A DNA stretch of 64,000 nt from a virus (Duplodnaviria > Caudoviricetes): the IMG/VR virus record IMGVR_UViG_3300030097_000310, positions 2,760-66,759 of that record; one strand, given 5' to 3'. The notes beneath the pieces were generated by a model, which was given only the letters and a program-made list of their open reading frames with translations, searched no databases and had not been told where the DNA came from. Position 1 is the first letter of the stretch; the number at the start of each line of letters is the position of its first letter. Made by a program: the position numbers and the translations under genes. Shown one piece after another: positions 1 to 64,000 of this stretch.

Positions 1-28
1 CCGTGCCACAGACCACCCGCTTTACGGC

Positions 29-991
29 GTGCTGCACGACCAGGCGAACGGTTGGCAGACAGCGTTTCAGTACGTCGAAGGTTCGATGGTGAACCTGTCG
101 ACGCGCGGCAACGGTTATGCGTACATCGAACGCAATAACCGCGGACAGACTATCAGGCTTACGCCGCTCAATCCGGATCCGGTTATTATCGACCAGGCGA
201 TCGACTGGTCGCCGCTCTACAGCGTTACGCTGCCTGACAATACGCGCGCTAAACGGCTTACGTCTCGCGAGATACACCATATCTCTGGGCCACTGCCTAA
301 AGGCTATGTCGGGCAGTCGATGATTTCTCTTGCGCGTGACGCGATCGGGCTTGGCTTGGCAGCGGAACGGTTCGGATCGCATCTGTACAAGAACGGCGTG
401 AAGCCTAGCGGAGTGCTTAAGCACCCAAAGGCTATCGGGCCGGAGGCTACCGACAATCTTCGGCAGCAGTTCGAGTCCAAGTACGGCGGGCTTTCAAATT
501 CCAGCCGGCCGCTTGTGCTTGAAGAGGGCATGGAATGGATAGCAATGTCCATCGCGCCCAACGACGCGCAGTTCCTCGAAACGAGGAAATTTCAGCGCAG
601 CGAGATTGCCGGTATCTTTCGCGTACCGGCGCACTTGGTCAACGACCTTGAGCGCGCGACGTTCTCCAATATCGAGCACCAGACGCTTGAGTTTGTAATC
701 CATAGTTTGCGGCCGTGGCTGAAGCGATGGGAACAGGCGATTAATCGCGACCTATTGGCTCCTCAAGAGCAGGGCGAATACTTCGCCGAGTTCCTTATGG
801 ATGATCTGCTCCGCGGCGATATCAAGTCGCGTTACGAGGCATATGCGCAGGCCGTCCAAAACAAATGGATGAACGCCAACGAGATTCGTATTCGCGAGAA
901 CATGAATCCGCGCGAAGGCGGCGACGTTTACGAAAACCCTGCAATTCAGGTCAAGGAAGCGGCGACTACGCCGGCGCCAGCAGGCACATAA
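29..991 (+). CDS. HK97-family portal protein (5' part missing from window)
   Basis: Portal motifs LSTRGNGYAYI, QFLETRKFQRSEIAGIFRVP, ATFSNIEHQ, NEIRIRENMNP; first gene of head cluster. Confidence 0.95.
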   Translation: MLHDQANGWQTAFQYVEGSMVNLSTRGNGYAYIERNNRGQTIRLTPLNPDPVIIDQAIDWSPLYSVTLPDNTRAKRLTSREIHHISGPLPKGYVGQSMISLARDAIGLGLAAERFGSHLYKNGVKPSGVLKHPKAIGPEATDNLRQQFESKYGGLSNSSRPLVLEEGMEWIAMSIAPNDAQFLETRKFQRSEIAGIFRVPAHLVNDLERATFSNIEHQTLEFVIHSLRPWLKRWEQAINRDLLAPQEQGEYFAEFLMDDLLRGDIKSRYEAYAQAVQNKWMNANEIRIRENMNPREGGDVYENPAIQVKEAATTPAPAGT

Positions 992-1001
992 AGGAAAATC
1001 G

Positions 1002-1850
1002 ATGGACCTAATCAACTTCAGCGCGCCCAAAAGCGAGCGGCGCGACCGCTTCTTTGCGCGCTCGGTGGGGACTTCCTTCGATGTCCGTTCCGAGGCAGAC
1101 TCAACCGAGATCGACATTTACGACGAAATTGGATTTTGGGGCGTTAACGCCAAGGAATTCCGGTCGCGTCTTCGCGATGCTGGCGACGTTGTTCTGCGCA
1201 TTAACTCGCCTGGCGGCGATGTCTTTGACGGAATTGCGATCTACAATGACCTTGTCCAGCACAAAGGCAATGTGCGCGTTGAGGTAACTGGGCTGGCGGC
1301 AAGCATCGCGTCTGTTATCGCGATGGCCGGCGATGAAATTGCGATCGCCGACAATGGGTTCTTCATGATCCATAATGCCTGGACGATCGGCCTAGGCAAT
1401 CGGCACGACTTTAACGAGTTGTCCGGCACGCTAGCGAAGATCGACGACGCATTGGCGCGCACTTACGCTTCGCGAACAGGTGCCGGCATTCGGTCAATCA
1501 AGCAGATGATGGACGACGAGACTTGGCTAACCGCAAAGGAAGCCAAGGAGATCGGGTTCGCTACAGGCTCGATCGGCAACACGGACGCAAAAGCAAAATT
1601 CGACGTTTCTGTTTTCGGTGAAATTCCCGACGCGCTCAAATGGGAGCCGGACGGTGTCGAGCCTGAAACGGAGAGAGATTGGGAACGAACAGCCATGCAG
1701 GACGCTGGCTGGTCGCGATCCAGAGTGCGTGCATTCAAGCGCGCGCTAACCAAGGAAAACAACGACGAGACCACGCAGGACGCTGGCGAAGTCGATTTCT
1801 CAGCACTTGCCGAGGCCGTTGCGGCTGTATCGGCGAAGTTCAACCAATAA
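1002..1850 (+). CDS. ClpP-like (S14) prohead maturation protease
   Basis: RINSPGGDVFDG, GLAASIASVIAMAG, MIHNAW, DETWLTAKEA; between portal and capsid. Confidence 0.93.
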   Translation: MDLINFSAPKSERRDRFFARSVGTSFDVRSEADSTEIDIYDEIGFWGVNAKEFRSRLRDAGDVVLRINSPGGDVFDGIAIYNDLVQHKGNVRVEVTGLAASIASVIAMAGDEIAIADNGFFMIHNAWTIGLGNRHDFNELSGTLAKIDDALARTYASRTGAGIRSIKQMMDDETWLTAKEAKEIGFATGSIGNTDAKAKFDVSVFGEIPDALKWEPDGVEPETERDWERTAMQDAGWSRSRVRAFKRALTKENNDETTQDAGEVDFSALAEAVAAVSAKFNQ

Positions 1851-1864
1851 TAGGAGGGCTTACA

Positions 1865-3220
1865 ATGCCCGTTACTGAACAGGTCGTCGAGCAGATTGCT
1901 AACGACGTAAAGAAGTTTGGCGAGACCGCTGAAGGTCTGCGCGCCATGAACGACAACGCCAAGCGCGAGCTCGGCGAACTCCGCGCCGAACTTGACAAGT
2001 ACGGCAACAAGCTGGACGCCATCTCTGTCGAGAAAATCGACAAGATCGCCGCTTCTGTCGAAGCGCAGGACGCCGCACTTGATGGCCTTAAGGCTCTTCC
2101 GGAGCAGGTCGAACGCATCGACGCGACGCTTAAGCGTCCGGGCTTTGGCGCAGGCTGGAAAGACGACGAAGCAGTCAAGGAAGCCAAGGCTGCTTTCGAT
2201 TGGCACAAGGCCGTACTCGTCAGCGATGGCAAGTACGCCTTCAATACCGAAATCGAGCCGGACACAGAAGCTTACGCTGAATACAAAAAGTCGTATTCCG
2301 CGTACCTGCGCGCTCGCGAAGGCAAGTCTGCATCGTTCCAGGCCGCTCTTTCGACTGGCTCGGATCCGGACGGCGGCTACATGGTCCCGACCGAACGTTC
2401 GGCGCGCGTGATCGAAAAGGTCTACGAAACGTCTGCGCTTCGCGGTTTTGCGACTGTCGAAACCATCTCCGGCAAGGAACTCATCATTCCGCGCGACGAG
2501 GGCGAATTCGGCTACGGCTGGATTGGCGAAACCGAGGCGCCTAGCGAAACCACGACTTCCCAGTTCGGCGAGTCGAAGATCGCCGTGCATGAAATGTACG
2601 CCGAGCCGCGCGCTACTCAGCAGATGCTCGAGGACGCCGGATTCGATATCGAAGGCTGGATCGACCGCAAGGTCGGCGACAAGTTCGGCCGCGTAGAGGC
2701 TGCCGCGTTCTTCAACGGCGACGGCGTCAACAAGCCGCGCGGTCTGCTGACCTACGCTGCGGGCACCAGCAACAAGCAGATTGAGCAGATCGCCTCCGGC
2801 GCCGCTGCTGCTGTTACGGCTGACGGCATCTACAATCTCGTCTTCTCGCTGAAGGATTACTACACGACCAACGCTCGCTTCATGATGAAGCGAACCACGG
2901 TCCGCGACGTCCTGAAGCTGAAAGACGGCGACGGCCAGTATATGTGGCAGATGGGCGACATCCGCACCGGCCAGCCGAACACGCTGCTTGGCTTCCCGGT
3001 CAGCCGCGCCGAAGACATGCCGACCGTCGAGGCTAGCGCCCTGGCGATCGCGTTTGGCGACTTCTCGATGGCTTACACCATCGTCGATCGCCTCGGCATC
3101 ACGCTGCTTCGCGACAACCTGACTGCCAAGCCGTATGTGAAGTTCTACAACCGCCGCCGCGTTGGTGGTGACGTTGTCAACTTCGAAGCGGTCAAGCTGC
3201 AGAAGATTGCCGCTTCCTAA
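1865..3220 (+). CDS. HK97-fold major capsid protein with N-terminal delta domain
   Basis: GSDPDGGYMVP, FFNGDGVNKPRGLL, LLGFPV, FGDFSMAYTIVDR; ATG 1865 follows GGAGGG, so the longer 1679 start is unlikely. Confidence 0.96.
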   Translation: MPVTEQVVEQIANDVKKFGETAEGLRAMNDNAKRELGELRAELDKYGNKLDAISVEKIDKIAASVEAQDAALDGLKALPEQVERIDATLKRPGFGAGWKDDEAVKEAKAAFDWHKAVLVSDGKYAFNTEIEPDTEAYAEYKKSYSAYLRAREGKSASFQAALSTGSDPDGGYMVPTERSARVIEKVYETSALRGFATVETISGKELIIPRDEGEFGYGWIGETEAPSETTTSQFGESKIAVHEMYAEPRATQQMLEDAGFDIEGWIDRKVGDKFGRVEAAAFFNGDGVNKPRGLLTYAAGTSNKQIEQIASGAAAAVTADGIYNLVFSLKDYYTTNARFMMKRTTVRDVLKLKDGDGQYMWQMGDIRTGQPNTLLGFPVSRAEDMPTVEASALAIAFGDFSMAYTIVDRLGITLLRDNLTAKPYVKFYNRRRVGGDVVNFEAVKLQKIAAS

Positions 3221-3225
3221 GCCTA

Positions 3226-3248
3226 ACGGGCGGCCTTAGCGCCGCCCA
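3226..3248 (+). terminator. Hairpin after capsid gene
   Basis: GGGCGGC-cttagc-GCCGCCC stem; weak U tract. Confidence 0.45.
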
Positions 3249-3281
3249 CTCCAAACTCAACTTTTGAAAGGAGCGAGGCTT

Positions 3282-3713
3282 ATGGCCGTTCGCGATCTTA
3301 TGAATAACATCCACCCGGTTGTCGCTATTGCGCCAGTCGTGGTTACGGATGGCACGGCGCAGGTTTCTGGCGCCATCGACACCCGCGGTTACGAAAGCGT
3401 TACCTTCGTAATCCTTACCGGCACGCTTGCCGATGCTGACGCAACCTGGGCCGTAACGGTCAAGGAAGGCGATGACAGCACGCAGGGCAACCACACCGCT
3501 GTTGCTGATGCTGATCTGCTTGGCACCGAAGCGCTGGCTGGCTTTACGTTCGCCGCTGATGATGCCTGCCGCAAGATAGGCTATTCCGGCACCAAGCGTT
3601 ACGTCTCGATCGAGATTGACGACGTTACCGCCAACACAGGTAATGCGCCTATGGCTGTTGTTGCCATCCTTGGTCATCCGGCACTCGCGCCGACTGACAA
3701 TCCGCCCGCTTAA
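3282..3713 (+). CDS. Head-associated virion protein (decoration/cement-like)
   Basis: Position after capsid; Ala/Val/Thr-rich; GAAAGGAG RBS. Confidence 0.6.
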   Translation: MAVRDLMNNIHPVVAIAPVVVTDGTAQVSGAIDTRGYESVTFVILTGTLADADATWAVTVKEGDDSTQGNHTAVADADLLGTEALAGFTFAADDACRKIGYSGTKRYVSIEIDDVTANTGNAPMAVVAILGHPALAPTDNPPA

Positions 3714-3788
3714 GCAGGACTAACCCGAAGCGCTAAGCGCTAGAGGTGGTCGCGTTGCGGCCGCCTCGCAGCAAAGGGAATACTAATC

Positions 3789-4220
3789 ATGGCTGATGCC
3801 ACATACACACCAAAGGTATACCGCAAGCAAGGCGGCGACGAGTTTGTCGTTGCAAGCGGCGGCACCTTCACGCTGGAATCTGGCGCAACGTTTACAGACG
3901 AGCGGTTTAGCGCGTCCGTTGCGGTAGCCGCTGACGTGTTAGCCATTCCGGTTACGGCGCGGTATGTCGCCAAGACTACCGGTGCTGATGCGGAAGCTTT
4001 GACGCTCGCTAATGGCGTACCAGGACAGCGCCTCAATATCGCGCTTGTCACTGACGGTGGCGGCACTGGTACGCTTACGCCGGCGACTTGCTCTGGCTTT
4101 GCTACGATCGTGTTTGCAGACGCCGGCGACATTGCCGATCTGGAATACGTCGACGATACCGTTGGCTGGATCCTTGTCGGTACTGCTGGTGTTGTCGCGC
4201 CGCCCGTGATTACGGTCTAA
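3789..4220 (+). CDS. Putative virion decoration protein
   Basis: Beta-rich small protein in head cluster (LTLANGVPGQRL, GTLTPAT). Confidence 0.5.
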   Translation: MADATYTPKVYRKQGGDEFVVASGGTFTLESGATFTDERFSASVAVAADVLAIPVTARYVAKTTGADAEALTLANGVPGQRLNIALVTDGGGTGTLTPATCSGFATIVFADAGDIADLEYVDDTVGWILVGTAGVVAPPVITV

Positions 4221-4223
4221 TCG

Positions 4224-4502
4224 ATGCCGATGCACAAAGCATTGAAGCCGTTCGGATGGTATCCGGACGGCTACACTCGTGAGGCGCTGAATGTCGGCGA
4301 CGAGCGGGATTTCGGAAGCGCGGCAGACGGACTTGTTGCGGAAAAGATGATTGCTCCGGTTGATGATGCTCCGGCTGAGCAGACCGTTAAGCCCGTCGAG
4401 GAGACTGCCGTAGAACAGGTAGCCGAACCAACCATCGAGCCTGTCGATGTTGCGCCGGTTGAGGAAGCCAGCCGTCCGCGGCAACCGCGGAGGAAGAAGT
4501 GA
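4224..4502 (+). CDS. Hypothetical head-cluster protein
   Basis: ORF coupled to neighbours; basic C-terminus. Confidence 0.6.
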   Translation: MPMHKALKPFGWYPDGYTREALNVGDERDFGSAADGLVAEKMIAPVDDAPAEQTVKPVEETAVEQVAEPTIEPVDVAPVEEASRPRQPRRKK

Positions 4503-4867
4503 GTTTCATTAGAACGCACACTGTTACCGTAACAACCGACGCGAGTGGAGATGCGACTGCATATACCGGCGAAATAAACGGGGTTCTGTCGCATATCGTT
4601 TATGTTAAGGACGATTTCGCGACGGGCGTAGACTTTACAATAACAGCAGAGAAGACCGGCCAAAACATTTGGGTGGAATCCGACGTTAATGCAAGTGCCG
4701 TGAGGGCACCAAGGCAGCCGACGCACAGTCAAACCGGCGTACCTCTTGATTACGCAGCAAGCGGCAGCCTGGTTGAGTCGGATATCGCGATAGACGGCAG
4801 AATCAAGATTGTTATTGCGCAGGGTGGCAACGCAGCAAGCGGCACCTTCCACATCATTGAAAAGTAA
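4499..4867 (+). CDS. Hypothetical virion protein
   Basis: GTGA overlap with previous gene; beta-rich. Confidence 0.6.
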   Translation: MSFIRTHTVTVTTDASGDATAYTGEINGVLSHIVYVKDDFATGVDFTITAEKTGQNIWVESDVNASAVRAPRQPTHSQTGVPLDYAASGSLVESDIAIDGRIKIVIAQGGNAASGTFHIIEK

Positions 4868-4881
4868 ATAGGCAATAAGCA

Positions 4882-5457
4882 ATGGCTCTAAAACTGGTTA
4901 CGGCCGCATCCGAGCCGTTGCTTTCGCTCGCCGAAATTAAGCGTCACGTGCACGCGGAAGACTTCGCAGACGACGACGCATACCTTACAGCGCTCGGCGC
5001 TACGGCAGAGGACAATATAGGGGGCGCGACCGGATTTTTAGGACGCGCGCTTGGGCAGTCAGTGTACGAATTAAGGCTCGACTGCTTCCCGCGCGGAGTT
5101 ATCAATATCCCGTTGCCGCCTTTGGTTTCGGTTGATGAAGTCGAATACGTCGACGTCGCTGGCGTTGCGCAGACATACACGACGTACAGGACGTTCGGAG
5201 TCGGATCCGCGGTCTATGGCGGTTACATCCTGTACGAATACGACGACGAATGGCCGGACACGCGAGACGACGAGCCGGAAGCGGTACGCATCACGTTTAC
5301 CGCCGGCTACGCGACTATTCCTGCGCCTATCAAGCACGCCGCTCTTTTGATGGTTGGCGACTGGTACGCGAACCGCGAAGACACAAACGAAATGAGCATG
5401 AACGCGCTGCCGCGTGGCGTTGAAGCCCTGCTGGCGCCGTATCGCTATTGGGCATAA
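4882..5457 (+). CDS. Head-tail connector (gp6-like)
   Basis: EPLLSLAEIKRH, PLPPLVSV, VRITFTAGY, IKHAALLMVGDWYANRE. Confidence 0.9.
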   Translation: MALKLVTAASEPLLSLAEIKRHVHAEDFADDDAYLTALGATAEDNIGGATGFLGRALGQSVYELRLDCFPRGVINIPLPPLVSVDEVEYVDVAGVAQTYTTYRTFGVGSAVYGGYILYEYDDEWPDTRDDEPEAVRITFTAGYATIPAPIKHAALLMVGDWYANREDTNEMSMNALPRGVEALLAPYRYWA

Positions 5458-5572
5458 CGGGAAAATATCTTGCCGATTATGTGACGGGATTGCCTAGCGC
5501 AAACACCAGTCACACGCGTTCGTTGCCTGGTATGTAACCAATACCACAAAAACCACCACATAGGACTCACAA

Positions 5573-5992
5573 ATGGTAGACCTCGTAATTACCGCGGCAA
5601 ACGTCGCAGCAGGTGCAAACGCGACAACTCGCCACGGCACGGCAGGCGAGACAATCACGGCCGGTCAGGCTGTATATCTTGACCAGGCGTCGACCGGCGA
5701 ATGGCTGCTAGCTGATTCCGATGGCGCCAGTGCTGCGGTCCGCGGCGGCGAGCTCGTCGGCATCGCCTTGAATGGCGCAAGCGACGGCCAGCCAATCAAG
5801 GTGCAGCTTGACGGCGACATCACGATCGGCGCAACGCTGACTGCTGGCACCACGTACTATCTTTCTGACGCGCCTGGCGGAATTTGCCCGATCGCCGATT
5901 TGGCTACTGGCGATTACTACGTGATTGTTGGTATTGCGACCAGCACTAGCGTCCTGAAGCTTGGCTTCCAGTACAGCGGCGTCGCTGCGTAA
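5573..5992 (+). CDS. Putative capsid cement/decoration protein
   Basis: TAGETITAGQAVY...GIALNGA pattern; own leader with RBS. Confidence 0.55.
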   Translation: MVDLVITAANVAAGANATTRHGTAGETITAGQAVYLDQASTGEWLLADSDGASAAVRGGELVGIALNGASDGQPIKVQLDGDITIGATLTAGTTYYLSDAPGGICPIADLATGDYYVIVGIATSTSVLKLGFQYSGVAA

Positions 5993-6336
5993 TGATCGGC
6001 GCCGGCAAAATGGACCGGCGCATCCGATTTGAGCGCCGCGAGGATGTCGACGACGGCTACGGCAATACCGTAGCAGGAGATTGGACTCCGCAATTCGAGC
6101 AGGCCGCGCATCGAATGTGGCTGCGCGGTGGAGAATCCACGTTTGCGGCACGCCTTGAGGGCCGACAGCCGGTAATCCTGACCATTCGCTGTAGTGCGCA
6201 GGCCCGGCAAGTCACCAATGATTGGCGCGCCGTCGATACGCGTGATGGACGGCTCTACAACATCCGGGAGAACCCAAAGGAATCGGAAGATAGGCAGTTT
6301 CTCGAGATGCTCGCCGAAAGCGGAGTGTCTACGTGA
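5992..6336 (+). CDS. Head closure / head-tail adaptor
   Basis: GAGKMDRRIRFER, DDGYGN, LYNIRE. Confidence 0.85.
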   Translation: MIGAGKMDRRIRFERREDVDDGYGNTVAGDWTPQFEQAAHRMWLRGGESTFAARLEGRQPVILTIRCSAQARQVTNDWRAVDTRDGRLYNIRENPKESEDRQFLEMLAESGVST

Positions 6337-6803
6337 CGATTATTGGCCTCGACAAGCTAAATCGGAAGCTAAAGACCATCCCGAGGGAAGCGGAAACGGC
6401 GGCCAAGGACGCGGTCGTTAAAGGTGCGAACGAAATCGCAGCGTTGCAGCGCAGCCTTGTGCCTGTGGTTGATGGCGACCTTCAGGACAGCATTCATGTA
6501 ACCAATCCAGGTGAATCTACGCCGCCTTATAGCCAACCAGGCGGGCAGCGTACCGCGAAAGACCTTGAGGCAATCGTAACGGCCGGAAACTCGAAAGTGC
6601 GATACGCGCATCTCGTTGAATTCGGCACAGCGCAGCACGTTAATGCTGGTATTTTCGCAGGAACGAAAAACCCTGGCACTACCGCGCGTCCGTTTTTTTG
6701 GCCCGGATTCCGTGCGCTAAGAAAGCGAGTAAAGTCGCGCATTACGCGCAGCATCAATAAAGCCGTGCGCGAAGCGGCGCAAAAGGGCGGAACAAACCCA
6801 TGA
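6333..6803 (+). CDS. HK97 gp10-like tail completion protein
   Basis: GDLQDSI, YAHLVEFGT, ARPFFWP. Confidence 0.9.
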   Translation: MTIIGLDKLNRKLKTIPREAETAAKDAVVKGANEIAALQRSLVPVVDGDLQDSIHVTNPGESTPPYSQPGGQRTAKDLEAIVTAGNSKVRYAHLVEFGTAQHVNAGIFAGTKNPGTTARPFFWPGFRALRKRVKSRITRSINKAVREAAQKGGTNP

Positions 6804-7210
6804 GCAGCACGGCGGAAGTGCAAAAACTACTTTACGACACGCTTAAAGGCGACGGCGCCATCATGGCGATTGCCAATGGCGTCTATGACCGGGTGCCAGA
6901 CAACCCGTTCGGGCAGAAAACGGCGTACATTTCATTCGGGTCCATCGACACCGCGGAAGACGACGCTGATTGCATTACGGGCGTCGAGATTACGGCGCAG
7001 ATCGATGTCTGGTCTAAAAAACCCGGCAAGGTCGAGTGCAGGACACTAACCGACCTTGTGCGGCGCAAGTTGCACCGCGCCTCGCTTGAGTTAACCGAAA
7101 ACGCACTTGTCGGAACATGGGTAGTTCTCACCCGCGTGTTTAGCGACCCGGATCCGCTGACATCGCACGGCGTCGTCCAGGTCACATGCATGGTCGAAGA
7201 GCCGAGATGA
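6800..7210 (+). CDS. Tail terminator (DUF3168-like)
   Basis: VYDRVP, YISFG, QIDVWS, HGVVQV; synteny. Confidence 0.85.
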   Translation: MSSTAEVQKLLYDTLKGDGAIMAIANGVYDRVPDNPFGQKTAYISFGSIDTAEDDADCITGVEITAQIDVWSKKPGKVECRTLTDLVRRKLHRASLELTENALVGTWVVLTRVFSDPDPLTSHGVVQVTCMVEEPR

Positions 7211-7407
7211 TGCACGCAGAGTTTCTACAAGAGTTCCACCACGACAGGCGCCCTAAAGAAGGCGTTGCGTTCGTTGTGCAACCAGGCGCGCGAAATGTCC
7301 CGCGCGATGTAGCCGAGGCGGCGATAAAGGCTGGAGCGGCTATCTCGACAGACCCTCCGCCGAAACGAAAAACCACCAACAAAATAACCACCACCACGGC
7401 CGCATAG
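7207..7407 (+). CDS. Hypothetical protein
   Basis: ATGA-coupled small ORF before the tail tube gene. Confidence 0.55.
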   Translation: MMHAEFLQEFHHDRRPKEGVAFVVQPGARNVPRDVAEAAIKAGAAISTDPPPKRKTTNKITTTTAA

Positions 7408-7420
7408 GCGGCTTTTCTTT
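7398..7420 (+). terminator. Rho-independent terminator
   Basis: GCCGC-atag-GCGGC followed by TTTTCTTTT. Confidence 0.65.
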
Positions 7421-7443
7421 TGCCCTGAAAGGACAGCCGCAAG

Positions 7444-7887
7444 ATGGCTAAAGCAACCACCCAATCATTCGAGCAGCTTATTCTGGACGTCGAGTTCGTA
7501 GCGTCCAGCGGTACCTATACCGCGATCTGCGGACTTATCGATGTTACAGTCACGCGCACCGCAAACGTCGATACGGCGGAAGTGCCGGATTGCGCAGACG
7601 AAAGCCTTCCTCTGAGCCTTGAAAAGCAGGTTCGGTCGATCGAGGTTTCTGTAAGCGGTACCGGCGTGTGGGCGCAGGAGTCGCACGGCAACCTTATGGA
7701 TTGGTTCTATTCTTCGGCTACGAAGAACGTGCGTATTCGCAATACCAATGCGTCGACCGGAGACACCGAAATCGAGTCCGGCGCAGCGCTGCTGACTTCG
7801 CTTACGAATACGCGAACGAAGGGTATCAAGGTTTCTGCCGAGATTGAAATCCAGTTCGATGGCACGCCGGCTCGTACGGACGCCTAA
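7444..7887 (+). CDS. Major tail tube protein
   Basis: YTAICGL, EVPDCADE, VSVSGTGV; synteny. Confidence 0.85.
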   Translation: MAKATTQSFEQLILDVEFVASSGTYTAICGLIDVTVTRTANVDTAEVPDCADESLPLSLEKQVRSIEVSVSGTGVWAQESHGNLMDWFYSSATKNVRIRNTNASTGDTEIESGAALLTSLTNTRTKGIKVSAEIEIQFDGTPARTDA

Positions 7888-7889
7888 TC

Positions 7890-8249
7890 ATGGCTAGAGG
7901 AGTTGAGCTGACATGGGCTGGCGGTGAGCATGTGTTTTTGCTCACCGTCGATTTGCTGCGCGCGGTGCAGGACAAGTGCGACGCAGGGCCAGCTTACATT
8001 CTTGAGCGGCTTTCGACGCGTCGTTGGCATGTTGATGACGTGCTGGCGCCTATCAGGCTAGGGCTTGAAGGTGGCGGCATGGACAAGGAAGATGCGCGCA
8101 AGCTAGTCAAGCGGCACGTCGAGGACGAACCGCTTGCTGCGTCCGTCCTGACTGCTCAGGCGGTGCTTATGTCCGTGCTTTACGGAGCAGCGGACGAGGA
8201 CGACGGAGACAGCGACTCGGGGGAAGCGCCGGCGGCAGCGGACGCCTAA
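7890..8249 (+). CDS. Tail assembly chaperone (GTA gp10-like)
   Basis: DKCDAGP, IRLGLEGGGM; follows tube gene. Confidence 0.85.
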   Translation: MARGVELTWAGGEHVFLLTVDLLRAVQDKCDAGPAYILERLSTRRWHVDDVLAPIRLGLEGGGMDKEDARKLVKRHVEDEPLAASVLTAQAVLMSVLYGAADEDDGDSDSGEAPAAADA

Positions 8250-8449
8250 AGCCGCTGCCGCGTGGAAAAATTAGGTTTGACGATCTCTATAAATGGGGCG
8301 GCGTAATCAATCGCGACATTGGCGCAATGACGCTATTTGAATTGCGCGCCGCTACGCAAGGCTACGCAGAAGCAAACGGCGCGAAACCGCGCGGCGGGTC
8401 GATCGACGACGACAAGCTAGCAGAAATGGGTATCGCTGGTTTTGCTTAG
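8219..8449 (+). CDS. -1 frame extension of tail chaperone (gpGT-like)
   Basis: Open -1 frame from G GGG GAA (8219) to TAG 8449, containing IGAMTLFELRAATQGYAEANG; no own ATG/RBS near its start. Confidence 0.7.
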   Translation, partial: GGSAGGSGRLKPLPRGKIRFDDLYKWGGVINRDIGAMTLFELRAATQGYAEANGAKPRGGSIDDDKLAEMGIAGFA

Positions 8450-8724
8450 CGAATGACGCCGTACTTTGCGGCGCATTCCTCTGCTGTAATAGATGCAGCC
8501 TTGTCGGATTGCTCGCGCTTTATGTAGTCGTCGACACCGCTGACTGCAAAACCGGCTAGCAAGTCCGGCACGCCTATCGCCTCCAATTCATGTTCAAGCG
8601 CCTTTAGCGCCAAGCGGTACTCGTAAGCCGGCGCGCACATGTAGGCGGGACCAAGTCGCTTCATGGCTTCTTCGACGCCTGGCGCAGTTGACGCCAAGGC
8701 GATCAGCATAATTGCGGTCTGCAT
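8446..8724 (-). CDS. Moron: small exported protein antisense to tail operon
   Basis: Hydrophobic N-terminus MQTAIMLIALAS, AAAGG RBS, fills the chaperone-tape measure gap. Confidence 0.6.
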   Translation of the reverse strand: MQTAIMLIALASTAPGVEEAMKRLGPAYMCAPAYEYRLALKALEHELEAIGVPDLLAGFAVSGVDDYIKREQSDKAASITAEECAAKYGVIR

Positions 8725-8766
8725 TTCGCGCCTTTCGATTATTCAAGCTAACCAGGTAATAGCCGA

Positions 8767-10980
8767 ATGGCAGATGATATTCAACGGCTAATCGTAAGCC
8801 TTGAGGCGCGCACTGCAGCTTTCGAAAAAGCAATGAACCGCGCTAACGGCGTTGCTAACAAGCGAGCGCGCGCTATTGAATCGCGGTTCGCGATGCTGAA
8901 TAAGCGCGTCGGTGTCGGTCTCGGCAATGCAGCGCGCGGATGGGTCGCTGGTTTAGCGGCCGTTTTTGGTGCACGCGGGCTAAAGAGCCTGTCGGATGCC
9001 GCAACGCGAATCGACAATGCCCTAAAGGTTGCTGGTGTATCTGGCGAAGAATTAGAAAAAGTCTACGGCAAACTGCGCGACAGCGCGATTGAGAACGCGG
9101 CTCCGCTTGAGTCTCTTGTAGAGCTTTATAGCCGCGCATCGCTTGTCCAGAAAGAGTTGGGCGTTTCAAGTAAGGAGTTGCTTGGGTTTACCGATAACGT
9201 AGCGGTCGCGCTACGAGTCAGCGGGAAGTCGGCGCAAGAGGCAAGCGGCGCACTACTTCAGCTTTCGCAGGCGCTAGGGTCCGGCGCGGTTAGGGCGGAA
9301 GAATTTAACAGCGTGCAAGAGGGCGCGCTTCCTATCCTTCAGGCTGCGGCCGCAGGACTCAAGGAGGCGGGCGGGTCTGTCGCAAAGCTTCGGCAGTTGG
9401 TGATTGACGGCAAAGTTTCTTCGGAGGCGCTGTTTCGCGCGTTTGAGGCCGGCGCTCCAATCCTTGAGCGCAAGGTTGCTGATGCGGTCTTTACCGTCGA
9501 TCAGGCGACAAACAACCTTTACACGGCACTTATTGACGTTGCTCGCGAGTTCAATAAATCGACCGGAGCAAGCAAGAGGTTTGCAGAGGGAATCAACAAC
9601 GCCGCGAAGGCTATTGCTGATTTCGACGTCTCCGGCTTTATCCGGAAGATTGAGGACGCTTACGACACATTAGACCGCTTTCTTACCGATCTCGGCAACG
9701 CGCAGATTTTTGATAATCTAAACCGCGCGCTTGGCCTAATGGACGGCGAAGGCAACGTCATTAATCTGGACGCCAAGGAGGCGCAAGAGAAGGCAGCGGC
9801 ACTTGAGCGTGACATTACGCGCCTGCAAGACCAAATCTCAAACTTTACGAAGCTTGGTCTTGATACATCGGAAGCCGAGTCTCGCCTATCTGGACTGCAA
9901 AGTCAGCTGTCAGACCTGCGCGCTAGCATGGCTGACATGCCAGCTGTTCTTCCGCGCGGGAGCGTCATAGATGGCGGGTATCAAGCCACAACTGACGGCG
10001 GACCGCGCCGCAACGGTCCCCGCGGCGCTGTAGCTAGCGCTGTGTCAATTAAAGACTTCAAGGCACCATCTGGCAAAAATGGCGGCAAAAGCAAGCGCGC
10101 CAACGACTATGAGCGCGAAGTCGAGCAGATCCGCGAGCGCACCGCTGCGCTTATCGCAGAAACTCAGGCGATGGCCGGTCTTAACCCGCTGGTCGACGAC
10201 TACGGATTTGCCGTCGAAAAAGCTCGCGCTGCCGTTGAACTCGAGACCGCAGCGAAGAAAGCGGGTCTTGAGGTTACGCCTGCACTAAAGGCGACGATCG
10301 ACGAGCTAGCCACCACTTACGCCAACGCATCGGTTGCCGCTGAGCAACTTGCCGAAAGCCAGGATATGGCGCGGCAAGCAGCTGAAGATATGCGCGCGCT
10401 TGGTAAGGACGTGCTTGGTGGGTTCATCAAGGTTTTGCGAGACGGCAAGTCTGCATCGGAGGCGCTGGCTGGCGCGCTGCAGAAAGTAGCGGATAAGCTG
10501 CTCGAGGTTGCGCTTAACAGTATATTCGACGGCGGTGGGGGAGGCGGCTTTGGCGGTCTCCTTGGCGGAATCGGCAAGATATTTGGATTTGCCAAAGGCG
10601 GCGTTGCTTCTCGCAGCCGTCCGCTGCCGACGTTCGCCCGTGGCGGCGTTTCCAAGTCTGCCGCTATCTTCGGCGAGGCCGGACCAGAAGCCGCTGTGCC
10701 GTTGCCTGACGGGCGGCGCATACCTGTAGATTTGCGTATTCCTAATGGCGGCAAGGACGGCGGTACGAGCAAGGTCATGTTGCAACTTTCTCCCGGTCTA
10801 GAGGCATCCATTCTTGAGGAGGCTAGAGGCCAGGCGATAGGCATCGTCGAGGCCAGCCAGGGTGCCACGATCAACGCTGCCGCATCAAAGGCAGTGCGCG
10901 ACATTCTGCCAGGCGGCAAGTCGGCGAAATCGCTTTCCGGAGCCTACAATCTAAACCCGCGAAGCAGGAGGGCAGGCTGA
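8767..10980 (+). CDS. Tail tape measure protein
   Basis: N-terminal tape-measure domain (LLQLSQALGSGAVRAEEFNS), C-terminal FAKGG/FARGG and GEAGPEAAVPL. Confidence 0.95.
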   Translation: MADDIQRLIVSLEARTAAFEKAMNRANGVANKRARAIESRFAMLNKRVGVGLGNAARGWVAGLAAVFGARGLKSLSDAATRIDNALKVAGVSGEELEKVYGKLRDSAIENAAPLESLVELYSRASLVQKELGVSSKELLGFTDNVAVALRVSGKSAQEASGALLQLSQALGSGAVRAEEFNSVQEGALPILQAAAAGLKEAGGSVAKLRQLVIDGKVSSEALFRAFEAGAPILERKVADAVFTVDQATNNLYTALIDVAREFNKSTGASKRFAEGINNAAKAIADFDVSGFIRKIEDAYDTLDRFLTDLGNAQIFDNLNRALGLMDGEGNVINLDAKEAQEKAAALERDITRLQDQISNFTKLGLDTSEAESRLSGLQSQLSDLRASMADMPAVLPRGSVIDGGYQATTDGGPRRNGPRGAVASAVSIKDFKAPSGKNGGKSKRANDYEREVEQIRERTAALIAETQAMAGLNPLVDDYGFAVEKARAAVELETAAKKAGLEVTPALKATIDELATTYANASVAAEQLAESQDMARQAAEDMRALGKDVLGGFIKVLRDGKSASEALAGALQKVADKLLEVALNSIFDGGGGGGFGGLLGGIGKIFGFAKGGVASRSRPLPTFARGGVSKSAAIFGEAGPEAAVPLPDGRRIPVDLRIPNGGKDGGTSKVMLQLSPGLEASILEEARGQAIGIVEASQGATINAAASKAVRDILPGGKSAKSLSGAYNLNPRSRRAG

Positions 10981-10981
10981 C

Positions 10982-11338
10982 ATGGTTTTTTGGCCGGCGT
11001 CTTTGCCGAAGTGCTCAATACCGCAAGGCAGATCGACCACATACGCGCGGTCGGCGCGGGAGTTCACTCCAGACGATGGTCGTCCGCTCCGGAGAGTCAC
11101 ACGATCGACTGCAGACAAGATATTCGGCGGCACATTCACGATGACGACAGCGCAGCTCGCGGATTTCTGGACGTTCTGGAACGAGACGACAAACCACGGC
11201 GTGTCCAGCTTCAATATGTGGGATCCGGATGCAGGTGCCAATGTAACCGTGATATTCGATAGCGTAGACCCCCCCATCGCCGAGACAGTGATGCGCGGGC
11301 GTCACAACGTAAATCTGTCCTTCCGGGTCGTAGGCTGA
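10982..11338 (+). CDS. Putative distal tail protein
   Basis: Directly after tape measure; FWTFWNETTNHG. Confidence 0.6.
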   Translation: MVFWPASLPKCSIPQGRSTTYARSAREFTPDDGRPLRRVTRSTADKIFGGTFTMTTAQLADFWTFWNETTNHGVSSFNMWDPDAGANVTVIFDSVDPPIAETVMRGRHNVNLSFRVVG

Positions 11339-11793
11339 TGCCGGCGCGGGATTTTACGTGGTCGGAGCGGCCTTCGGCGGTCTGGGTCTGGACCGCGCGG
11401 TTCGAGCATCCTTTGCTCGAGGAGCCGATCCGGGTGGCCGTGGACAGCGCCGACGTGACCTATGGCGGCGACGTCTATGCCAAGGGGGCGCTGTCGCTGG
11501 TTCCGCCGAATTTCGCGGAAGGCGACCAGAGCGCGCGGGTGCGGATCGCCAACATCAACCGGGAGGCGGGGCTCGCCATCCTGTCGATGGTGACGCCTGC
11601 GCAGGCGACCTTCGCGCTGGTCAATGCCGACGATCCGGATACCGGGGCAATCGAATGGCCGCCGATGCTTCTCGCGCAGGCCACCGGCAATGCGGTCGAG
11701 ATCACCGGAGAGTTCCGCTCGCTGGTCAACCCGCAAGACGCATGGCCGAAGGATCGCGCCACGAAGGACAACGCGCCGGCGCTGTGGATATGA
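11338..11793 (+). CDS. Tail tip protein (DUF1833-like)
   Basis: ARFEHPLLEEPIRVA, RVRIANINRE, WPKDRAT; synteny. Confidence 0.7.
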   Translation: MPARDFTWSERPSAVWVWTARFEHPLLEEPIRVAVDSADVTYGGDVYAKGALSLVPPNFAEGDQSARVRIANINREAGLAILSMVTPAQATFALVNADDPDTGAIEWPPMLLAQATGNAVEITGEFRSLVNPQDAWPKDRATKDNAPALWI

Positions 11794-12185
11794 GAGACCG
11801 CTTTGCTGCCATCCCCTTCCTCGCGGAGGGGCGGGGGTATGAGGGGTGCGATTGCTGGGGGCTAGTTTGGCTCTGGTATCGCGACGTGCTGCGGATCGCG
11901 CTGCCGCGTTACGACGGGGTGGCGGTTGACGATCCGCGCGGGATCGACCGTGTCATCCGGATCGCCGAGGCGGACTGGACGCCAGTCGACACGCCGCGCG
12001 ACCATGACGTCGTCGTCATGCGGGCGGTGGGCGGATCGCGGGCGGATTCGCATCTCGGCATCGTCGTGGAGACGCGCAAGGTGATGCACACGACCGAACG
12101 GCTCGGCGTGCAGGTGCAGCGGCTGTCGTCGCCGCTGATCAGAAGCCGCGCGCCGCGATTCTTTCGTCATCATGCACTAGTCTAG
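11790..12185 (+). CDS. NlpC/P60 tail-associated peptidase
   Basis: GRGYEGCDCWGLV and HLGIV motifs; ATGA overlap at 11790. Confidence 0.9.
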   Translation: MRDRFAAIPFLAEGRGYEGCDCWGLVWLWYRDVLRIALPRYDGVAVDDPRGIDRVIRIAEADWTPVDTPRDHDVVVMRAVGGSRADSHLGIVVETRKVMHTTERLGVQVQRLSSPLIRSRAPRFFRHHALV

Positions 12186-12197
12186 GGGGTTGTATCA

Positions 12198-14906
12198 TTG
12201 ACCGCTGATCTGATCGCCACCGCAGGACTGCGCGTCACGGTGGCGCATGCGCCGATGATCGGCGCGAAGGATTTCGATCTGTCGTTCGCCGAGCAGACGC
12301 TCGAGGACATCGTGGCGGCGGCGATCGCGCGCGGGGCTGTCGCGGAGCGGTTCTGGTGGCACGGGCGCATCACCGTCGACGGCTATCTCGTGCCGCCGCA
12401 ATACTGGCATCTCGCGAGGCCGAAGCGCGGCCGGCACATTCACCTGTGGATACCGCCCGGCGACCCGGTGTCGCTCGGCGTCGGCCTCGGTTCTATCCTG
12501 TTCTCGATCGGCGCGCCGGTGGCCGTGGTCAACGCTGCGGTGACCTTCGGCGGGTCGCTGCTATTGGCAGGCATCGGCATTGTCGGGCAGCTTGCCGTCA
12601 ATGCGCTGTTCACGCCGCCGCAAGCCGCGCTGCGGGACCAGTCGGACGTCGCGCAGGCGAACCGCGCCGGCATCACCCAGAACGTGCCGCGCAAGGGGCA
12701 GTCATATCCCTTCGTGTTCGGCACTGCCCGCGTTTCTCCGCAGCCGCTCTGCTACGCCTGGTCGGAACTGACCGGCGACGACGAATACGCCCATACGGTG
12801 CTGGCGCTGGCCGGGCCGCATTCGATCTCGGATGTGCGCGTGAAGGGCGTTCCGGTTGCCGGCGACGACAGCGTCGAGACGTGGATCGACGACGGCACGG
12901 CGGCGACGCGGACGAACCAGTTCACGCGGGCGGGCTATACCGCGCCGGTCAACCGCGAACTGCCGCAGCACGACGCGCGGGTCAACGAGGACGGTTTCAC
13001 CAACCTCGCGCTGCGCGATCAGACCAACCCGGAAAACTCCCTGCCCGCCTGGCAGCGCGTGGTCTCGCGGCGCAACGCCGACCGGGTGGATCTGCGCATC
13101 ACGATCCGCAATCCCTTCGACGCCGGGGCGGGGAACGTCAACCAGGCGATCTGGTTTCGGCTGCGGGCGCGCAAGGCGGGCGAATCGACATGGAAAAATG
13201 TCGGCACGCTGCCCTATATCGGCAAGGGGCAGGGGGATTTCCGGCGGCGCATCCGGTTTCACTTCACGCGCTACAGCAGCGCCACGGAAACCGGCAAAAG
13301 CCCGAACGGCTTTCTGCAGCCGGCCGCGACGCTGCCCGCCGTGACCAGCGACCACGCGGTGATCAAGACGTCGGATGGCGAGCGGTTTCCGCCGGCCTAC
13401 ACGTTCCGCCACCGCAGGCAGGCCGAAGGCATCGACATCTATCCGGACGACGACGCTTCGGAAGCTTATTTCACCGCCGCCGACACGGAATATGAATTCG
13501 AGCTGCAGCGCTCGGAAATGGTCGAGGCGAGCGAGCTGACCGACGTGCCGACGATGGAGAACGGCGGCACCTATTACGACTTCTTCGACGCGCGCGACAT
13601 CGGCTCGGGCATCTGGGGGCTTTCGGAAAACCCGGAGGACCAGGGCGATCAGGTGTTTCTCGAATCGGCGGTGAGCCTGTTCGACATGGACATCGTGCCG
13701 CCGAACTCCAGCTTCGCGACACTGCATCTCCGCGTCCGCAACAAGGAACTGTCGGAGATCGACTGCCTTGCCTCCGCGCTGGTGCCGGTGTGGAACGGTT
13801 CGGTCTTCACCGGCCAGTCGGCATCCTCGAACCCGGCGGATCATTTCCGCGACGTGCTGGCGGGCGCGCGCACCGTGGCGCCTGTGCCGGACGCCAATGT
13901 CAAAGACGAGACGTTGGGCGAATGGCGCGAGGAATGCGCGGCGCGCGGCTATGCGGTGAACCTCGCCTATTACGGCGGGACCGTGGGCGAGGCGCTGCGG
14001 CTGGTGGCCGCCTGCGGCTATGCGCGTCCGCTGGAGGGCACCAGCTACTCCGTGGCCTATCACCGCGACACGTCCGGCGAACGGCCGGTGCAGCACTTCA
14101 CGCCGCGCAACATCCGCAATTATTCATGGTCGGTCGCCTTCTCGCCCCGGCCGGGCGCGGTGCTGGCGAAATTCCAGAACGCGGCGAAGAATTTCGAGCC
14201 GGACGAGATCGTCGTCGAAGACCCCTACGCCGTGGCCGGCGCGACCGGGGAAATCGAGGAGGTAGAGTTTCCGGGCTTCACGACGGCGGCCGAGGTAACG
14301 GCGCGGGCGGAATTCGACTTCCTGCAGCTTCGCCGCAACATCCGCCACCGGTTCGAGGTCGGCTTCGAATGGCTGTCGGAGGAAACCGAGCCGGGCAATG
14401 TGGCATTGCTGTCGCACGACGCGCTGCACCGGCAGGCGGCCTGGGGCCGGGTAGCGGCGGTGACGAATGCGACCAGTTTCACCATCGATGCCGATATCGG
14501 CTATTCGGCCGACGGGGCATGGTTCACGGCAGACGATTTCTTCACCTCGGCGGATTTCTTCGAGGGCGAACATTGGGGCATCGCCATCCGCTCAGAGGAT
14601 ACGGGCGAGGTCATCGTCATGGCGCTGGACGGCTGGACCTCCGCCAGCCGGACCGTGACCGTCGGCGACACGGGCGATATTTCGCCCGGCGATCTCTGCA
14701 CGTTCGGCCCGCTGGAACAGGTGACGCGGCGCGTGCTGATCCTCGAGGTGACGCCGCAGGGCGACGACGTGGCGGAAGTTGTCTGCCAGGACGAGGGCAA
14801 CGATCCGGACAGCTATTTCGACGGAATTCGCATTCTTGCCGGCGACCAGAGCGGCAAACGCATTCTTGCCGGCGATCAGGCCGGATATCGTCTCTACAGG
14901 GAATAG
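12198..14906 (+). CDS. Central tail fibre / host-specificity protein (J-like)
   Basis: 902 aa; N-terminal ubiquitin-like gpI region, YPFVFG, SNPADHFRDVL, FTPRNIRN. Confidence 0.85.
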   Translation: MTADLIATAGLRVTVAHAPMIGAKDFDLSFAEQTLEDIVAAAIARGAVAERFWWHGRITVDGYLVPPQYWHLARPKRGRHIHLWIPPGDPVSLGVGLGSILFSIGAPVAVVNAAVTFGGSLLLAGIGIVGQLAVNALFTPPQAALRDQSDVAQANRAGITQNVPRKGQSYPFVFGTARVSPQPLCYAWSELTGDDEYAHTVLALAGPHSISDVRVKGVPVAGDDSVETWIDDGTAATRTNQFTRAGYTAPVNRELPQHDARVNEDGFTNLALRDQTNPENSLPAWQRVVSRRNADRVDLRITIRNPFDAGAGNVNQAIWFRLRARKAGESTWKNVGTLPYIGKGQGDFRRRIRFHFTRYSSATETGKSPNGFLQPAATLPAVTSDHAVIKTSDGERFPPAYTFRHRRQAEGIDIYPDDDASEAYFTAADTEYEFELQRSEMVEASELTDVPTMENGGTYYDFFDARDIGSGIWGLSENPEDQGDQVFLESAVSLFDMDIVPPNSSFATLHLRVRNKELSEIDCLASALVPVWNGSVFTGQSASSNPADHFRDVLAGARTVAPVPDANVKDETLGEWREECAARGYAVNLAYYGGTVGEALRLVAACGYARPLEGTSYSVAYHRDTSGERPVQHFTPRNIRNYSWSVAFSPRPGAVLAKFQNAAKNFEPDEIVVEDPYAVAGATGEIEEVEFPGFTTAAEVTARAEFDFLQLRRNIRHRFEVGFEWLSEETEPGNVALLSHDALHRQAAWGRVAAVTNATSFTIDADIGYSADGAWFTADDFFTSADFFEGEHWGIAIRSEDTGEVIVMALDGWTSASRTVTVGDTGDISPGDLCTFGPLEQVTRRVLILEVTPQGDDVAEVVCQDEGNDPDSYFDGIRILAGDQSGKRILAGDQAGYRLYRE

Positions 14907-14909
14907 ACC

Positions 14910-16037
14910 ATGGCAGATTCAACGATAGGCGGCCTTCCGGACGCCGCCGCTCTCGACGGCACCGAATATTTCGAGATTCAGCAGTCCGGCAACAGCCGGC
15001 GGTCGCTGATCTCGACTATCTGGACGTGGGTGAAGACAAAGCTGGTCGGGGAGGCGATCTATGTCGGGACGGGTTCCGGAACCGGTCTCGACGTAGCTGG
15101 CGACGGCGACCTCGCAGTCAGAATTCACGGTAACAGTTATGTTGCGATGCAGTTCGAGTCGTATCGCGACAGCAGCGCCGGCCATTGTAGGTTCCAAGGC
15201 ATCGGAGGGCGGGGAACAGAAGCGTCGCCGGGGCAGACCCAGAGCGGCGACGGACTATTCTGGATAGCGGGGCGCGGCATCAATGAGAATGGCAGCAATA
15301 CGAATGATGTCGCTGCGATACGCATCAACGCCGATGGTACGGTGTCGTCAACATCTTATGCGGGTGAAATTGAATTTGCGACGTGTCCAAACGGGTCCAC
15401 CGGTACAGTCACGAGGATGGGCATTCGCAACGATGGGCAAATCGATTTTCCCGGCCTCGCAACGACAGCGAGCGCAGCAAATGCCTTCCTAGACAGCGGC
15501 AACGATAACGAGTTGCTGCGGTCAACTTCGAGTCTCAAATACAAGAAAGACGTGGAAGCGGTCGACCCCCAATATTCGAAAGCCATGATGGGTTTGCAGG
15601 GTATCTATTATCGTTCCATCGCCAAGGCCGATAACCCGGAATGGGCGTGGTGGGGCTTCGCTGCGGAGGAAGTGGCAGAGATCGACCCGCGCATGGTCCA
15701 TTGGGGCTATGGCGAGGACGACTATGATCTGGTTGAGGTCGAAATCGAACCCGCCGTCAAAGCGAAGCCCGCGAAGAAAAGCAGGCTTGGCCGCGTTGTC
15801 GAGCCCGCCGTCGCTGCCATGCCGGCGCAAACGGAAATGCGGGCGGTCCTCAAGGAAGGCGCGGTCAAGTCGCCGCAGGGCGTCATGTACGAACGGTTCG
15901 TCGTGCACCATCAGGTCATCATCAAGGAACATCAGGGGCGCATCAAAGCTTTGGAAGATGAGAACCGCGCGCTCAACGAAGCAGTCGCCACACTGACGGC
16001 CCGGATCGACGCACTTGAAGCTAGGCTCGCCAAATAA
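14910..16037 (+). CDS. Tail fibre with C-terminal intramolecular chaperone (peptidase S74-like)
   Basis: RSTSSLKYKKDV, WGFAAEEV, C-terminal coiled coil. Confidence 0.88.
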   Translation: MADSTIGGLPDAAALDGTEYFEIQQSGNSRRSLISTIWTWVKTKLVGEAIYVGTGSGTGLDVAGDGDLAVRIHGNSYVAMQFESYRDSSAGHCRFQGIGGRGTEASPGQTQSGDGLFWIAGRGINENGSNTNDVAAIRINADGTVSSTSYAGEIEFATCPNGSTGTVTRMGIRNDGQIDFPGLATTASAANAFLDSGNDNELLRSTSSLKYKKDVEAVDPQYSKAMMGLQGIYYRSIAKADNPEWAWWGFAAEEVAEIDPRMVHWGYGEDDYDLVEVEIEPAVKAKPAKKSRLGRVVEPAVAAMPAQTEMRAVLKEGAVKSPQGVMYERFVVHHQVIIKEHQGRIKALEDENRALNEAVATLTARIDALEARLAK

Positions 16038-16116
16038 ATAGCCGCAGCACGGCGTAGCCTCTACTGACACATTTAGCTGATTGACCTCTGCGCCAGCCGC
16101 GTGTTTGTTAAAAAAC

Positions 16117-16794
16117 ATGGAAGATGTCGAACGCGTTTATTCGAGCAACCGATATGGGCTCTATGCGATCCCGGCTGGTACGCTTCACCGACCGGCTGCA
16201 AGGCTGGTGAGCGAAGGGAATGTTTACGAGCCGGACACGATAGATTTCATGCGGAATAATCATCGTGGCATGGATATCGTGCATGCGGGGGCGTTCTTCG
16301 GAGACTTCATCCCCGGCCTGGCTTCCGGGGTGTCTGCCGGAAGCCTCATATGGAGTTTCGAACCAACCCCGGAAAATTATACCTGCGCAGCGGAAACGGT
16401 GCGGCTAAACCGACTTGAGAATGTCATCTTGACGAATGCGGCTCTTTCAAGTGAACCGGGTGAATTGTCGATGCGCGTCAAACGAGACGATGGCATCTCT
16501 GCTGGCGGGACCAGTCACATTGTTGATGAAGCCGCCGATGGAGACCGTATCGTTCGCGTTCCTGCTGTCCGGATCGATGACGTCATACCTGAAACCCGAG
16601 GCGTGGGCATCCTTCAGCTCGATCTGGAAGGGCACGAATTGGCAGCGCTACGCGGTGCGGCGCGAACAATTGCCAAGTGGCGACCAATACTGATCATCGA
16701 AAACCAGTTCGAAAGCGAATGGCTGCGGTCGGTCACCAATATCGAATACCGATACGTCGGTCGGCTTCACGAAAACGGCATCTTCGCCAGCTGA
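16117..16794 (+). CDS. FkbM-family SAM-dependent methyltransferase (moron)
   Basis: VHAGAFFG, WSFEP, NAALS, RIDDVI, QLDLEGHELAALRGA, RPILIIE. Confidence 0.88.
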   Translation: MEDVERVYSSNRYGLYAIPAGTLHRPAARLVSEGNVYEPDTIDFMRNNHRGMDIVHAGAFFGDFIPGLASGVSAGSLIWSFEPTPENYTCAAETVRLNRLENVILTNAALSSEPGELSMRVKRDDGISAGGTSHIVDEAADGDRIVRVPAVRIDDVIPETRGVGILQLDLEGHELAALRGAARTIAKWRPILIIENQFESEWLRSVTNIEYRYVGRLHENGIFAS

Positions 16795-16971
16795 AGCGTC
16801 GACGTTGGCTTAGAGGTCGATAGACCGCCTTCAAGACACTCTTGAATTGCATTCTTTTCAATCGTGACGGCGACGGCAAAGAGGATTCATCCTTTTCGCC
16901 GCGCCTGTATCTGACCTCCGAAATCTGAGACCCGCAACCGCGCCGTTTTTCACGGCGGGAAAGGACCGATC

Positions 16972-17961
16972 ATGACCGTCAACCGGCAATTGCGTGGATC
17001 TGGCGATCCCGCCGCCGAATCCACCTATGTCGACGAGGTAAAGGAAGAGGTGGAGGCGCTGTGGCGGATCGGCGTCGAGCCGCTGACATCGGTCGCCGGA
17101 ACCAACACCATCACCGCGTCGCCGCTGGTCTCGGGCACCGGCTTTGCCGCCTATGCGGCCGGCAACAAGTTCTCGCTGATCCCGGCGAACGCGAACACCG
17201 GCGCGGTGACGATCAACGTTGCCGGGCGCGGCGCGAAGGCCGTCAAGACGGCGGCGGGCAATGCGCTGACCGGCGGGGAGATGCTGGCCGGAACGCTCTA
17301 CCAGATCGAATATGACGGCACCGATTTCCGGCTGGCCGCCGGCGGATACGACCTTGGCGCGGGCATCAATGGCGCGACCTCCAAGACGACGCCGGTGGAC
17401 GCGGACGAATTCGTCCTGTCCGACAGCGCCGCCTCCAATGTCGCGAAAAAGGTCACGCTGGCGGAGCTGAAGGCGATCTTCGGCGGCGGCTGGACGCTGG
17501 TCGACGAGATCGAGCCGACCTCGGATGTGGCCTCGATCTCGAAAACCGGACTGTCGGCCTATCGCGACGTGAAGATCACGTTCGCGATGCAGACGTCCGG
17601 GCCCAGCGGAACGCTTTCGATCCAGGCACGGTCTTCCGGCGGGACATGGCGGACCTTCTTCGATGTCGGCGGCAGCAGCGGCGCGACGCTGATCGGTGAA
17701 CTCACGATCGCCAATTTCGGGCGCAACAACAATATCAAGATCGTTTCGGGCGCTATCTACGCGATCAACAACGGTCTCGTCGACCGCTCGGATGCGGTTG
17801 TTCCGGCCGCCACATCGGCGAACATAGGTATCGCCCGTGCCGTAACATGGTCGGAAAAATGGGACGAGCTCCGCTTTGTTCCGTCCAGTGGCAACATCGA
17901 AGGCTCGACCGCCGACCAGCGCGCCTACGCCGCGTTTTACGGGCAGGGCGACGGAGACTGA
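16972..17961 (+). CDS. Second tail fibre / receptor-binding-like protein
   Basis: NTGAVTINVAGRGAKAV...GEMLAG fibre N-terminus, KTTPVDADEF hinge. Confidence 0.7.
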   Translation: MTVNRQLRGSGDPAAESTYVDEVKEEVEALWRIGVEPLTSVAGTNTITASPLVSGTGFAAYAAGNKFSLIPANANTGAVTINVAGRGAKAVKTAAGNALTGGEMLAGTLYQIEYDGTDFRLAAGGYDLGAGINGATSKTTPVDADEFVLSDSAASNVAKKVTLAELKAIFGGGWTLVDEIEPTSDVASISKTGLSAYRDVKITFAMQTSGPSGTLSIQARSSGGTWRTFFDVGGSSGATLIGELTIANFGRNNNIKIVSGAIYAINNGLVDRSDAVVPAATSANIGIARAVTWSEKWDELRFVPSSGNIEGSTADQRAYAAFYGQGDGD

Positions 17962-18027
17962 CGCCCGGCCGGGCTTCTCGACATTCGGAACACGCAACCG
18001 CGCCAGCAGGGCGGGGAAGGATCTGTC

Positions 18028-18156
18028 ATGAGCATCGACAGGGCTCCATGGGACGCGATCGTGCGCGTCGCCAAGGCGCAGAATCTCGAACCGGCGGCGC
18101 TGCTGGCGATCGCCGACATAGACGCATCCTGCGCGACGGTCGTCACATTTCGATGA
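18028..18156 (+). pseudogene. Truncated N-acetylmuramidase-like endolysin start
   Basis: GGAAGG RBS then MSIDRAPWDAIVRVAKAQNLEPAALLAIAD, resembling DUF3380-type lysin N-termini; stops after 42 codons. Confidence 0.55.
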
Positions 18157-18188
18157 ATACTACCTAAACCACCACAAGGAATCACCAC

Positions 18189-19082
18189 ATGGATACGTCC
18201 GAACGCGGGCGCGCGTTTATTCGCGCGCACGAAGGGAATCCGCTTACCGCCTATCTCGACCCGGTCGGCGTGCCTACGATCGGCGTAGGCTTTACCAACG
18301 CCTCCAAGGTGGCAACCGAAATGCTCGGCAAGATTGTTCCTGGCAAGACAAAAATCACCGCGGCGCAGAGCGACCGTATTTTTGCGGCTATGCTCGATCG
18401 CGAGTACGAGCCGAAAATCAACATGCCAGGAGCCAAGCAGCACGAGTTCGACTGCGGCGCGTCCGTCGTCTGGAATCTTGGCGGCGGCGCCATGAATTGG
18501 CAATGGGCCAAGCTTTGGCGCGCAGGCAAGAAGAAAGAGTCCGCAGCGTATCTAGGCAGTCACTACAATACCGCGGCCGGTCGCAAGTTGCCGGGCCTTG
18601 TGCGCAGGCGGAAAGAGGAAGCAAAGCTGCTCGAGCATGGCATTTATGCGGGCATCGCGGAAGGCGTGCCGCGCGAGGCGACGCCTGTAAATGTCGGCGC
18701 GGATCCGGTCGTCAAGGAAGCGCAGGAAATCCTTTCGGCCAAGGGTTTCAATCCTGGCGCGATCGACGGCTGGATGGGTCCGAAGACGCGGGATGCAATC
18801 ATCGCATATCAGAAGGCGCACCCGCACCTTGTAAACGACGGCATTCTTGGGCCGGCGACGCTTTCGCAGCTTCGCCGAGACGCTCAGGCGGTCAAGGACG
18901 CGGTCGGCAAGGGCGGCGGAGCGGTTGTCGGTACAGGCGCGCTTTCGTTCGTCAGCGGCCTTCCTTGGGGATGGATTGCAGCCGGAGTCGCTGTCGCCGC
19001 CGTCGCGTATTTCGCGTGGCGCTACCGTGACGTCATTGCGCGCCGCATCAATACGCTGCGCGGAAAGACGGTGGAGGTTTAG
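18189..19082 (+). CDS. Endolysin: GH24 lysozyme + peptidoglycan-binding domain + C-terminal hydrophobic segment
   Basis: HEGNPLTAYLDPVGVPTIGVG, GLVRRRKEEA, DGWMGPKT...DGILGPAT. Confidence 0.93.
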   Translation: MDTSERGRAFIRAHEGNPLTAYLDPVGVPTIGVGFTNASKVATEMLGKIVPGKTKITAAQSDRIFAAMLDREYEPKINMPGAKQHEFDCGASVVWNLGGGAMNWQWAKLWRAGKKKESAAYLGSHYNTAAGRKLPGLVRRRKEEAKLLEHGIYAGIAEGVPREATPVNVGADPVVKEAQEILSAKGFNPGAIDGWMGPKTRDAIIAYQKAHPHLVNDGILGPATLSQLRRDAQAVKDAVGKGGGAVVGTGALSFVSGLPWGWIAAGVAVAAVAYFAWRYRDVIARRINTLRGKTVEV

Positions 19083-19502
19083 GTGTTGGCACTTGCAAAA
19101 TGGCTCGCCGGATGGGTAACCGGCGACGTCGCTGCTGCGCTTACAAAGGCGTACGAAACGAAGCTGAATGCTAGGACGGAATCCGAGCGCATCGCGGCCG
19201 ATATCGAAATCAAACGCATTGAAGATAAGCGCGATGCGCGCCAGCGCGCCAACGAGGTTAGGCTGGCAACGGCGAACTTCCTCGAGATGCGCGTGATTAC
19301 CGTGCTTATCGCGCTGCCGTTTGTGGCGCATCTGTGGGGCGTTGCTATGGATACGCTGTTCGGCTTCGATTGGAGCGTTGCCGCGTTCCCGTCGCCATTC
19401 AATGAATGGCAGGGCGCCATCCTGCTTTCTTTCTTTGGCCTGTCTGCCGGAATAGGTGCCGTCCGCGCCGTAGCTGGCGCAATCGCGTACCGGAGGCGAT
19501 AA
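19083..19502 (+). CDS. Holin-like membrane protein
   Basis: Follows lysin; hydrophobic segments; WQGAILLSFFG. Confidence 0.6.
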   Translation: MLALAKWLAGWVTGDVAAALTKAYETKLNARTESERIAADIEIKRIEDKRDARQRANEVRLATANFLEMRVITVLIALPFVAHLWGVAMDTLFGFDWSVAAFPSPFNEWQGAILLSFFGLSAGIGAVRAVAGAIAYRRR

Positions 19503-19844
19503 TTGACTTGGGCAGATTTTATTACAGCAATGGGCGGCGTGCTCGGCTTGTTTTTGGCGATATTCGGCGTGTGGAAATACATCGACGCGAAATTAACTCA
19601 GGTGCGCGAGCACAGTTCAGCGCAGAGTGCCGCGGCTATGGCCGTAGCTAGCGCCGCAGAGCGCGATCTGGCGGCGCACCGCACGCACGTTGCCGAGACA
19701 TACGCGACAAAGCAGGGCATGCACGAACAGACCAGTCAAATCATGGCCGCCATTAATGGCATCGGCCTGCGCATCGACGGTCTTTACGATCTGTTCGGCC
19801 ACACGACGCGAAAGAAGACGACCAAAAGCGACGACGATACATAG
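19503..19844 (+). CDS. Lysis-cassette membrane protein
   Basis: N-terminal TM plus coiled coil. Confidence 0.55.
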   Translation: MTWADFITAMGGVLGLFLAIFGVWKYIDAKLTQVREHSSAQSAAAMAVASAAERDLAAHRTHVAETYATKQGMHEQTSQIMAAINGIGLRIDGLYDLFGHTTRKKTTKSDDDT

Positions 19845-19862
19845 GCGCAGGACGCCGCAATC

Positions 19863-19894
19863 ACCGCCTATCCGAGAGGGTAGGCGGTTTTTTT
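19863..19894 (+). terminator. Terminator ending the late operon
   Basis: ACCGCCTA...TAGGCGGT followed by a T run. Confidence 0.9.
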
Positions 19895-19937
19895 GTGTCT
19901 TGATTCCTGTCGGATTAGGCGTCAGCGCATAAATTGC

Positions 19938-19966
19938 TTGACCATATAGGCGAAAACGCATATTGT
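19938..19966 (+). promoter_or_regulatory. sigma70-type promoter with operator 19947-19962
   Basis: TTGACC-N17-TATTGT; TAGGCGAAAACGCATA. Confidence 0.85.
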
Positions 19967-19999
19967 GCGAATCCTTATACACGACGAAAGGGTTTCGCC

Positions 20000-20170
20000 A
20001 TGAAGTGGATTTTTATTTTAGCCATTTACTCCAACCCAACCGGGTTGACGCTCAATCACGTTGAGTTCGACACATTGGAGCAATGCCTCGCGTTTGAGAC
20101 GTTAGCCAAGCACCACAGCGACAGGCTGACGCTCGTCGAGACGACATGCTTGGCCGTTTCCACTGACTAA
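20000..20170 (+). CDS. Hypothetical small protein
   Basis: GAAAGGG RBS; first gene after promoter. Confidence 0.55.
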   Translation: MKWIFILAIYSNPTGLTLNHVEFDTLEQCLAFETLAKHHSDRLTLVETTCLAVSTD

Positions 20171-20205
20171 CCACCACTCCGTCCAACCACCACAAGGACT
20201 CCGCC

Positions 20206-20829
20206 ATGAAAAAGCTAATAGCAACCGCGGCAATAGCCGCGCTGGTTTCAGGGTGCGCGTATTCTCCGACTACGTTTCCTGACCATAAGGTCGGGCCGAA
20301 TATCCGGTTTGAGGCGACGAAGGCCGGCAAGGCAGGGGTCGGGTCTGGAGTTTACATCGGTAACGGCGTCATCATTACGGCGGCGCACGTTCTGGACGGC
20401 GCAGAAAACCTTGTTATCAAGTCGGAAGCCGGAGACGTCCAAGCGGGGCGCATTCTTTGGATGAATACGGATTACGATATCGCGGCTGTTGCGCCCAACA
20501 ATCCGGACCGATTTCGAGTTGCGCACCTTGCCTGCCGCGAGCCGAGCGTCGGCGAAAACATATCCGCTACAGGCAATCCGTTCGGCTTGGATTTCATCAC
20601 CATGCGCGGTTACGTGTCTGGAGAGTCGCGCCGTTTCGATGGAAATTGGGAGCACGCCTTTCCTACCGACTTGACCACGATTGGCGGCATGTCCGGCGGC
20701 GCTACATACGACGAATACGGCGACGTTATCGGCGTCACTGTCGGAACGTTTAGCTTAAATGGACCGGCAGGCGGGCTTGGCGTTATCGTTCCAGGCTCGA
20801 TTGTCTGCAAGCTGTTGGGGCGCGCGTGA
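20206..20829 (+). CDS. Trypsin-like serine protease lipoprotein
   Basis: Lipobox LVSG-C; triad motifs ITAAHV, DYDIA, GGMSGG. Confidence 0.88.
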   Translation: MKKLIATAAIAALVSGCAYSPTTFPDHKVGPNIRFEATKAGKAGVGSGVYIGNGVIITAAHVLDGAENLVIKSEAGDVQAGRILWMNTDYDIAAVAPNNPDRFRVAHLACREPSVGENISATGNPFGLDFITMRGYVSGESRRFDGNWEHAFPTDLTTIGGMSGGATYDEYGDVIGVTVGTFSLNGPAGGLGVIVPGSIVCKLLGRA

Positions 20830-21092
20830 TGCTGAAAATAACCGCAGCCTGCGCCTACATTGTTGCCGCGTCACTGACGTACGGAACAGTATTCAACGAT
20901 ATGCACAACCCGCGGCCTGACTGCGGCGCTAGACCAGATAGCGTGAATCAAGCAAAGCAGTACGAGATTTGGTACGATTGCCAATTCGGTGACCATACGG
21001 ACGCGTTCGAAGCAGGGCTCGCGGCAGCTTACGCCGCTGCTTTCTGGCCGCTCTATTGGGCGGGTCGGATCGGAATTGCGGTGACGAAATGA
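20826..21092 (+). CDS. Hypothetical membrane protein
   Basis: Two hydrophobic ends; coupled overlaps. Confidence 0.6.
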   Translation: MMLKITAACAYIVAASLTYGTVFNDMHNPRPDCGARPDSVNQAKQYEIWYDCQFGDHTDAFEAGLAAAYAAAFWPLYWAGRIGIAVTK

Positions 21093-21583
21093 TGCACAAC
21101 CACCTAATCTACCGGCTTATAATCGTCACAACGGCCGGCGCTGCATTGCTTTACGCGGCGCACAGCCTCGGCTATATCGCGCCGCTATTCAAGTCGGATG
21201 CTTCGTACTTGTCTTATGCGATCGCAGCACTGTTCGCATTCGGCCTTGCGTCGACATTCACGCGAGCCGCGCGCGTCGGTAGGGCGCTAAACCTTCGCTA
21301 CACGGCGCCAATAGACCAACGCAACGTCGCCAAGATGGACGCCAAGAACGCGCACATCGCCGACATATCCGGGTGGCTGCTGCAGTTGGGTTTCCTTGGA
21401 ACGGTTATCGGCTTGTGGATAGCGCTCGCCGGCCTGTCCGCAGACAACACGGACGCGCTTATCATCGGGCTAAAGACGGCGGTCGGCACGACAATCCTTG
21501 GCGGGTTCCTGTCGCTGTGGACGGACATTAACCGGCGCATGCTAGACACGGCGACTGAATGCTTGGTGGAGGATATGAAGTGA
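21089..21583 (+). CDS. MotA/TolQ/ExbB proton-channel family protein
   Basis: LGFLGTVIG and GLKTAVGTTILG match the two channel helices. Confidence 0.8.
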   Translation: MMHNHLIYRLIIVTTAGAALLYAAHSLGYIAPLFKSDASYLSYAIAALFAFGLASTFTRAARVGRALNLRYTAPIDQRNVAKMDAKNAHIADISGWLLQLGFLGTVIGLWIALAGLSADNTDALIIGLKTAVGTTILGGFLSLWTDINRRMLDTATECLVEDMK

Positions 21584-22122
21584 AGCGCCGGCGCGTAAAC
21601 ACGCATGTGATGCTCGGCGATTTCCTGTTCATCCTGCTTATGGTGGTGCTTACGCTTGTAAACCCGCCATCGCAGGACGAGGCTATTGCTGCGCCAGGCA
21701 ATATGATCGTTTCCATAGCGTGGGAGCCTGGACCGGATGACGTCGACCTTTGGGTGCGCGGTCCGGACGGCGTCGCGGTAGGATACAAGCGCAAGAGCTC
21801 TGAGTTGTTCAACCTGCTGCGCGACGACCTTGGCGAAGTCAACGACACCATGCCGTTGAACTACGAAAACGCATACAGCCGCGGACTGCCCGATGGCGAG
21901 TACATCGTAAACCTGCATTGCTATTCATGCTCTGTGTCGCACGAAGTGGCGGTAGAGATACGCATGGGGCGCGACGAAACTAAGCTTGTTTTCAAGGAAA
22001 ACGTAACCCTAGCGCCAAGGCAGGAGCGCACCGTTGTGCGGTTTTACGTCCGCGACGGCAGTACGGTCGCTGGATCCAGAAGCGACATTTTCGAACCTTT
22101 GAGGAGCGGACGCAATGACTGA
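21580..22122 (+). CDS. Single-pass ExbD/MotB-like partner with periplasmic DUF2135/YfaP-like domain
   Basis: TM with Asp (GDFLFILLMVVLTL), DVDLWVRGPDG, GEYIVNLHCY. Confidence 0.55.
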   Translation: MKRRRVNTHVMLGDFLFILLMVVLTLVNPPSQDEAIAAPGNMIVSIAWEPGPDDVDLWVRGPDGVAVGYKRKSSELFNLLRDDLGEVNDTMPLNYENAYSRGLPDGEYIVNLHCYSCSVSHEVAVEIRMGRDETKLVFKENVTLAPRQERTVVRFYVRDGSTVAGSRSDIFEPLRSGRND

Positions 22123-22555
22123 CTACAGCGACATCATCGATCGGCTGGAGAAGGCTGACGGGCCGAGTAGGGAGCTTGACAGCCGTGTTTGGGTAGCGGC
22201 CAATCCTGACGATTTGATTATCGAGAACGATCAACATCACGGGCAGGGGACGGTGCAGTTCTCTGGCGGCGGCTTCGCTCGCGACAGGTTCAAGCTTTGC
22301 GAGATGTACACCGCCTCTCTCGACGCAGCTATTGCCCTCACAGAGAAGCTTTTGCCGGAACATGGCCGGATGCATTCGAAGGGCAGGCTTGCAATCGATG
22401 AGCCTCTTTACGGCGTCAAGCTGTATGAGCATGAGCTTTGTGTCGGCGAAGATCCGCACGAGATAGCGGAAGCAGAGCACGACAGCGAGCCTATAGCCAT
22501 TCTCATAGCCCTTTTCCGCGCCCTTCAAGCGCATGGCAGGACCGACAACCAATGA
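22115..22555 (+). CDS. Hypothetical protein
   Basis: IIDRLEKADGPSRELD...YTASLDAA, a common phage early-protein pattern. Confidence 0.65.
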   Translation: MTDYSDIIDRLEKADGPSRELDSRVWVAANPDDLIIENDQHHGQGTVQFSGGGFARDRFKLCEMYTASLDAAIALTEKLLPEHGRMHSKGRLAIDEPLYGVKLYEHELCVGEDPHEIAEAEHDSEPIAILIALFRALQAHGRTDNQ

Positions 22556-23013
22556 CGCACATCATTACGACATGGCTTGTCATCTTCGCGCTGTTGGCGT
22601 CAGCCGCATGGCTTACCGTCTGGTCGCGGCGCGATACGGTCGGCCGGCTTATCGGGGCGCTGTCGCTACCGCTTGCCGCGGCGATCGCGCTTATGGCGGT
22701 TTACGTGCCGCTAGGCGACCCGCTGCCGCGAATGCCAGCGGACGGAGAGTACAGCGTTATCGGCGCGCGGATTGTGCCAGGCGAGGCGATTTACGTGCTT
22801 ATGTCGGTCGGCGGAGACGAGCCGGTTTACTACCGGATTCCGTATGACGAAAAGACCGCCAAGGAAATGCAGGAAGGTATGTACGACAGGCCGGAAGGCT
22901 CGCCGGAAATGCCGCTAACGATCGAGGGCGGCGAGATAACCATTGGCGGAGAAGGCAACAACGCCGCAGAACTAGAAGCAAAGCGGCCGGAAGCGGTCGT
23001 GATTGGAGGTTGA
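22552..23013 (+). CDS. Membrane protein
   Basis: Two N-terminal TM helices, soluble C-terminal part. Confidence 0.65.
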   Translation: MTHIITTWLVIFALLASAAWLTVWSRRDTVGRLIGALSLPLAAAIALMAVYVPLGDPLPRMPADGEYSVIGARIVPGEAIYVLMSVGGDEPVYYRIPYDEKTAKEMQEGMYDRPEGSPEMPLTIEGGEITIGGEGNNAAELEAKRPEAVVIGG

Positions 23014-23015
23014 AG

Positions 23016-23144
23016 ATGGCGTTTCTTATAGCAGGCATTGGTCTAGCGCTTGCCGCGGGGGCTATTTTTAAAGCAAACCAGATTGCTGCGCTTGGGGTAT
23101 TCATAGCGTCAAACGCCCTTATCATCCACGGTCTTGGAGTTTAA
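23016..23144 (+). CDS. Small two-TM protein
   Basis: GGAGG RBS; MAFLIAGIGLALAAGAIF... 42 aa; below the ORF-track cutoff. Confidence 0.45.
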   Translation: MAFLIAGIGLALAAGAIFKANQIAALGVFIASNALIIHGLGV

Positions 23145-24399
23145 CGATTTGCCCACACCACCAGTCGCAGACGCAACAATCGAGCGCACCGTAGCGGAGC
23201 GCCCAAAACATGATAGCAACGTAGCCGCAGCCGAAGCGCTTGGCATCAGCGAAAAGACCGTCCGGCGCCACCTTGCGCTAGCAGCGGAGCGAGGCATGCT
23301 ATCGCTGGATCCGGTCATGCCAGGCTTCGCGATCAAGAGCGTCGCGAGCAAGACGGCAGGAGGGCATTGGGTAAAGCAAACCAAGGCTGCGGGAGAGGAA
23401 TACGAAACCCCGCCGAACATGGTAATCGGCAAGCGTAGCGTCCTGACCGATTCCGCCGGTCGAGTCATGCTGACGTGGAACAAAGAAGATAAGGCGGCAA
23501 GCAACGCGCTCGACACAATCGAGACTCTAAAGCACGCCTTTGATGATGTCGTTCCGGCTAAACCGAAGCCGTCACCTACAGCAGCAGCAGCCGACTTGCT
23601 TACGCTAGTCCCGTGCAACGATTGGCACTTAAACCTTCTGGCGTGGGAGCGTGAGGTTGGAGAAAATTGGGATCTCCGAATAGCGGAGGAGAAAATTGGC
23701 GGAAGCATAGAGGATGCCATAGATCGGTCTCCTAAGTCTGCTGTTGGTGTAGTGCTTGGCGGCGGAGACCTTGTGCATGCCGACAACAACGAAAACAGAA
23801 CGGCGAAGTCAGGAAACGTACTTGACGCTGATGGGCGGCATCAGAAAGCACTTGAGACCGCGTGCCGCCTTAAGGTTCGGACTATCGACGCAGCACTTAG
23901 GCGAAACGACGACGTTATCGTTCGCATACTGCCAGGCAACCATGATGAGTACACTTCCGTCGCTGTTGCCTACTTCCTTCTTGCCTACTACCGCAATGAG
24001 CCGCGCGTTACGGTGGACGTAGATGCGTCGCTGTTCTGGTGGTACGTCTGGGGTAGGGTTATGCTAGGCGCCACGCACGGACACACAGTAAAGGCTGGCG
24101 ATATGGCGCAGATCATGGCGCACCGCAGGGCAGAGGAATGGGGGTCAACCAAGTTCCGATACGTGCACGTTTTCCACGTCCACCACAAATCTAAGTACGT
24201 AACAGAGGGTGGCGGCGTTATTACCGAGACGCATCAGGCGCCAGTACCGCAGGACTTCTGGCATTACGGCGCTGGATTTCTTTCCGGGCGTTCGGTTCAG
24301 ACCATCAGTTACCATAAGGATTACGGTGAAGTTAGCCGTGCCAGGGTGGCAATTCTAGATGCAGCCAACGACAATGCAATGACGGCGATTGCGGCATGA
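23134..24399 (+). CDS. N-terminal HTH + calcineurin-like metallophosphoesterase
   Basis: AAEALGISEKTVRRHL; NDWH, GGDLVH, PGNHD, ATHGH, HVHH. Confidence 0.8.
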   Translation: MEFNDLPTPPVADATIERTVAERPKHDSNVAAAEALGISEKTVRRHLALAAERGMLSLDPVMPGFAIKSVASKTAGGHWVKQTKAAGEEYETPPNMVIGKRSVLTDSAGRVMLTWNKEDKAASNALDTIETLKHAFDDVVPAKPKPSPTAAAADLLTLVPCNDWHLNLLAWEREVGENWDLRIAEEKIGGSIEDAIDRSPKSAVGVVLGGGDLVHADNNENRTAKSGNVLDADGRHQKALETACRLKVRTIDAALRRNDDVIVRILPGNHDEYTSVAVAYFLLAYYRNEPRVTVDVDASLFWWYVWGRVMLGATHGHTVKAGDMAQIMAHRRAEEWGSTKFRYVHVFHVHHKSKYVTEGGGVITETHQAPVPQDFWHYGAGFLSGRSVQTISYHKDYGEVSRARVAILDAANDNAMTAIAA

Positions 24400-25007
24400 G
24401 TAAAGAATGCGCCGTAGGTGGATGCCTTAAAGAAGCAGTATCTCGTGGTATGTGCAGCGCACACTACCATAGACTCATGCGGTACGGCGACCCGGAATTT
24501 GTTCCGCCAAGAAAGCCACCTTCAATTTGCGCGGTAGATGGATGTACGTCGCAGGTAGGTAGGAGCGGAGGACGCGGTTTCTGCAGGAAGCATTACAAAA
24601 GGCTTTTAGATCATGGTGATCCACTAGGTGGAGGAACTGGAAAAGGCGATGTCATTGCGTTCCTTGATGCGGCTATAAACCGAACTGAGGATGAGTGCCT
24701 TATATTCCCGTTCGCAAGGGATTCTTACGGGTACGCAAGAGTAAATATAGGAGGCAACAACACTCCTGCGCATTCTTATGTGTGCGAAAAGGTAAAAGGT
24801 CAAAAGCCTTCGCCGCTTCATGAGGTTCTGCATTCATGCGGCAACGGGGCCAATGGTTGCGTTAGCGGAAACCACCTTTCGTGGGGAACTAGAAAGGAAA
24901 ACGTGGCTGACGCGATCGAACACGGAACTGCGAAGTTTTGGGGAAGGCCGTGTACCGGCGCAGCTAACGACAACGTACCGGCAAGCGAGAGGAGCGTGGC
25001 GGTATGA
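24396..25007 (+). CDS. HNH endonuclease with two Cys-rich N-terminal repeats
   Basis: CAVGGC..CSAHY and CAVDGC..CRKHY; AHSYV..HSCGN..CV..HLSWGTRKEN. Confidence 0.85.
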   Translation: MSKECAVGGCLKEAVSRGMCSAHYHRLMRYGDPEFVPPRKPPSICAVDGCTSQVGRSGGRGFCRKHYKRLLDHGDPLGGGTGKGDVIAFLDAAINRTEDECLIFPFARDSYGYARVNIGGNNTPAHSYVCEKVKGQKPSPLHEVLHSCGNGANGCVSGNHLSWGTRKENVADAIEHGTAKFWGRPCTGAANDNVPASERSVAV

Positions 25008-25279
25008 TATGGCTGGTCTACGCGCACGCAATTATTGGCCTTGCTGTGACGGTTTCATTTTTCGGCGCAATGGCATCAGAGATGATACGCGCCTGCCGTC
25101 AGGCTTCCAGGGTTTCTGCGGTTGCGGCGCGCTGTAGAAGGTTTCGCGGCAAGTCGACATGGAAGGAATACTGGTTCTCCTTACGGAGGGAGTTTCTATC
25201 CAGTTACTCCGCCCTTCGAATCGGAATCTACGAGATACCGCACAACCCATCAGAGCCCATACGGAGGGTGTATAGATGA
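25004..25279 (+). CDS. Hypothetical membrane protein
   Basis: N-terminal TM; coupled overlap. Confidence 0.55.
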   Translation: MIWLVYAHAIIGLAVTVSFFGAMASEMIRACRQASRVSAVAARCRRFRGKSTWKEYWFSLRREFLSSYSALRIGIYEIPHNPSEPIRRVYR

Positions 25280-25926
25280 CCGCAATCCGCATCATAGGTG
25301 ACGTACACGGTAAGTTTCGCGATTACCGCGACATAATCCGAGACGTGCCGCGCAGTATCCAGGTCGGAGATATGGGCGTTGGCTTTCGGAACCGTTTCGG
25401 CGAGCCGACGGCCAACCCGCCTTACGACTCAATGTCGCGCGGCGATCATAAGTTCATTCGCGGCAACCATGACAATCCGCAAGCGTGCGAGCGGCATCCT
25501 TACTGGATACCGGACGGTAGCTTCGTACCGGCTACCAACGGCGACATGCAGACCGGCATCTATTGCCTAGGCGGCGCGGTGAGCATTGACAAGGCATGGC
25601 GCACGCAAGGTCTTGATTGGTGGCCCGACGAGGAATGCAGTTACGCCGAACTTGAGCGCATGATTGACGATTACGCGGCTATTAAGCCGGATGTGGTCGT
25701 AACGCACGACTGTCCGTCAAGCATCGCCAATGAAATCCTGTCCGCGTTCAATATGAAAAAAATTGAAGACGGATCTCGGACGCGCGTCGCGCTAGAGCGA
25801 ATGCTTGAAAGTCACCAGCCGCGAGAATGGTTTTTCGGTCACTGGCACGTTTCGCTGTCCTTTGTCCGCGGACAAACGCGGTTTACGTGCCTTAACGAAT
25901 TGGAGCATGTTGATGTCGATATATGA
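25276..25926 (+). CDS. Metallophosphoesterase
   Basis: IGDVHG, VGDMG, RGNHD, VTHDCP, FFGHWH. Confidence 0.9.
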   Translation: MTAIRIIGDVHGKFRDYRDIIRDVPRSIQVGDMGVGFRNRFGEPTANPPYDSMSRGDHKFIRGNHDNPQACERHPYWIPDGSFVPATNGDMQTGIYCLGGAVSIDKAWRTQGLDWWPDEECSYAELERMIDDYAAIKPDVVVTHDCPSSIANEILSAFNMKKIEDGSRTRVALERMLESHQPREWFFGHWHVSLSFVRGQTRFTCLNELEHVDVDI

Positions 25927-26581
25927 TAGGCACGGCGGGTTGCCAGCAGAAACATTCGGACCGCTTGACTGGTACGGCGTACCGGCAGAATGGCAGGATG
26001 CCGACGTGATGGGCATGCCTCGTGGCGCCCACATTGCACCGCCACGCGCCGCCTGGACGCGCGGCGATTACATCAGCACATACACGGGCCGCTTCTGGCC
26101 TATGTCGCCGCGCGCCAGCGAAATCGACATCAAGGACATTGCGCATAGCCTGGCGATGCAATGCCGCTATGCCGGCCACGTCAAGCGGTTCCTGAGCGTC
26201 GCCGAGCATAGCGTGCATATAGCGCGCTGGCTGCTTGAGAACGCACCACACGCCGCGCTGCACGGCCTACTGCATGATGCGCCGGAGGCATTGAGTGGAT
26301 TTGGAGACGTTGCTCGGCCGGTCAAGCCAGCAAGGGTGCGCGAAATCGAGGACCGCGTATGGCAAGCCGTTGCCGCTGCTTTCGGCCTGTCGCCTGTCAT
26401 GCCTGACGAAGTGCACGAGGCGGACAATCGCATCATTGCCGACGAGATGCGGCAGAACATGCACGAATGCGATCCGAAGTACGACGACCCGCTAGGCGTC
26501 GAGCTCGAGTATTGGGATCCGGTACGCGGCGAGCGCGAGTTTTTGGAGCTGTATAGGATGCTGACTGGAGGTAGGAGTTGA
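25907..26581 (+). CDS. HD-domain 5'-deoxynucleotidase-like protein
   Basis: DIAHSLAMQCRYAGH, SVAEHS, LLHDAPEA. Confidence 0.88.
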   Translation: MLMSIYDRHGGLPAETFGPLDWYGVPAEWQDADVMGMPRGAHIAPPRAAWTRGDYISTYTGRFWPMSPRASEIDIKDIAHSLAMQCRYAGHVKRFLSVAEHSVHIARWLLENAPHAALHGLLHDAPEALSGFGDVARPVKPARVREIEDRVWQAVAAAFGLSPVMPDEVHEADNRIIADEMRQNMHECDPKYDDPLGVELEYWDPVRGEREFLELYRMLTGGRS

Positions 26582-26790
26582 TGGCGGACGACAGTGACTT
26601 GCTGCCGTGCCCGCACTGCGGCGCACAGGCCAAAAGCTACCACAGGCCAGACGACTCTGGTTGGCAGAATACAGATTGGATTTGCTGCGACTCTGGAGAC
26701 GACGGGCATTACCCAGAATGCGGCGCGTCGACGTGCCTTTGGGAATCTCGCGATCTTGCCAAGGCTGCGTGGAATAGGAGGACTGCGTAA
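26578..26790 (+). CDS. Lar-like (restriction alleviation) zinc-binding protein
   Basis: LLPCPHCGAQA...CGA...AKAAWNRR. Confidence 0.75.
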   Translation: MMADDSDLLPCPHCGAQAKSYHRPDDSGWQNTDWICCDSGDDGHYPECGASTCLWESRDLAKAAWNRRTA

Positions 26791-26893
26791 TGCCACGCAT
26801 CTCGCCAGAAAAAGCGCGCCGCGACTCGCGCATCATGTACGCGGCCTGCGCTGCAGTGGCAGCATTCATTTTGGTTCTTTATTTGGTGAACTT

Positions 26894-27277
26894 ATGACCG
26901 ACGCACGCCACGACCTGTACGCCGGCTGCGAAGTCGTATGCGTTGACGCAAGCACGCCGCCGCACGTCTCGATTCCGCTTGGGCTTGCCGAAGGCGCTAT
27001 CTACACAATCCGATGGATTGGCGAATACAACAATTATGTCGACGGCCCGTTCCTTGGCGTTCGCCTGGTAGGCATCAACCGCGGCAAAGACCCGACTTAC
27101 GGCTTCGAGGATCCGCCGTTTCATAACCGCCGCTTCAAGCCGCTGATTAAGGACAAGCTTGCGTCGCTGAAGCAAATCGCCGCGGATCCGGACGGATGGA
27201 AGCCGGACGCGAAAGAAGGACCGTTGCACCCGAACGGGCCGCTGCCAGAGCCTGTGCGGGAGAGGGAAACAGTATGA
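26894..27277 (+). CDS. Hypothetical protein
   Basis: Phage-like ORF in operon; ATG 26894. Confidence 0.6.
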   Translation: MTDARHDLYAGCEVVCVDASTPPHVSIPLGLAEGAIYTIRWIGEYNNYVDGPFLGVRLVGINRGKDPTYGFEDPPFHNRRFKPLIKDKLASLKQIAADPDGWKPDAKEGPLHPNGPLPEPVRERETV

Positions 27278-27522
27278 CCATGATTGAGCGAGTGGCGCGG
27301 GCTATACAGGGTGCAGAGGCCACGCACGAGAACGGCACACCTTGGGTTGAACACGTAGCACGCGCCGCAATCGAGGCAATGCGCGAGCCCACGTGGAAAA
27401 TGCTGGAGGATTCTGGCCAAGTTGAAAACTACGGCGACAGCTACAGCGACTTGCACCCTGATCTCGACCATAAGGCTTGGTGGCGCGCCATGATCGACGC
27501 AGCACTTAACGAGGAGCACTAA
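27274..27522 (+). CDS. Hypothetical protein
   Basis: MIERVARAI..ARAAIEAMREPT..WRAMIDAAL, a common phage pattern. Confidence 0.65.
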   Translation: MTMIERVARAIQGAEATHENGTPWVEHVARAAIEAMREPTWKMLEDSGQVENYGDSYSDLHPDLDHKAWWRAMIDAALNEEH

Positions 27523-27523
27523 C

Positions 27524-28174
27524 ATGCTAGCAGAACACATCGAACAGAGCTACGCGCCGCGCACCGAGCCCGGCGACGTTCCTGACGTGCCCGTAACGAC
27601 GTGGACGCCTTGGGGCAACGTCACGCCGCCGGCGAATGACAACCACGCCTCGCCGCACCTTGTGGCGTTTACCGGTCTTGCAGGCAGCGGCAAGACGACT
27701 GCTGCCGATTACCTGGTCTCGCGCGGCTACACTCGCGTCAAGTTCGCCGGCCCGCTGAAGGACATGATGCGCGCCATTGGGTTTGGCGATCGTGAAATCG
27801 AGGGAGACCTTAAGGAGAAGCCGCACGGCTTGCTTTGCGGCAAGACTCCCCGGTACGCCATGCAGACCCTCGGCTGTGAGTGGGGGCGCGATCTAATCGG
27901 GCCGGATTTCTGGACGCGCCTGTGGCGCAACACGGCCAGCGAGATTATCGACTCCGGCGGCCGCGTTGTAACTGACGACTGCCGCTTTCCGAACGAAGCG
28001 TCTGCCGTGCGATCGCTTGGCGGCTACATCTACCGCATTGACGGCCGCGGCGGCATTGGTGGCGCTCATGCGTCGGAGCGCATGGATATAGAGCCGGACG
28101 AGTACATTCAGAACGACGGCGCCATCAGTGAGCTATACGGGCGCATTGACGCGGCAGTTGGGTGGGCCGCCTAG
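27524..28174 (+). CDS. Deoxynucleoside monophosphate kinase
   Basis: GLAGSGKTT, FAGPLK, TPRYAMQTLGCEWGR, DDCRFPNE. Confidence 0.9.
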   Translation: MLAEHIEQSYAPRTEPGDVPDVPVTTWTPWGNVTPPANDNHASPHLVAFTGLAGSGKTTAADYLVSRGYTRVKFAGPLKDMMRAIGFGDREIEGDLKEKPHGLLCGKTPRYAMQTLGCEWGRDLIGPDFWTRLWRNTASEIIDSGGRVVTDDCRFPNEASAVRSLGGYIYRIDGRGGIGGAHASERMDIEPDEYIQNDGAISELYGRIDAAVGWAA

Positions 28175-28185
28175 CAACCATCACC

Positions 28186-28226
28186 AAAACAAAAAAGCCC
28201 GCGTCTTGTGCGCGGGTTTTATTTTG
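28186..28226. terminator. Bidirectional terminator between converging operons
   Basis: A tract, CCCGCG stem, T tract. Confidence 0.85.
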
Positions 28227-28539
28227 TCTTGAGTTTGGCGACGGCATCCTTGCCGGCATCTCGGGCATTCTGGATTTCCGTTTCGCTAAGATCCGCGGCG
28301 CGCTTGAACGAAGTATCGCGCGGCCACGCCTGCGGTGTAATAGCTTCCCATTTTTCGCCTGAGAATGTACCAGGAAACAACCGCTCGATTTCCTTCTGCG
28401 ACTCGCGCATAAGGGTTAGCAGCGCCGTTGCGCGCTTGGCGTCACCGACCAAAGCGGCCTTGCGCTCAGCTTCTTCGGCTTCGCGCAGTTGCTTTTCAAG
28501 CGTTGCGATCTGTTCGCGGATTTCGTTGGGTGTAGGCAT
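28219..28539 (-). CDS. Moron: helical hypothetical protein with own promoter
   Basis: AAGGAG RBS; TTGCCT-N17-TATAGC at 28591-28563 with no operator. Confidence 0.7.
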   Translation of the reverse strand: MPTPNEIREQIATLEKQLREAEEAERKAALVGDAKRATALLTLMRESQKEIERLFPGTFSGEKWEAITPQAWPRDTSFKRAADLSETEIQNARDAGKDAVAKLKTK

Positions 28540-28698
28540 TTAGCGACTCCTTGTGCGGAGCCGCTATAGCGCGCTTGCCGGCGCTAGGCAATATATGCTA
28601 GATGAGCGTACGGCCAACGACCACTAACCAGCATGCTGCTAGAAACACTAGCACGCTAACTGTTGTCCAGTTCCAGTGTTGTGATTTGGTTTGGTGCG

Positions 28699-29010
28699 TC
28701 ATTGTGCCCTCGCTTTCGAGAGTGCCAAGACATTCGCGATGGCTCCGCCGTTATACGGCTCAAGCGCCTCCTTGAATGCCTGCTCGTTGGTAAAGTCGGG
28801 GAACCCACCCCATTCGTAAGCCACGGCCACCGCGTTGCCCTGCTGGACGCCCGCATCAAACGCCTCGCGTAGGGCGTTATCGATGGCAGCCTTCACCTCG
28901 CGAAAGGCTTGGATTTCAGCGAGAGCGCAGCGGAGTTCTTCGACGCTCGGCGCATCATAAACATCCGGCGATCCTGTGTAGGCAATCAGCCTGTCGAGAT
29001 GATCACTCAT
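28699..29010 (-). CDS. Hypothetical protein
   Basis: Coupled ORF in leftward operon. Confidence 0.55.
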   Translation of the reverse strand: MSDHLDRLIAYTGSPDVYDAPSVEELRCALAEIQAFREVKAAIDNALREAFDAGVQQGNAVAVAYEWGGFPDFTNEQAFKEALEPYNGGAIANVLALSKARAQ

Positions 29011-29303
29011 GGCTCGCCCCTCGCTATTGCAAGTGCAATCTCAACGGTATGTGTCTGAATGCGCGCCTGCCTCAAAAACATCAGAGTGCTTTCGACGGAA
29101 TAGTTCCCGTGCCTTTCTATGCCCTTGATCAGGTTGTCGATGATCTCCGCGCATTCGCTGGCATCTTCCAGCGCCTCATACATCTCCACCGCAGCCTGTC
29201 CGAACCGTTCGTTCAGAACCTCGTCGATGCGGTCGCCGTCATCGTCTTCATGCCAGCCATGATCGCGGGCTACTTCGCTTCTCATTTGTGCAAGGCTGGT
29301 CAT
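29007..29303 (-). CDS. Hypothetical protein
   Basis: ATGA-coupled start MTSLAQMR; the 29630 start is unlikely. Confidence 0.55.
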   Translation of the reverse strand: MTSLAQMRSEVARDHGWHEDDDGDRIDEVLNERFGQAAVEMYEALEDASECAEIIDNLIKGIERHGNYSVESTLMFLRQARIQTHTVEIALAIARGEP

Positions 29304-29482
29304 TGCGGCAACTCCGCTTTCCATGTCGCGCCACAATCCTTGCAGCGGTATTTCTGGATATCGCCGCCCGGCCAGCCATCGATTTGGTCGCCGACTTCCT
29401 CGACATTCGTATGCCGGACAGGAGTGCCGTATTCGGGCTTCCAAGGGTTTTCGGGCGTGCAGGTGTACGGTTCGGTCATCAC
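29300..29482 (-). CDS. Small CxxC protein
   Basis: YRCKDCG; coupled overlaps. Confidence 0.6.
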   Translation of the reverse strand: MMTEPYTCTPENPWKPEYGTPVRHTNVEEVGDQIDGWPGGDIQKYRCKDCGATWKAELPQ

Positions 29483-29688
29483 CAGCCTCCCCCGTAATAA
29501 TCATCGACGGCGCGGTGCGCTTCCTCGCGGTCTTCCTCGAAAGCGTCTCGTGCGGCTCTTTCGCATTCGCGCGATCCGCAGGTATCCATGCGGTCGTAAA
29601 ACCGGTTCTCAATGAACCCCATGTCTGCACCGCAATTCCAGCAATGCCTGACTTTCCCCGGCTTCAGTTCTGTCTCTCTCGTGTTCAT
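29479..29688 (-). CDS. Small Cys-rich protein
   Basis: CWNCG..CGSREC. Confidence 0.6.
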   Translation of the reverse strand: MNTRETELKPGKVRHCWNCGADMGFIENRFYDRMDTCGSRECERAARDAFEEDREEAHRAVDDYYGGGW

Positions 29689-30041
29689 TGAGATTCTCCA
29701 CGTGCTTTGGCGAGAATGGCGTTGAAGCGCGGGTTGTTGTAGAGTTCGCCGGAGGCGTCCACTTCGTAGGCTTCAAGCTCGTCAATCGCTTCGACAAGAG
29801 CCGCGTAAAGCTCGGGTGCCGCAGCGATGAGGTGGGCGTTGGCCTCCTGCCGGCCCTTAATGGTCGCGTAAGTTGTGCCATCGTAGTTTTGCGTCGTAAT
29901 CGCTATCGACTGTGGGACTTTCATCGCGTCGAAGTCATACGTCTCCGAAGCCGAGTGAATGCGAAAACCGCTCCATTCTCGTGATGTGCTTTGCTCCACG
30001 AACCACGGTCCCGGCGTCCATTTCGTCTCTCTCGTGTTCAT
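29685..30041 (-). CDS. Hypothetical protein
   Basis: KWTPGPW...ANAHLIAAAPEL, a common phage pattern. Confidence 0.7.
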   Translation of the reverse strand: MNTRETKWTPGPWFVEQSTSREWSGFRIHSASETYDFDAMKVPQSIAITTQNYDGTTYATIKGRQEANAHLIAAAPELYAALVEAIDELEAYEVDASGELYNNPRFNAILAKARGESQ

Positions 30042-30065
30042 AGTCTGCGCTCCAGTGAGAGGGGG

Positions 30066-30305
30066 TTAGGCTGCGTTCCAATTGAAATCACCGCCGTCCT
30101 CGGCATTCACTTCAACCGGCTCAAAGAACGATAGCGGGTGAATAAATGCCTCGGTGTTACGGGCGTCATCTGCGCTTCTGAAAAGCGCCCTTTCGGTAGT
30201 TTCGCCGGTGCAGCACGGCCCGATGACGGTCGCAAACCGAAACCAAACGTCTTTCCCTTGTCGCTTGCTTGCCAACATTTCCTTGAGTGCGAATGCCGTC
30301 GTCAT
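30066..30305 (-). CDS. Hypothetical protein
   Basis: GGAG RBS; ends NWNAA. Confidence 0.55.
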   Translation of the reverse strand: MTTAFALKEMLASKRQGKDVWFRFATVIGPCCTGETTERALFRSADDARNTEAFIHPLSFFEPVEVNAEDGGDFNWNAA

Positions 30306-30328
30306 GGTTCAGTCTCCCGTTGTGAGTG

Positions 30329-30574
30329 TTAGGCGGCAGGCTTCCTGCCATCATTGGAAGCAGCCTTTGCCCTAAGCCGGTCTGCTTCGCGTGGGTCGCG
30401 TACAATCGTCCCCATTGGCGGGTTCATGTTGATCATGACTGTTGAGACAAGGTTCCCGACAACAAACTGATACATGTCGGAGTTTCCCACTCGGATGCCT
30501 TCGCCAGCCCTTGCTCTGTCAGCGAGTTGTTGCGCCATCTTTGGCGGGATTTCCTGCGCGGTTTTTGAACTCAT
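30329..30574 (-). CDS. Hypothetical protein
   Basis: GGGAG RBS; ends ASNDGRKPAA. Confidence 0.6.
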   Translation of the reverse strand: MSSKTAQEIPPKMAQQLADRARAGEGIRVGNSDMYQFVVGNLVSTVMINMNPPMGTIVRDPREADRLRAKAASNDGRKPAA

Positions 30575-30626
30575 TTCGGTATCTCCCGTGTTCGAGGAGA
30601 CGGCTCAGGCCGTCGGTGGAATGAGG

Positions 30627-30932
30627 TTAAGCTGCTTCGTTGATGTGAAATTGTTCGCGATAGGCGCGCCTCAATGAACGCAGACGGGAGCACGCTTCGT
30701 CGGCAGTGATGTGCTCGCTCAAAAGGTACTCGTAGCTCTCCATGATGCTGACGGCGGCTAGCTTGTCTTTCTCGTTCGGAGTGCCCCAAACGAACCGCCA
30801 CCCAAGGCTTCCATTCCCGTCTGGATCACCGCGCGGGATACTCATCTGGAAAGACAATCTGCTGTCATGTTCGTTGAACAAGACCGCTGTAGAATTGCTC
30901 ATCACTAGATTGCGCGTTGTATGGGACATCAT
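30627..30932 (-). CDS. Hypothetical protein
   Basis: AGGAG RBS; first gene after promoter at 31006. Confidence 0.6.
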   Translation of the reverse strand: MMSHTTRNLVMSNSTAVLFNEHDSRLSFQMSIPRGDPDGNGSLGWRFVWGTPNEKDKLAAVSIMESYEYLLSEHITADEACSRLRSLRRAYREQFHINEAA

Positions 30933-30977
30933 CCATCTCCTAAAGGGTTGCCCTGGGGGCGCGTTGGTGGTCGTATT

Positions 30978-31006
30978 AAACTATGCGAAAACGCCTAAAC
31001 CGTCAA
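30978..31006 (-). promoter_or_regulatory. Leftward promoter with operator 30982-30997
   Basis: TTGACG-N17-TAGTTT with upstream T tract. Confidence 0.85.
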
Positions 31007-31144
31007 CAAAAAAAATGCGAATGCGCATATTTAACTCAATTCCATACAGCAAAGCGCATTTTACAAATTTCGTGTAAGCACCTGTAATTATTAGGCCGGA
31101 AATCAATTCACTTTACAGCTAAGTCATTGAAAACATGGGGTTTA

Positions 31145-31196
31145 CAGCTGACTCTTAATCAGCGGGTCCACGGTTCGAGCCCGTGCTCACCCACCA
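31145..31196 (+). other. attP: attP core: 3' half of tRNA-Lys(CTT)
   Basis: CTGA-CTCTTAA-TCAG anticodon arm, CACGG-TTCGAGC-CCGTG T arm, CTCACCC-ACCA; no D arm or 5' strand; IHF-like AATCAAtaggTTA just downstream. Confidence 0.9.
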
Positions 31197-31210
31197 ATAA
31201 AATCAATAGG

Positions 31211-31651
31211 TTAGCCGTTTTTGGCGATACCTGGCGCATTGCGTTTTACAGGCGTTTTACAGTTTCTGTTCTGGTTGGGTTCCGTAGCACGAATCTCAGC
31301 CAGTAGGGCGCGCGTATTCTCAACGGAAAGAACTGGCGTCGGCGAGCCGTAGACCGAGTACACTTCGCCATCGAATAGTTCGTAGATCGGACAGGCCGCC
31401 GCCTGTGCCGCGTCTATCTCCTTTCCGACTCCCGCGCCAATTGCTCCGCCCGGGAATCGCATAAAAATTAGCGCATCACAGGACGCGGCCAGCCTTTCAA
31501 AGTAGACCATACCTTCTTCGTCATAGCCAGCCTGATGATGCGGCTGGTTTGGATTTTCTACCGTCCATCCTTCTGCCTCGATGGCTGCCACCGCACCACG
31601 CTCTCGCTCGGTTCCGTAGTCCGTAACCGGATGTGCGAAATATATTCTCAC
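31211..31651 (-). CDS. Nucleoside 2-deoxyribosyltransferase / N-glycosidase-like protein
   Basis: RIYFAHP, ENP, CDALIF, GAGVGKEIDAA. Confidence 0.65.
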   Translation of the reverse strand: MRIYFAHPVTDYGTERERGAVAAIEAEGWTVENPNQPHHQAGYDEEGMVYFERLAASCDALIFMRFPGGAIGAGVGKEIDAAQAAACPIYELFDGEVYSVYGSPTPVLSVENTRALLAEIRATEPNQNRNCKTPVKRNAPGIAKNG

Positions 31652-32415
31652 GCTGCCTTCTCCATCGGTTCGTTGTCGTTGTCAGCCAACGCGCACAGGA
31701 AGTCGCAGGCCGGAATGATTGGATTCGTCATCGGCCAATCGTCTGGTATCTCGTCAATGAACATGCGCTCGCCTTTTATGCGCGTCAGTCTGGCGCCAAT
31801 TTCACGTGCGTAGGCTGCAGTTCGCGCGAAATTCTCAGGGAAGTGGTGACGATATAGTGACCAATAGTCCGGGCTAGTCGCCTTGACGCATCCAGTCTGG
31901 AGGCAATTGGCGTTTGGAAATCCCATGGCGTAGGAGCGCGGCAACTCAAGCCCTGACTTTTGCACGATTGCAAGGCTTGCAGCTTTTGTTATACCGGCAT
32001 CGATAAGCGGCGCGCGGACGGTCAACTCAAAATAGTTTTCCTTAAGCCTCTCGAAGCGGTCTACGTCTTCGCGATCAGCCGTGTAGCCAAAAACGTGAAT
32101 GTCTGTCGGGCGCTGAAATTCAATTCTAGGGGCAATCTTCATTGCAGATGTGCATGGCGCACCTGCAATACCAGACATGTAACGGCGCTTTTGCCAAACT
32201 TCCCAAACGTCACTGAATTCTGTGGAGCGAAGCAGCGTGACGGACGTATTAAGCCGCCGCATTGCATCTGCCTCAAAACGATAGTTATCCGGATCCTCGT
32301 TGCCAGTCTCACATCGCGCAACGATTGCTTCCGGGTTGTCGCGCAGTGTCAACTGTGCGGCCACGAAACTCGCGGCGCCCGTTGACCACCATATTAGCGT
32401 ACGTCTGTCGGTCAT
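31648..32415 (-). CDS. PAPS-reductase-like adenine nucleotide alpha-hydrolase
   Basis: WWSTGAAS PP-loop variant, CTSAMK, HVFGYT, PLID, GFPNANC..GCVK. Confidence 0.75.
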   Translation of the reverse strand: MTDRRTLIWWSTGAASFVAAQLTLRDNPEAIVARCETGNEDPDNYRFEADAMRRLNTSVTLLRSTEFSDVWEVWQKRRYMSGIAGAPCTSAMKIAPRIEFQRPTDIHVFGYTADREDVDRFERLKENYFELTVRAPLIDAGITKAASLAIVQKSGLELPRSYAMGFPNANCLQTGCVKATSPDYWSLYRHHFPENFARTAAYAREIGARLTRIKGERMFIDEIPDDWPMTNPIIPACDFLCALADNDNEPMEKAA

Positions 32416-32681
32416 TGCTTTTCAACGCGGGACTCGCGATCCACCAGTGCGCGCTTAACTCTATCTTCATCAGCCGACCATCCGCACTCTTCGCAATCAA
32501 ATCCAAAGACGTGGTACTCAAAGCGACCACAGGTATGACACTGCCACGCCGCTGTATTTAGATCTGCAATATCAAAATAAACGTCTTCGTCAGTTGCAAT
32601 GAAAGTAGGCCCGTGGTCCTCGCCAGTCATCTGAAAAAGATACTCGCTATCAAGTATGAGTGCCTTGACGATATCGTTCAT
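32412..32681 (-). CDS. Small zinc-finger protein
   Basis: CHTCG..CEECG. Confidence 0.6.
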   Translation of the reverse strand: MNDIVKALILDSEYLFQMTGEDHGPTFIATDEDVYFDIADLNTAAWQCHTCGRFEYHVFGFDCEECGWSADEDRVKRALVDRESRVEKQ

Positions 32682-32914
32682 TGCGTCGCCCTCTCATACG
32701 CCGCACGAGCGTTGCGAAAATCATCATCTGACAGGACTGCGCGATTGAACGAATTCGGACCCGTGCAAGGAGCCTGCGCGAACGGCTTTAATGCGGCCAG
32801 CAATAGCTCAATAACGTCCGCCGCGTCAGGCGCAACTTCATCGACGATCTGATCCGCTATTTGGCTATACGCAATCTCGCTCGAGAGGCCGCGCAGTCTG
32901 TCGCAAATGTTCAT
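32678..32914 (-). CDS. Hypothetical protein
   Basis: LLAALKPFA..DFRNARAAY phage pattern. Confidence 0.6.
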   Translation of the reverse strand: MNICDRLRGLSSEIAYSQIADQIVDEVAPDAADVIELLLAALKPFAQAPCTGPNSFNRAVLSDDDFRNARAAYERATQ

Positions 32915-33022
32915 TGCATTTCTCCAATCGGCTATTAAGTGCCGCTTATGATGCCTAATGCGTAATTAGCGGTCATATTTGGCCGCTAGTGGATGTCCGG
33001 AATTTGTATACAAACTTCGGAC

Positions 33023-33232
33023 TCACTCCTTTGCCTTGCTCTTCGTTCCGCTTACCGGCGCGCTAATTGGCCTGTACAGCGCCAAGATCCAATCGTTGTC
33101 GTAACGCTTACGGCACCGCTCGAGGATTTTCTCCTCGTCGCCAACGCCGTATAGCGTCGTGTTGCCGAGCGGTAATTCGATATCGTCTGTCGCCGTGTTG
33201 TGAGCGACGATGATAAGGTGACTGCTGCTCAT
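33023..33232 (-). CDS. Hypothetical protein
   Basis: ATGA coupled to denV-like gene. Confidence 0.5.
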   Translation of the reverse strand: MSSSHLIIVAHNTATDDIELPLGNTTLYGVGDEEKILERCRKRYDNDWILALYRPISAPVSGTKSKAKE

Positions 33233-33591
33233 TTTGGTAGCCTCTCCATAATGCGCGCCCTATTCAGCGCCAGCGCCTCGTCTGTCGGTTGCCAGTCGCC
33301 GCACCACTCGGTAGGAAAGCCCGCCAAGCTTGGCGCACCGTATTGCGGAGCGTAGCCACGACGCTTCATTTCATCGATCAACGCAGCCTGGCGGCGCGCA
33401 AGCCACGCAAGGCGCGTGTAGAAGAACCTAACGTGGTCAGCGCCAAGGCGGTACGTGTCCATAACCGCCGGCTGCTCGCCGCGTGCGATCGCAGCACGCA
33501 CAAGGCCGAAGATCCGCGGTAGCTCGCGGTACTCGGCAACAAGGTGCTTGCCGGTTAGCTCTGCCGGCGGAACGCAGTTGATGCGGGTCAT
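33229..33591 (-). CDS. denV: Pyrimidine-dimer DNA glycosylase / endonuclease V
   Basis: MTRINCV..ELTGKHLVAEYRELPRIF closely follows the T4 DenV N-terminus; YRLGADHVRFFY. Confidence 0.92.
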   Translation of the reverse strand: MTRINCVPPAELTGKHLVAEYRELPRIFGLVRAAIARGEQPAVMDTYRLGADHVRFFYTRLAWLARRQAALIDEMKRRGYAPQYGAPSLAGFPTEWCGDWQPTDEALALNRARIMERLPK

Positions 33592-33601
33592 TGGTTGGCC
33601 T

Positions 33602-33895
33602 TTAGATTCTGCGTCCTGCCCTATATGCGTCTAGAACTATATTTGCAGCCTCCTCCTCGAACTTTCGCCAATGATCTTCAAAGTCAGTTGTACGCACAAT
33701 GCGTTTTGTTCCATCGTCTAGAATATCAACTTCAGCTTCCGCGCACATTGCTCTTGAGGCCAGCTGCTTGTCATAAAGCGGCATCATTGCCTCCGGACCA
33801 AACTCGCCAGTCACTGCTGCCGCTTTGGCGGCAACCGGAACAGTTGCGGCAATAGGTGCCAATCCAATGGCGGCTAGAAATTTTCTACGGTTCAT
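33602..33895 (-). CDS. Small protein with twin-arginine signal
   Basis: AAGGAG RBS; MNRRKFLAAIGLAPIAATVPVAAKAA. Confidence 0.65.
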   Translation of the reverse strand: MNRRKFLAAIGLAPIAATVPVAAKAAAVTGEFGPEAMMPLYDKQLASRAMCAEAEVDILDDGTKRIVRTTDFEDHWRKFEEEAANIVLDAYRAGRRI

Positions 33896-33917
33896 TGTTG
33901 GTCTCCTTGTTGTGCCG

Positions 33918-35909
33918 CTAAGCGGCGGTTGGTTGCGGCTTTTGTTTGCGGTCGCTATCTGGCGGCCAAGCATCTGGTGGTATTCGAATTTTTGCATTTT
34001 CTCGAACCCACTCCAATGCGCTTGGAACGTGAACCATCCTATTCTTATCGAGTGGCATTCCACGCGCAGCCCATGAATACGCCATACCTTTATTTGCCTT
34101 TAGTCTTTTTTCAAAGCTTCTCTGTGTTTCTGTTAAGTCGTTTACTTTTATTAATGTCCTTGTGTTTGCCTCAACCCAATCAATAGCGTCATCAATGATG
34201 ATGTTCCCATCGCAATCGTTTGGTAAGCCGTTCCTGCACCACAGAGTCACAGATGCGAATGAGACTCCGATCCGTCGAGCAAAATCAGCCTTTATTTCAC
34301 TTCCATTAGCTACTCGTTTCTTTTCTTTTTTCTTTGTCTTCGGTTTAGCGATTTTATTACTTCGCATTGAGTTTACTACGTCAAGAGCCTTTTCTATATG
34401 GATCCACCCGTTTTTCGCACACGGAATTACTCCACTCAAGGCCCAAAGTCTTACCTGTGAATTATATGTTCCAATTCTTCGCGCGAATGCCTTTTGGCTT
34501 TCATATTCTGAAGGATCATCAACAAAAAGTGGGCGCATATTTCTTGGCGGGTTTTCTTTTAACCACTCTTTCGCATCTTCTATTGGGACATATCCATCAC
34601 AAAGAGGCATACCTTTAGAAATCCAACGATTCATGGCGAATCTGGCGCACCCTATACGCCTAGAGAATGCCTCTCTAGTCTCGCAGCCGGACGGAACTGC
34701 GCGGCGCAACTCAGTGAGTTTCCCGTCGCATTCACCAATCTCGCTCCCAGTCGGGAACTCATAACCGCACTCACACACAGGCTCGCGCTCGACGCGAACC
34801 TCCTTGCATTCAGGACAGCGGCGCGGACCGTGCTTGCGACCAGCCAATCTTCGTTGACGTGCGCCGCCGTCCAGCGACCATTCAATCGGCAAGTCAAACC
34901 AATCGTGGTCAAGCCACAAGCCCGCGTGGTCGAATATCAACGCCTCGCACTTGCCTTCCGCCGTGCGGAGCGCGCGTCCAATCATCTGCAAAAACAGCGC
35001 CAGGCTCTTCGTCGGGCGGAGCAGGATAACAACGTCGATTGCTGGAAGGTCGAAGCCTTCCGTGAACACCTCGACGTTGGACAGTACCTTAATGTTGCCT
35101 GACGCCAGTGCATCAACAGACGCGTCTCGTTCATCAGTAGGCGTGGTTCCGTCAACGTGTGCTGCCGGTATGCCTTCGGAATTAAACCGATCGACTAGCG
35201 CCTTGCTGGCGTCAACGCTGGCACAAAACACTAGCGCGCGCTTGCCGTCCGCGTTCTTGCGATACTCGGCAATAGCATCACCAATCAGGACCGGCGTATT
35301 CATTACCTTGTCCAGGTCGCCCTTTTTATAATCGCCCGCCTGCATCTTGGCGCTAGCCAAGTCTGGGTCGCTCGGCGCGAAGTATCGGAAGTCGGAAAGA
35401 TATCCGCCGTCAATAAGTTCGCGCGTGGACGGGCCGACAACCAACTCACCGAACCACTCCGAAAGGCCCTTGCCGTCAAAGCGCTCTGGCGTTGCGGTAA
35501 GCCCAAGGTTCTGCGCGCCGTTAAGTTGTTCACGGATCGCAGACCATGACTTTGCCGCAACGTGGTGGCACTCGTCCCATATCGCTAGCGACGGAAGCGG
35601 CAAGTCATTAATGCGCCTAGTAAGCGTAGCGACGGAAACAATCTGCACAGGCTTATCGTATTCAGGCTTACCGCGCGGCGACACGATTCCAAAATCAATC
35701 CCCGCGGCGGTGAAGGCTTTTGCGGCCTGCCGTTCGATCTCCTGCCTGTGGCATATGAACCACACGGGCTTTTTATGCTGCTTGACAATCTCGGTTGCGG
35801 TTCTCGTCTTGCCAGCGCCAGTTGGCATCTGCATTACTGCACTGCCGTGGATTGTTAGCGCCTGTATGGCACTTTCAATTGCAGCAGTCTGATATGGCCT
35901 CAATTTCAT
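33918..35909 (-). CDS. SF2 (DEAD/H) helicase with zinc ribbon and four C-terminal HTH-like repeats
   Basis: MPTGAGKT, DECHH, GLTATP, EGFD, QMIGR, CPEC..CECG; GGAGG RBS favours ATG 35909. Confidence 0.9.
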   Translation of the reverse strand: MKLRPYQTAAIESAIQALTIHGSAVMQMPTGAGKTRTATEIVKQHKKPVWFICHRQEIERQAAKAFTAAGIDFGIVSPRGKPEYDKPVQIVSVATLTRRINDLPLPSLAIWDECHHVAAKSWSAIREQLNGAQNLGLTATPERFDGKGLSEWFGELVVGPSTRELIDGGYLSDFRYFAPSDPDLASAKMQAGDYKKGDLDKVMNTPVLIGDAIAEYRKNADGKRALVFCASVDASKALVDRFNSEGIPAAHVDGTTPTDERDASVDALASGNIKVLSNVEVFTEGFDLPAIDVVILLRPTKSLALFLQMIGRALRTAEGKCEALIFDHAGLWLDHDWFDLPIEWSLDGGARQRRLAGRKHGPRRCPECKEVRVEREPVCECGYEFPTGSEIGECDGKLTELRRAVPSGCETREAFSRRIGCARFAMNRWISKGMPLCDGYVPIEDAKEWLKENPPRNMRPLFVDDPSEYESQKAFARRIGTYNSQVRLWALSGVIPCAKNGWIHIEKALDVVNSMRSNKIAKPKTKKKEKKRVANGSEIKADFARRIGVSFASVTLWCRNGLPNDCDGNIIIDDAIDWVEANTRTLIKVNDLTETQRSFEKRLKANKGMAYSWAARGMPLDKNRMVHVPSALEWVRENAKIRIPPDAWPPDSDRKQKPQPTAA

Positions 35910-35931
35910 ACGCGCCTCCATGGATTTTCCA

Positions 35932-35960
35932 TCAATATGCGAAAACGCCTAACGACGCAA
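35932..35960 (-). promoter_or_regulatory. Leftward promoter with operator 35936-35951
   Basis: TTGCGT-N17-TATTGA with upstream T tract. Confidence 0.8.
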
Positions 35961-35979
35961 CAAAAAAATGCGCGTGCGC

Positions 35980-36135
35980 CTAATCTTTGTCTAACACTTC
36001 GTTGACGCGCTGTTTCACAAATTCGTCAGCGCAATGGCGCAGCCGCCTAACGGACTCCATGTCTTTTTCAAACTGCTCCTTGCTTACGCCTAGTTGCTTC
36101 AGCATTGCGTCTCTTTTTTCTTCACGTGTTTTCAT
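35980..36135 (-). CDS. Small hypothetical protein
   Basis: MKTREEKRDAMLKQLG... 51 aa directly after the integrase stop. Confidence 0.45.
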   Translation of the reverse strand: MKTREEKRDAMLKQLGVSKEQFEKDMESVRRLRHCADEFVKQRVNEVLDKD

Positions 36136-36138
36136 AAC

Positions 36139-37203
36139 CTACACCACCTTCCGTGCGTGTTGTTCCAGCTTCAACATAGCCTGCTCCGCGAGCTCGACGC
36201 GCCCGCCTAGATAGTGCGTATCGAGGATTGCCTCGACATCGCGCAGGCTATGGCCGGTAATCGCGGCGATCTGCGAATTACTGCAGCCAGCCAGCGCCAG
36301 GCGCGTAACGGCCGTACCGCGCAGGTCGTGGAAGTGCAGCTTCTCGCCTTTAGCCATCGGCAGGCCGCTATTGCGGTACGCTGTAGCCCACGACGCGCGG
36401 AATCCGTCTTCGGTCCACGGCTTGTTGCGTGTGTTCGTAAGGATGGACGTCGACACACGCGGCGCGGCATCAAGCATCTGCCTTAGCGTCTCGCCAACCG
36501 GAATCGTAACTCGTGCGCCTGTCTTACCTTGCTTGATGCGCAGCGACTTGCCGTCGTACGCATTCCACGCCACACGCAATAGGTCGCCTTCGCGCTGGCC
36601 TGTCCAAAGACCAAGCATTAGCGCCATCTGCAGCGGCCGTCTTGCCGCCTTCATCATGGCCGCGATGTGATCTTCTTCCCAAATGATTTCCGACCGATTA
36701 GCCTTGTATAGCCTGCCGCCGCGCTCGCACACGTTTACCGCAATGCGGCCGTTGTCCTTCGCTACAGACAGCACGCGCGCCAGCGTAACCCAAGCGTAAT
36801 CCGCGGAACGCGGCTTATCCGCCATCGTATCGCGCCATGCCTTGAACGAACCGCGCGCAGATGGATCCTGCACGGCCTCGATCGGCATGTCTGCAATCGC
36901 TGCGCTTTCGATCCTGCCTAGGTAAAGGTCGTAACCTCGGCGCGTCTTGTCTGCTTTCTCCGTGTATTCCGTCGATCGGCGGAACTCGTCGATAAGCGTT
37001 CGCAGCGTGTCGTCGTTCTTTTTCTTGTCCGCCTCGTGCGCGTCTGCGTAGGCTTTCGCTATGCGCTTGTCACCAGGCTGCAGCGCATTGCCGTCCGCGT
37101 CACTAAGCAGCGGACCGCCTCGCCAGGCGTACAGGTAATATTTCTGCTTGCCCCCGGCTAGTTTGGCTTTGACCTTGTGGATACCTTCAAGCACGACTCT
37201 CAC
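36139..37203 (-). CDS. int: Tyrosine integrase
   Basis: TGQREGDL (R), IKQGKT (K), HFHDLRGT (HxxR), ITGHS, THY. Confidence 0.95.
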   Translation of the reverse strand: MRVVLEGIHKVKAKLAGGKQKYYLYAWRGGPLLSDADGNALQPGDKRIAKAYADAHEADKKKNDDTLRTLIDEFRRSTEYTEKADKTRRGYDLYLGRIESAAIADMPIEAVQDPSARGSFKAWRDTMADKPRSADYAWVTLARVLSVAKDNGRIAVNVCERGGRLYKANRSEIIWEEDHIAAMMKAARRPLQMALMLGLWTGQREGDLLRVAWNAYDGKSLRIKQGKTGARVTIPVGETLRQMLDAAPRVSTSILTNTRNKPWTEDGFRASWATAYRNSGLPMAKGEKLHFHDLRGTAVTRLALAGCSNSQIAAITGHSLRDVEAILDTHYLGGRVELAEQAMLKLEQHARKVV

Positions 37204-37450
37204 TTTCCCGCTTCCACTTCTCGTAAGGTGTCTCCGTATTGGTTACACCTTTATCGAGACCGGAAGCTTTATCAAGCACCGCGTCGATCGCGCGTTTATC
37301 CCATCGCTTTGTCCATGCCAGCGCCGCCGGCATATAACCGTCGCTTACCCACGATGAAAACAGCGACGGACTAATGCCAAGGTAGGTGGATGCCTCCTGT
37401 CTGGTAAGAAGACGCGGTTCGTTATCGTTGGCTGGCGCGCTCACGGTCAT
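37187..37450 (-). CDS. xis: Excisionase-like HTH protein
   Basis: LLTRQEASTYLGIS..FSSWV..RWDKRAID; overlaps int start. Confidence 0.8.
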   Translation of the reverse strand: MTVSAPANDNEPRLLTRQEASTYLGISPSLFSSWVSDGYMPAALAWTKRWDKRAIDAVLDKASGLDKGVTNTETPYEKWKRESESRA

Positions 37451-37791
37451 GTGTCCTTGGAGTGGCGGAGACGGGCATCTTCGATTTCAGAATGATGCGC
37501 CCGCATTGGAACACGTTCTCCATCGTAGACAAACGCGCGTGTGTGCGCCGGAGGCTCCAGCGACCAAGCAGGACGTCCGCAGACATTGATCGGGTCGCCT
37601 ACGCCGGGGGGATTTGGCACAACCCTGCGTGTCGCGATTTCCATGAAGCGGCGAAATGTGCACCTGTCGTCATAGACTTGATACTTCCTCCACACATCAG
37701 CAAAGGCGGCGGCGGCAGTGACATGCGATGCAGTAACTGGCGGGAAGCCTTGTACGGTCACTTCGATTGTCTTGATAGGCTGTCCCATCAC
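37447..37791 (-). CDS. Hypothetical protein
   Basis: Coupled ORF. Confidence 0.55.
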   Translation of the reverse strand: MMGQPIKTIEVTVQGFPPVTASHVTAAAAFADVWRKYQVYDDRCTFRRFMEIATRRVVPNPPGVGDPINVCGRPAWSLEPPAHTRAFVYDGERVPMRAHHSEIEDARLRHSKDT

Positions 37792-38195
37792 TCCACCTCC
37801 ATAGAGCGGATGGCGGCGGCGAGCGGTTCGCCAAAGTCATAGATGGCGTCGGCGCGCTCCTTGAACCGCACGGCCTGTTCTTTGGCAAATTCTGGCTTTA
37901 TCCGTCTGCCGTTGAATTCCCCGCTGACGGCTGCATCGCGGTAGGCGTCGGATGTGTGCTGAAGGTCAATGCCCCAATTCTCAAGCTCTGTTTTAGCGCG
38001 CTCCGCAGCCGCCTCTCTCGCCTCCGCTTGGGCGGTCTTGGCAATGGGAGGGTAGACGGCTTCGATGCTAGCTCGAATATGCTTGCGGATTGAACCGGCA
38101 TCGTCGTCGCTGAATTGCTGCGGCCAGTGGAGCGGCCAGTACGCCCTGCATGCGGCTTCAACCATCTCGTCCGTAATCTCGATATCACCTGCCAT
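37788..38195 (-). CDS. Hypothetical protein
   Basis: MAGDIEITDEMVEAA start with AAGGA RBS. Confidence 0.6.
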   Translation of the reverse strand: MAGDIEITDEMVEAACRAYWPLHWPQQFSDDDAGSIRKHIRASIEAVYPPIAKTAQAEAREAAAERAKTELENWGIDLQHTSDAYRDAAVSGEFNGRRIKPEFAKEQAVRFKERADAIYDFGEPLAAAIRSMEVE

Positions 38196-38793
38196 TGTCT
38201 TGTCCTTGTAGGGTGGCGCGGCCTTTTTCGCTGATCGTGTCGTACTCGCCTGAGCCGCGGTAGTTTTCTTCGTCGTCGCACATGCGCTTGAGGTAGCCCT
38301 TGCTGCGCATTTCGATGATGACGTTGCCGACGAACGCACGGTCGCCGCCTGCGAACCATGCCTCTTCGCCGTCCTCCGAAAACACGATCCTGTCGCCGTC
38401 CGCGAGGCGCTGTAGAATTTCCATTGTGCTTTTGATTTCGCGCTTCGGCGGCATTTCCATGTGCGCCCCTGCGAGGGTGGCGCGGGCGCGGCGGACCTTT
38501 GACCAACACCATTCCGTAAACTCGTCATGGTTTGCGGACGGCTCTTTCCCAGTTTCGCGCTTGTACATTTCCTCAACTCGCAACGGGCCTGTTTCGAGTT
38601 CTTCACGGTCCATCGGCATGATTTCCAGAACTTCGCCGAGCGCCTTCTCAAGCTCAGCACAGCTGGCGCGGAGGCGGTCGATCTCGTCGATGCAAATCAA
38701 CGCGCCTCGACTTTCCCCTTTGATCTTCACCTTCGGGAGTGACGCTGCCTTTTTCATCGCCGCGTCCCGTGCCGCCCTCAGTGCGGCACTCAT
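38185..38793 (-). CDS. Hypothetical protein (possibly two fused modules)
   Basis: ATGA-coupled ORF. Confidence 0.5.
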   Translation of the reverse strand: MSAALRAARDAAMKKAASLPKVKIKGESRGALICIDEIDRLRASCAELEKALGEVLEIMPMDREELETGPLRVEEMYKRETGKEPSANHDEFTEWCWSKVRRARATLAGAHMEMPPKREIKSTMEILQRLADGDRIVFSEDGEEAWFAGGDRAFVGNVIIEMRSKGYLKRMCDDEENYRGSGEYDTISEKGRATLQGQDNGR

Positions 38794-38945
38794 CGCGCAG
38801 CAGCCAAAAGCGCAGCGAGCTCGCGCGCTGTATCACGCAACTTGCGCGCGATAGGCGAGCGGCCGTACTTGCTGGCGATGTGATAGAGCAGCCACGGCTT
38901 GCTGCCCTGCGCGAATGCTTCTTGTGCTGTGATTACCGGATACAT
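38790..38945 (-). CDS. Small hypothetical protein
   Basis: AGGAG RBS and two AACCACCAC copies in leader; MYPVITAQEAF... 51 aa. Confidence 0.55.
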   Translation of the reverse strand: MYPVITAQEAFAQGSKPWLLYHIASKYGRSPIARKLRDTARELAALLAAAR

Positions 38946-38972
38946 TGTGGTGGTTCTCCTGTGGTGGTTAGG

Positions 38973-40094
38973 TCAGTAGCGCCAAACGGCGCCGTGCAGT
39001 GGTCGGTATGCGTCTACCTGCGTTTGGCTGTTGCAGTTGGCTGCAAGGCGCTCCGTGATAGCCTGGCGCGGTGCGACGCCGTCGTAAATTTGAAAAGCTA
39101 GTGGACGCAACGACTGATGCAGCCTCGGCACAACTGTCGTTGCGAACGTCTTTCTGTCGTAACCGTTGTCGTTATCAGCAATAATCGCCCAAAGCGCCTC
39201 TGCCTGTTCCGCGATACCTAACTCGACCGCAGTCGCATACTCGCGGACAGCATCAGCGTCCGCGTCGTCGAGCAGCGGCAGAACGTCGTCAATGCCGCCG
39301 CTTAGCACTAGCGCGAGAATGTTCTTCTCGTGCATGATGCTGTCCTTGGCGCGGTGCTTCAGGACGTAGTCCTCGCCTTTGGCTTTCACCCATAGTCCGC
39401 TATCGAACCGCACGACGAAGCCTTCCGCGCCTTGTATCGCTCGAGCGTAAGCGAGAAAGTCCGCGGCACTGTTGTGGCGCTGCGTGTGGTGGGCGACGTG
39501 GGGTATGCCCATGTCCTTGGCCCAATCCTCGACAACAGCGCGCGGGTAGTAATGGCCGTCTTCGTTGCGTCTTATAGCCAATAGGGTAAGCGCGCTTTCT
39601 TCGTACCGCACCACTATGCGGTTATCCGGCGCCGTCCATTCGAAAATCGGAGTCGCTGGATGCTCTCCATGCATTAGAATGGCGCACTCGCGCTCAATGG
39701 CGCGCGTGAAATGCCGCTCCGCGCGCAACGCATGGTCTGTCCGGCCCATGCGCGTCATAAAGCAACCGACGCCGTTCACGAACGCTGCGTGGATCATCGT
39801 GCCGTCAAGCTTCTCCGTAACACTGTGCGGCTCGTTGAAGTCGATCGCCGCCGGCTGTGTTTCCTCGCGCTCGCCGATATTAAAGAATTTGTGGAATGGC
39901 CGCGCCAGGATGCTGCCGTCGCGCGCAAACTTGATGCCGCGACACTCGCGCCGTATCGGATCGTCGAAGCTGTCCGGCAAGGCGTATACGTAGTCAATGA
40001 CTGTGTAATCGCCTTTGTCGACAACGACGAAATCGGTTCGGTCCTTGACGGACGGCAAAACGTCGTCGATGTGGGTTATGGTGGGGTGGGTCAT
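38973..40094 (-). CDS. T4 Rnl1-like RNA ligase
   Basis: RECRG..ARPFHKFFNIGE, EKLDGTMI (motif I), EGFVV, WVKAKG. Confidence 0.92.
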   Translation of the reverse strand: MTHPTITHIDDVLPSVKDRTDFVVVDKGDYTVIDYVYALPDSFDDPIRRECRGIKFARDGSILARPFHKFFNIGEREETQPAAIDFNEPHSVTEKLDGTMIHAAFVNGVGCFMTRMGRTDHALRAERHFTRAIERECAILMHGEHPATPIFEWTAPDNRIVVRYEESALTLLAIRRNEDGHYYPRAVVEDWAKDMGIPHVAHHTQRHNSAADFLAYARAIQGAEGFVVRFDSGLWVKAKGEDYVLKHRAKDSIMHEKNILALVLSGGIDDVLPLLDDADADAVREYATAVELGIAEQAEALWAIIADNDNGYDRKTFATTVVPRLHQSLRPLAFQIYDGVAPRQAITERLAANCNSQTQVDAYRPLHGAVWRY

Positions 40095-40297
40095 ACCGCC
40101 ACCTCCGCAATCGCGCGCTCGGCAATCTTGCGCATGTCGATGACCTTCGACGTACCAAGCTCGCCGTTATTGCTGCGGTCGATTATCTCGCGGAGAGCGG
40201 CGAGGAATACGTCGTATCCCTTAACGCGCCGTTCTATTTCTGCCTTAACTCGTTGCACTTCAGTGGTCATGCTTTCGTCCTCGCGATTCCATTTCAC
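40091..40297 (-). CDS. Hypothetical protein (start may be 40270)
   Basis: First ORF after promoter 40329. Confidence 0.5.
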   Translation of the reverse strand: MKWNREDESMTTEVQRVKAEIERRVKGYDVFLAALREIIDRSNNGELGTSKVIDMRKIAERAIAEVAV

Positions 40298-40300
40298 GCC

Positions 40301-40329
40301 AATCTAGGCGTTTTCGCCTATTAATGCAA
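40301..40329 (-). promoter_or_regulatory. Leftward promoter with symmetric operator 40305-40320
   Basis: TTGCAT-N17-TAGATT; TAGGCG-TTTT-CGCCTA. Confidence 0.85.
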
Positions 40330-40372
40330 CAAAAAAATGCGCGAACGCATACCGCCCGCGCATTGTCTTTTT

Positions 40373-41047
40373 TCAGCGCAAAAACGGCTCGGCAATAAAG
40401 GAGTACATAACAATCCCGGTAATCGTTATGTCATCGTCGCTCTTGCCAACCTCGATCGGCGCCTGAAACTCCGGGTCGTGAGAGCGCGGCCATAGCCATT
40501 TCTTGCCGTTTTCATCGACGACATATTCCTTTAGGGTAGCTTCGTATAAACCGTCTTTATTGCGCCGTTGAACCAATACCCGCTGTCCGCTTTTTGGCTT
40601 TAGTCCGTTCGCAATAGTTGACGAAACGAATACAAGCGACCCGCTTGGATAAACCTTGTTCATGCTGTTGCCTTGGACGAGGTAGCCGGTCATGGGCATG
40701 TCCGGCATGTTTGGATGCCAAGGAATAGGCACGTCATATTGCTCGTCTGGCGGCCACTCTACCGCCTCCCGCCAAACGCCGGCCTGAAGCGGTGCGACAA
40801 CGCGAAACGTTTTGACGTTTTGCGCCGTGTTTCGCGGCGCCGCCTTGATGCCAAGAAAAGCGCTTACCGGCATGCCGGCCATATCGGCCAGCACTGCGAT
40901 CGACTTTGAACCCGGCTTATCGATGCCGCGCTCCCATTTTGAAACGGTCGCCTGGTCGACGCCGCACTGCTTGGCAAGATCGGTCTGTGTAAGGCCGACA
41001 TCCTTTCGCAGCTTCTTTACTCGCTGCCCTATGGTTTCTGTCTTCAT
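40373..41047 (-). CDS. cI: CI-like repressor (HTH + S24 peptidase)
   Basis: LTQTDLAKQCGVDQATVSKWERG; GNSMNKVY; EATLKEY. Confidence 0.93.
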   Translation of the reverse strand: MKTETIGQRVKKLRKDVGLTQTDLAKQCGVDQATVSKWERGIDKPGSKSIAVLADMAGMPVSAFLGIKAAPRNTAQNVKTFRVVAPLQAGVWREAVEWPPDEQYDVPIPWHPNMPDMPMTGYLVQGNSMNKVYPSGSLVFVSSTIANGLKPKSGQRVLVQRRNKDGLYEATLKEYVVDENGKKWLWPRSHDPEFQAPIEVGKSDDDITITGIVMYSFIAEPFLR

Positions 41048-41105
41048 TTTCCATTCTCCCTGTCTAGCCGCCTCATATGCGCTTTTGCGCTTTTTTTGCA
41101 ACGGC

Positions 41106-41157
41106 TAGGCGTTATCGCATATTTATCCTTGACCGTATAGGCGAAAAAGCATATCCC
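41106..41157 (+). promoter_or_regulatory. Genetic switch: two operators (41106-41121, 41138-41153) and rightward promoter
   Basis: TTGACC-N17-TATCCC in the cI/cro intergenic region. Confidence 0.85.
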
Positions 41158-41229
41158 TTGTGACGTAGTAAACGAATCCCGGCAAAAAAGTTAAAATTTT
41201 CGGGAAACCACCACAAAGGACGCTCACTC

Positions 41230-41463
41230 ATGAACGTTGAAAAGAGCGCCTGCGCCATGCGGGCTGACGGGAAGTCAATCGCCACCATCGCCGAGAAACT
41301 CGGCATCTCCAAACAGTGGGCGTACAAATGCGCCGGTAACACGCCGCCGGCTGAACCGCGCGACGACGCCAATACGGTCATTCATTACGCGCCCGACGTT
41401 GACGGCTATCGAAAGCCGGTCCGCATGCCGCGCATCGCCGCAATCGATGGAGTTGCAGCATGA
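41230..41463 (+). CDS. Cro-like HTH protein
   Basis: GKSIATIAEKLGISKQWAY; divergent from cI. Confidence 0.75.
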   Translation: MNVEKSACAMRADGKSIATIAEKLGISKQWAYKCAGNTPPAEPRDDANTVIHYAPDVDGYRKPVRMPRIAAIDGVAA

Positions 41464-41654
41464 CCGCCGTCAAGGCGGCGGCAACGCAGTACGAGCTCGG
41501 CGACGAAATCGAAATCACCGTAAAGGGCGTCATTGTCGGCTCGTCGGAATTTCTAGATGGCGGCAGAAGCTATCTCGTCGAAACAGACGAAGGCGGGCGC
41601 AAGAAGCGCCAGTGGGTTGGTTTGCAGCGCATGAAGGACGGCGCCAATGTTTGA
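41460..41654 (+). CDS. Hypothetical small beta protein
   Basis: YELGDEI SH3/KOW-like start. Confidence 0.55.
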   Translation: MTAVKAAATQYELGDEIEITVKGVIVGSSEFLDGGRSYLVETDEGGRKKRQWVGLQRMKDGANV

Positions 41655-41922
41655 CGAATGGCTCGGATACGAGATCGGCGAATTCGTCAAACTGCGGATT
41701 AACGGCTGGCTTGGGCAGGTTCTGAATTTCAGACAGACCAACTTCGGCGAGGAGGAATACGAACTGCGCGTTTGGACTGGATCCGAACTGTACCGCGCAT
41801 GGTTCGTCGAAAGCGAACTTGTCGGCGACTCGGCAGGCGACGGAGAAACCAACGAAGTCAAAGCGAACACGACGGCGCAGGTGATCGACCTAGCGGCGGC
41901 TAGAGCTAAAGGAGTGGCATGA
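41647..41922 (+). CDS. Hypothetical protein
   Basis: YEIGEFVKL SH3/KOW-like start. Confidence 0.6.
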   Translation: MFDEWLGYEIGEFVKLRINGWLGQVLNFRQTNFGEEEYELRVWTGSELYRAWFVESELVGDSAGDGETNEVKANTTAQVIDLAAARAKGVA

Positions 41923-43244
41923 TGGAAGAGAAGTTTAAAGCGGGTGATCGAATCGAATACACAGATTCCGATTACGCGTTCGTGGTCGACCACTGGAACC
42001 AATACTGGAGAGAAAGCGAGGGCAACCTTGAAGAGATTTATGCTGTCTCGTTTTCTGGCAATCTTATCGGGATAAGCAACAGGCCGGGCGGCAGCGGGCC
42101 GTATTATGACGCGGAATCGTTCCGCAAGGCGCGTGAGTCTGCCATGACGCCGAAATTCAAAGTAGGCGACCGCGTTGTAAGTCGCGACTACATGTTCGGC
42201 GAGGACTGTTACGGAACCGTCGACGTCGTTGACGGCAATGGCTATATTTACGCAACCGATTGGACGGTCGGCTGCCCTTCTGGACACATTCATAGCGGAG
42301 ACCTCGAACTCGCACCGCCGCCCTTCAAGGCAGGCGAAGTCATCCGCGTAACGACGGACCAGGACACGTGGGTGTATTCCGGCATGGTCGGAACCGTTCT
42401 CGAAACAGCGGCAACCAACATGCACGTCGATTTCGGCAACGACAAGGTTTGGTGGGTCGATTACGTCAATGCCGAGGCGGCGCCACTTCACATCGAGGCT
42501 GGCAAATACTACGTCGATACGACTGGCAAGCGCGTCGGTCCGATGCGTAAGTGGTCAGACGACACTAGTCATCCTTGGGAGTGTCCGCGTAGCGACGGCG
42601 ACATTTACCGCGTCGACGGTAGCAGCGATTACGGTCCGAATTTGGTGCGTGAAGCACATATTTTCGAGTTGCGCGAAGTTGTAAAGGACGGTGTCACAGT
42701 CAATAGCAATAGCACGGATCGCCGCGAACCGAAGTTCAAGGTCGGTGATCGAATCGAAGTCGCAAAGAGCGGGATGGCGGCTGACGTTGGTCACAAAGGT
42801 CGCGTAGGACCAAGGGGTGAATACCAATGCGGCATCGTAAAAACAAAACTTATCGACGTTGTATGGGACGACACGGAAGGACGCAACGGGCAGTGCAACG
42901 GCGGGTATTTTGAAGACACAATTCGACACGCCACATCCAACACCGCCATCGTCGCCAAGTTGGCCAGCAACGGGACTCCGCGACCAACGCACAAGCCGTA
43001 TGTCCACGCCAATGTCGAAAGCGCGAAGGCCGAAGCGCAGCGGCTTGCCGACATGACGCCTGGCACAGAGTTCGCGGTTTACGAGCGCGTCGATATTCGC
43101 AAAGTCGAAAAGAAGTACGACCACGAATGGCAGCGGCTTGCAGTCGAAAAGTCATCCAAGGCCGGCGCTATCGCCGAGCTGAAGAAAACTGCAGGCATCA
43201 CGACTGCGCAGGCTAGCCGTATCGTTTACGATTACGCAGCCTAA
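41919..43244 (+). CDS. Multi-module protein with repeated KF(K)xGDRV (SH3/KOW-like) units
   Basis: KFKAGDRI, KFKVGDRV, PFKAGEVI, HIEAGKYY, KFKVGDRI. Confidence 0.7.
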   Translation: MMEEKFKAGDRIEYTDSDYAFVVDHWNQYWRESEGNLEEIYAVSFSGNLIGISNRPGGSGPYYDAESFRKARESAMTPKFKVGDRVVSRDYMFGEDCYGTVDVVDGNGYIYATDWTVGCPSGHIHSGDLELAPPPFKAGEVIRVTTDQDTWVYSGMVGTVLETAATNMHVDFGNDKVWWVDYVNAEAAPLHIEAGKYYVDTTGKRVGPMRKWSDDTSHPWECPRSDGDIYRVDGSSDYGPNLVREAHIFELREVVKDGVTVNSNSTDRREPKFKVGDRIEVAKSGMAADVGHKGRVGPRGEYQCGIVKTKLIDVVWDDTEGRNGQCNGGYFEDTIRHATSNTAIVAKLASNGTPRPTHKPYVHANVESAKAEAQRLADMTPGTEFAVYERVDIRKVEKKYDHEWQRLAVEKSSKAGAIAELKKTAGITTAQASRIVYDYAA

Positions 43245-43299
43245 CCACAACACCGCAACGCCGCCTGTGCCAAAGCGCAGGCGGTAAAGGATACGCGAC

Positions 43300-43479
43300 A
43301 TGGAATCGAGACAGGTACGGCGCGCAACGGCACGCCACGAAGCGAAAGTGCGCGCTGCAGAAGATGCCGGACGCAAATATCCGGAGTCGCGCTACGAACC
43401 GTTTACAGCAACCGGCAAGTCGTATCCGCGAAGCAGTGCGCGCGAGGCAGAACGGCACGCAAGGAGCAACGCGAAATGA
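43300..43479 (+). CDS. Small basic protein
   Basis: AAAGGA RBS; ATGA coupled to next gene. Confidence 0.5.
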   Translation: MESRQVRRATARHEAKVRAAEDAGRKYPESRYEPFTATGKSYPRSSAREAERHARSNAK

Positions 43480-43811
43480 AAGCCTTCCAGAAAGTACTGC
43501 AGGACGAATACGGTGCCGACACAAAACTAGGGTCGCCAGCCGTCAACATCGATCGGCGGCGCGAGACGCTTGCCGCGATGACAGGAGGGCGCGGCTTTTG
43601 CACGCCGCCTATGGAGCCTGCGGTTGATGCACAGGGAAGAACGCGCGGCGACAGACGTCGCGCCGCTGGAGCGGTTGCAATGGCCAAGGTTAGCGAACAG
43701 CGCGCGCCTGAATTCATGCATAGCGCGGCGCGTAGGCGGGCATTTCCAAACGATTATCCAGAGCCGAGGCCGATGGTCGGCATTCTGAAAACGATGAAGG
43801 AAGCAGCATAA
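43476..43811 (+). CDS. Hypothetical protein
   Basis: AAGGAG RBS; ends MKEAA. Confidence 0.55.
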   Translation: MKAFQKVLQDEYGADTKLGSPAVNIDRRRETLAAMTGGRGFCTPPMEPAVDAQGRTRGDRRRAAGAVAMAKVSEQRAPEFMHSAARRRAFPNDYPEPRPMVGILKTMKEAA

Positions 43812-44167
43812 TGAATACGTTATCATGGCTATTGTACGCGGCGGAGGTGTCGGCAAGGCTTGGTGGATTTTTATTGGCGATTGCCATTCTATCTGCGTTT
43901 GCGGTTGTCTCTGTATCAGCGGCTACTGCAGTGCATGACGACGCCAACCGCATTTCGCCAAACCGCGGGCCGCGCATGTTCCGGTTTCTTTGGGTGCCTG
44001 CTTTGGCGGCACTTGCAGCATGCGCAATCCCGTCTTCAAGCACTGTCTATATGATCGCAGCAAGTGAGGCAGGCGAGGCGGTTATGCAGACGCCGGACGC
44101 GCAGGAAATGATGGGCGACGTTAAGACGCTTATCAAGAAGCGCCTGCGCGAGGAGATTGCCGAATGA
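43811..44167 (+). CDS. Membrane protein
   Basis: Two hydrophobic segments. Confidence 0.65.
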   Translation: MNTLSWLLYAAEVSARLGGFLLAIAILSAFAVVSVSAATAVHDDANRISPNRGPRMFRFLWVPALAALAACAIPSSSTVYMIAASEAGEAVMQTPDAQEMMGDVKTLIKKRLREEIAE

Positions 44168-44355
44168 CCCACAACGACGTACCAGCCGGCTGCGCAATAC
44201 CGGCCGCATTACTCGCGCTATCTGCAATCCCGGCGTGGTTCACGCATCTTTACGTGTGCTTTACAGCAGGCGCATGGGGTTTCCTTATTGCCGGTGCCAT
44301 CTTCGCACCCGTCGCCGTAGTCCACGGATGGGGCGTCTGGTTTGGTGTCTGGTAA
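44164..44355 (+). CDS. Small membrane protein
   Basis: WFTHLYVC..GAIFAPVAVVHGWGVW. Confidence 0.6.
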   Translation: MTHNDVPAGCAIPAALLALSAIPAWFTHLYVCFTAGAWGFLIAGAIFAPVAVVHGWGVWFGVW

Positions 44356-44476
44356 TGCAACCATACGACGCCTTCTTTGACAAACCGATTAGCATACCAG
44401 GCGGACCGTGGAAGCCGTTCATCTTCGCGCTAATCGCAATCGCCGCAATCATCATAGTACGGAGCCTGTTTACGTA

Positions 44477-45274
44477 ATGGCACTTTCAATTTCATCACTG
44501 AAATCCAGCAAATCTGGCAACCCGCCTATAACGCTGATTTACGGCGTCGATGGCATCGGCAAGACAACACTCGCCGGAGAGTGGCCGTCGCCGATCTACC
44601 TACCAACGGAAGGCGAAAGCACGCCAAGCGATTTTGAGTTGCCGACGCCAGGAGATATCGAATCGTTCGATGCACTGCTTGACGTGTTCGGCGAGTTGCT
44701 GACCGAAGAACATGAATTCAAGACCGTGATCATCGACAGCCTGGACGGACTTGAGAATCTTGTATGGGACGCGACATGCGCGCGGTTGGGGGTCCAGTCG
44801 ATCGAGGAGCCTGGTTACGGCCGCGGCTACGTAGAGGCTGACAGCGAGTGGCGCGAGTTTCTTGGTGCGCTCGCCGCGCTCAAGAAGTCTGGCATGCACG
44901 TCGTGATGTTGGCGCACCCGGAAATCATCCGGTTCGATTCGCCAACGACCGACCCTTACAGTCGATACGTTCCGAAGTTGCATAAAAGGGCTAATGCGCT
45001 TGTCAGGGAGCAGGCAGATATCGTTGCATTCATGAACTACCGCGTCAGCCTGAAAGAAAAAGAAGTGGGTCACAACAAGAAGGTCACGCACGCCGAAGGC
45101 GGTAAGGAGCGACAGATACACCTATCGGAAGGGGCTGGATTCATGGCTAAGAACCGCTACTCCCTCCCGGATTCGATCTCATACAAGAGGGGCGAAGGCT
45201 TCAATGCGCTGGCGAAATACTGGTCGCCCGCAGCTAACGACAACGGCAAGGCTGGAAAGAAGGAGGCTGCTTGA
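44477..45274 (+). CDS. AAA_24 / Sak4-like ATP-binding recombination protein
   Basis: YGVDGIGKTT, VIIDSLD, PGYGRGY, LAH, AKNRY. Confidence 0.88.
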   Translation: MALSISSLKSSKSGNPPITLIYGVDGIGKTTLAGEWPSPIYLPTEGESTPSDFELPTPGDIESFDALLDVFGELLTEEHEFKTVIIDSLDGLENLVWDATCARLGVQSIEEPGYGRGYVEADSEWREFLGALAALKKSGMHVVMLAHPEIIRFDSPTTDPYSRYVPKLHKRANALVREQADIVAFMNYRVSLKEKEVGHNKKVTHAEGGKERQIHLSEGAGFMAKNRYSLPDSISYKRGEGFNALAKYWSPAANDNGKAGKKEAA

Positions 45275-45453
45275 TGCGTGTAATAAACAATCCGACAATC
45301 AAGTTCGACGACGATACGGAAGTCAAGATGCTTCTGAAGGATGGGGAAAATGTCATTGAAATCGAACAGGGCAACGATATAGTCTGGATTCCTATCAAAG
45401 AGGCAAAGGAATTCTGCGCAGCGCTTGATGCTTTCGTGAAGGAGGTGGTTTGA
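45271..45453 (+). CDS. Hypothetical protein
   Basis: Coupled ORF. Confidence 0.55.
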   Translation: MMRVINNPTIKFDDDTEVKMLLKDGENVIEIEQGNDIVWIPIKEAKEFCAALDAFVKEVV

Positions 45454-45662
45454 TGGCAGACAGCGAGTACACAGCAACGCTTGAGCGATGGTCATTCGCA
45501 CATGGATATTACTTTGGTGCCATTTACGGCGACAAAAAAGAAAGGTTCGCTGACGGATCAGTCGTTCGCACTAGCCTGAATAAATCAAAGCCAGGCAAGG
45601 AGGGCGACATCATCACCACATCGAACAGCCGTTACCTCCTCGGCAAGCCAGCCACCACCTAA
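45450..45662 (+). CDS. Hypothetical protein
   Basis: GAIYGDKKERFADG..RTS..TSNSRYLLG. Confidence 0.6.
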   Translation: MMADSEYTATLERWSFAHGYYFGAIYGDKKERFADGSVVRTSLNKSKPGKEGDIITTSNSRYLLGKPATT

Positions 45663-45687
45663 ACCACCACGAAAGGCAACCACCACA

Positions 45688-46266
45688 ATGGCACAACTCG
45701 GCTCGAAATTTAACGCTACCGAACACGACACGGAGCAGCGCGACGACTACCCGGAACTCCCGAACGGCATCTACCGGCTCGAAATGGAAGCGTCGGAAAT
45801 CAAGGAAAACCCGCGCAAGAACGGCAACGGCACCAACACGCTACTGAAGACCACGTTTAACGTGCTCGAGCCGGCTGAATACGAAGGCCGGAAGCTCTTC
45901 AATAATTACAACCTTGAGCACGAAAGCTCGCAGGCGCAGGAAATCGGTCAGAAGCAGTTCGCCGCGCTTTGCCGCGCCGTCGAAATCGCCGAGGTCGACG
46001 ATTCCGAAGAACTGCACTTCCGCGCGTTCACAGCGACCGTAAAACTCGGCAAGCCGTCGAAGGAAAAAGACGCCAACGGAAACCCGGCCTACCCGGCGCG
46101 CGCTGAAATCAAACGCTACTACTTCCCCGACGAAGGTAACGTGCCGGAACCTGCGATCGACGACAACCAGCCGAAAGCGGCGCCCGCCAAAGACAACCGC
46201 CAGGCGGCAAGCAACGACAACAAGCCAGCCGCCGCCAGCGGTCAGAAAAAGCGGCCGTGGGGGTGA
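45688..46266 (+). CDS. DUF669-like single-stranded DNA-binding protein
   Basis: LPNGIY, EYEGRKLF..NL, AQEIG..FAALCRA; ends KRPWG. Confidence 0.8.
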   Translation: MAQLGSKFNATEHDTEQRDDYPELPNGIYRLEMEASEIKENPRKNGNGTNTLLKTTFNVLEPAEYEGRKLFNNYNLEHESSQAQEIGQKQFAALCRAVEIAEVDDSEELHFRAFTATVKLGKPSKEKDANGNPAYPARAEIKRYYFPDEGNVPEPAIDDNQPKAAPAKDNRQAASNDNKPAAASGQKKRPWG

Positions 46267-46268
46267 GT

Positions 46269-46436
46269 ATGACACTAGGATGGCCGCAAATCATCTACCT
46301 GCTGCTTGTCGCGCTTAGCCTTGGTGTATCCATCGCCAAGCACGGTCAGGTGCGCGATCCATACAATGTCATGGATTCAATCATCGCGACAACTATTGTC
46401 CTGCCGCTGCTCTATTGGGGCGGATTCTTTGGCTAG
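46269..46436 (+). CDS. Small two-TM protein
   Basis: MTLGWPQIIYLLL..LLYWGGFFG, 55 aa. Confidence 0.55.
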   Translation: MTLGWPQIIYLLLVALSLGVSIAKHGQVRDPYNVMDSIIATTIVLPLLYWGGFFG

Positions 46437-46526
46437 CAAATAAAAAGCGGCGGGAACCACCACGGAACCCGCCGCCTATATACCACCACAACGAGAACCA
46501 CCACAGAACCCGTCGAGGAGTAACCG

Positions 46527-47585
46527 ATGCGCATTGCACGCAACGATTTCGCGCGCCTTTTACAGCAAGTCGTGAAGGCCGTCAATAGCAGAAACACCAT
46601 TCCAGTGCTCGGTACGCTTCGGCTTGAAGCGTCTGGCGGCGCGCTAACCGTAACCGCTACCGACCTTGACTTGGAGATCAGCGGATCGATCGAAGCGGAA
46701 GGCGACTATATCGGTTGCATCGACGCCAGAATGCTCGCCGGCGCAGTAGGCAAGTTCAAGGGCGACGAGGTCACAATCGAGGCTGACGGCGACGATGCAG
46801 TAATCAAGTCAGGCCGCAGCCGCTTCAAGATGCAGACTATTCCGGTAGGCGACTTCCCTACAATGGATGGGGGCAAGTTCGGCGCTACACTGGCGCTGGA
46901 TCTTGCCGCTCTTTTTGCGCCGGTAGCGTTCGCCATGTCGGTCGAAGACGCGCGCTATTACCTGAATGGCATCTATATGCATCCGGTCGACGGCAAGCTT
47001 GTCGCGGTCGCCACGGACGGCCACAGGCTTTCCGCTAATTCTGTCGACGTGCCGCATGAGCAGCCGACCGCTGTTTTCGAGGGCATCATCATTCCGACGA
47101 AGACGGTCAACCTGCTGCCGAAGGGAGAGGTTACTGTCGATATCAGCGACGCCAAAATCCGCATTACGGACGGCAAGACGACAATCCTTAGCAAGCTGAT
47201 CGACTGTGTATTTCCGGATTACCAGCGCGTCATTCCATCCGGCAACGACAAGAATATCGTCTTTGACAACGCTACGATGCGAGATGCCGCGGACCGCGTT
47301 GCGCTGGCGTCCAACGAGCGCGGACGCGCCGTCAAGATGACGATCACGGAAGGCGTATGCGACCTTACGGTGCGCGGTGATGCGGAAGGAACCGACAGCG
47401 TGTCAGTCGATTACAGCGGCGAGGAAGTCAACATAGGCTTCAACAGCCGGTACGTCGTTGACGTGCTTGGCGCGCTTCCGCCAGGCGACGTCAACATGGC
47501 GGTTGCTGACGGCGGATCGCCTGCGTTGCTTACCAGCGACAAGGCGCCGTCGCAGCGCATCGTAATTATGCCTATGCGGGTGTAG
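46527..47585 (+). CDS. dnaN: DNA polymerase III beta sliding clamp (phage-encoded)
   Basis: TIPVLG, ATDLDL, RYYLNG, VATDGHRL, FPDYQRVIP, IGFNSRY, IMPMRV. Confidence 0.95.
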   Translation: MRIARNDFARLLQQVVKAVNSRNTIPVLGTLRLEASGGALTVTATDLDLEISGSIEAEGDYIGCIDARMLAGAVGKFKGDEVTIEADGDDAVIKSGRSRFKMQTIPVGDFPTMDGGKFGATLALDLAALFAPVAFAMSVEDARYYLNGIYMHPVDGKLVAVATDGHRLSANSVDVPHEQPTAVFEGIIIPTKTVNLLPKGEVTVDISDAKIRITDGKTTILSKLIDCVFPDYQRVIPSGNDKNIVFDNATMRDAADRVALASNERGRAVKMTITEGVCDLTVRGDAEGTDSVSVDYSGEEVNIGFNSRYVVDVLGALPPGDVNMAVADGGSPALLTSDKAPSQRIVIMPMRV

Positions 47586-47737
47586 GGCGATGACAAACAA
47601 GGAAGCAGCAACGCAGCTAGAGGTAGCGTCGCATTGGCTTAGCGAGGCCGCTGTCGCGCTCGTCAAAGAGGACTACCTGCGCGACAACCTACGCCGTGTT
47701 GCACGCGAGTGCAACCGGGCGGCAAGGAGGTTAACCG

Positions 47738-47995
47738 ATGACAAAACCTAGACCATACATGCCGTCAAACGGCACGGAAGGCGATTGGTTCGAAAGTCAG
47801 TGGTGCGCGGATTGCCACCACGACGATTACGACAACGACGTTTATTGCGCGTTGCTTTCGAAGGCGCACTGCGGCGACCAGCCAGACGAATGGATTTACC
47901 GCGATGACAAGCCGACTTGCACCGCGTTTCGCGACGCTAGCAAGCCGATGCCTATACCGCGTTGCCCTGACACATTGGAGATGTTTCCGGAATGA
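47738..47995 (+). CDS. Small Cys-rich protein
   Basis: SNGTEG..WCADC..C; ends TLEMFPE. Confidence 0.6.
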   Translation: MTKPRPYMPSNGTEGDWFESQWCADCHHDDYDNDVYCALLSKAHCGDQPDEWIYRDDKPTCTAFRDASKPMPIPRCPDTLEMFPE

Positions 47996-48258
47996 CTAAA
48001 CGATCACAGATTCCGACAAGCCTTGAGGTCGACGGAGCGCGAGGCGGTTCGTTCGTTCGCATTGATAAAACAGACAGGGAGGGAATCGTTGACATTGAAG
48101 TCGGACACTCCTGCGTTATTACGGTAAGGCAGGAATTGCCGGTTACATGGCTGGCAGCGCTTCTCACGCACGCGAAGGATATTGGCTTCGAAAACGCGAT
48201 GGGCGACCGCGAGCAGTTCCCGGCAGACTACGCCTTAATGTGTGATCCGGTCTCCTAA
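47992..48258 (+). CDS. Hypothetical protein
   Basis: Coupled ORF. Confidence 0.55.
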   Translation: MTKRSQIPTSLEVDGARGGSFVRIDKTDREGIVDIEVGHSCVITVRQELPVTWLAALLTHAKDIGFENAMGDREQFPADYALMCDPVS

Positions 48259-49202
48259 TGCCACCAATCCCAAAGCCAACCGCGTCAACCGTTCGCGCCA
48301 TCTATCAAGCTTACGAAGATGCAAACGAGCATTACGACTCGCTTGGCATTAGCGTCGGCGAGATCGGCCACGAATGCGACCGATACCTTTGGTATAACCT
48401 GCGGTGGGCAAGCGCGCCGGAGGCTATAGAGGGGCGCAAGCTTTCAATCTTCCGGACGGGCGACCGTTGGGAAGAAGTGCTGGTTAGCGACCTGGAGCGC
48501 ATTGGCGTCGACGTGTGGGGGCAGCAGGACCGCATCAGGCTTGCCGGCGGGCATATTCGCGGCAAGTGCGACGGCAAGGCTATAGGTATACCAGAAGCGC
48601 CAAAGACGGAACACCTATGCGAGTTCAAATCTTCAAACGAAAAGAGCTTCAAGGATATCGTAAAGCTCGGCTGCGAAAAGGCGAAGCCGCTGCATTACGG
48701 ACAATGTCAAATTGGAATGCACGCCTTTGGACTAAGCCGCGCGCTGTACCTTGTCGTCAACAAGAATGACGACGCGCGCTACGCCGAGCGGATCGAATAC
48801 GACGCATCCTACTGCTTGCGCCAGATCGCTCGAGCTGAACGCATAATTGGACTTAACGAGCCGCCATCGCGCATCAGCGATAAGCCCGATATTCCGCCCT
48901 GCCTGTTCTGCAAGCACAAGGCGGTTTGCCATGAAGACGCATGGCCGCGCCCGACGTGTCGGTCGTGCTTGCACAGTACGCCTGAAATGTCGGGAGACGC
49001 GCACTGGTCGTGCGCAAGGTGGTCAAAGCCGCTGTCGATCGACGAGCAAAAAGCGGGCTGTCCGGCGCATTTGTTTCTACCTGGCTTGGTGCCGGGAACG
49101 CTAGTCGACAGCGACGAGGAAAACGAAACAGTGACTTACACGCTGCGCAACGGCAGCGAGTGGGTCGACGGTGGTGGTAATGTGGAGGCGCGTAGTGAGT
49201 AA
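48258..49202 (+). CDS. Cas4-like PD-(D/E)XK exonuclease
   Basis: IGHECDR, GKCDG, EFKS, YGQCQ, CLFC..C, TCRSC. Confidence 0.88.
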   Translation: MPPIPKPTASTVRAIYQAYEDANEHYDSLGISVGEIGHECDRYLWYNLRWASAPEAIEGRKLSIFRTGDRWEEVLVSDLERIGVDVWGQQDRIRLAGGHIRGKCDGKAIGIPEAPKTEHLCEFKSSNEKSFKDIVKLGCEKAKPLHYGQCQIGMHAFGLSRALYLVVNKNDDARYAERIEYDASYCLRQIARAERIIGLNEPPSRISDKPDIPPCLFCKHKAVCHEDAWPRPTCRSCLHSTPEMSGDAHWSCARWSKPLSIDEQKAGCPAHLFLPGLVPGTLVDSDEENETVTYTLRNGSEWVDGGGNVEARSE

Positions 49203-49545
49203 AAAACCTAGGCCGATCTGCCCGATATGCGGCGAGCGCGCAACTAGGAGCATGACGGCATACGGGTTGCGCCATGATTGTTGCGGATTGTGGTCTTGGG
49301 GCAATAAGCCTCTAGCAGACGCAGACACGCACGAATTTAGAAAGAAGGCGCATGCCGCGCTTGATAGACTATGGCTTTCCGGGCGCTTATCTCGCGGCGA
49401 GGCATACCGCGCGTTGTCTTGGGCTACCGGATGGCCTGAGCGCGACTGCCATATGATGCACATGCCAAAAGAGAGAGCCGCGTTGGTTCCAGATGCAGTT
49501 CGCAAGATATGGATTGAACTTGACGGGGAGGCGACAACCAAGTGA
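49195..49545 (+). CDS. DUF3268-like zinc-finger protein
   Basis: CPICG..CCG, AHAALDRLW, R.EAYRAL. Confidence 0.7.
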   Translation: MSKKPRPICPICGERATRSMTAYGLRHDCCGLWSWGNKPLADADTHEFRKKAHAALDRLWLSGRLSRGEAYRALSWATGWPERDCHMMHMPKERAALVPDAVRKIWIELDGEATTK

Positions 49546-49886
49546 AACCCACAGCGTATTACGAGCGGCGTATTGTTGAGCTCGAGACAGAAGTCGAGCG
49601 GTTAACGCAGGTGGCGGAAGCCGATCGCGGCAAGCGCGCACCGCTGGAGTGGGGTTTGACACCAGCGGAAAACGCTATCGTGTGTCGGCTGGCGTTCCGT
49701 GAATTGGCGTCCGTTGAGTCGCTTAGGATGGCGGCCGGATCAAAATCAAACGGCACAGTGCGCGTTCAACTGCACAACGCTAAGCGCAAACTAAAGCCGC
49801 ACGGATACACCATTCGCAACATTTACGGCCACGGCTACACGGTCAGCGACAGACTGAAACTGAAACGGGAGATATGCGGTGCTTAA
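49542..49886 (+). CDS. Winged-helix (OmpR C-terminal-like) protein
   Basis: WGLTPAE, VRVQLHNAKRKL, IRNIYGHGY. Confidence 0.75.
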   Translation: MKPTAYYERRIVELETEVERLTQVAEADRGKRAPLEWGLTPAENAIVCRLAFRELASVESLRMAAGSKSNGTVRVQLHNAKRKLKPHGYTIRNIYGHGYTVSDRLKLKREICGA

Positions 49887-51633
49887 GCTACGCGACTACC
49901 AACAGGCTGCGGTCGACTCGCTGTACGAATACTGGTCCAAGGAGGCTGGATCCCCGCTTATCGTGATACCGACCGGCGGGGGGAAGAGCTTGATTCTTGC
50001 AACGGTCGTCAAAGACCTGGTCGAGAACTACCCGGATATGCGGATCCTTATCGTTACGCACGTCAAGGAGCTGATCGCGCAGAACGCGCAGGAATTGTTT
50101 GGACTGTGGCCGCAGGCTCCGGCCGGTATATTCTCCGCGGGGCTAGGCAGGCGCGACGCAAGGGCGCAGATCATATTCGGCGGCGTGCAGACCATCGCCA
50201 GCAAGACTGCGCTTATAGGCCATATCGACTTGGTTCTGGTCGACGAGGCGCACTTGATGCCACGGAAGTCGGAAACGCAATACGGCAAGCTGATCGCCGG
50301 TCTGCGCAAGACCAACCCTGACCTTAAGTTGGTCGGGCTTACCGCTACGCCATTCCGCATGGGGGAGGGATTACTGCACGAGGGTGAAGGCGCGCTGTTT
50401 GACGCGATAGCCTACGAAAAGCCAATCGGAGAAATGATCGAGGACGGATACCTGTGCAAGCCGATTTCAAAAGGCATGCACACAGGATTCGACCTTACCG
50501 GAGTCGGCAAGGTTGGCGGCGATTACAACCAAGGCAAACTGCAGGCCGCCGTCGACAAGGCGGATGTAACGCGCGCCGTGGTTAGCGAGGTTGTCGGCTA
50601 TGGCGATGGCCGCAAGTCGTGGCTGCTGTTCTGCTCTGGCGTCGAGCATGCCTTTCACGTGCGCGATGAAATCCGCGACCGCGGCTATAGTTGCGAAACG
50701 GTATGCGGCGACACGCCGGCCGACGAGCGGGCGCGCATCCTTGCAGACTTCAAAGCAGGTAAGATACGCGCTGTGACGAATAACGCCGTCATGACGACAG
50801 GCACGAATATTCCGTCAATCGATCTCGTTGCGTTTTTACGCCCGACTCTGTCCGCTTCGCTCTACATCCAAATGGCGGGGCGCGGTCTGCGCATTGCGCC
50901 TGGCAAAGACAACTGCCTGTTTCTGGACTTCGCAGGAGTGGTCCGCAAGCACGGACCGATCGACTGCGTTACGCCACCCAATGCGCGGAGCGGAGAGGGC
51001 GAGGCGCCCGTCAAGATATGTCCGCAGGAGCCGGACGACTTTGGCAGAATAGGCTGCGGATCCTTGGTGCATGCCAGCGCACGTGTGTGTCCTGACTGCG
51101 GCTTTGAATTTCCGATCGACGACGCGCCGAAGATCAAGGACAGTGCGGAGGACGCACCGATATACGGACAAGGCGACGCAACTTGGCGCACCGTAACGTC
51201 GCGCCGCTTCGATTACCACGAAGGCAAGGCGGACAAGCCGCCTAGCGTCAAGGTGACTTATATGTGTGGCATGACAGCCATTCGCGAGTGGTTGTGTCCC
51301 CAACACCAAGGTTTCGCGAAATCCAAGGCGGACCGATATTGGGTAAAGCACGGCGGCGAGCGTCCGTTTCCGGCTACCGTCATGGAATGGCTTGAGCGGC
51401 AACGCGAGCTAACCGGCACTGCGGAGATATCAGTAAAGCCTGACGGCAAATACTGGTCGGTTCAGTCACAGAAGCCAGGCGATATGCAGGAACCTGAGCC
51501 GGAGGAATACAAGCCGGACGGTACCGCCGGCGCTAACGATGGCACAGTAGAATGGTATCCTGGTGAGCATTCGCGCGGCAACATTGGATACGCAACAGCA
51601 GAGGAGTTGATGGATGACGAAATCCCGTTCTGA
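49879..51633 (+). CDS. SF2 helicase (RadD/YejH-like) with zinc ribbon
   Basis: PTGGGKS, DEAH, GLTATP, QMAGRGLR, CPDCG; ends DDEIPF. Confidence 0.93.
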   Translation: MLKLRDYQQAAVDSLYEYWSKEAGSPLIVIPTGGGKSLILATVVKDLVENYPDMRILIVTHVKELIAQNAQELFGLWPQAPAGIFSAGLGRRDARAQIIFGGVQTIASKTALIGHIDLVLVDEAHLMPRKSETQYGKLIAGLRKTNPDLKLVGLTATPFRMGEGLLHEGEGALFDAIAYEKPIGEMIEDGYLCKPISKGMHTGFDLTGVGKVGGDYNQGKLQAAVDKADVTRAVVSEVVGYGDGRKSWLLFCSGVEHAFHVRDEIRDRGYSCETVCGDTPADERARILADFKAGKIRAVTNNAVMTTGTNIPSIDLVAFLRPTLSASLYIQMAGRGLRIAPGKDNCLFLDFAGVVRKHGPIDCVTPPNARSGEGEAPVKICPQEPDDFGRIGCGSLVHASARVCPDCGFEFPIDDAPKIKDSAEDAPIYGQGDATWRTVTSRRFDYHEGKADKPPSVKVTYMCGMTAIREWLCPQHQGFAKSKADRYWVKHGGERPFPATVMEWLERQRELTGTAEISVKPDGKYWSVQSQKPGDMQEPEPEEYKPDGTAGANDGTVEWYPGEHSRGNIGYATAEELMDDEIPF

Positions 51634-51790
51634 GCCAACAGATATCATAGGCGCAAATGCCATCGCCGATTTGCGCGCTGCAGGCTGGATAATAGTGCGC
51701 GACGACGCCATCCGCTTGGCGCAGATCGCGGCGCGTTACGAGGCAGATAATGACAATGTGCCTATTGCTAAAATAGGCGAAAACGCATAA
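51614..51790 (+). CDS. Small hypothetical protein (58 aa)
   Basis: GAGGAG RBS; MTKSRSEP...EADNDNVPIAKIGENA. Confidence 0.55.
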   Translation: MTKSRSEPTDIIGANAIADLRAAGWIIVRDDAIRLAQIAARYEADNDNVPIAKIGENA

Positions 51791-51793
51791 TTT
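51765..51793 (+). promoter_or_regulatory. Internal promoter with operator 51774-51789
   Basis: TTGCTA-N17-TAATTT. Confidence 0.8.
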
Positions 51794-51830
51794 GAACGAC
51801 CACTATTGAACCACCACAAAGGAATCAACG

Positions 51831-52238
51831 ATGACCGAACTTACAGACATGCTCGGCAAGCACATGCTGGATGCCGTCGACTTCTCAAAGGAAAGCCGCA
51901 AGCGTTGGACTGACGAGTACGAGGATTGCGCTGTTTGCCGATTCCGCTTGAACGGAACGGTATACGCAGCGGTCGAGGATCCGAGCGACGGCTACCGTAG
52001 TTGCATGCAGGAACTAATCGTCGACGATCTTGCCGAAATGCAGAACGTATTTCCTCCAATCGAGGTTGTTGGGACGCACAAGACAAGCGGCAGCTTTGGC
52101 GACAAAGACGACATCCTGCAGTTGATCGACACAACAACAGGTAAGGCTGTGCTTGAGGTCGGAACCGCCAGCACGGACGACTATTACCCGTCGTTTGTTT
52201 CGCATTTCGACCCTGCCGCTATGGCGACGAACGCCTAA
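51831..52238 (+). CDS. Hypothetical protein
   Basis: EDPSDGYRS..DDYYP; AAAGGA RBS. Confidence 0.7.
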   Translation: MTELTDMLGKHMLDAVDFSKESRKRWTDEYEDCAVCRFRLNGTVYAAVEDPSDGYRSCMQELIVDDLAEMQNVFPPIEVVGTHKTSGSFGDKDDILQLIDTTTGKAVLEVGTASTDDYYPSFVSHFDPAAMATNA

Positions 52239-52264
52239 ACCACCACGCTTCAGGAACCACCACA

Positions 52265-52726
52265 ATGTCATCTGCTGAAACTGTAACACTGCGCCATATA
52301 GCTCGCGTTAGCGAATTGCTTGGGAAATTCGCAATCGAAATGATCCAGCGAGGAGCGAGGCACGACGCAAGCAAGTTCGATCCGGTGGAGATGCACCCAC
52401 TACAAAAGATGCAGGAGATGATCGACGAAGAGGGGCCGGCACCATACGGAACGGAAGAGTACAAGCGGCGTACGGCGATTCTAGGACCGATGCTCAAGCA
52501 CCATTACGAGAACAATTCCCATCACCCTGAACACTACGAAAACGGCGTCAACTGCATGGATCTTTTCGACGTCGTCGAGATGTTCTTTGATTGGAAGGCG
52601 GCCAGCGAGCGCGGCGAAGAGAGCGCAATGAACATCTCGCATGCGTGCGCCAAGTATAAAATCGACGAGCAACTAACTGGCATTTTTCGCAACACGGCCG
52701 GTCGCCTCGGTTACGCTCACAAGTAG
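52265..52726 (+). CDS. DUF5662-like HD-type protein
   Basis: HDASKF, HHYENNSHHPEH, EMFFDWKAA. Confidence 0.7.
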   Translation: MSSAETVTLRHIARVSELLGKFAIEMIQRGARHDASKFDPVEMHPLQKMQEMIDEEGPAPYGTEEYKRRTAILGPMLKHHYENNSHHPEHYENGVNCMDLFDVVEMFFDWKAASERGEESAMNISHACAKYKIDEQLTGIFRNTAGRLGYAHK

Positions 52727-52735
52727 GGGAACGCC

Positions 52736-53236
52736 ATGAACTACCATTACGAGATTGCCGCCATCGAGCGCGCATTCGCAGACCTACTTACCGCATACCC
52801 GGAACTCGAGGAAGACGAAACGCTGCGAGCCGACATGTTGTCTGGAGAAACGGACGCAGACTTTGTGCTGTCGCGCCTGCTAACCGAGGAGCGCGATGCG
52901 AATTCCATGTCGGCCGCGATCGGCGAGCGCATCAAGGATTTGCAAGCGCGAAAAGCTCGCTCCGACAAGCGCAAAGACGCCATGCGGTCTCTGATGCTCA
53001 AGCTAATGAAGGTCGGCTGCATTACCAAGCGCAAGCTTGCCGAAGCCACAATCAGCGTCGGCAAGGGTCGCGACAGCGTGGAGATTACCGACGAAACGCT
53101 GATCGCGCCGCGGTTTATGCGCGTTGTGAAGTCGCCAGACAAGACGCTTATCAAGGAAGCGCTTGAGGCCGGCCGCGTAGTCAAGGGCGCCGCTATCAAG
53201 ACCGGCGATGAAACGCTTAGCGTGCGGGTGGCGTGA
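52736..53236 (+). CDS. Siphovirus Gp157-like protein
   Basis: Coiled coil, PDKTLIKEALEAG..GAAI. Confidence 0.8.
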   Translation: MNYHYEIAAIERAFADLLTAYPELEEDETLRADMLSGETDADFVLSRLLTEERDANSMSAAIGERIKDLQARKARSDKRKDAMRSLMLKLMKVGCITKRKLAEATISVGKGRDSVEITDETLIAPRFMRVVKSPDKTLIKEALEAGRVVKGAAIKTGDETLSVRVA

Positions 53237-53442
53237 TGAAGACGCTAAAGGACGGATGGACTAAGAAATTCAAGGGAGACGAGCGCGGCGGCGCTTGGAT
53301 ATATACGCATCCTGACGCATTCGACGGAAGGGCTATTGTCGTTAACGGGAGCGGCGTTCGCTTTAACGGCATGTGGCTAGATTCTCTTGATGAGGCAAAG
53401 CGAGTCGCGCTTACCGCCCCTACGCAAGTGGAGGCGGGTTGA
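53233..53442 (+). CDS. Hypothetical protein
   Basis: Coupled ORF. Confidence 0.5.
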   Translation: MMKTLKDGWTKKFKGDERGGAWIYTHPDAFDGRAIVVNGSGVRFNGMWLDSLDEAKRVALTAPTQVEAG

Positions 53443-53678
53443 TGTGCAGCAAAGAAAACGTTGATGCACACGGGGCGCGAAAAGCCGGCACCACAAATTA
53501 CGGTGACCAGTACATGGAGTGCCCTGAATGCGGGCATACCGCGGAGGCAGAGTGCGTCGACGTTGGTGTCGGCCTCTACATCGACGACCAGTACATGTGC
53601 CGCTGTGGCTGGAACTCAGCAGCAGACGGCAAGCTAAACGTCGCAACATACGACGACTACTTCGTGGAGCAGGTATGA
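53439..53678 (+). CDS. Small zinc-finger protein
   Basis: CPECG..VDVGVG..CRCG. Confidence 0.6.
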   Translation: MMCSKENVDAHGARKAGTTNYGDQYMECPECGHTAEAECVDVGVGLYIDDQYMCRCGWNSAADGKLNVATYDDYFVEQV

Positions 53679-54286
53679 TTGACCGCGAATGCCCGGTTTG
53701 CGGGACCGTATTCCAGGTTGCGGAACACCGACTCAAACATGGTCGCGGCATCAACTGCTCGAAAGAATGTCAGTACATAGCCAATCGAGAGAAGCTTGCG
53801 AAGGAAAAGGTAAAACTTACGTGCATTGGTTGCGGTGCTGAATTTGAACGGCTGAATAGTTGGCTCGATAAAGGCAAGGGGATGGGCAAATTCTGCACAC
53901 GCGAATGCCGCGACGCTAACTGGAAAGGAGACATTACTCCAAACTGGCAAGGCGGCAACGGCGTCTATAAGCGAGGCCCGCATTGGCAGTCGATAAAGCG
54001 AGCAATCCTAAAGCGCGACAATTACGAATGCCAGGAATGCTGTGCGACTGGCGATTTGCACGTTCACCACAAGGTGCCATTCCGCATGTTTGACGACGCA
54101 GATGTTGCTAACCATGAAGACAACCTGATTAGTCTTTGTCCTCCGTGCCATAGAAAAGCAGACGCCGCACATAAGTGGGCCAAGGCTGGCGACGCTATTA
54201 TCAGGATGGGCTCCGGAAGCTACGCATGGGAACTGGCCCGCAAGATGATGGCAAACGACAATTTAGAACAAAGGGCGGCGGCATGA
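53675..54286 (+). CDS. HNH endonuclease with two Cys4 repeats
   Basis: CPVCG..CSKEC, CIGCG..CTREC, RDNYECQEC..VHHK..N..LCPPCH. Confidence 0.88.
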   Translation: MIDRECPVCGTVFQVAEHRLKHGRGINCSKECQYIANREKLAKEKVKLTCIGCGAEFERLNSWLDKGKGMGKFCTRECRDANWKGDITPNWQGGNGVYKRGPHWQSIKRAILKRDNYECQECCATGDLHVHHKVPFRMFDDADVANHEDNLISLCPPCHRKADAAHKWAKAGDAIIRMGSGSYAWELARKMMANDNLEQRAAA

Positions 54287-55821
54287 CCGACAAGATTTTT
54301 CTCGATGGCAAAGTAACGCTAAAGGGAGGTGATTGCCTTGAAGTTCTAAAGTCGATTCCAGACTGCTCGATTGATTCGTGTGTTACGGATCCGCCTTATC
54401 ATCTAACGAGTATCGTCAAGAGGTTTGGCAGCGCGAATGCAGCACCCGCGAAATTCGGCACAGACGGCGCATATGCTCGCGCCTCCAAGGGTTTCATGTC
54501 AAAGACATGGGATGGGGGTGACCTAGCCTTTCGCGTTGAGTTGTGGTCGGAAGTTTGGCGCGTGCTAAAGCCAGGCGGGTGGCTCGCGGCATTCTCGGCA
54601 ACGCGAACCTACCATCGCATGGCGTGTGCGATCGAGGACTCCGGCTTCGAAATCCGCGACGACATTCTAAACATGGTGGCGACCGACAGCGTCGCGTCGA
54701 AGTTCATTGAGTCGCTCAATAATGCGCAGGCCGAGGCGTTCTTTAAGCTGATGGAGGAATCGCAATTTGGCGGAATGGCAGCTTGGACCTATGGATCCGG
54801 ATTTCCCAAATCGCATGATGTGAGTAAGGCGATTGATAAGAAGCTTGGTGCTGAGCGCCACAAGATAAAGACGCCAATGGGACCAACTGGAAACAAATAC
54901 AAGAAAGGTCTTGGTGACGATCGGCCTTGGATGCAGGAGGCAGCAGAGAAGGGTTACCACGAACACGACTCTAAAGATCCAGCAACCGAAGCCGCCCGCG
55001 AATGGCAAGGATGGGGAACGGCGCTGAAACCGAGCTGGGAGCCAATCTGCCTTGCGCGCAAGCCGCTTATAGGAACAGTCGCAGAAAACGTGCTCGAGCA
55101 CGGCACTGGCGCGCTTAATATCGACGGGTGTCGGGTTGGTACGGAAGAGCGCCACAATCCAAGCGCAGGCAACAAAGACCTAGATTGCCGAACAACTGTA
55201 ACGCCTATCAGCAGTCATGGTGAAACCGCAGGCCGCGAAACTACCGGAAGATGGCCAGCCAACATCGTGCACGACGGCAGTGACGAGGTTGTTGGTGCTT
55301 TTCCTGATAGCAAGGCAGGAGTCAACGGCGCAGCGCGCGGTACTGGCGGCATATGGTCTGGCATAAGCAACGCACCATGTGGACCGCAGTATGGCGATTC
55401 CGGCTCCGCAGCACGCTTCTTCTACACGGCAAAGGCTGACAAGCTTGACCGCATCGGGTCGAAGCACCCGACCGTAAAGCCCGTCGATTTGATGCAGTGG
55501 CTTGTGCGACTGGTTACGCCAAAGGGCGGTCTAACGCTGGATCCGTTCGCGGGTAGCGGTAGCACAGGTGAAGCCGCTTGGCGAGAAGGCATGCGGTGCG
55601 TACTGATCGAGCGCGAGGAAGAGTACCAAGCAGACATTGCCGAGCGCATGAAGTTAGCAAACGCTGGACCGGCAACACGCAAGGCGCGCGCGATCAAGCA
55701 GGTGGCGAATGACAATCTTCCGCTGTTTGGTGGAGTCGATATGGGGGGGCAACGGGGTGAAGGACGCAAAATCTACGGACACTTTGCGGACCAAAACGGA
55801 CGGCGGCATAATGGCGGGTAA
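54283..55821 (+). CDS. Amino (N6A/N4C) DNA methyltransferase, beta-class order
   Basis: TDPPY, LKPGG, HPTVKP, DPFAGSGSTG. Confidence 0.93.
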   Translation: MTDKIFLDGKVTLKGGDCLEVLKSIPDCSIDSCVTDPPYHLTSIVKRFGSANAAPAKFGTDGAYARASKGFMSKTWDGGDLAFRVELWSEVWRVLKPGGWLAAFSATRTYHRMACAIEDSGFEIRDDILNMVATDSVASKFIESLNNAQAEAFFKLMEESQFGGMAAWTYGSGFPKSHDVSKAIDKKLGAERHKIKTPMGPTGNKYKKGLGDDRPWMQEAAEKGYHEHDSKDPATEAAREWQGWGTALKPSWEPICLARKPLIGTVAENVLEHGTGALNIDGCRVGTEERHNPSAGNKDLDCRTTVTPISSHGETAGRETTGRWPANIVHDGSDEVVGAFPDSKAGVNGAARGTGGIWSGISNAPCGPQYGDSGSAARFFYTAKADKLDRIGSKHPTVKPVDLMQWLVRLVTPKGGLTLDPFAGSGSTGEAAWREGMRCVLIEREEEYQADIAERMKLANAGPATRKARAIKQVANDNLPLFGGVDMGGQRGEGRKIYGHFADQNGRRHNGG

Positions 55822-55859
55822 GGGCGGCTTTGGTTTCCGTATACGGGAGATGCAAGAGC

Positions 55860-56534
55860 GTGACAGATAGAATACTTTGGTCTGTCGAAACGATGTTCGG
55901 CCCGTGGCACGTAACGAGAATACAGGCAAAAGCGGCAGGGGCTAGGTACTTCTATACTGGCAATCCATGCAAACACGGACACACGTCTTTGCGAAATTGC
56001 GGTGGACATTGCACGATATGCAAGCAAGACGAGGGGAGGCAAAGGAATTCAGATCCAGTCTTGCGTGCACGTAAGACTAAATTAGAGCGAATATCAAGAA
56101 ATATCCCTGAAAACAGAGCGGCGCTTCGTGAGCGACAAAGATTAGCCATTGCCAGAAAAAGGGCTAGCGATCCTGCTTTCGCAGAGATGGAACGAGAAAG
56201 ATCAAGAGAATACATAAAGGGTCGCAGGGTAAACGATCCTGAATTTAGGCAGGCATGTATAACACGCGCAGCTAATAGGGCCGCTAAAAAGAGAAATGCA
56301 GAAGGCTTTTATACTCCACAGGATATCGAAAGAATCAATGCAAGGCAGAATTACAAATGCGTTGAATGTGGATGGTCCACAAAATACGAACGTCATGTAG
56401 ATCATATCATGCCGTTAGCTCTTGGTGGGTCTAATTGGCCGTCAAACCTCCAAGTGCTTTGTCCGATTTGCAATTTGAAGAAAGGCGCAAAGCACCCAAT
56501 TGATTTCGCATTACAGCGGGGGAGACTCGTATGA
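55860..56534 (+). CDS. HNH endonuclease (AT-richer)
   Basis: YFYTGNPCKHGH..C..C; CVEC..HVDHIMPLALGGSNWPSNLQVLCPICN. Confidence 0.88.
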   Translation: MTDRILWSVETMFGPWHVTRIQAKAAGARYFYTGNPCKHGHTSLRNCGGHCTICKQDEGRQRNSDPVLRARKTKLERISRNIPENRAALRERQRLAIARKRASDPAFAEMERERSREYIKGRRVNDPEFRQACITRAANRAAKKRNAEGFYTPQDIERINARQNYKCVECGWSTKYERHVDHIMPLALGGSNWPSNLQVLCPICNLKKGAKHPIDFALQRGRLV

Positions 56535-56851
56535 GTGAACATGACCCATCTTCTTGTCATGTCTGTGGACGTAGGGCGATCGGCGTAAGCGCGCACGACA
56601 ACCCGCCGCGGTGGTTATGCCGTGAATGCGTCGACATCATCGAGCACATACGCAGCGTCAAGCGTCTTGATGCTTACGAGCTAAAAGCGCGTGCCGGCGG
56701 GATGGAAGCGGCCGGCGCTGTTATCGAGCGGTACGGCACGGACCTAGGCGCTTACGAGGAAAGCCAAGCGCTCGAGTTATGCGGCGCCATTTGGCGCGGC
56801 TGCGCCGATGAACTCCGGAGGATTATTGTCGATGACCAAGCGCCTTTCTGA
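56531..56851 (+). CDS. Hypothetical zinc-binding protein
   Basis: CHVCG..CREC; ends DDQAPF. Confidence 0.65.
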   Translation: MSEHDPSSCHVCGRRAIGVSAHDNPPRWLCRECVDIIEHIRSVKRLDAYELKARAGGMEAAGAVIERYGTDLGAYEESQALELCGAIWRGCADELRRIIVDDQAPF

Positions 56852-57890
56852 TAACGATAATGCGCCGGTTGTTTCTGGCCGCAACAACAAGGCACACGCC
56901 TATTACAACGAAATAGACCCGCAAGCAGCAGCGTGGCTGCGCGAGCTAATCAAACAGGGCCACGTGGCGCCGGGAGATGTAGATGAGCGTTCAATTGTCG
57001 ATGTTCGACCCGCCGACCTTGCCGGGTACACCCAATGCCACTTCTTCGCAGGAATCGGAGTCTGGAGCTACGCCTTGCGCAAAGCAGGGTGGCCGGACGA
57101 CCGCGCCGTCTGGACCGGATCCTGCCCATGCCAGCCTTTCAGCAGCGCAGGCAAAGGAAATGGGTTTGATGATGAGCGGCACCTATGGCCGGCGTGGTTT
57201 TGGCTTATCCAGCAGTGCCGACCTTCAGACATCATTGGAGAGCAGGTTGCGAGCAAGGACGCAAATCCTTGGGTCGACCTTGTACAAGATGACCTGGAAG
57301 GAATGGATTACGCCTTCGGGGCGGTCCCGTTCCCGTCTGCGGGCGTCGGCGCTCCGCACATCCGCGACAGGCTCTACTGGACGGCAAGGTTGGCCGACGA
57401 CACGACAAGCGGACGGCGAGAAGAACGTGAGGACGGAAGAGGGCGCGCTATCGGAGATAGCGCGCAAGGGATCGCCACAGGACTTGATACAAGCGGCGCA
57501 GATTGCAGGCTGGCCCAGTCCGACAAAATCCAATGGGGATGGCGGTCAAAGACTGCCGAAGGGGTCAACGATAACAGGACGGAGACCGAATGGAACGAAG
57601 GCAACAGTATCGCTTCCGGGAGTGGTGCAGTTCATAGACACGGACGGCCCAGCCCGACTAACGGCTTCTGGTCAAATCCTGACTGGCTCTTCTGCCGGGA
57701 TGGAAAGTGGAGGCCAGTTGAATCCGGCACATTCCCGCTGGCTCATGGGGCTTCCGCCCGCGTGGGACGACTGCGCGGTTACGGCAATGCAATCAATGCC
57801 GAAGCGGCAATCGCGTTCATCGAAGCGCGCGAAGAAGCAGTAGCGGACATCACTGCCGCAAACGACAACACCACGAAAAAGGCCGCCTAG
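56832..57890 (+). CDS. C5-cytosine DNA methyltransferase, alpha-type chain lacking motif IX
   Basis: FFAGIG (I), SCPCQPFS (IV), GEQV (VI), HIRDRLY (VIII), GYGNAI (X). Confidence 0.9.
56983..57843 (+). CDS. Nested alternative-frame ORF: beta-type methyltransferase chain with motif IX
   Basis: 286 codons inside the MTase gene; GGGAGA RBS; [14 protein letters not shown]. Confidence 0.75.
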
Positions 57891-60071
57891 ATGGCGGCCA
57901 AAACAACAAAGGCCGCCGTTTTGAAACCACTTGACCTAGCCCTTTCCTACATCGCGCGCGGTTGGCCTGTGTTCCCCGTTCGAGGTCAGGAAGAATACGA
58001 CGAAATCACAGGCGAGGTTTTCCCCGTCAAGACACCGTTGGTCAGCAATGGACTTCGCGGCGCCACGCTGAATGAGCGCGTGGTTCGAGAGCTATGGAAG
58101 CGCAACCCGACCGCAATGGTCGGCATACCTACTGGCGAGCGCATTGGTGCTTTCGTCCTGGATTTGGACGTTAAGCCAGGCATTGGTGATGGCCATGATT
58201 GGCTGGCGCGCATGGAGGAAGAACACGGTCCACTGCCTAAGACCGCACGTGCTAAGACAATGGGCGGAGGCACCCATATTTTCTTCCGATATCAGAGCGG
58301 AATCCGCAACCGTGGCGGACTTGGCATAGCCACAGATATTCGGGGCCAGGGCGGCTATATCGTCTCGCCCGGTTCGCGCGCCGCGGACGGACGGACGTAC
58401 GAGTGGATTGAAGAAACCGAAATCGCCGCGGCACCTGATTGGCTCCTTAATCTTCTTCTCCCGCCTCCCGCCACACACCAACCAACCGATTACCACTACA
58501 AGCCAGGCGGCAACGAACCGTATGTTGAGCGTGCGATGCAAGGCGAACTCGATAGCCTTGCGCAATGCGCGGCCGGCAATCGCGGTTACCAGTTGAACGC
58601 CAGCGCCTTCTCGATCGGCCAACTAGTCGCGGCCGGCGCCGTCTCACGAGGCGAAGCCGAGTCCGGTTTATATGCGGCTGCGTCAGCGTGTGGCGTACTG
58701 CAGAAGGACGGCGAGCGCGAAACTTGGGCGAAGATTCGCCGCGGGCTTGATGCCGGCGCAAAGCAGCCGCGCGAGATACCAAAGCCGCAGCATGACAACG
58801 ACAACACGCGGTTGGTCGACATCAGCCGCATGATTGCCAACGGCTTGGCCAAGGCGCGCAAGGACGACGAACCGCAACCGGAAGCCGACAGCGAACCGGA
58901 CTGCGAGCAGCCCGCAGAACCAGAAGGTTTCCACGCAACACCATTCGAATGGACCGACCCTAAGACGCTGCCGCGGCGCGAATTCGCCTTCGGCACGCAT
59001 TACATCCGCAAATATGTAAGCGTGACGGTAAGCCCTGGCGGCCTAGGCAAGACGTCAAACAGCATTGCCGAGGCGTTGTCCATGACAAGCGGCAAGCAGT
59101 TCCTTGGCACGAAACCACCGCAGCGCATGCGCGTATGGCTATTCAACGCCGAGGATCCGCGCGACGAAATGGAGCGCCGCATCATGGCGGCTTGTCTGCA
59201 TTACAACCTAAAGCCAAAGGACGTCGACGGGAATTTATTCCTTGATACCGGCCGCGAACAGGAACTCGTAGTTGCGATCGACGACAGGCGTAGCGGCGTT
59301 CGCATTCAAGTGCCGATCGTCGAGGCTGTCGTCGAGCAGATCAAGCGAAACGCCATCGACGTGATGATCGTCGACCCATTTGTGTCTACGCACCAGGTCA
59401 ACGAGAACGACAACGGCGCAATCGACAAGGTCGCAAAGCTTTGGGCGCATATAGCCGACCGAACCAATTGCTCTATCGACGTTGTGCATCATCTGCGCAA
59501 GGTGTCGGACCGCGAGGCTACCGTCGAGGACGCTCGAGGTGCTGTTGCGCTTATCGGCGCGGCAAGATCTGTACGTGTGCTCAACCGCATGTCGGAGGAC
59601 CAAGCTACGCAGGCCGGCATCGCTGACACGGACCGCTACAGTTACTTCAATATCCACCAAGGGAAATCCAATCTGACGAAGATGTCCGGCGCGATGGATT
59701 GGCGCAAACTTGAAAGCGTCCCGCTAGGCAACGGGCGCGGTCTGGCAAAGCCGCAGGACCACGCCGGCGTTGTTACAGAGTGGAAGTGGCCTGATGCCGA
59801 GGACGTTATCAGCGGGCTTACGCAAGACCAAATGGCGGCTATACGCGTTGCTGTCGACAACGGAAATTACAAGATGGCGACGCAGGCCAGAGGGAATTGG
59901 GCTGGCTGCGCTGTCGCGTACGCTCTAGGTGTCGACGTGGAGGACAAGGGCGAGAAGAAGCACGCCGCATCTATCCTGCGCGCCATGATTAAGGAAGGGC
60001 ATTTGCAGGTTGTCGAGGAGCGGGATCCGGTCAGTCGGCAGGTGGCCAAGTTTGTGCGTAGCGCAGCCTAA
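57891..60071 (+). CDS. Bifunctional primase/polymerase fused to RepA-like (AAA_25) helicase
   Basis: GWPVFP, VLDLD, GGTHIFF, DIRGQGGYIV; SPGGLGKT, IVDP, VHH, RGAVAL. Confidence 0.92.
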   Translation: MAAKTTKAAVLKPLDLALSYIARGWPVFPVRGQEEYDEITGEVFPVKTPLVSNGLRGATLNERVVRELWKRNPTAMVGIPTGERIGAFVLDLDVKPGIGDGHDWLARMEEEHGPLPKTARAKTMGGGTHIFFRYQSGIRNRGGLGIATDIRGQGGYIVSPGSRAADGRTYEWIEETEIAAAPDWLLNLLLPPPATHQPTDYHYKPGGNEPYVERAMQGELDSLAQCAAGNRGYQLNASAFSIGQLVAAGAVSRGEAESGLYAAASACGVLQKDGERETWAKIRRGLDAGAKQPREIPKPQHDNDNTRLVDISRMIANGLAKARKDDEPQPEADSEPDCEQPAEPEGFHATPFEWTDPKTLPRREFAFGTHYIRKYVSVTVSPGGLGKTSNSIAEALSMTSGKQFLGTKPPQRMRVWLFNAEDPRDEMERRIMAACLHYNLKPKDVDGNLFLDTGREQELVVAIDDRRSGVRIQVPIVEAVVEQIKRNAIDVMIVDPFVSTHQVNENDNGAIDKVAKLWAHIADRTNCSIDVVHHLRKVSDREATVEDARGAVALIGAARSVRVLNRMSEDQATQAGIADTDRYSYFNIHQGKSNLTKMSGAMDWRKLESVPLGNGRGLAKPQDHAGVVTEWKWPDAEDVISGLTQDQMAAIRVAVDNGNYKMATQARGNWAGCAVAYALGVDVEDKGEKKHAASILRAMIKEGHLQVVEERDPVSRQVAKFVRSAA

Positions 60072-60259
60072 CACCAAGGCTCCATATTGTGATACAGGGC
60101 ACGGCACGCTAGCGCAGTCTGGCGCGTCGTGCCTTTCTTTTTCATGCGTAGCAGGCCGGTAGGCGTGACGCCTAGCAGCTCAGCGCAATCCTTGTCGGAG
60201 CGCGCCAAGCCTGCCGCCCTCATGGCGGCAAGCCACTCTAGGAAGGCTGTGGGGGTCAT
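60068..60259 (-). CDS. Small HTH protein
   Basis: SDKDCAELLGVTPTGLLRM. Confidence 0.7.
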   Translation of the reverse strand: MTPTAFLEWLAAMRAAGLARSDKDCAELLGVTPTGLLRMKKKGTTRQTALACRALYHNMEPWC

Positions 60260-60483
60260 GCCAGCACGTAAGTCTCTCTGATGGCTGCTGCGTGTGCCAC
60301 CAATGCCGCCGCCTTGGACGGAAGGCCATCAATGTCAGCAATGTGGTCGCTGTTAAAGATAACGAACCACTCGCCGCTAACGATATTGCTGTCGATTATG
60401 CCTCCAAGGTCGGGGTCGGCATTGGTCGCGATTCCGTCTTTGCTTGCTTCTGTCCAGCCGTTGGGGAGTTCGTGCGTCATCGT
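60256..60483 (-). CDS. Hypothetical protein (start approximate)
   Basis: MTHELPNGW after AGGAG RBS. Confidence 0.5.
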   Translation of the reverse strand, partial: TMTHELPNGWTEASKDGIATNADPDLGGIIDSNIVSGEWFVIFNSDHIADIDGLPSKAAALVAHAAAIRETYVLA

Positions 60484-60491
60484 CGTGCTCC

Positions 60492-60716
60492 TTAAGCGAT
60501 GGTGTAAACTGCGTGGAGGTTCAGGCACTTCCAGTTGCGCCCGCTAGCGATATAGATGCTGTTTCCGCTTGCCTTGAACATCTCGGCGCCCGCCTTTTCG
60601 AAGCGGCTAACCGCCTTGGCGTCGACGTTGATGCAGGAGAGTCCGCTGCGAAACTGGACCGTCTTGCCGCTGTTGATGATTTCCATGATCTTCTTGATTT
60701 TTTCTGCGCCTGTCAT
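60492..60716 (-). CDS. Hypothetical protein
   Basis: GAAAGGAAA RBS before MTGAEKIKK. Confidence 0.6.
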   Translation of the reverse strand: MTGAEKIKKIMEIINSGKTVQFRSGLSCINVDAKAVSRFEKAGAEMFKASGNSIYIASGRNWKCLNLHAVYTIA

Positions 60717-60817
60717 CGTCGTTTCCTTTCGTTTCGTTGACATACATATATCAAACAAAGTCATATCGTGCAAGCGAAATCATCAAACTAAATTTGATTT
60801 TTTATCAAGCGCCTCGC

Positions 60818-60846
60818 TTGACACAATAGGCGTAAACGCATATTAT
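60818..60846 (+). promoter_or_regulatory. Promoter with operator 60827-60842
   Basis: TTGACA-N17-TATTAT. Confidence 0.88.
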
Positions 60847-60873
60847 GTTTGTATTGAAAGAGGAGAAATCGAG

Positions 60874-61092
60874 ATGACCGCAGGAAACATTATTAGCCGC
60901 ACCTACAACGTTTACGGTGAGCGCGACTTCCTTATTAGAATGGAGGGCAACTGCCCGGTATGGAACGGCGACAAAAAGCAAGCGATGCGCATGACCAATG
61001 ATGCGGCGCATGAAACACAAGAGTTGATTTCCACTTACCGGGATTGGATGTGCCCAAACGGGATTGAAGGCGTTGAAATAGTAACCGCTTGA
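60874..61092 (+). CDS. Hypothetical monocistronic protein
   Basis: GAGGAG RBS; own promoter and terminator. Confidence 0.65.
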   Translation: MTAGNIISRTYNVYGERDFLIRMEGNCPVWNGDKKQAMRMTNDAAHETQELISTYRDWMCPNGIEGVEIVTA

Positions 61093-61101
61093 ACACCTCG
61101 C

Positions 61102-61135
61102 AAAGGCGCTTGCGGTCTAACCGCAGGCGCTTTTA
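61102..61135 (+). terminator. Rho-independent terminator
   Basis: GCGCTTGCGG/CCGCAGGCGC stem with TTTT. Confidence 0.75.
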
Positions 61136-61410
61136 ATACAACCTACAGCAACTCAAAAATACAACCATAGGTAACGCTAAGTTCTCCGCTAAGTGCGAAC
61201 TTCTATGGGGTCGAGAAGTTGCAAGTTCTCCGCTAAGTGCGAGGTTCTCGAAGCGTTAGAAGTTGCAAGAAGTACCTCCTAGGGTATTCTTGCACTACTT
61301 CTTAGCGGTAAAAAATGCAGAGTGAGAAGTTAGCAGAAGTTCGCACGCGCCGTTGGTTCAGAAGTTCGCAAAGTTAGCACTGCGGCGCGCAACAAAAATA
61401 CAACCTACAA
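61135..61410. repeat. Iteron-like repeat cluster, putative replication origin
   Basis: 20-bp direct repeat at 61179 and 61223; several AGAAGTT(C/A/-)GCA copies; central hairpin. Confidence 0.6.
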
Positions 61411-61572
61411 CCTGAATGGCGATATGATGGACGCACGACTGTTTGGAAAACTGGTAGCACGGCACGGCCCATGCACCGCTATAGCGGTGTTCGTTTCTTG
61501 CGCAATACGGGAAGCCATCGACGAAGAGGGATGCGGCGCTGTATTCGGTGCTGCGTTCGCGCTGGAGGATAA

Positions 61573-62088
61573 ATGACCACCACCCGCCAAACAAGACAAA
61601 CCGTCCGCATCAACGGCAAGCGCACCGTGCTTACCACGCGCAACGGCAAGGTCACAGCCAAGGCGGCCGACCCGCTCGAGTGGGAGTTACAGGCCGCGCA
61701 GGTAAGGCGCCTGCGCGGCATGCCCGAGTACGGCACGCAGTTCCTGCTTGCCGGCGACCAGAACAGCGCCAAGCGCGGACCGACAGCGCAAGCGCAAGCC
61801 GTAGCGGCCGGCATGACGGCAGGCGAGGCGGATCTGCGCATCTATCTCCGCGGCGGCCAGGTTAGGCACATTGAAAACAAGGTCGGTAACGGAAGGCTGC
61901 AGCCGGTACAGGTAAAGCGGCACGGCGAGCTCGAGAAGCTTGGGCATACCGTCGTTGTGCTGCGCGCTGTTTCCGAACAGGAGGCGGCCGACAAGGCTGA
62001 GGCGTGCGTAAGGGAGTGGCTTACCGAGCCTGTGGCGGCTGATAATGATAACGCGGCCGCCTTCGCTGATGACCACAAATTACAGTAG
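61573..62088 (+). CDS. VRR-NUC-like endonuclease
   Basis: EWELQ, GMTAGEADL, ENKVGNGRLQPVQ..H..L..LG. Confidence 0.75.
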   Translation: MTTTRQTRQTVRINGKRTVLTTRNGKVTAKAADPLEWELQAAQVRRLRGMPEYGTQFLLAGDQNSAKRGPTAQAQAVAAGMTAGEADLRIYLRGGQVRHIENKVGNGRLQPVQVKRHGELEKLGHTVVVLRAVSEQEAADKAEACVREWLTEPVAADNDNAAAFADDHKLQ

Positions 62089-62127
62089 CTACTGCAACGC
62101 GCTTCAAGTCGTGGTTACGCTTGCGTC

Positions 62128-62156
62128 TTGACATAATAGGCGAAAACGCATACATT
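62128..62156 (+). promoter_or_regulatory. Promoter with operator 62137-62152
   Basis: TTGACA-N17-TACATT. Confidence 0.85.
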
Positions 62157-62216
62157 TCTACTAGATATAGCGCAGCACGATTCCATAACCACAACATATA
62201 GCATTAGGATTTACGC

Positions 62217-62948
62217 ATGCCGCGTGATGTCGCAAAAATCAAAATCCATAAGGCACTTTCCGACGACGGATCTGGTTTGCCGTCTCGCCAGAAATACGCT
62301 CCACATGAACGCGACGCGGTTCACGAGCAAAAGATGCGCTTGGCGGAAAGAGCCAAGATAGGCAACGATTGGGATGGCGCTGCTGCAAACGACAATCAGA
62401 ATTGGCCGTTAGCTAAAGCGCTGTTGTCCGAGGGCAATACGGAACTGCTTAAGTATGCGATTGCGTACCGAAAGATACACGAGACGGCAAACTCAGATGT
62501 AGCAATTGGAATCAATCACAATCCGTCGCCAGACACAGCAATTGTCCACAGGAGCCGTATTGACGGCGCAACTGGAAAAATAATTTACGGCGCAGAGATA
62601 GTCAGCAAATCCGGATCCGTTGATTTGCCACCAATGCGAGCCACGCCAACTAACCCGGATAGCAAGAAGCGCGCCTCTCCAGTGCCGAAGCCGTGGACGG
62701 GCGATCGGCACATCAATGATAAGATTGACGCCAAGTCGAAGCTTCAGACTTTGCAAAATGCGCTCGGACCAATTCTAGAGCCATTCGAGATGATGGTGAT
62801 TGACGGCGCGACGCTAATGGCTGCTGGACAGGCCGCCTACGCAACAAAGCGCGGTGCTATGTCTGCAGGCCGGTCGATCGCACATATGGGACTCATAAGA
62901 ATTCGCCACATGCTAGGCGGAATCGGCATAGAACAGTTAGCCGCATAG
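62217..62948 (+). CDS. Hypothetical protein, possible late transcription regulator
   Basis: Position before packaging genes; C-terminal helical HTH-like region. Confidence 0.45.
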   Translation: MPRDVAKIKIHKALSDDGSGLPSRQKYAPHERDAVHEQKMRLAERAKIGNDWDGAAANDNQNWPLAKALLSEGNTELLKYAIAYRKIHETANSDVAIGINHNPSPDTAIVHRSRIDGATGKIIYGAEIVSKSGSVDLPPMRATPTNPDSKKRASPVPKPWTGDRHINDKIDAKSKLQTLQNALGPILEPFEMMVIDGATLMAAGQAAYATKRGAMSAGRSIAHMGLIRIRHMLGGIGIEQLAA

Positions 62949-63217
62949 GTTGGTGCGCACCACTTTACGCTCCGGGCGCTTATATGTAGGCGGGATAGAA
63001 ACCGCAAACAGTTTGGGGCAACGCTGTGGCTGGCGGTACGCGAAAGCTCGCAAGTGCGCGCAGGGCCGATCCCCAAAGCAATACCAATACGCCTTGGCGC
63101 TGCCTCCTCCAGCGACTCGGCGTAGCCGCGCTCCTGGCTAAGGTCGGTTGAGCGCGGCATCAATTATTAGCGTTAGGGAATGAAGCAATGGACTCCAGCA
63201 ACCCACGACCTACACCG

Positions 63218-63293
63218 CAGGGTGTAGCTCAGCAGGTAGAGTACCGCACTCGGAATGCGGAAGTCGCGAGTTCGAGTCTCGCCACCCTGACCA
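63218..63293 (+). tRNA. tRNA-Pro(CGG), 76 nt, encoded CCA
   Basis: CAGGGTG/CACCCTG acceptor, CCGCA-CTCGGAA-TGCGG anticodon arm, GCGAG-TTCGAGT-CTCGC T arm, C1:G72 and A73. Confidence 0.93.
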
Positions 63294-63426
63294 ATTATAC
63301 GGAATAGCGCATAAACCGCACTTATACGGATTAGCGCATAACGCCAATCACAACCCGCACGGCTAGCAACGGCTACGAAAGCCGCTAAGTGGCCGTGCTA
63401 TTACGCACACACAAGAGGAGCACAAC

Positions 63427-63636
63427 ATGAACGAAACACCTTGGCACATGGCTTACGTAGAAGAATCTAAGCCGGACACATACGCACCAGGCGCAATCGT
63501 GACGCTTGTTACTGACGGGCCTGATATGGCTGTCATTGACCATTGCGCAGCATGCAACATGGTTACGGTCTGCTGGTTTGACCAGAACGGCTACAATGAA
63601 CAGGTGCTGCCAGTTGAGGTGCTGATTGATATTTAG
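63427..63636 (+). CDS. DUF2158/YodC-like small protein
   Basis: PGAIVTLVTDGPDMAV..VCWFD. Confidence 0.65.
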   Translation: MNETPWHMAYVEESKPDTYAPGAIVTLVTDGPDMAVIDHCAACNMVTVCWFDQNGYNEQVLPVEVLIDI

Positions 63637-63650
63637 TCCAGGCGGTACGG

Positions 63651-63935
63651 GTGGCTAACCAGGACGCATGGCGGCCGCTATACAAGACAGCGCAATGGCA
63701 GCGCATACGCGAGCGCCAGCTAAGCGAGCAACCGCTATGCGAGCGCTGCCTTGCTATGGAGATAGTCGAGCCTGCTACTGTGGTGCACCACAAGGTGCCG
63801 CACAAAGGCGATCGCGACATATTCTTCCGCGGTCCGTTCGAGTCCCTATGCAAGCCGCACCATGATAGCCACGGGCAGCTAGAGGATCACGGCAAGACGG
63901 TCGTGCGCTTCGGCGCCGATGGTTGGCCGCTTTAG
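63651..63935 (+). CDS. Terminase-associated HNH endonuclease (HK97 gp74-like)
   Basis: LYKTAQWQRIR..QPLCERC..VVHHK..LCKPHHD; DGWPL end. Confidence 0.9.
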   Translation: MANQDAWRPLYKTAQWQRIRERQLSEQPLCERCLAMEIVEPATVVHHKVPHKGDRDIFFRGPFESLCKPHHDSHGQLEDHGKTVVRFGADGWPL

Positions 63936-64000
63936 CTATGCTCCTAGCGCATGGGTAGGCCGGGGGCTATGCAATCTCTGCATACGTCGAGACGCCGGAC

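Follow-up and report, generated by a model that had tools for sequence, protein, structure and literature searches.

M.EcoHK31I (E. coli HK31, YGGCCR; Lee, Kam and Shaw, 1995) is a two-polypeptide C5 methyltransferase in which the beta chain is nested in another frame of the alpha gene and activity depends on the two chains together (PMC2836561, PMC3404938). In the descriptions given by these two sources, the alpha chain carries motifs I–VIII and X as well as the TRD, and the beta chain carries only motif IX. M.AquI (CYCGRG) is also a two-subunit C5 methyltransferase, and its smaller chain contains motifs IX and X (PMC3404938). In the literature searched, M.EcoHK31I was the only experimental precedent found, and no description of the phage alpha/beta family reported here was found.

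The window, the whole 64,000-nt stretch of viral DNA that was analyzed, encodes an orphan prophage C5 cytosine methyltransferase. We consider it very probable that this enzyme consists of two polypeptides read from one DNA stretch, which assemble into the active form. The earlier note on this DNA had recognized the main ORF by its motifs, had placed an 861-nt ORF with its own ribosome binding site wholly inside it, and had cited M.EcoHK31I in the terms given above, in agreement with the published descriptions (PMC2836561, PMC3404938). FAGIG, PCQ, GEQV, PHIRDR and GNAI were all read directly in frame A, and the nested ORF, its start and the GGAG ahead of it are located in the +1 frame (Table 1). 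The nested ORF occupies 861 of the 1059 nt of the alpha gene according to the ORF list, so that 81% of the gene is dual-coding, where about 80% had been claimed. Frame B contains QLSMF (residues 4-8), GWPTT (136-140) and GWPSP (176-180), followed by a motif-IX-like stretch of 16 residues (246-261). The nested chain had been said to end in its motif IX equivalent; the motif is present, but it is not the literal end, as 25 residues lie beyond it.

Both chains have alternative starts. For alpha, direct reading of the sequence identified no Shine-Dalgarno-like site ahead of ATG 56808. For beta, the window has both ATGs, and the better ribosome binding site belongs to 56983. In the frame of beta, positions 56977-56985 read ATG-TAG-ATG, so that a minimal ORF of one start and one stop codon lies directly ahead of the first ATG of beta; these bases fall within the conserved PGDVDE codons of alpha.

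Table 1. Features of the alpha/beta gene in the window. Alpha regions are in 360-aa numbering; the last two columns compare each region with synonymous-codon shuffles.
Feature	Position	Strand	Length or residues	Remarks	z	Loci above every shuffle
Alpha CDS	56832..57890	+	352 aa	C5 cytosine methyltransferase catalytic chain; alternative ATG 56808 gives 360 aa		
GGAGG, Shine-Dalgarno-like	56817..56821	+		10 nt 5' of alpha ATG 56832		
Beta CDS	56983..57843	+	286 aa	+1 frame, nested entirely in the alpha ORF		
GGAG	56973..56976	+		6 nt 5' of beta ATG 56983		
Alternative beta ATG	57001	+		conserved start of the family; would yield 280 aa		
Alpha N-terminal catalytic core	56898..57386	+	31-193	II/III-like segment, FAGIG, PCQ, GEQV, PHIRDR	14	40/40
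Alpha linker (middle)	57387..57647	+	194-280		0.2	5/40
Alpha C-terminal conserved block	57648..57827	+	281-340	includes motif X GNAI	9.7	40/40
Beta N-terminal region	57004..57387	+	8-135	on top of alpha motifs I–VIII	6.3	40/40
Beta middle	57388..57642	+	136-220	GWPTT (57388-57402) and GWPSP (57508-57522) modules	5.3	37/40
Beta C-terminal region			221-275		9.1	40/40
Beta motif-IX-like stretch	57718..57765	+	246-261	16 residues		

The likeness to M.EcoHK31I, which was judged by description rather than by sequence alignment, lies in the placement of beta wholly inside alpha in another frame, and this placement recurs in 163 of 163 loci. Unlike M.EcoHK31I, whose alpha chain includes the TRD, the alpha chain of the window has an unconstrained tether in its middle, and the conserved modules are in beta's frame. 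The window's beta also differs in its extent over the gene, its repeated GWPTP modules and its conserved N-terminal region. Moreover, M.EcoHK31I belongs to a restriction-modification system, whereas the gene in the window stands as an orphan within the replication module of a prophage. With M.AquI the locus shares a split in or near the variable region and would share a second chain with the recognition sequence and motif IX, both of which are putative in beta (PMC3404938). It differs from M.AquI in that motif X is kept on alpha and in that the genes overlap almost fully; nesting is not part of the account of M.AquI in PMC3404938.

The replication module lies on the plus strand and comprises an HNH/endonuclease VII-like gene, a small phage protein (phrog_19707), alpha/beta and a primase-helicase, the ATG of which directly follows the TAG of alpha. 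We found no restriction endonuclease gene among the genes adjoining alpha/beta, and thus regard the methyltransferase as an orphan phage enzyme. The window corresponds to positions 4-64003, reverse strand, of a 100,575-nt contig (C18). The alpha/beta gene occurs twice on this contig, as identical copies 66,769 nt apart, and the two terminal 33.8-kb stretches of the contig agree with each other, as a direct repeat, at 97.8% of positions. It is possible that the element is a phage or phage-plasmid of about 66.8 kb, present as 1.5 units in the assembly, or else a tandem prophage.

Alpha matched the Pfam family PF00145 over residues 101-242 only (1.2e-11; 45 bits against a cut-off of 22) and phrog_363 over residues 27-352, on profile positions 7-323 of 327 (3.8e-87). 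Its profile matched residues 71-173 of M.HhaI (E 2e-15). Motif I of C5 methyltransferases, FxGxG, binds AdoMet. The corresponding HFFAGIGVW of alpha (FAGIG at 57045-57059) is invariant in the family, and its alignment to the FAGLGG of M.HhaI is weak. Motif IV, PCQ, with the catalytic cysteine, is at 57126-57134, and motifs IV, VI (ENV) and VIII (QxRxR) were judged present from a 12-residue stretch and PHIRDR. Motif X, with the pattern GNxV/I close to the C-terminus, packs with the large domain of C5 enzymes; in alpha it reads GYGNAI (57783-57794) and is nearly invariant. The order of the motifs departs from the canonical I, II, III, IV and looks permuted, as a II/III-like segment comes ahead of FAGIG. 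The segment runs from AYYNEIDP to a 13-residue stretch, and FAGIG is only about 20 residues before PCQ; the region as a whole, PCQ included, is 56898-57134 (residues 31-109 in 360-aa numbering).

In the structural model of alpha, residues 20-190 and 320-345 are confident (core pLDDT about 90), and residues 192-282 are disordered (pLDDT below 50). The confident helix that starts at residue 323 (352-aa numbering), after motif X, aligns with the end of M.HhaI. Overall, the model superimposes on M.HhaI from residue 34 to the end, with a Z of 13.2 and an rmsd of 3.3 over ~186 residues. The aligned part is roughly the size of the M.HhaI large domain; as the alignment was obtained as residue ranges, the residues that alpha would be missing are deduced from these.

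In canonical C5 enzymes, a small domain with the TRD and motif IX is located between motifs VIII and X. Alpha appears to have neither TRD nor motif IX between VIII and X in the same chain, and because residues 194-280 are unconstrained and modelled as disordered, alpha alone appears to be an incomplete member of the C5 methyltransferases. The earlier note had described alpha as devoid of motif IX. A constrained or folded middle is indeed absent, but alpha contains a degenerate, 13-residue look-alike of the motif, and given this stretch alpha might work alone. Neither the IX-like stretch of alpha nor the motif of beta was recognized in profile searches. At positions 57718-57765, the same bases read one base apart give the 16-residue stretch of beta and a stretch of alpha given as 19 residues (R followed by 18). 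In this common register, each product is a loose fit to the motif IX pattern.

Beta matched phrog_1008 (5.8e-27), with residues 14-273 on positions 13-287 of 329, and phrog_31772 (5e-28). All three PHROG families are labelled DNA methyltransferase, and the two proteins of the window match them nearly end to end. In that library alpha and beta are kept as separate families, and the labels are silent on their being two frames of one gene. We found no Pfam or NCBIfam family for beta, and a profile search against solved structures gave no match even at E 10. Modelled alone, beta is poor (pLDDT 61), and the helix at residues 76-95 and the hairpin at 101-123 are its only confident parts. A wide fold search with this model had a best Z of 4.2, with nothing above noise, and a search of the ESM Atlas matched only clusters of viral hypothetical proteins.

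The 16-residue stretch of beta conforms to L.P......L.G.P..[WF] and is almost invariant, with L246, P248, R252, W253, L254, G256, P258 and W261 as the columns that vary little or not at all; no profile or structure search recognized it. With no family, structure or fold match for beta, its putative motif IX and TRD role is assigned from this pattern and from the position of beta in single-chain relatives. The GWPTP modules number from 2 to 8 or more and are the sole difference in longer beta relatives. Some beta-like proteins run in frame into a downstream methyltransferase domain, either Dam (PF05869; P0158, P0164 and P0172) or N6_N4_Mtase (PF01555; P0135, P0140 and P0169). Beta therefore seems able to form fusions with a second methyltransferase from the same island.

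To compare the two frames across the family, we used 160 loci from genomes and IMG/VR that were fetched by alpha alone, plus three phage records. A match to beta was present in the +1 frame of every one of these 163 loci, mostly from beta residues 1-7 to 275-286. Searches by tblastn with alpha or with beta pointed to identical places in over 200 phage records. Alpha matches had about 55-60% identity, and beta matches, which extend over about 90% of the beta chain, had 47-51%. The hosts of the matching phages include Pseudomonas, Xanthomonas, Salmonella, Burkholderia, Klebsiella, Escherichia and Rhodobacter.

As a null model, we permuted synonymous codons in one reading frame and then translated the other anew. 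The window has 286 open codons in the +1 frame against a shuffle mean of 138 (p=0.01). In the set of 157 loci, the mean open length of the +1 frame is 314 codons, compared with 165 in shuffles, and the open length of the +2 frame is like its null (68 vs 78). Similarity to the beta of the window was 599, as against 214 +/- 34 in alpha-synonymous shuffles (z about 12), and the reverse test, alpha given beta, returned 810 vs 213 (z about 17). Each result held in 40 of 40 loci; the loci are mutually related, and these counts, like those in Table 1, are of non-independent events. By region, both frames are under purifying selection over the N and C regions, and the middle of alpha scored like its shuffles (Table 1). 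The third-position entropy of alpha codons is 1.40 bits over the conserved codons ahead of the beta start, 0.90 bits under the N overlap and 0.67 bits under the C overlap. This comparison was made at equal amino-acid conservation and serves as an internal control. Because the C blocks of alpha and beta overlap and each is selected, both frames must be read to the end.

The start of beta is maintained, being either kept or replaced nearby. In 110 of the 157 loci, an ATG is aligned to Met7 of the window's beta (57001). Among the remaining 47, the majority carry an ATG six codons upstream, in the 56983 column, together with a GGAG-like site, and in nearly all an ATG lies no more than about ten codons away. 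The ATG of beta arises from an Asp codon of alpha, which is GAT in 89% of loci, compared with 38% for Asp overall. The nested ORF is thus a conserved, protein-coding gene, which supports the earlier reading.

The alpha linker (194-280) has no stop codon in any of the 157 loci. Beta-synonymous shuffles lead to an expectation of 1.8 stops per locus, with 29 of 157 loci stop-free; an open alpha had been a condition for entry into the set, at the cost of 7 of 164 loci, and the excess survives this filter. The third frame of the linker resembles its null (4.1 stops vs 4.0 expected). The alpha linker is therefore selected only for openness, without a sequence constraint of its own. As it is kept stop-free though unconstrained, the N and C parts of alpha must be one chain, joined by an arbitrary tether.

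A few rare relatives in which the same parts occur in a single chain were found among metagenome proteins. P0186 (608 aa) and P0187 (516 aa), each encoded on a contig of its own, are 69% identical to each other and have the order alpha-N, beta, alpha-C in one frame. They comprise an alpha-N part (about 50% identity), a DLFG.P motif and helix-hairpin like those of the beta N-terminal region, and GWPTP modules, which are followed by L.PEFSRWLMGYP and then by the alpha C block ending in GNAIVPQVA. The alpha-N core, helix-hairpin, GWPTP modules and L.PEFSRWLMGYP are common to the window and to P0186, P0187 and P0189 (all three are ENA singletons), and P0186 and P0187 share the alpha-C block as well. 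Unlike the window, where beta-N is stacked on alpha-N and beta-C on alpha-C, these proteins have their parts in tandem in one frame. In P0186 and P0187, beta sits where canonical C5 enzymes carry the small domain with the TRD and motif IX. That beta is held in frame between the two alpha halves is our main reason to consider it the inserted recognition part of the enzyme.

Searches for related loci with P0186 and with an alignment (A3) found no loci, and a strict DNA pattern for the single-chain form found none. A looser DNA pattern returned 42 loci; the complete ones are nearly all dual-coded like the window, and the single-chain form occurs in none. A simple frameshift cannot turn the tandem into the overlapped arrangement, and the only route that we can put forward is the duplication of a segment that would then be read in both frames.

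In combination, the coding signal in beta with its maintained start and motif-IX-like segment, the unconstrained middle of alpha and the single-chain relatives support the M.EcoHK31I-like, two-chain reading of the earlier note. Alpha, in frame A, would form the catalytic, AdoMet-binding large domain, with motifs I, IV, VI and VIII in its N part and motif X in its C part. The halves would be joined by a tether of about 90 residues, for which freedom from stops is needed and sequence is irrelevant. Beta would initiate at its own ATG in the +1 frame, either 56983 with the GGAG upstream or 57001. It would supply what alpha lacks, namely the helix-hairpin, the variable GWPTP modules, which probably contact DNA, and the motif-IX-like LNPxxSRWLMGxPxxW. 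Beta most likely provides the DNA-recognition part. The two chains would then join into an active enzyme that methylates phage DNA, probably to escape host restriction, a role taken from general knowledge of phage methyltransferases. The translation of beta, its assembly with alpha, its part in target recognition, the activity of the enzyme and its dependence on both chains, and the biological role are thus predictions of this model.

We weighed three other explanations of the nested frame. That it is a chance, untranslated open frame in GC-rich DNA might be suggested by the window taken alone, in which shuffles already average 138 open codons and the p value is modest at 0.01. However, conservation of the +1-frame protein is far over the synonymous-shuffle null at every locus tested, alpha third-position variation is suppressed only under the beta overlap, and beta-frame proteins form PHROG families of their own. 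We rejected this explanation, which has next to no probability, on the shuffle tests, the selection by region and the third-position entropy. Under a different explanation, the functional product is a frameshift fusion, made by a slip of the ribosome or the polymerase from frame A to frame B after motif VIII, so that alpha-N is continued by the beta modules and motif IX and independent initiation of beta is unimportant. In-frame chains of alpha-N and beta-C do exist: there are five among the best 150 representatives (P0201, P0234, P0278, P0333 and P0335) and also P0181, and one locus (L196) changes frame at a GA-rich RERERE tract. Yet these fusions are a small minority, are mostly from metagenome assemblies and are without motif X. 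The N-terminal 135 residues of beta lie upstream of any shift and are nevertheless selected, the beta ATG is conserved or compensated, the overlapping C blocks of alpha and beta are both selected, and the alpha linker, needless for a fusion, stays open. A fusion as the main product was therefore rejected on beta N selection, the maintained start and the open linker, and we regard it as quite improbable.

Slightly less improbable, but still doubtful, is that beta is a real protein unrelated to alpha catalysis, for example a DNA-binding or anti-defence factor, or a targeting subunit shared by neighbouring methyltransferases, that was overprinted on the gene only for compactness or co-expression. 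Beta has no detectable similarity to a solved structure or curated family, and the continuation of P0158, P0164, P0135 and P0140 into Dam or N4/N6 methyltransferase domains indicates that it is not tied to alpha alone. All other fusion partners seen are also DNA methyltransferases, however, and the place of beta between alpha-N and alpha-C in P0186 and P0187, the agreement of LNPxxSRWLMGxPxxW with the motif IX pattern and the unconstrained, disordered middle of alpha itself argue against this explanation and for beta as a part of the methyltransferase.

The earlier note had expected that standard annotation would miss beta. Plasmid records do list only alpha at such loci, but a few phage records annotate the beta frame. 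An example is PMG1_00057 of Pseudomonas phage PMG1 (NC_016765.1, 1620-2381), a 253-aa DNA methyltransferase described as Mte8-like. Based on its coordinates, this record appears to annotate the beta frame rather than alpha. The tblastn match of alpha there is in two pieces, which suggests that alpha is interrupted in PMG1. The literature gave no lead on the Mte8 label of this gene. In two MAGs, assigned to Planctomycetaceae (L166:897-2492, minus strand) and Lacunisphaera (L196:4975-6823, minus strand), an ORF for an HNH endonuclease directly follows beta, in the frame of beta and within the alpha ORF. Alpha remains open across it for ~170 extra residues before the GNAIVPQVA block, and there are thus three genes on one stretch.

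A broader scenario is tentative, and we consider it unlikely in full. It holds that the recognition half of a C5 methyltransferase was transferred to the +1 frame of the gene for its catalytic half, so that in thousands of phages the same DNA encodes two interlocking domains of one enzyme, that the GWPTP modules are exchangeable units whose number sets or multiplies specificity, that beta may serve neighbouring Dam or N4/N6 methyltransferases, and that the single-chain relatives record a transition between the overlapped and tandem forms. If true, this transition would need a segment to be duplicated and read in both frames, and we know of no earlier documentation of gene evolution by such a route.

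Outside small viruses, we know of few cases in which selection has been proven on both frames of a long same-strand gene overlap. In the window, 861 nt code twice, and this layout recurs in prophages and phages of many bacterial phyla. The family is thus a large natural data set on how two proteins share codons, and includes an unusual type of constraint, a linker selected only for openness. Annotation pipelines mostly report alpha alone. They thereby pass over beta, the likely specificity subunit in a widespread class of phage methyltransferases, and this gap bears on the prediction of phage methylation patterns and of escape from restriction.
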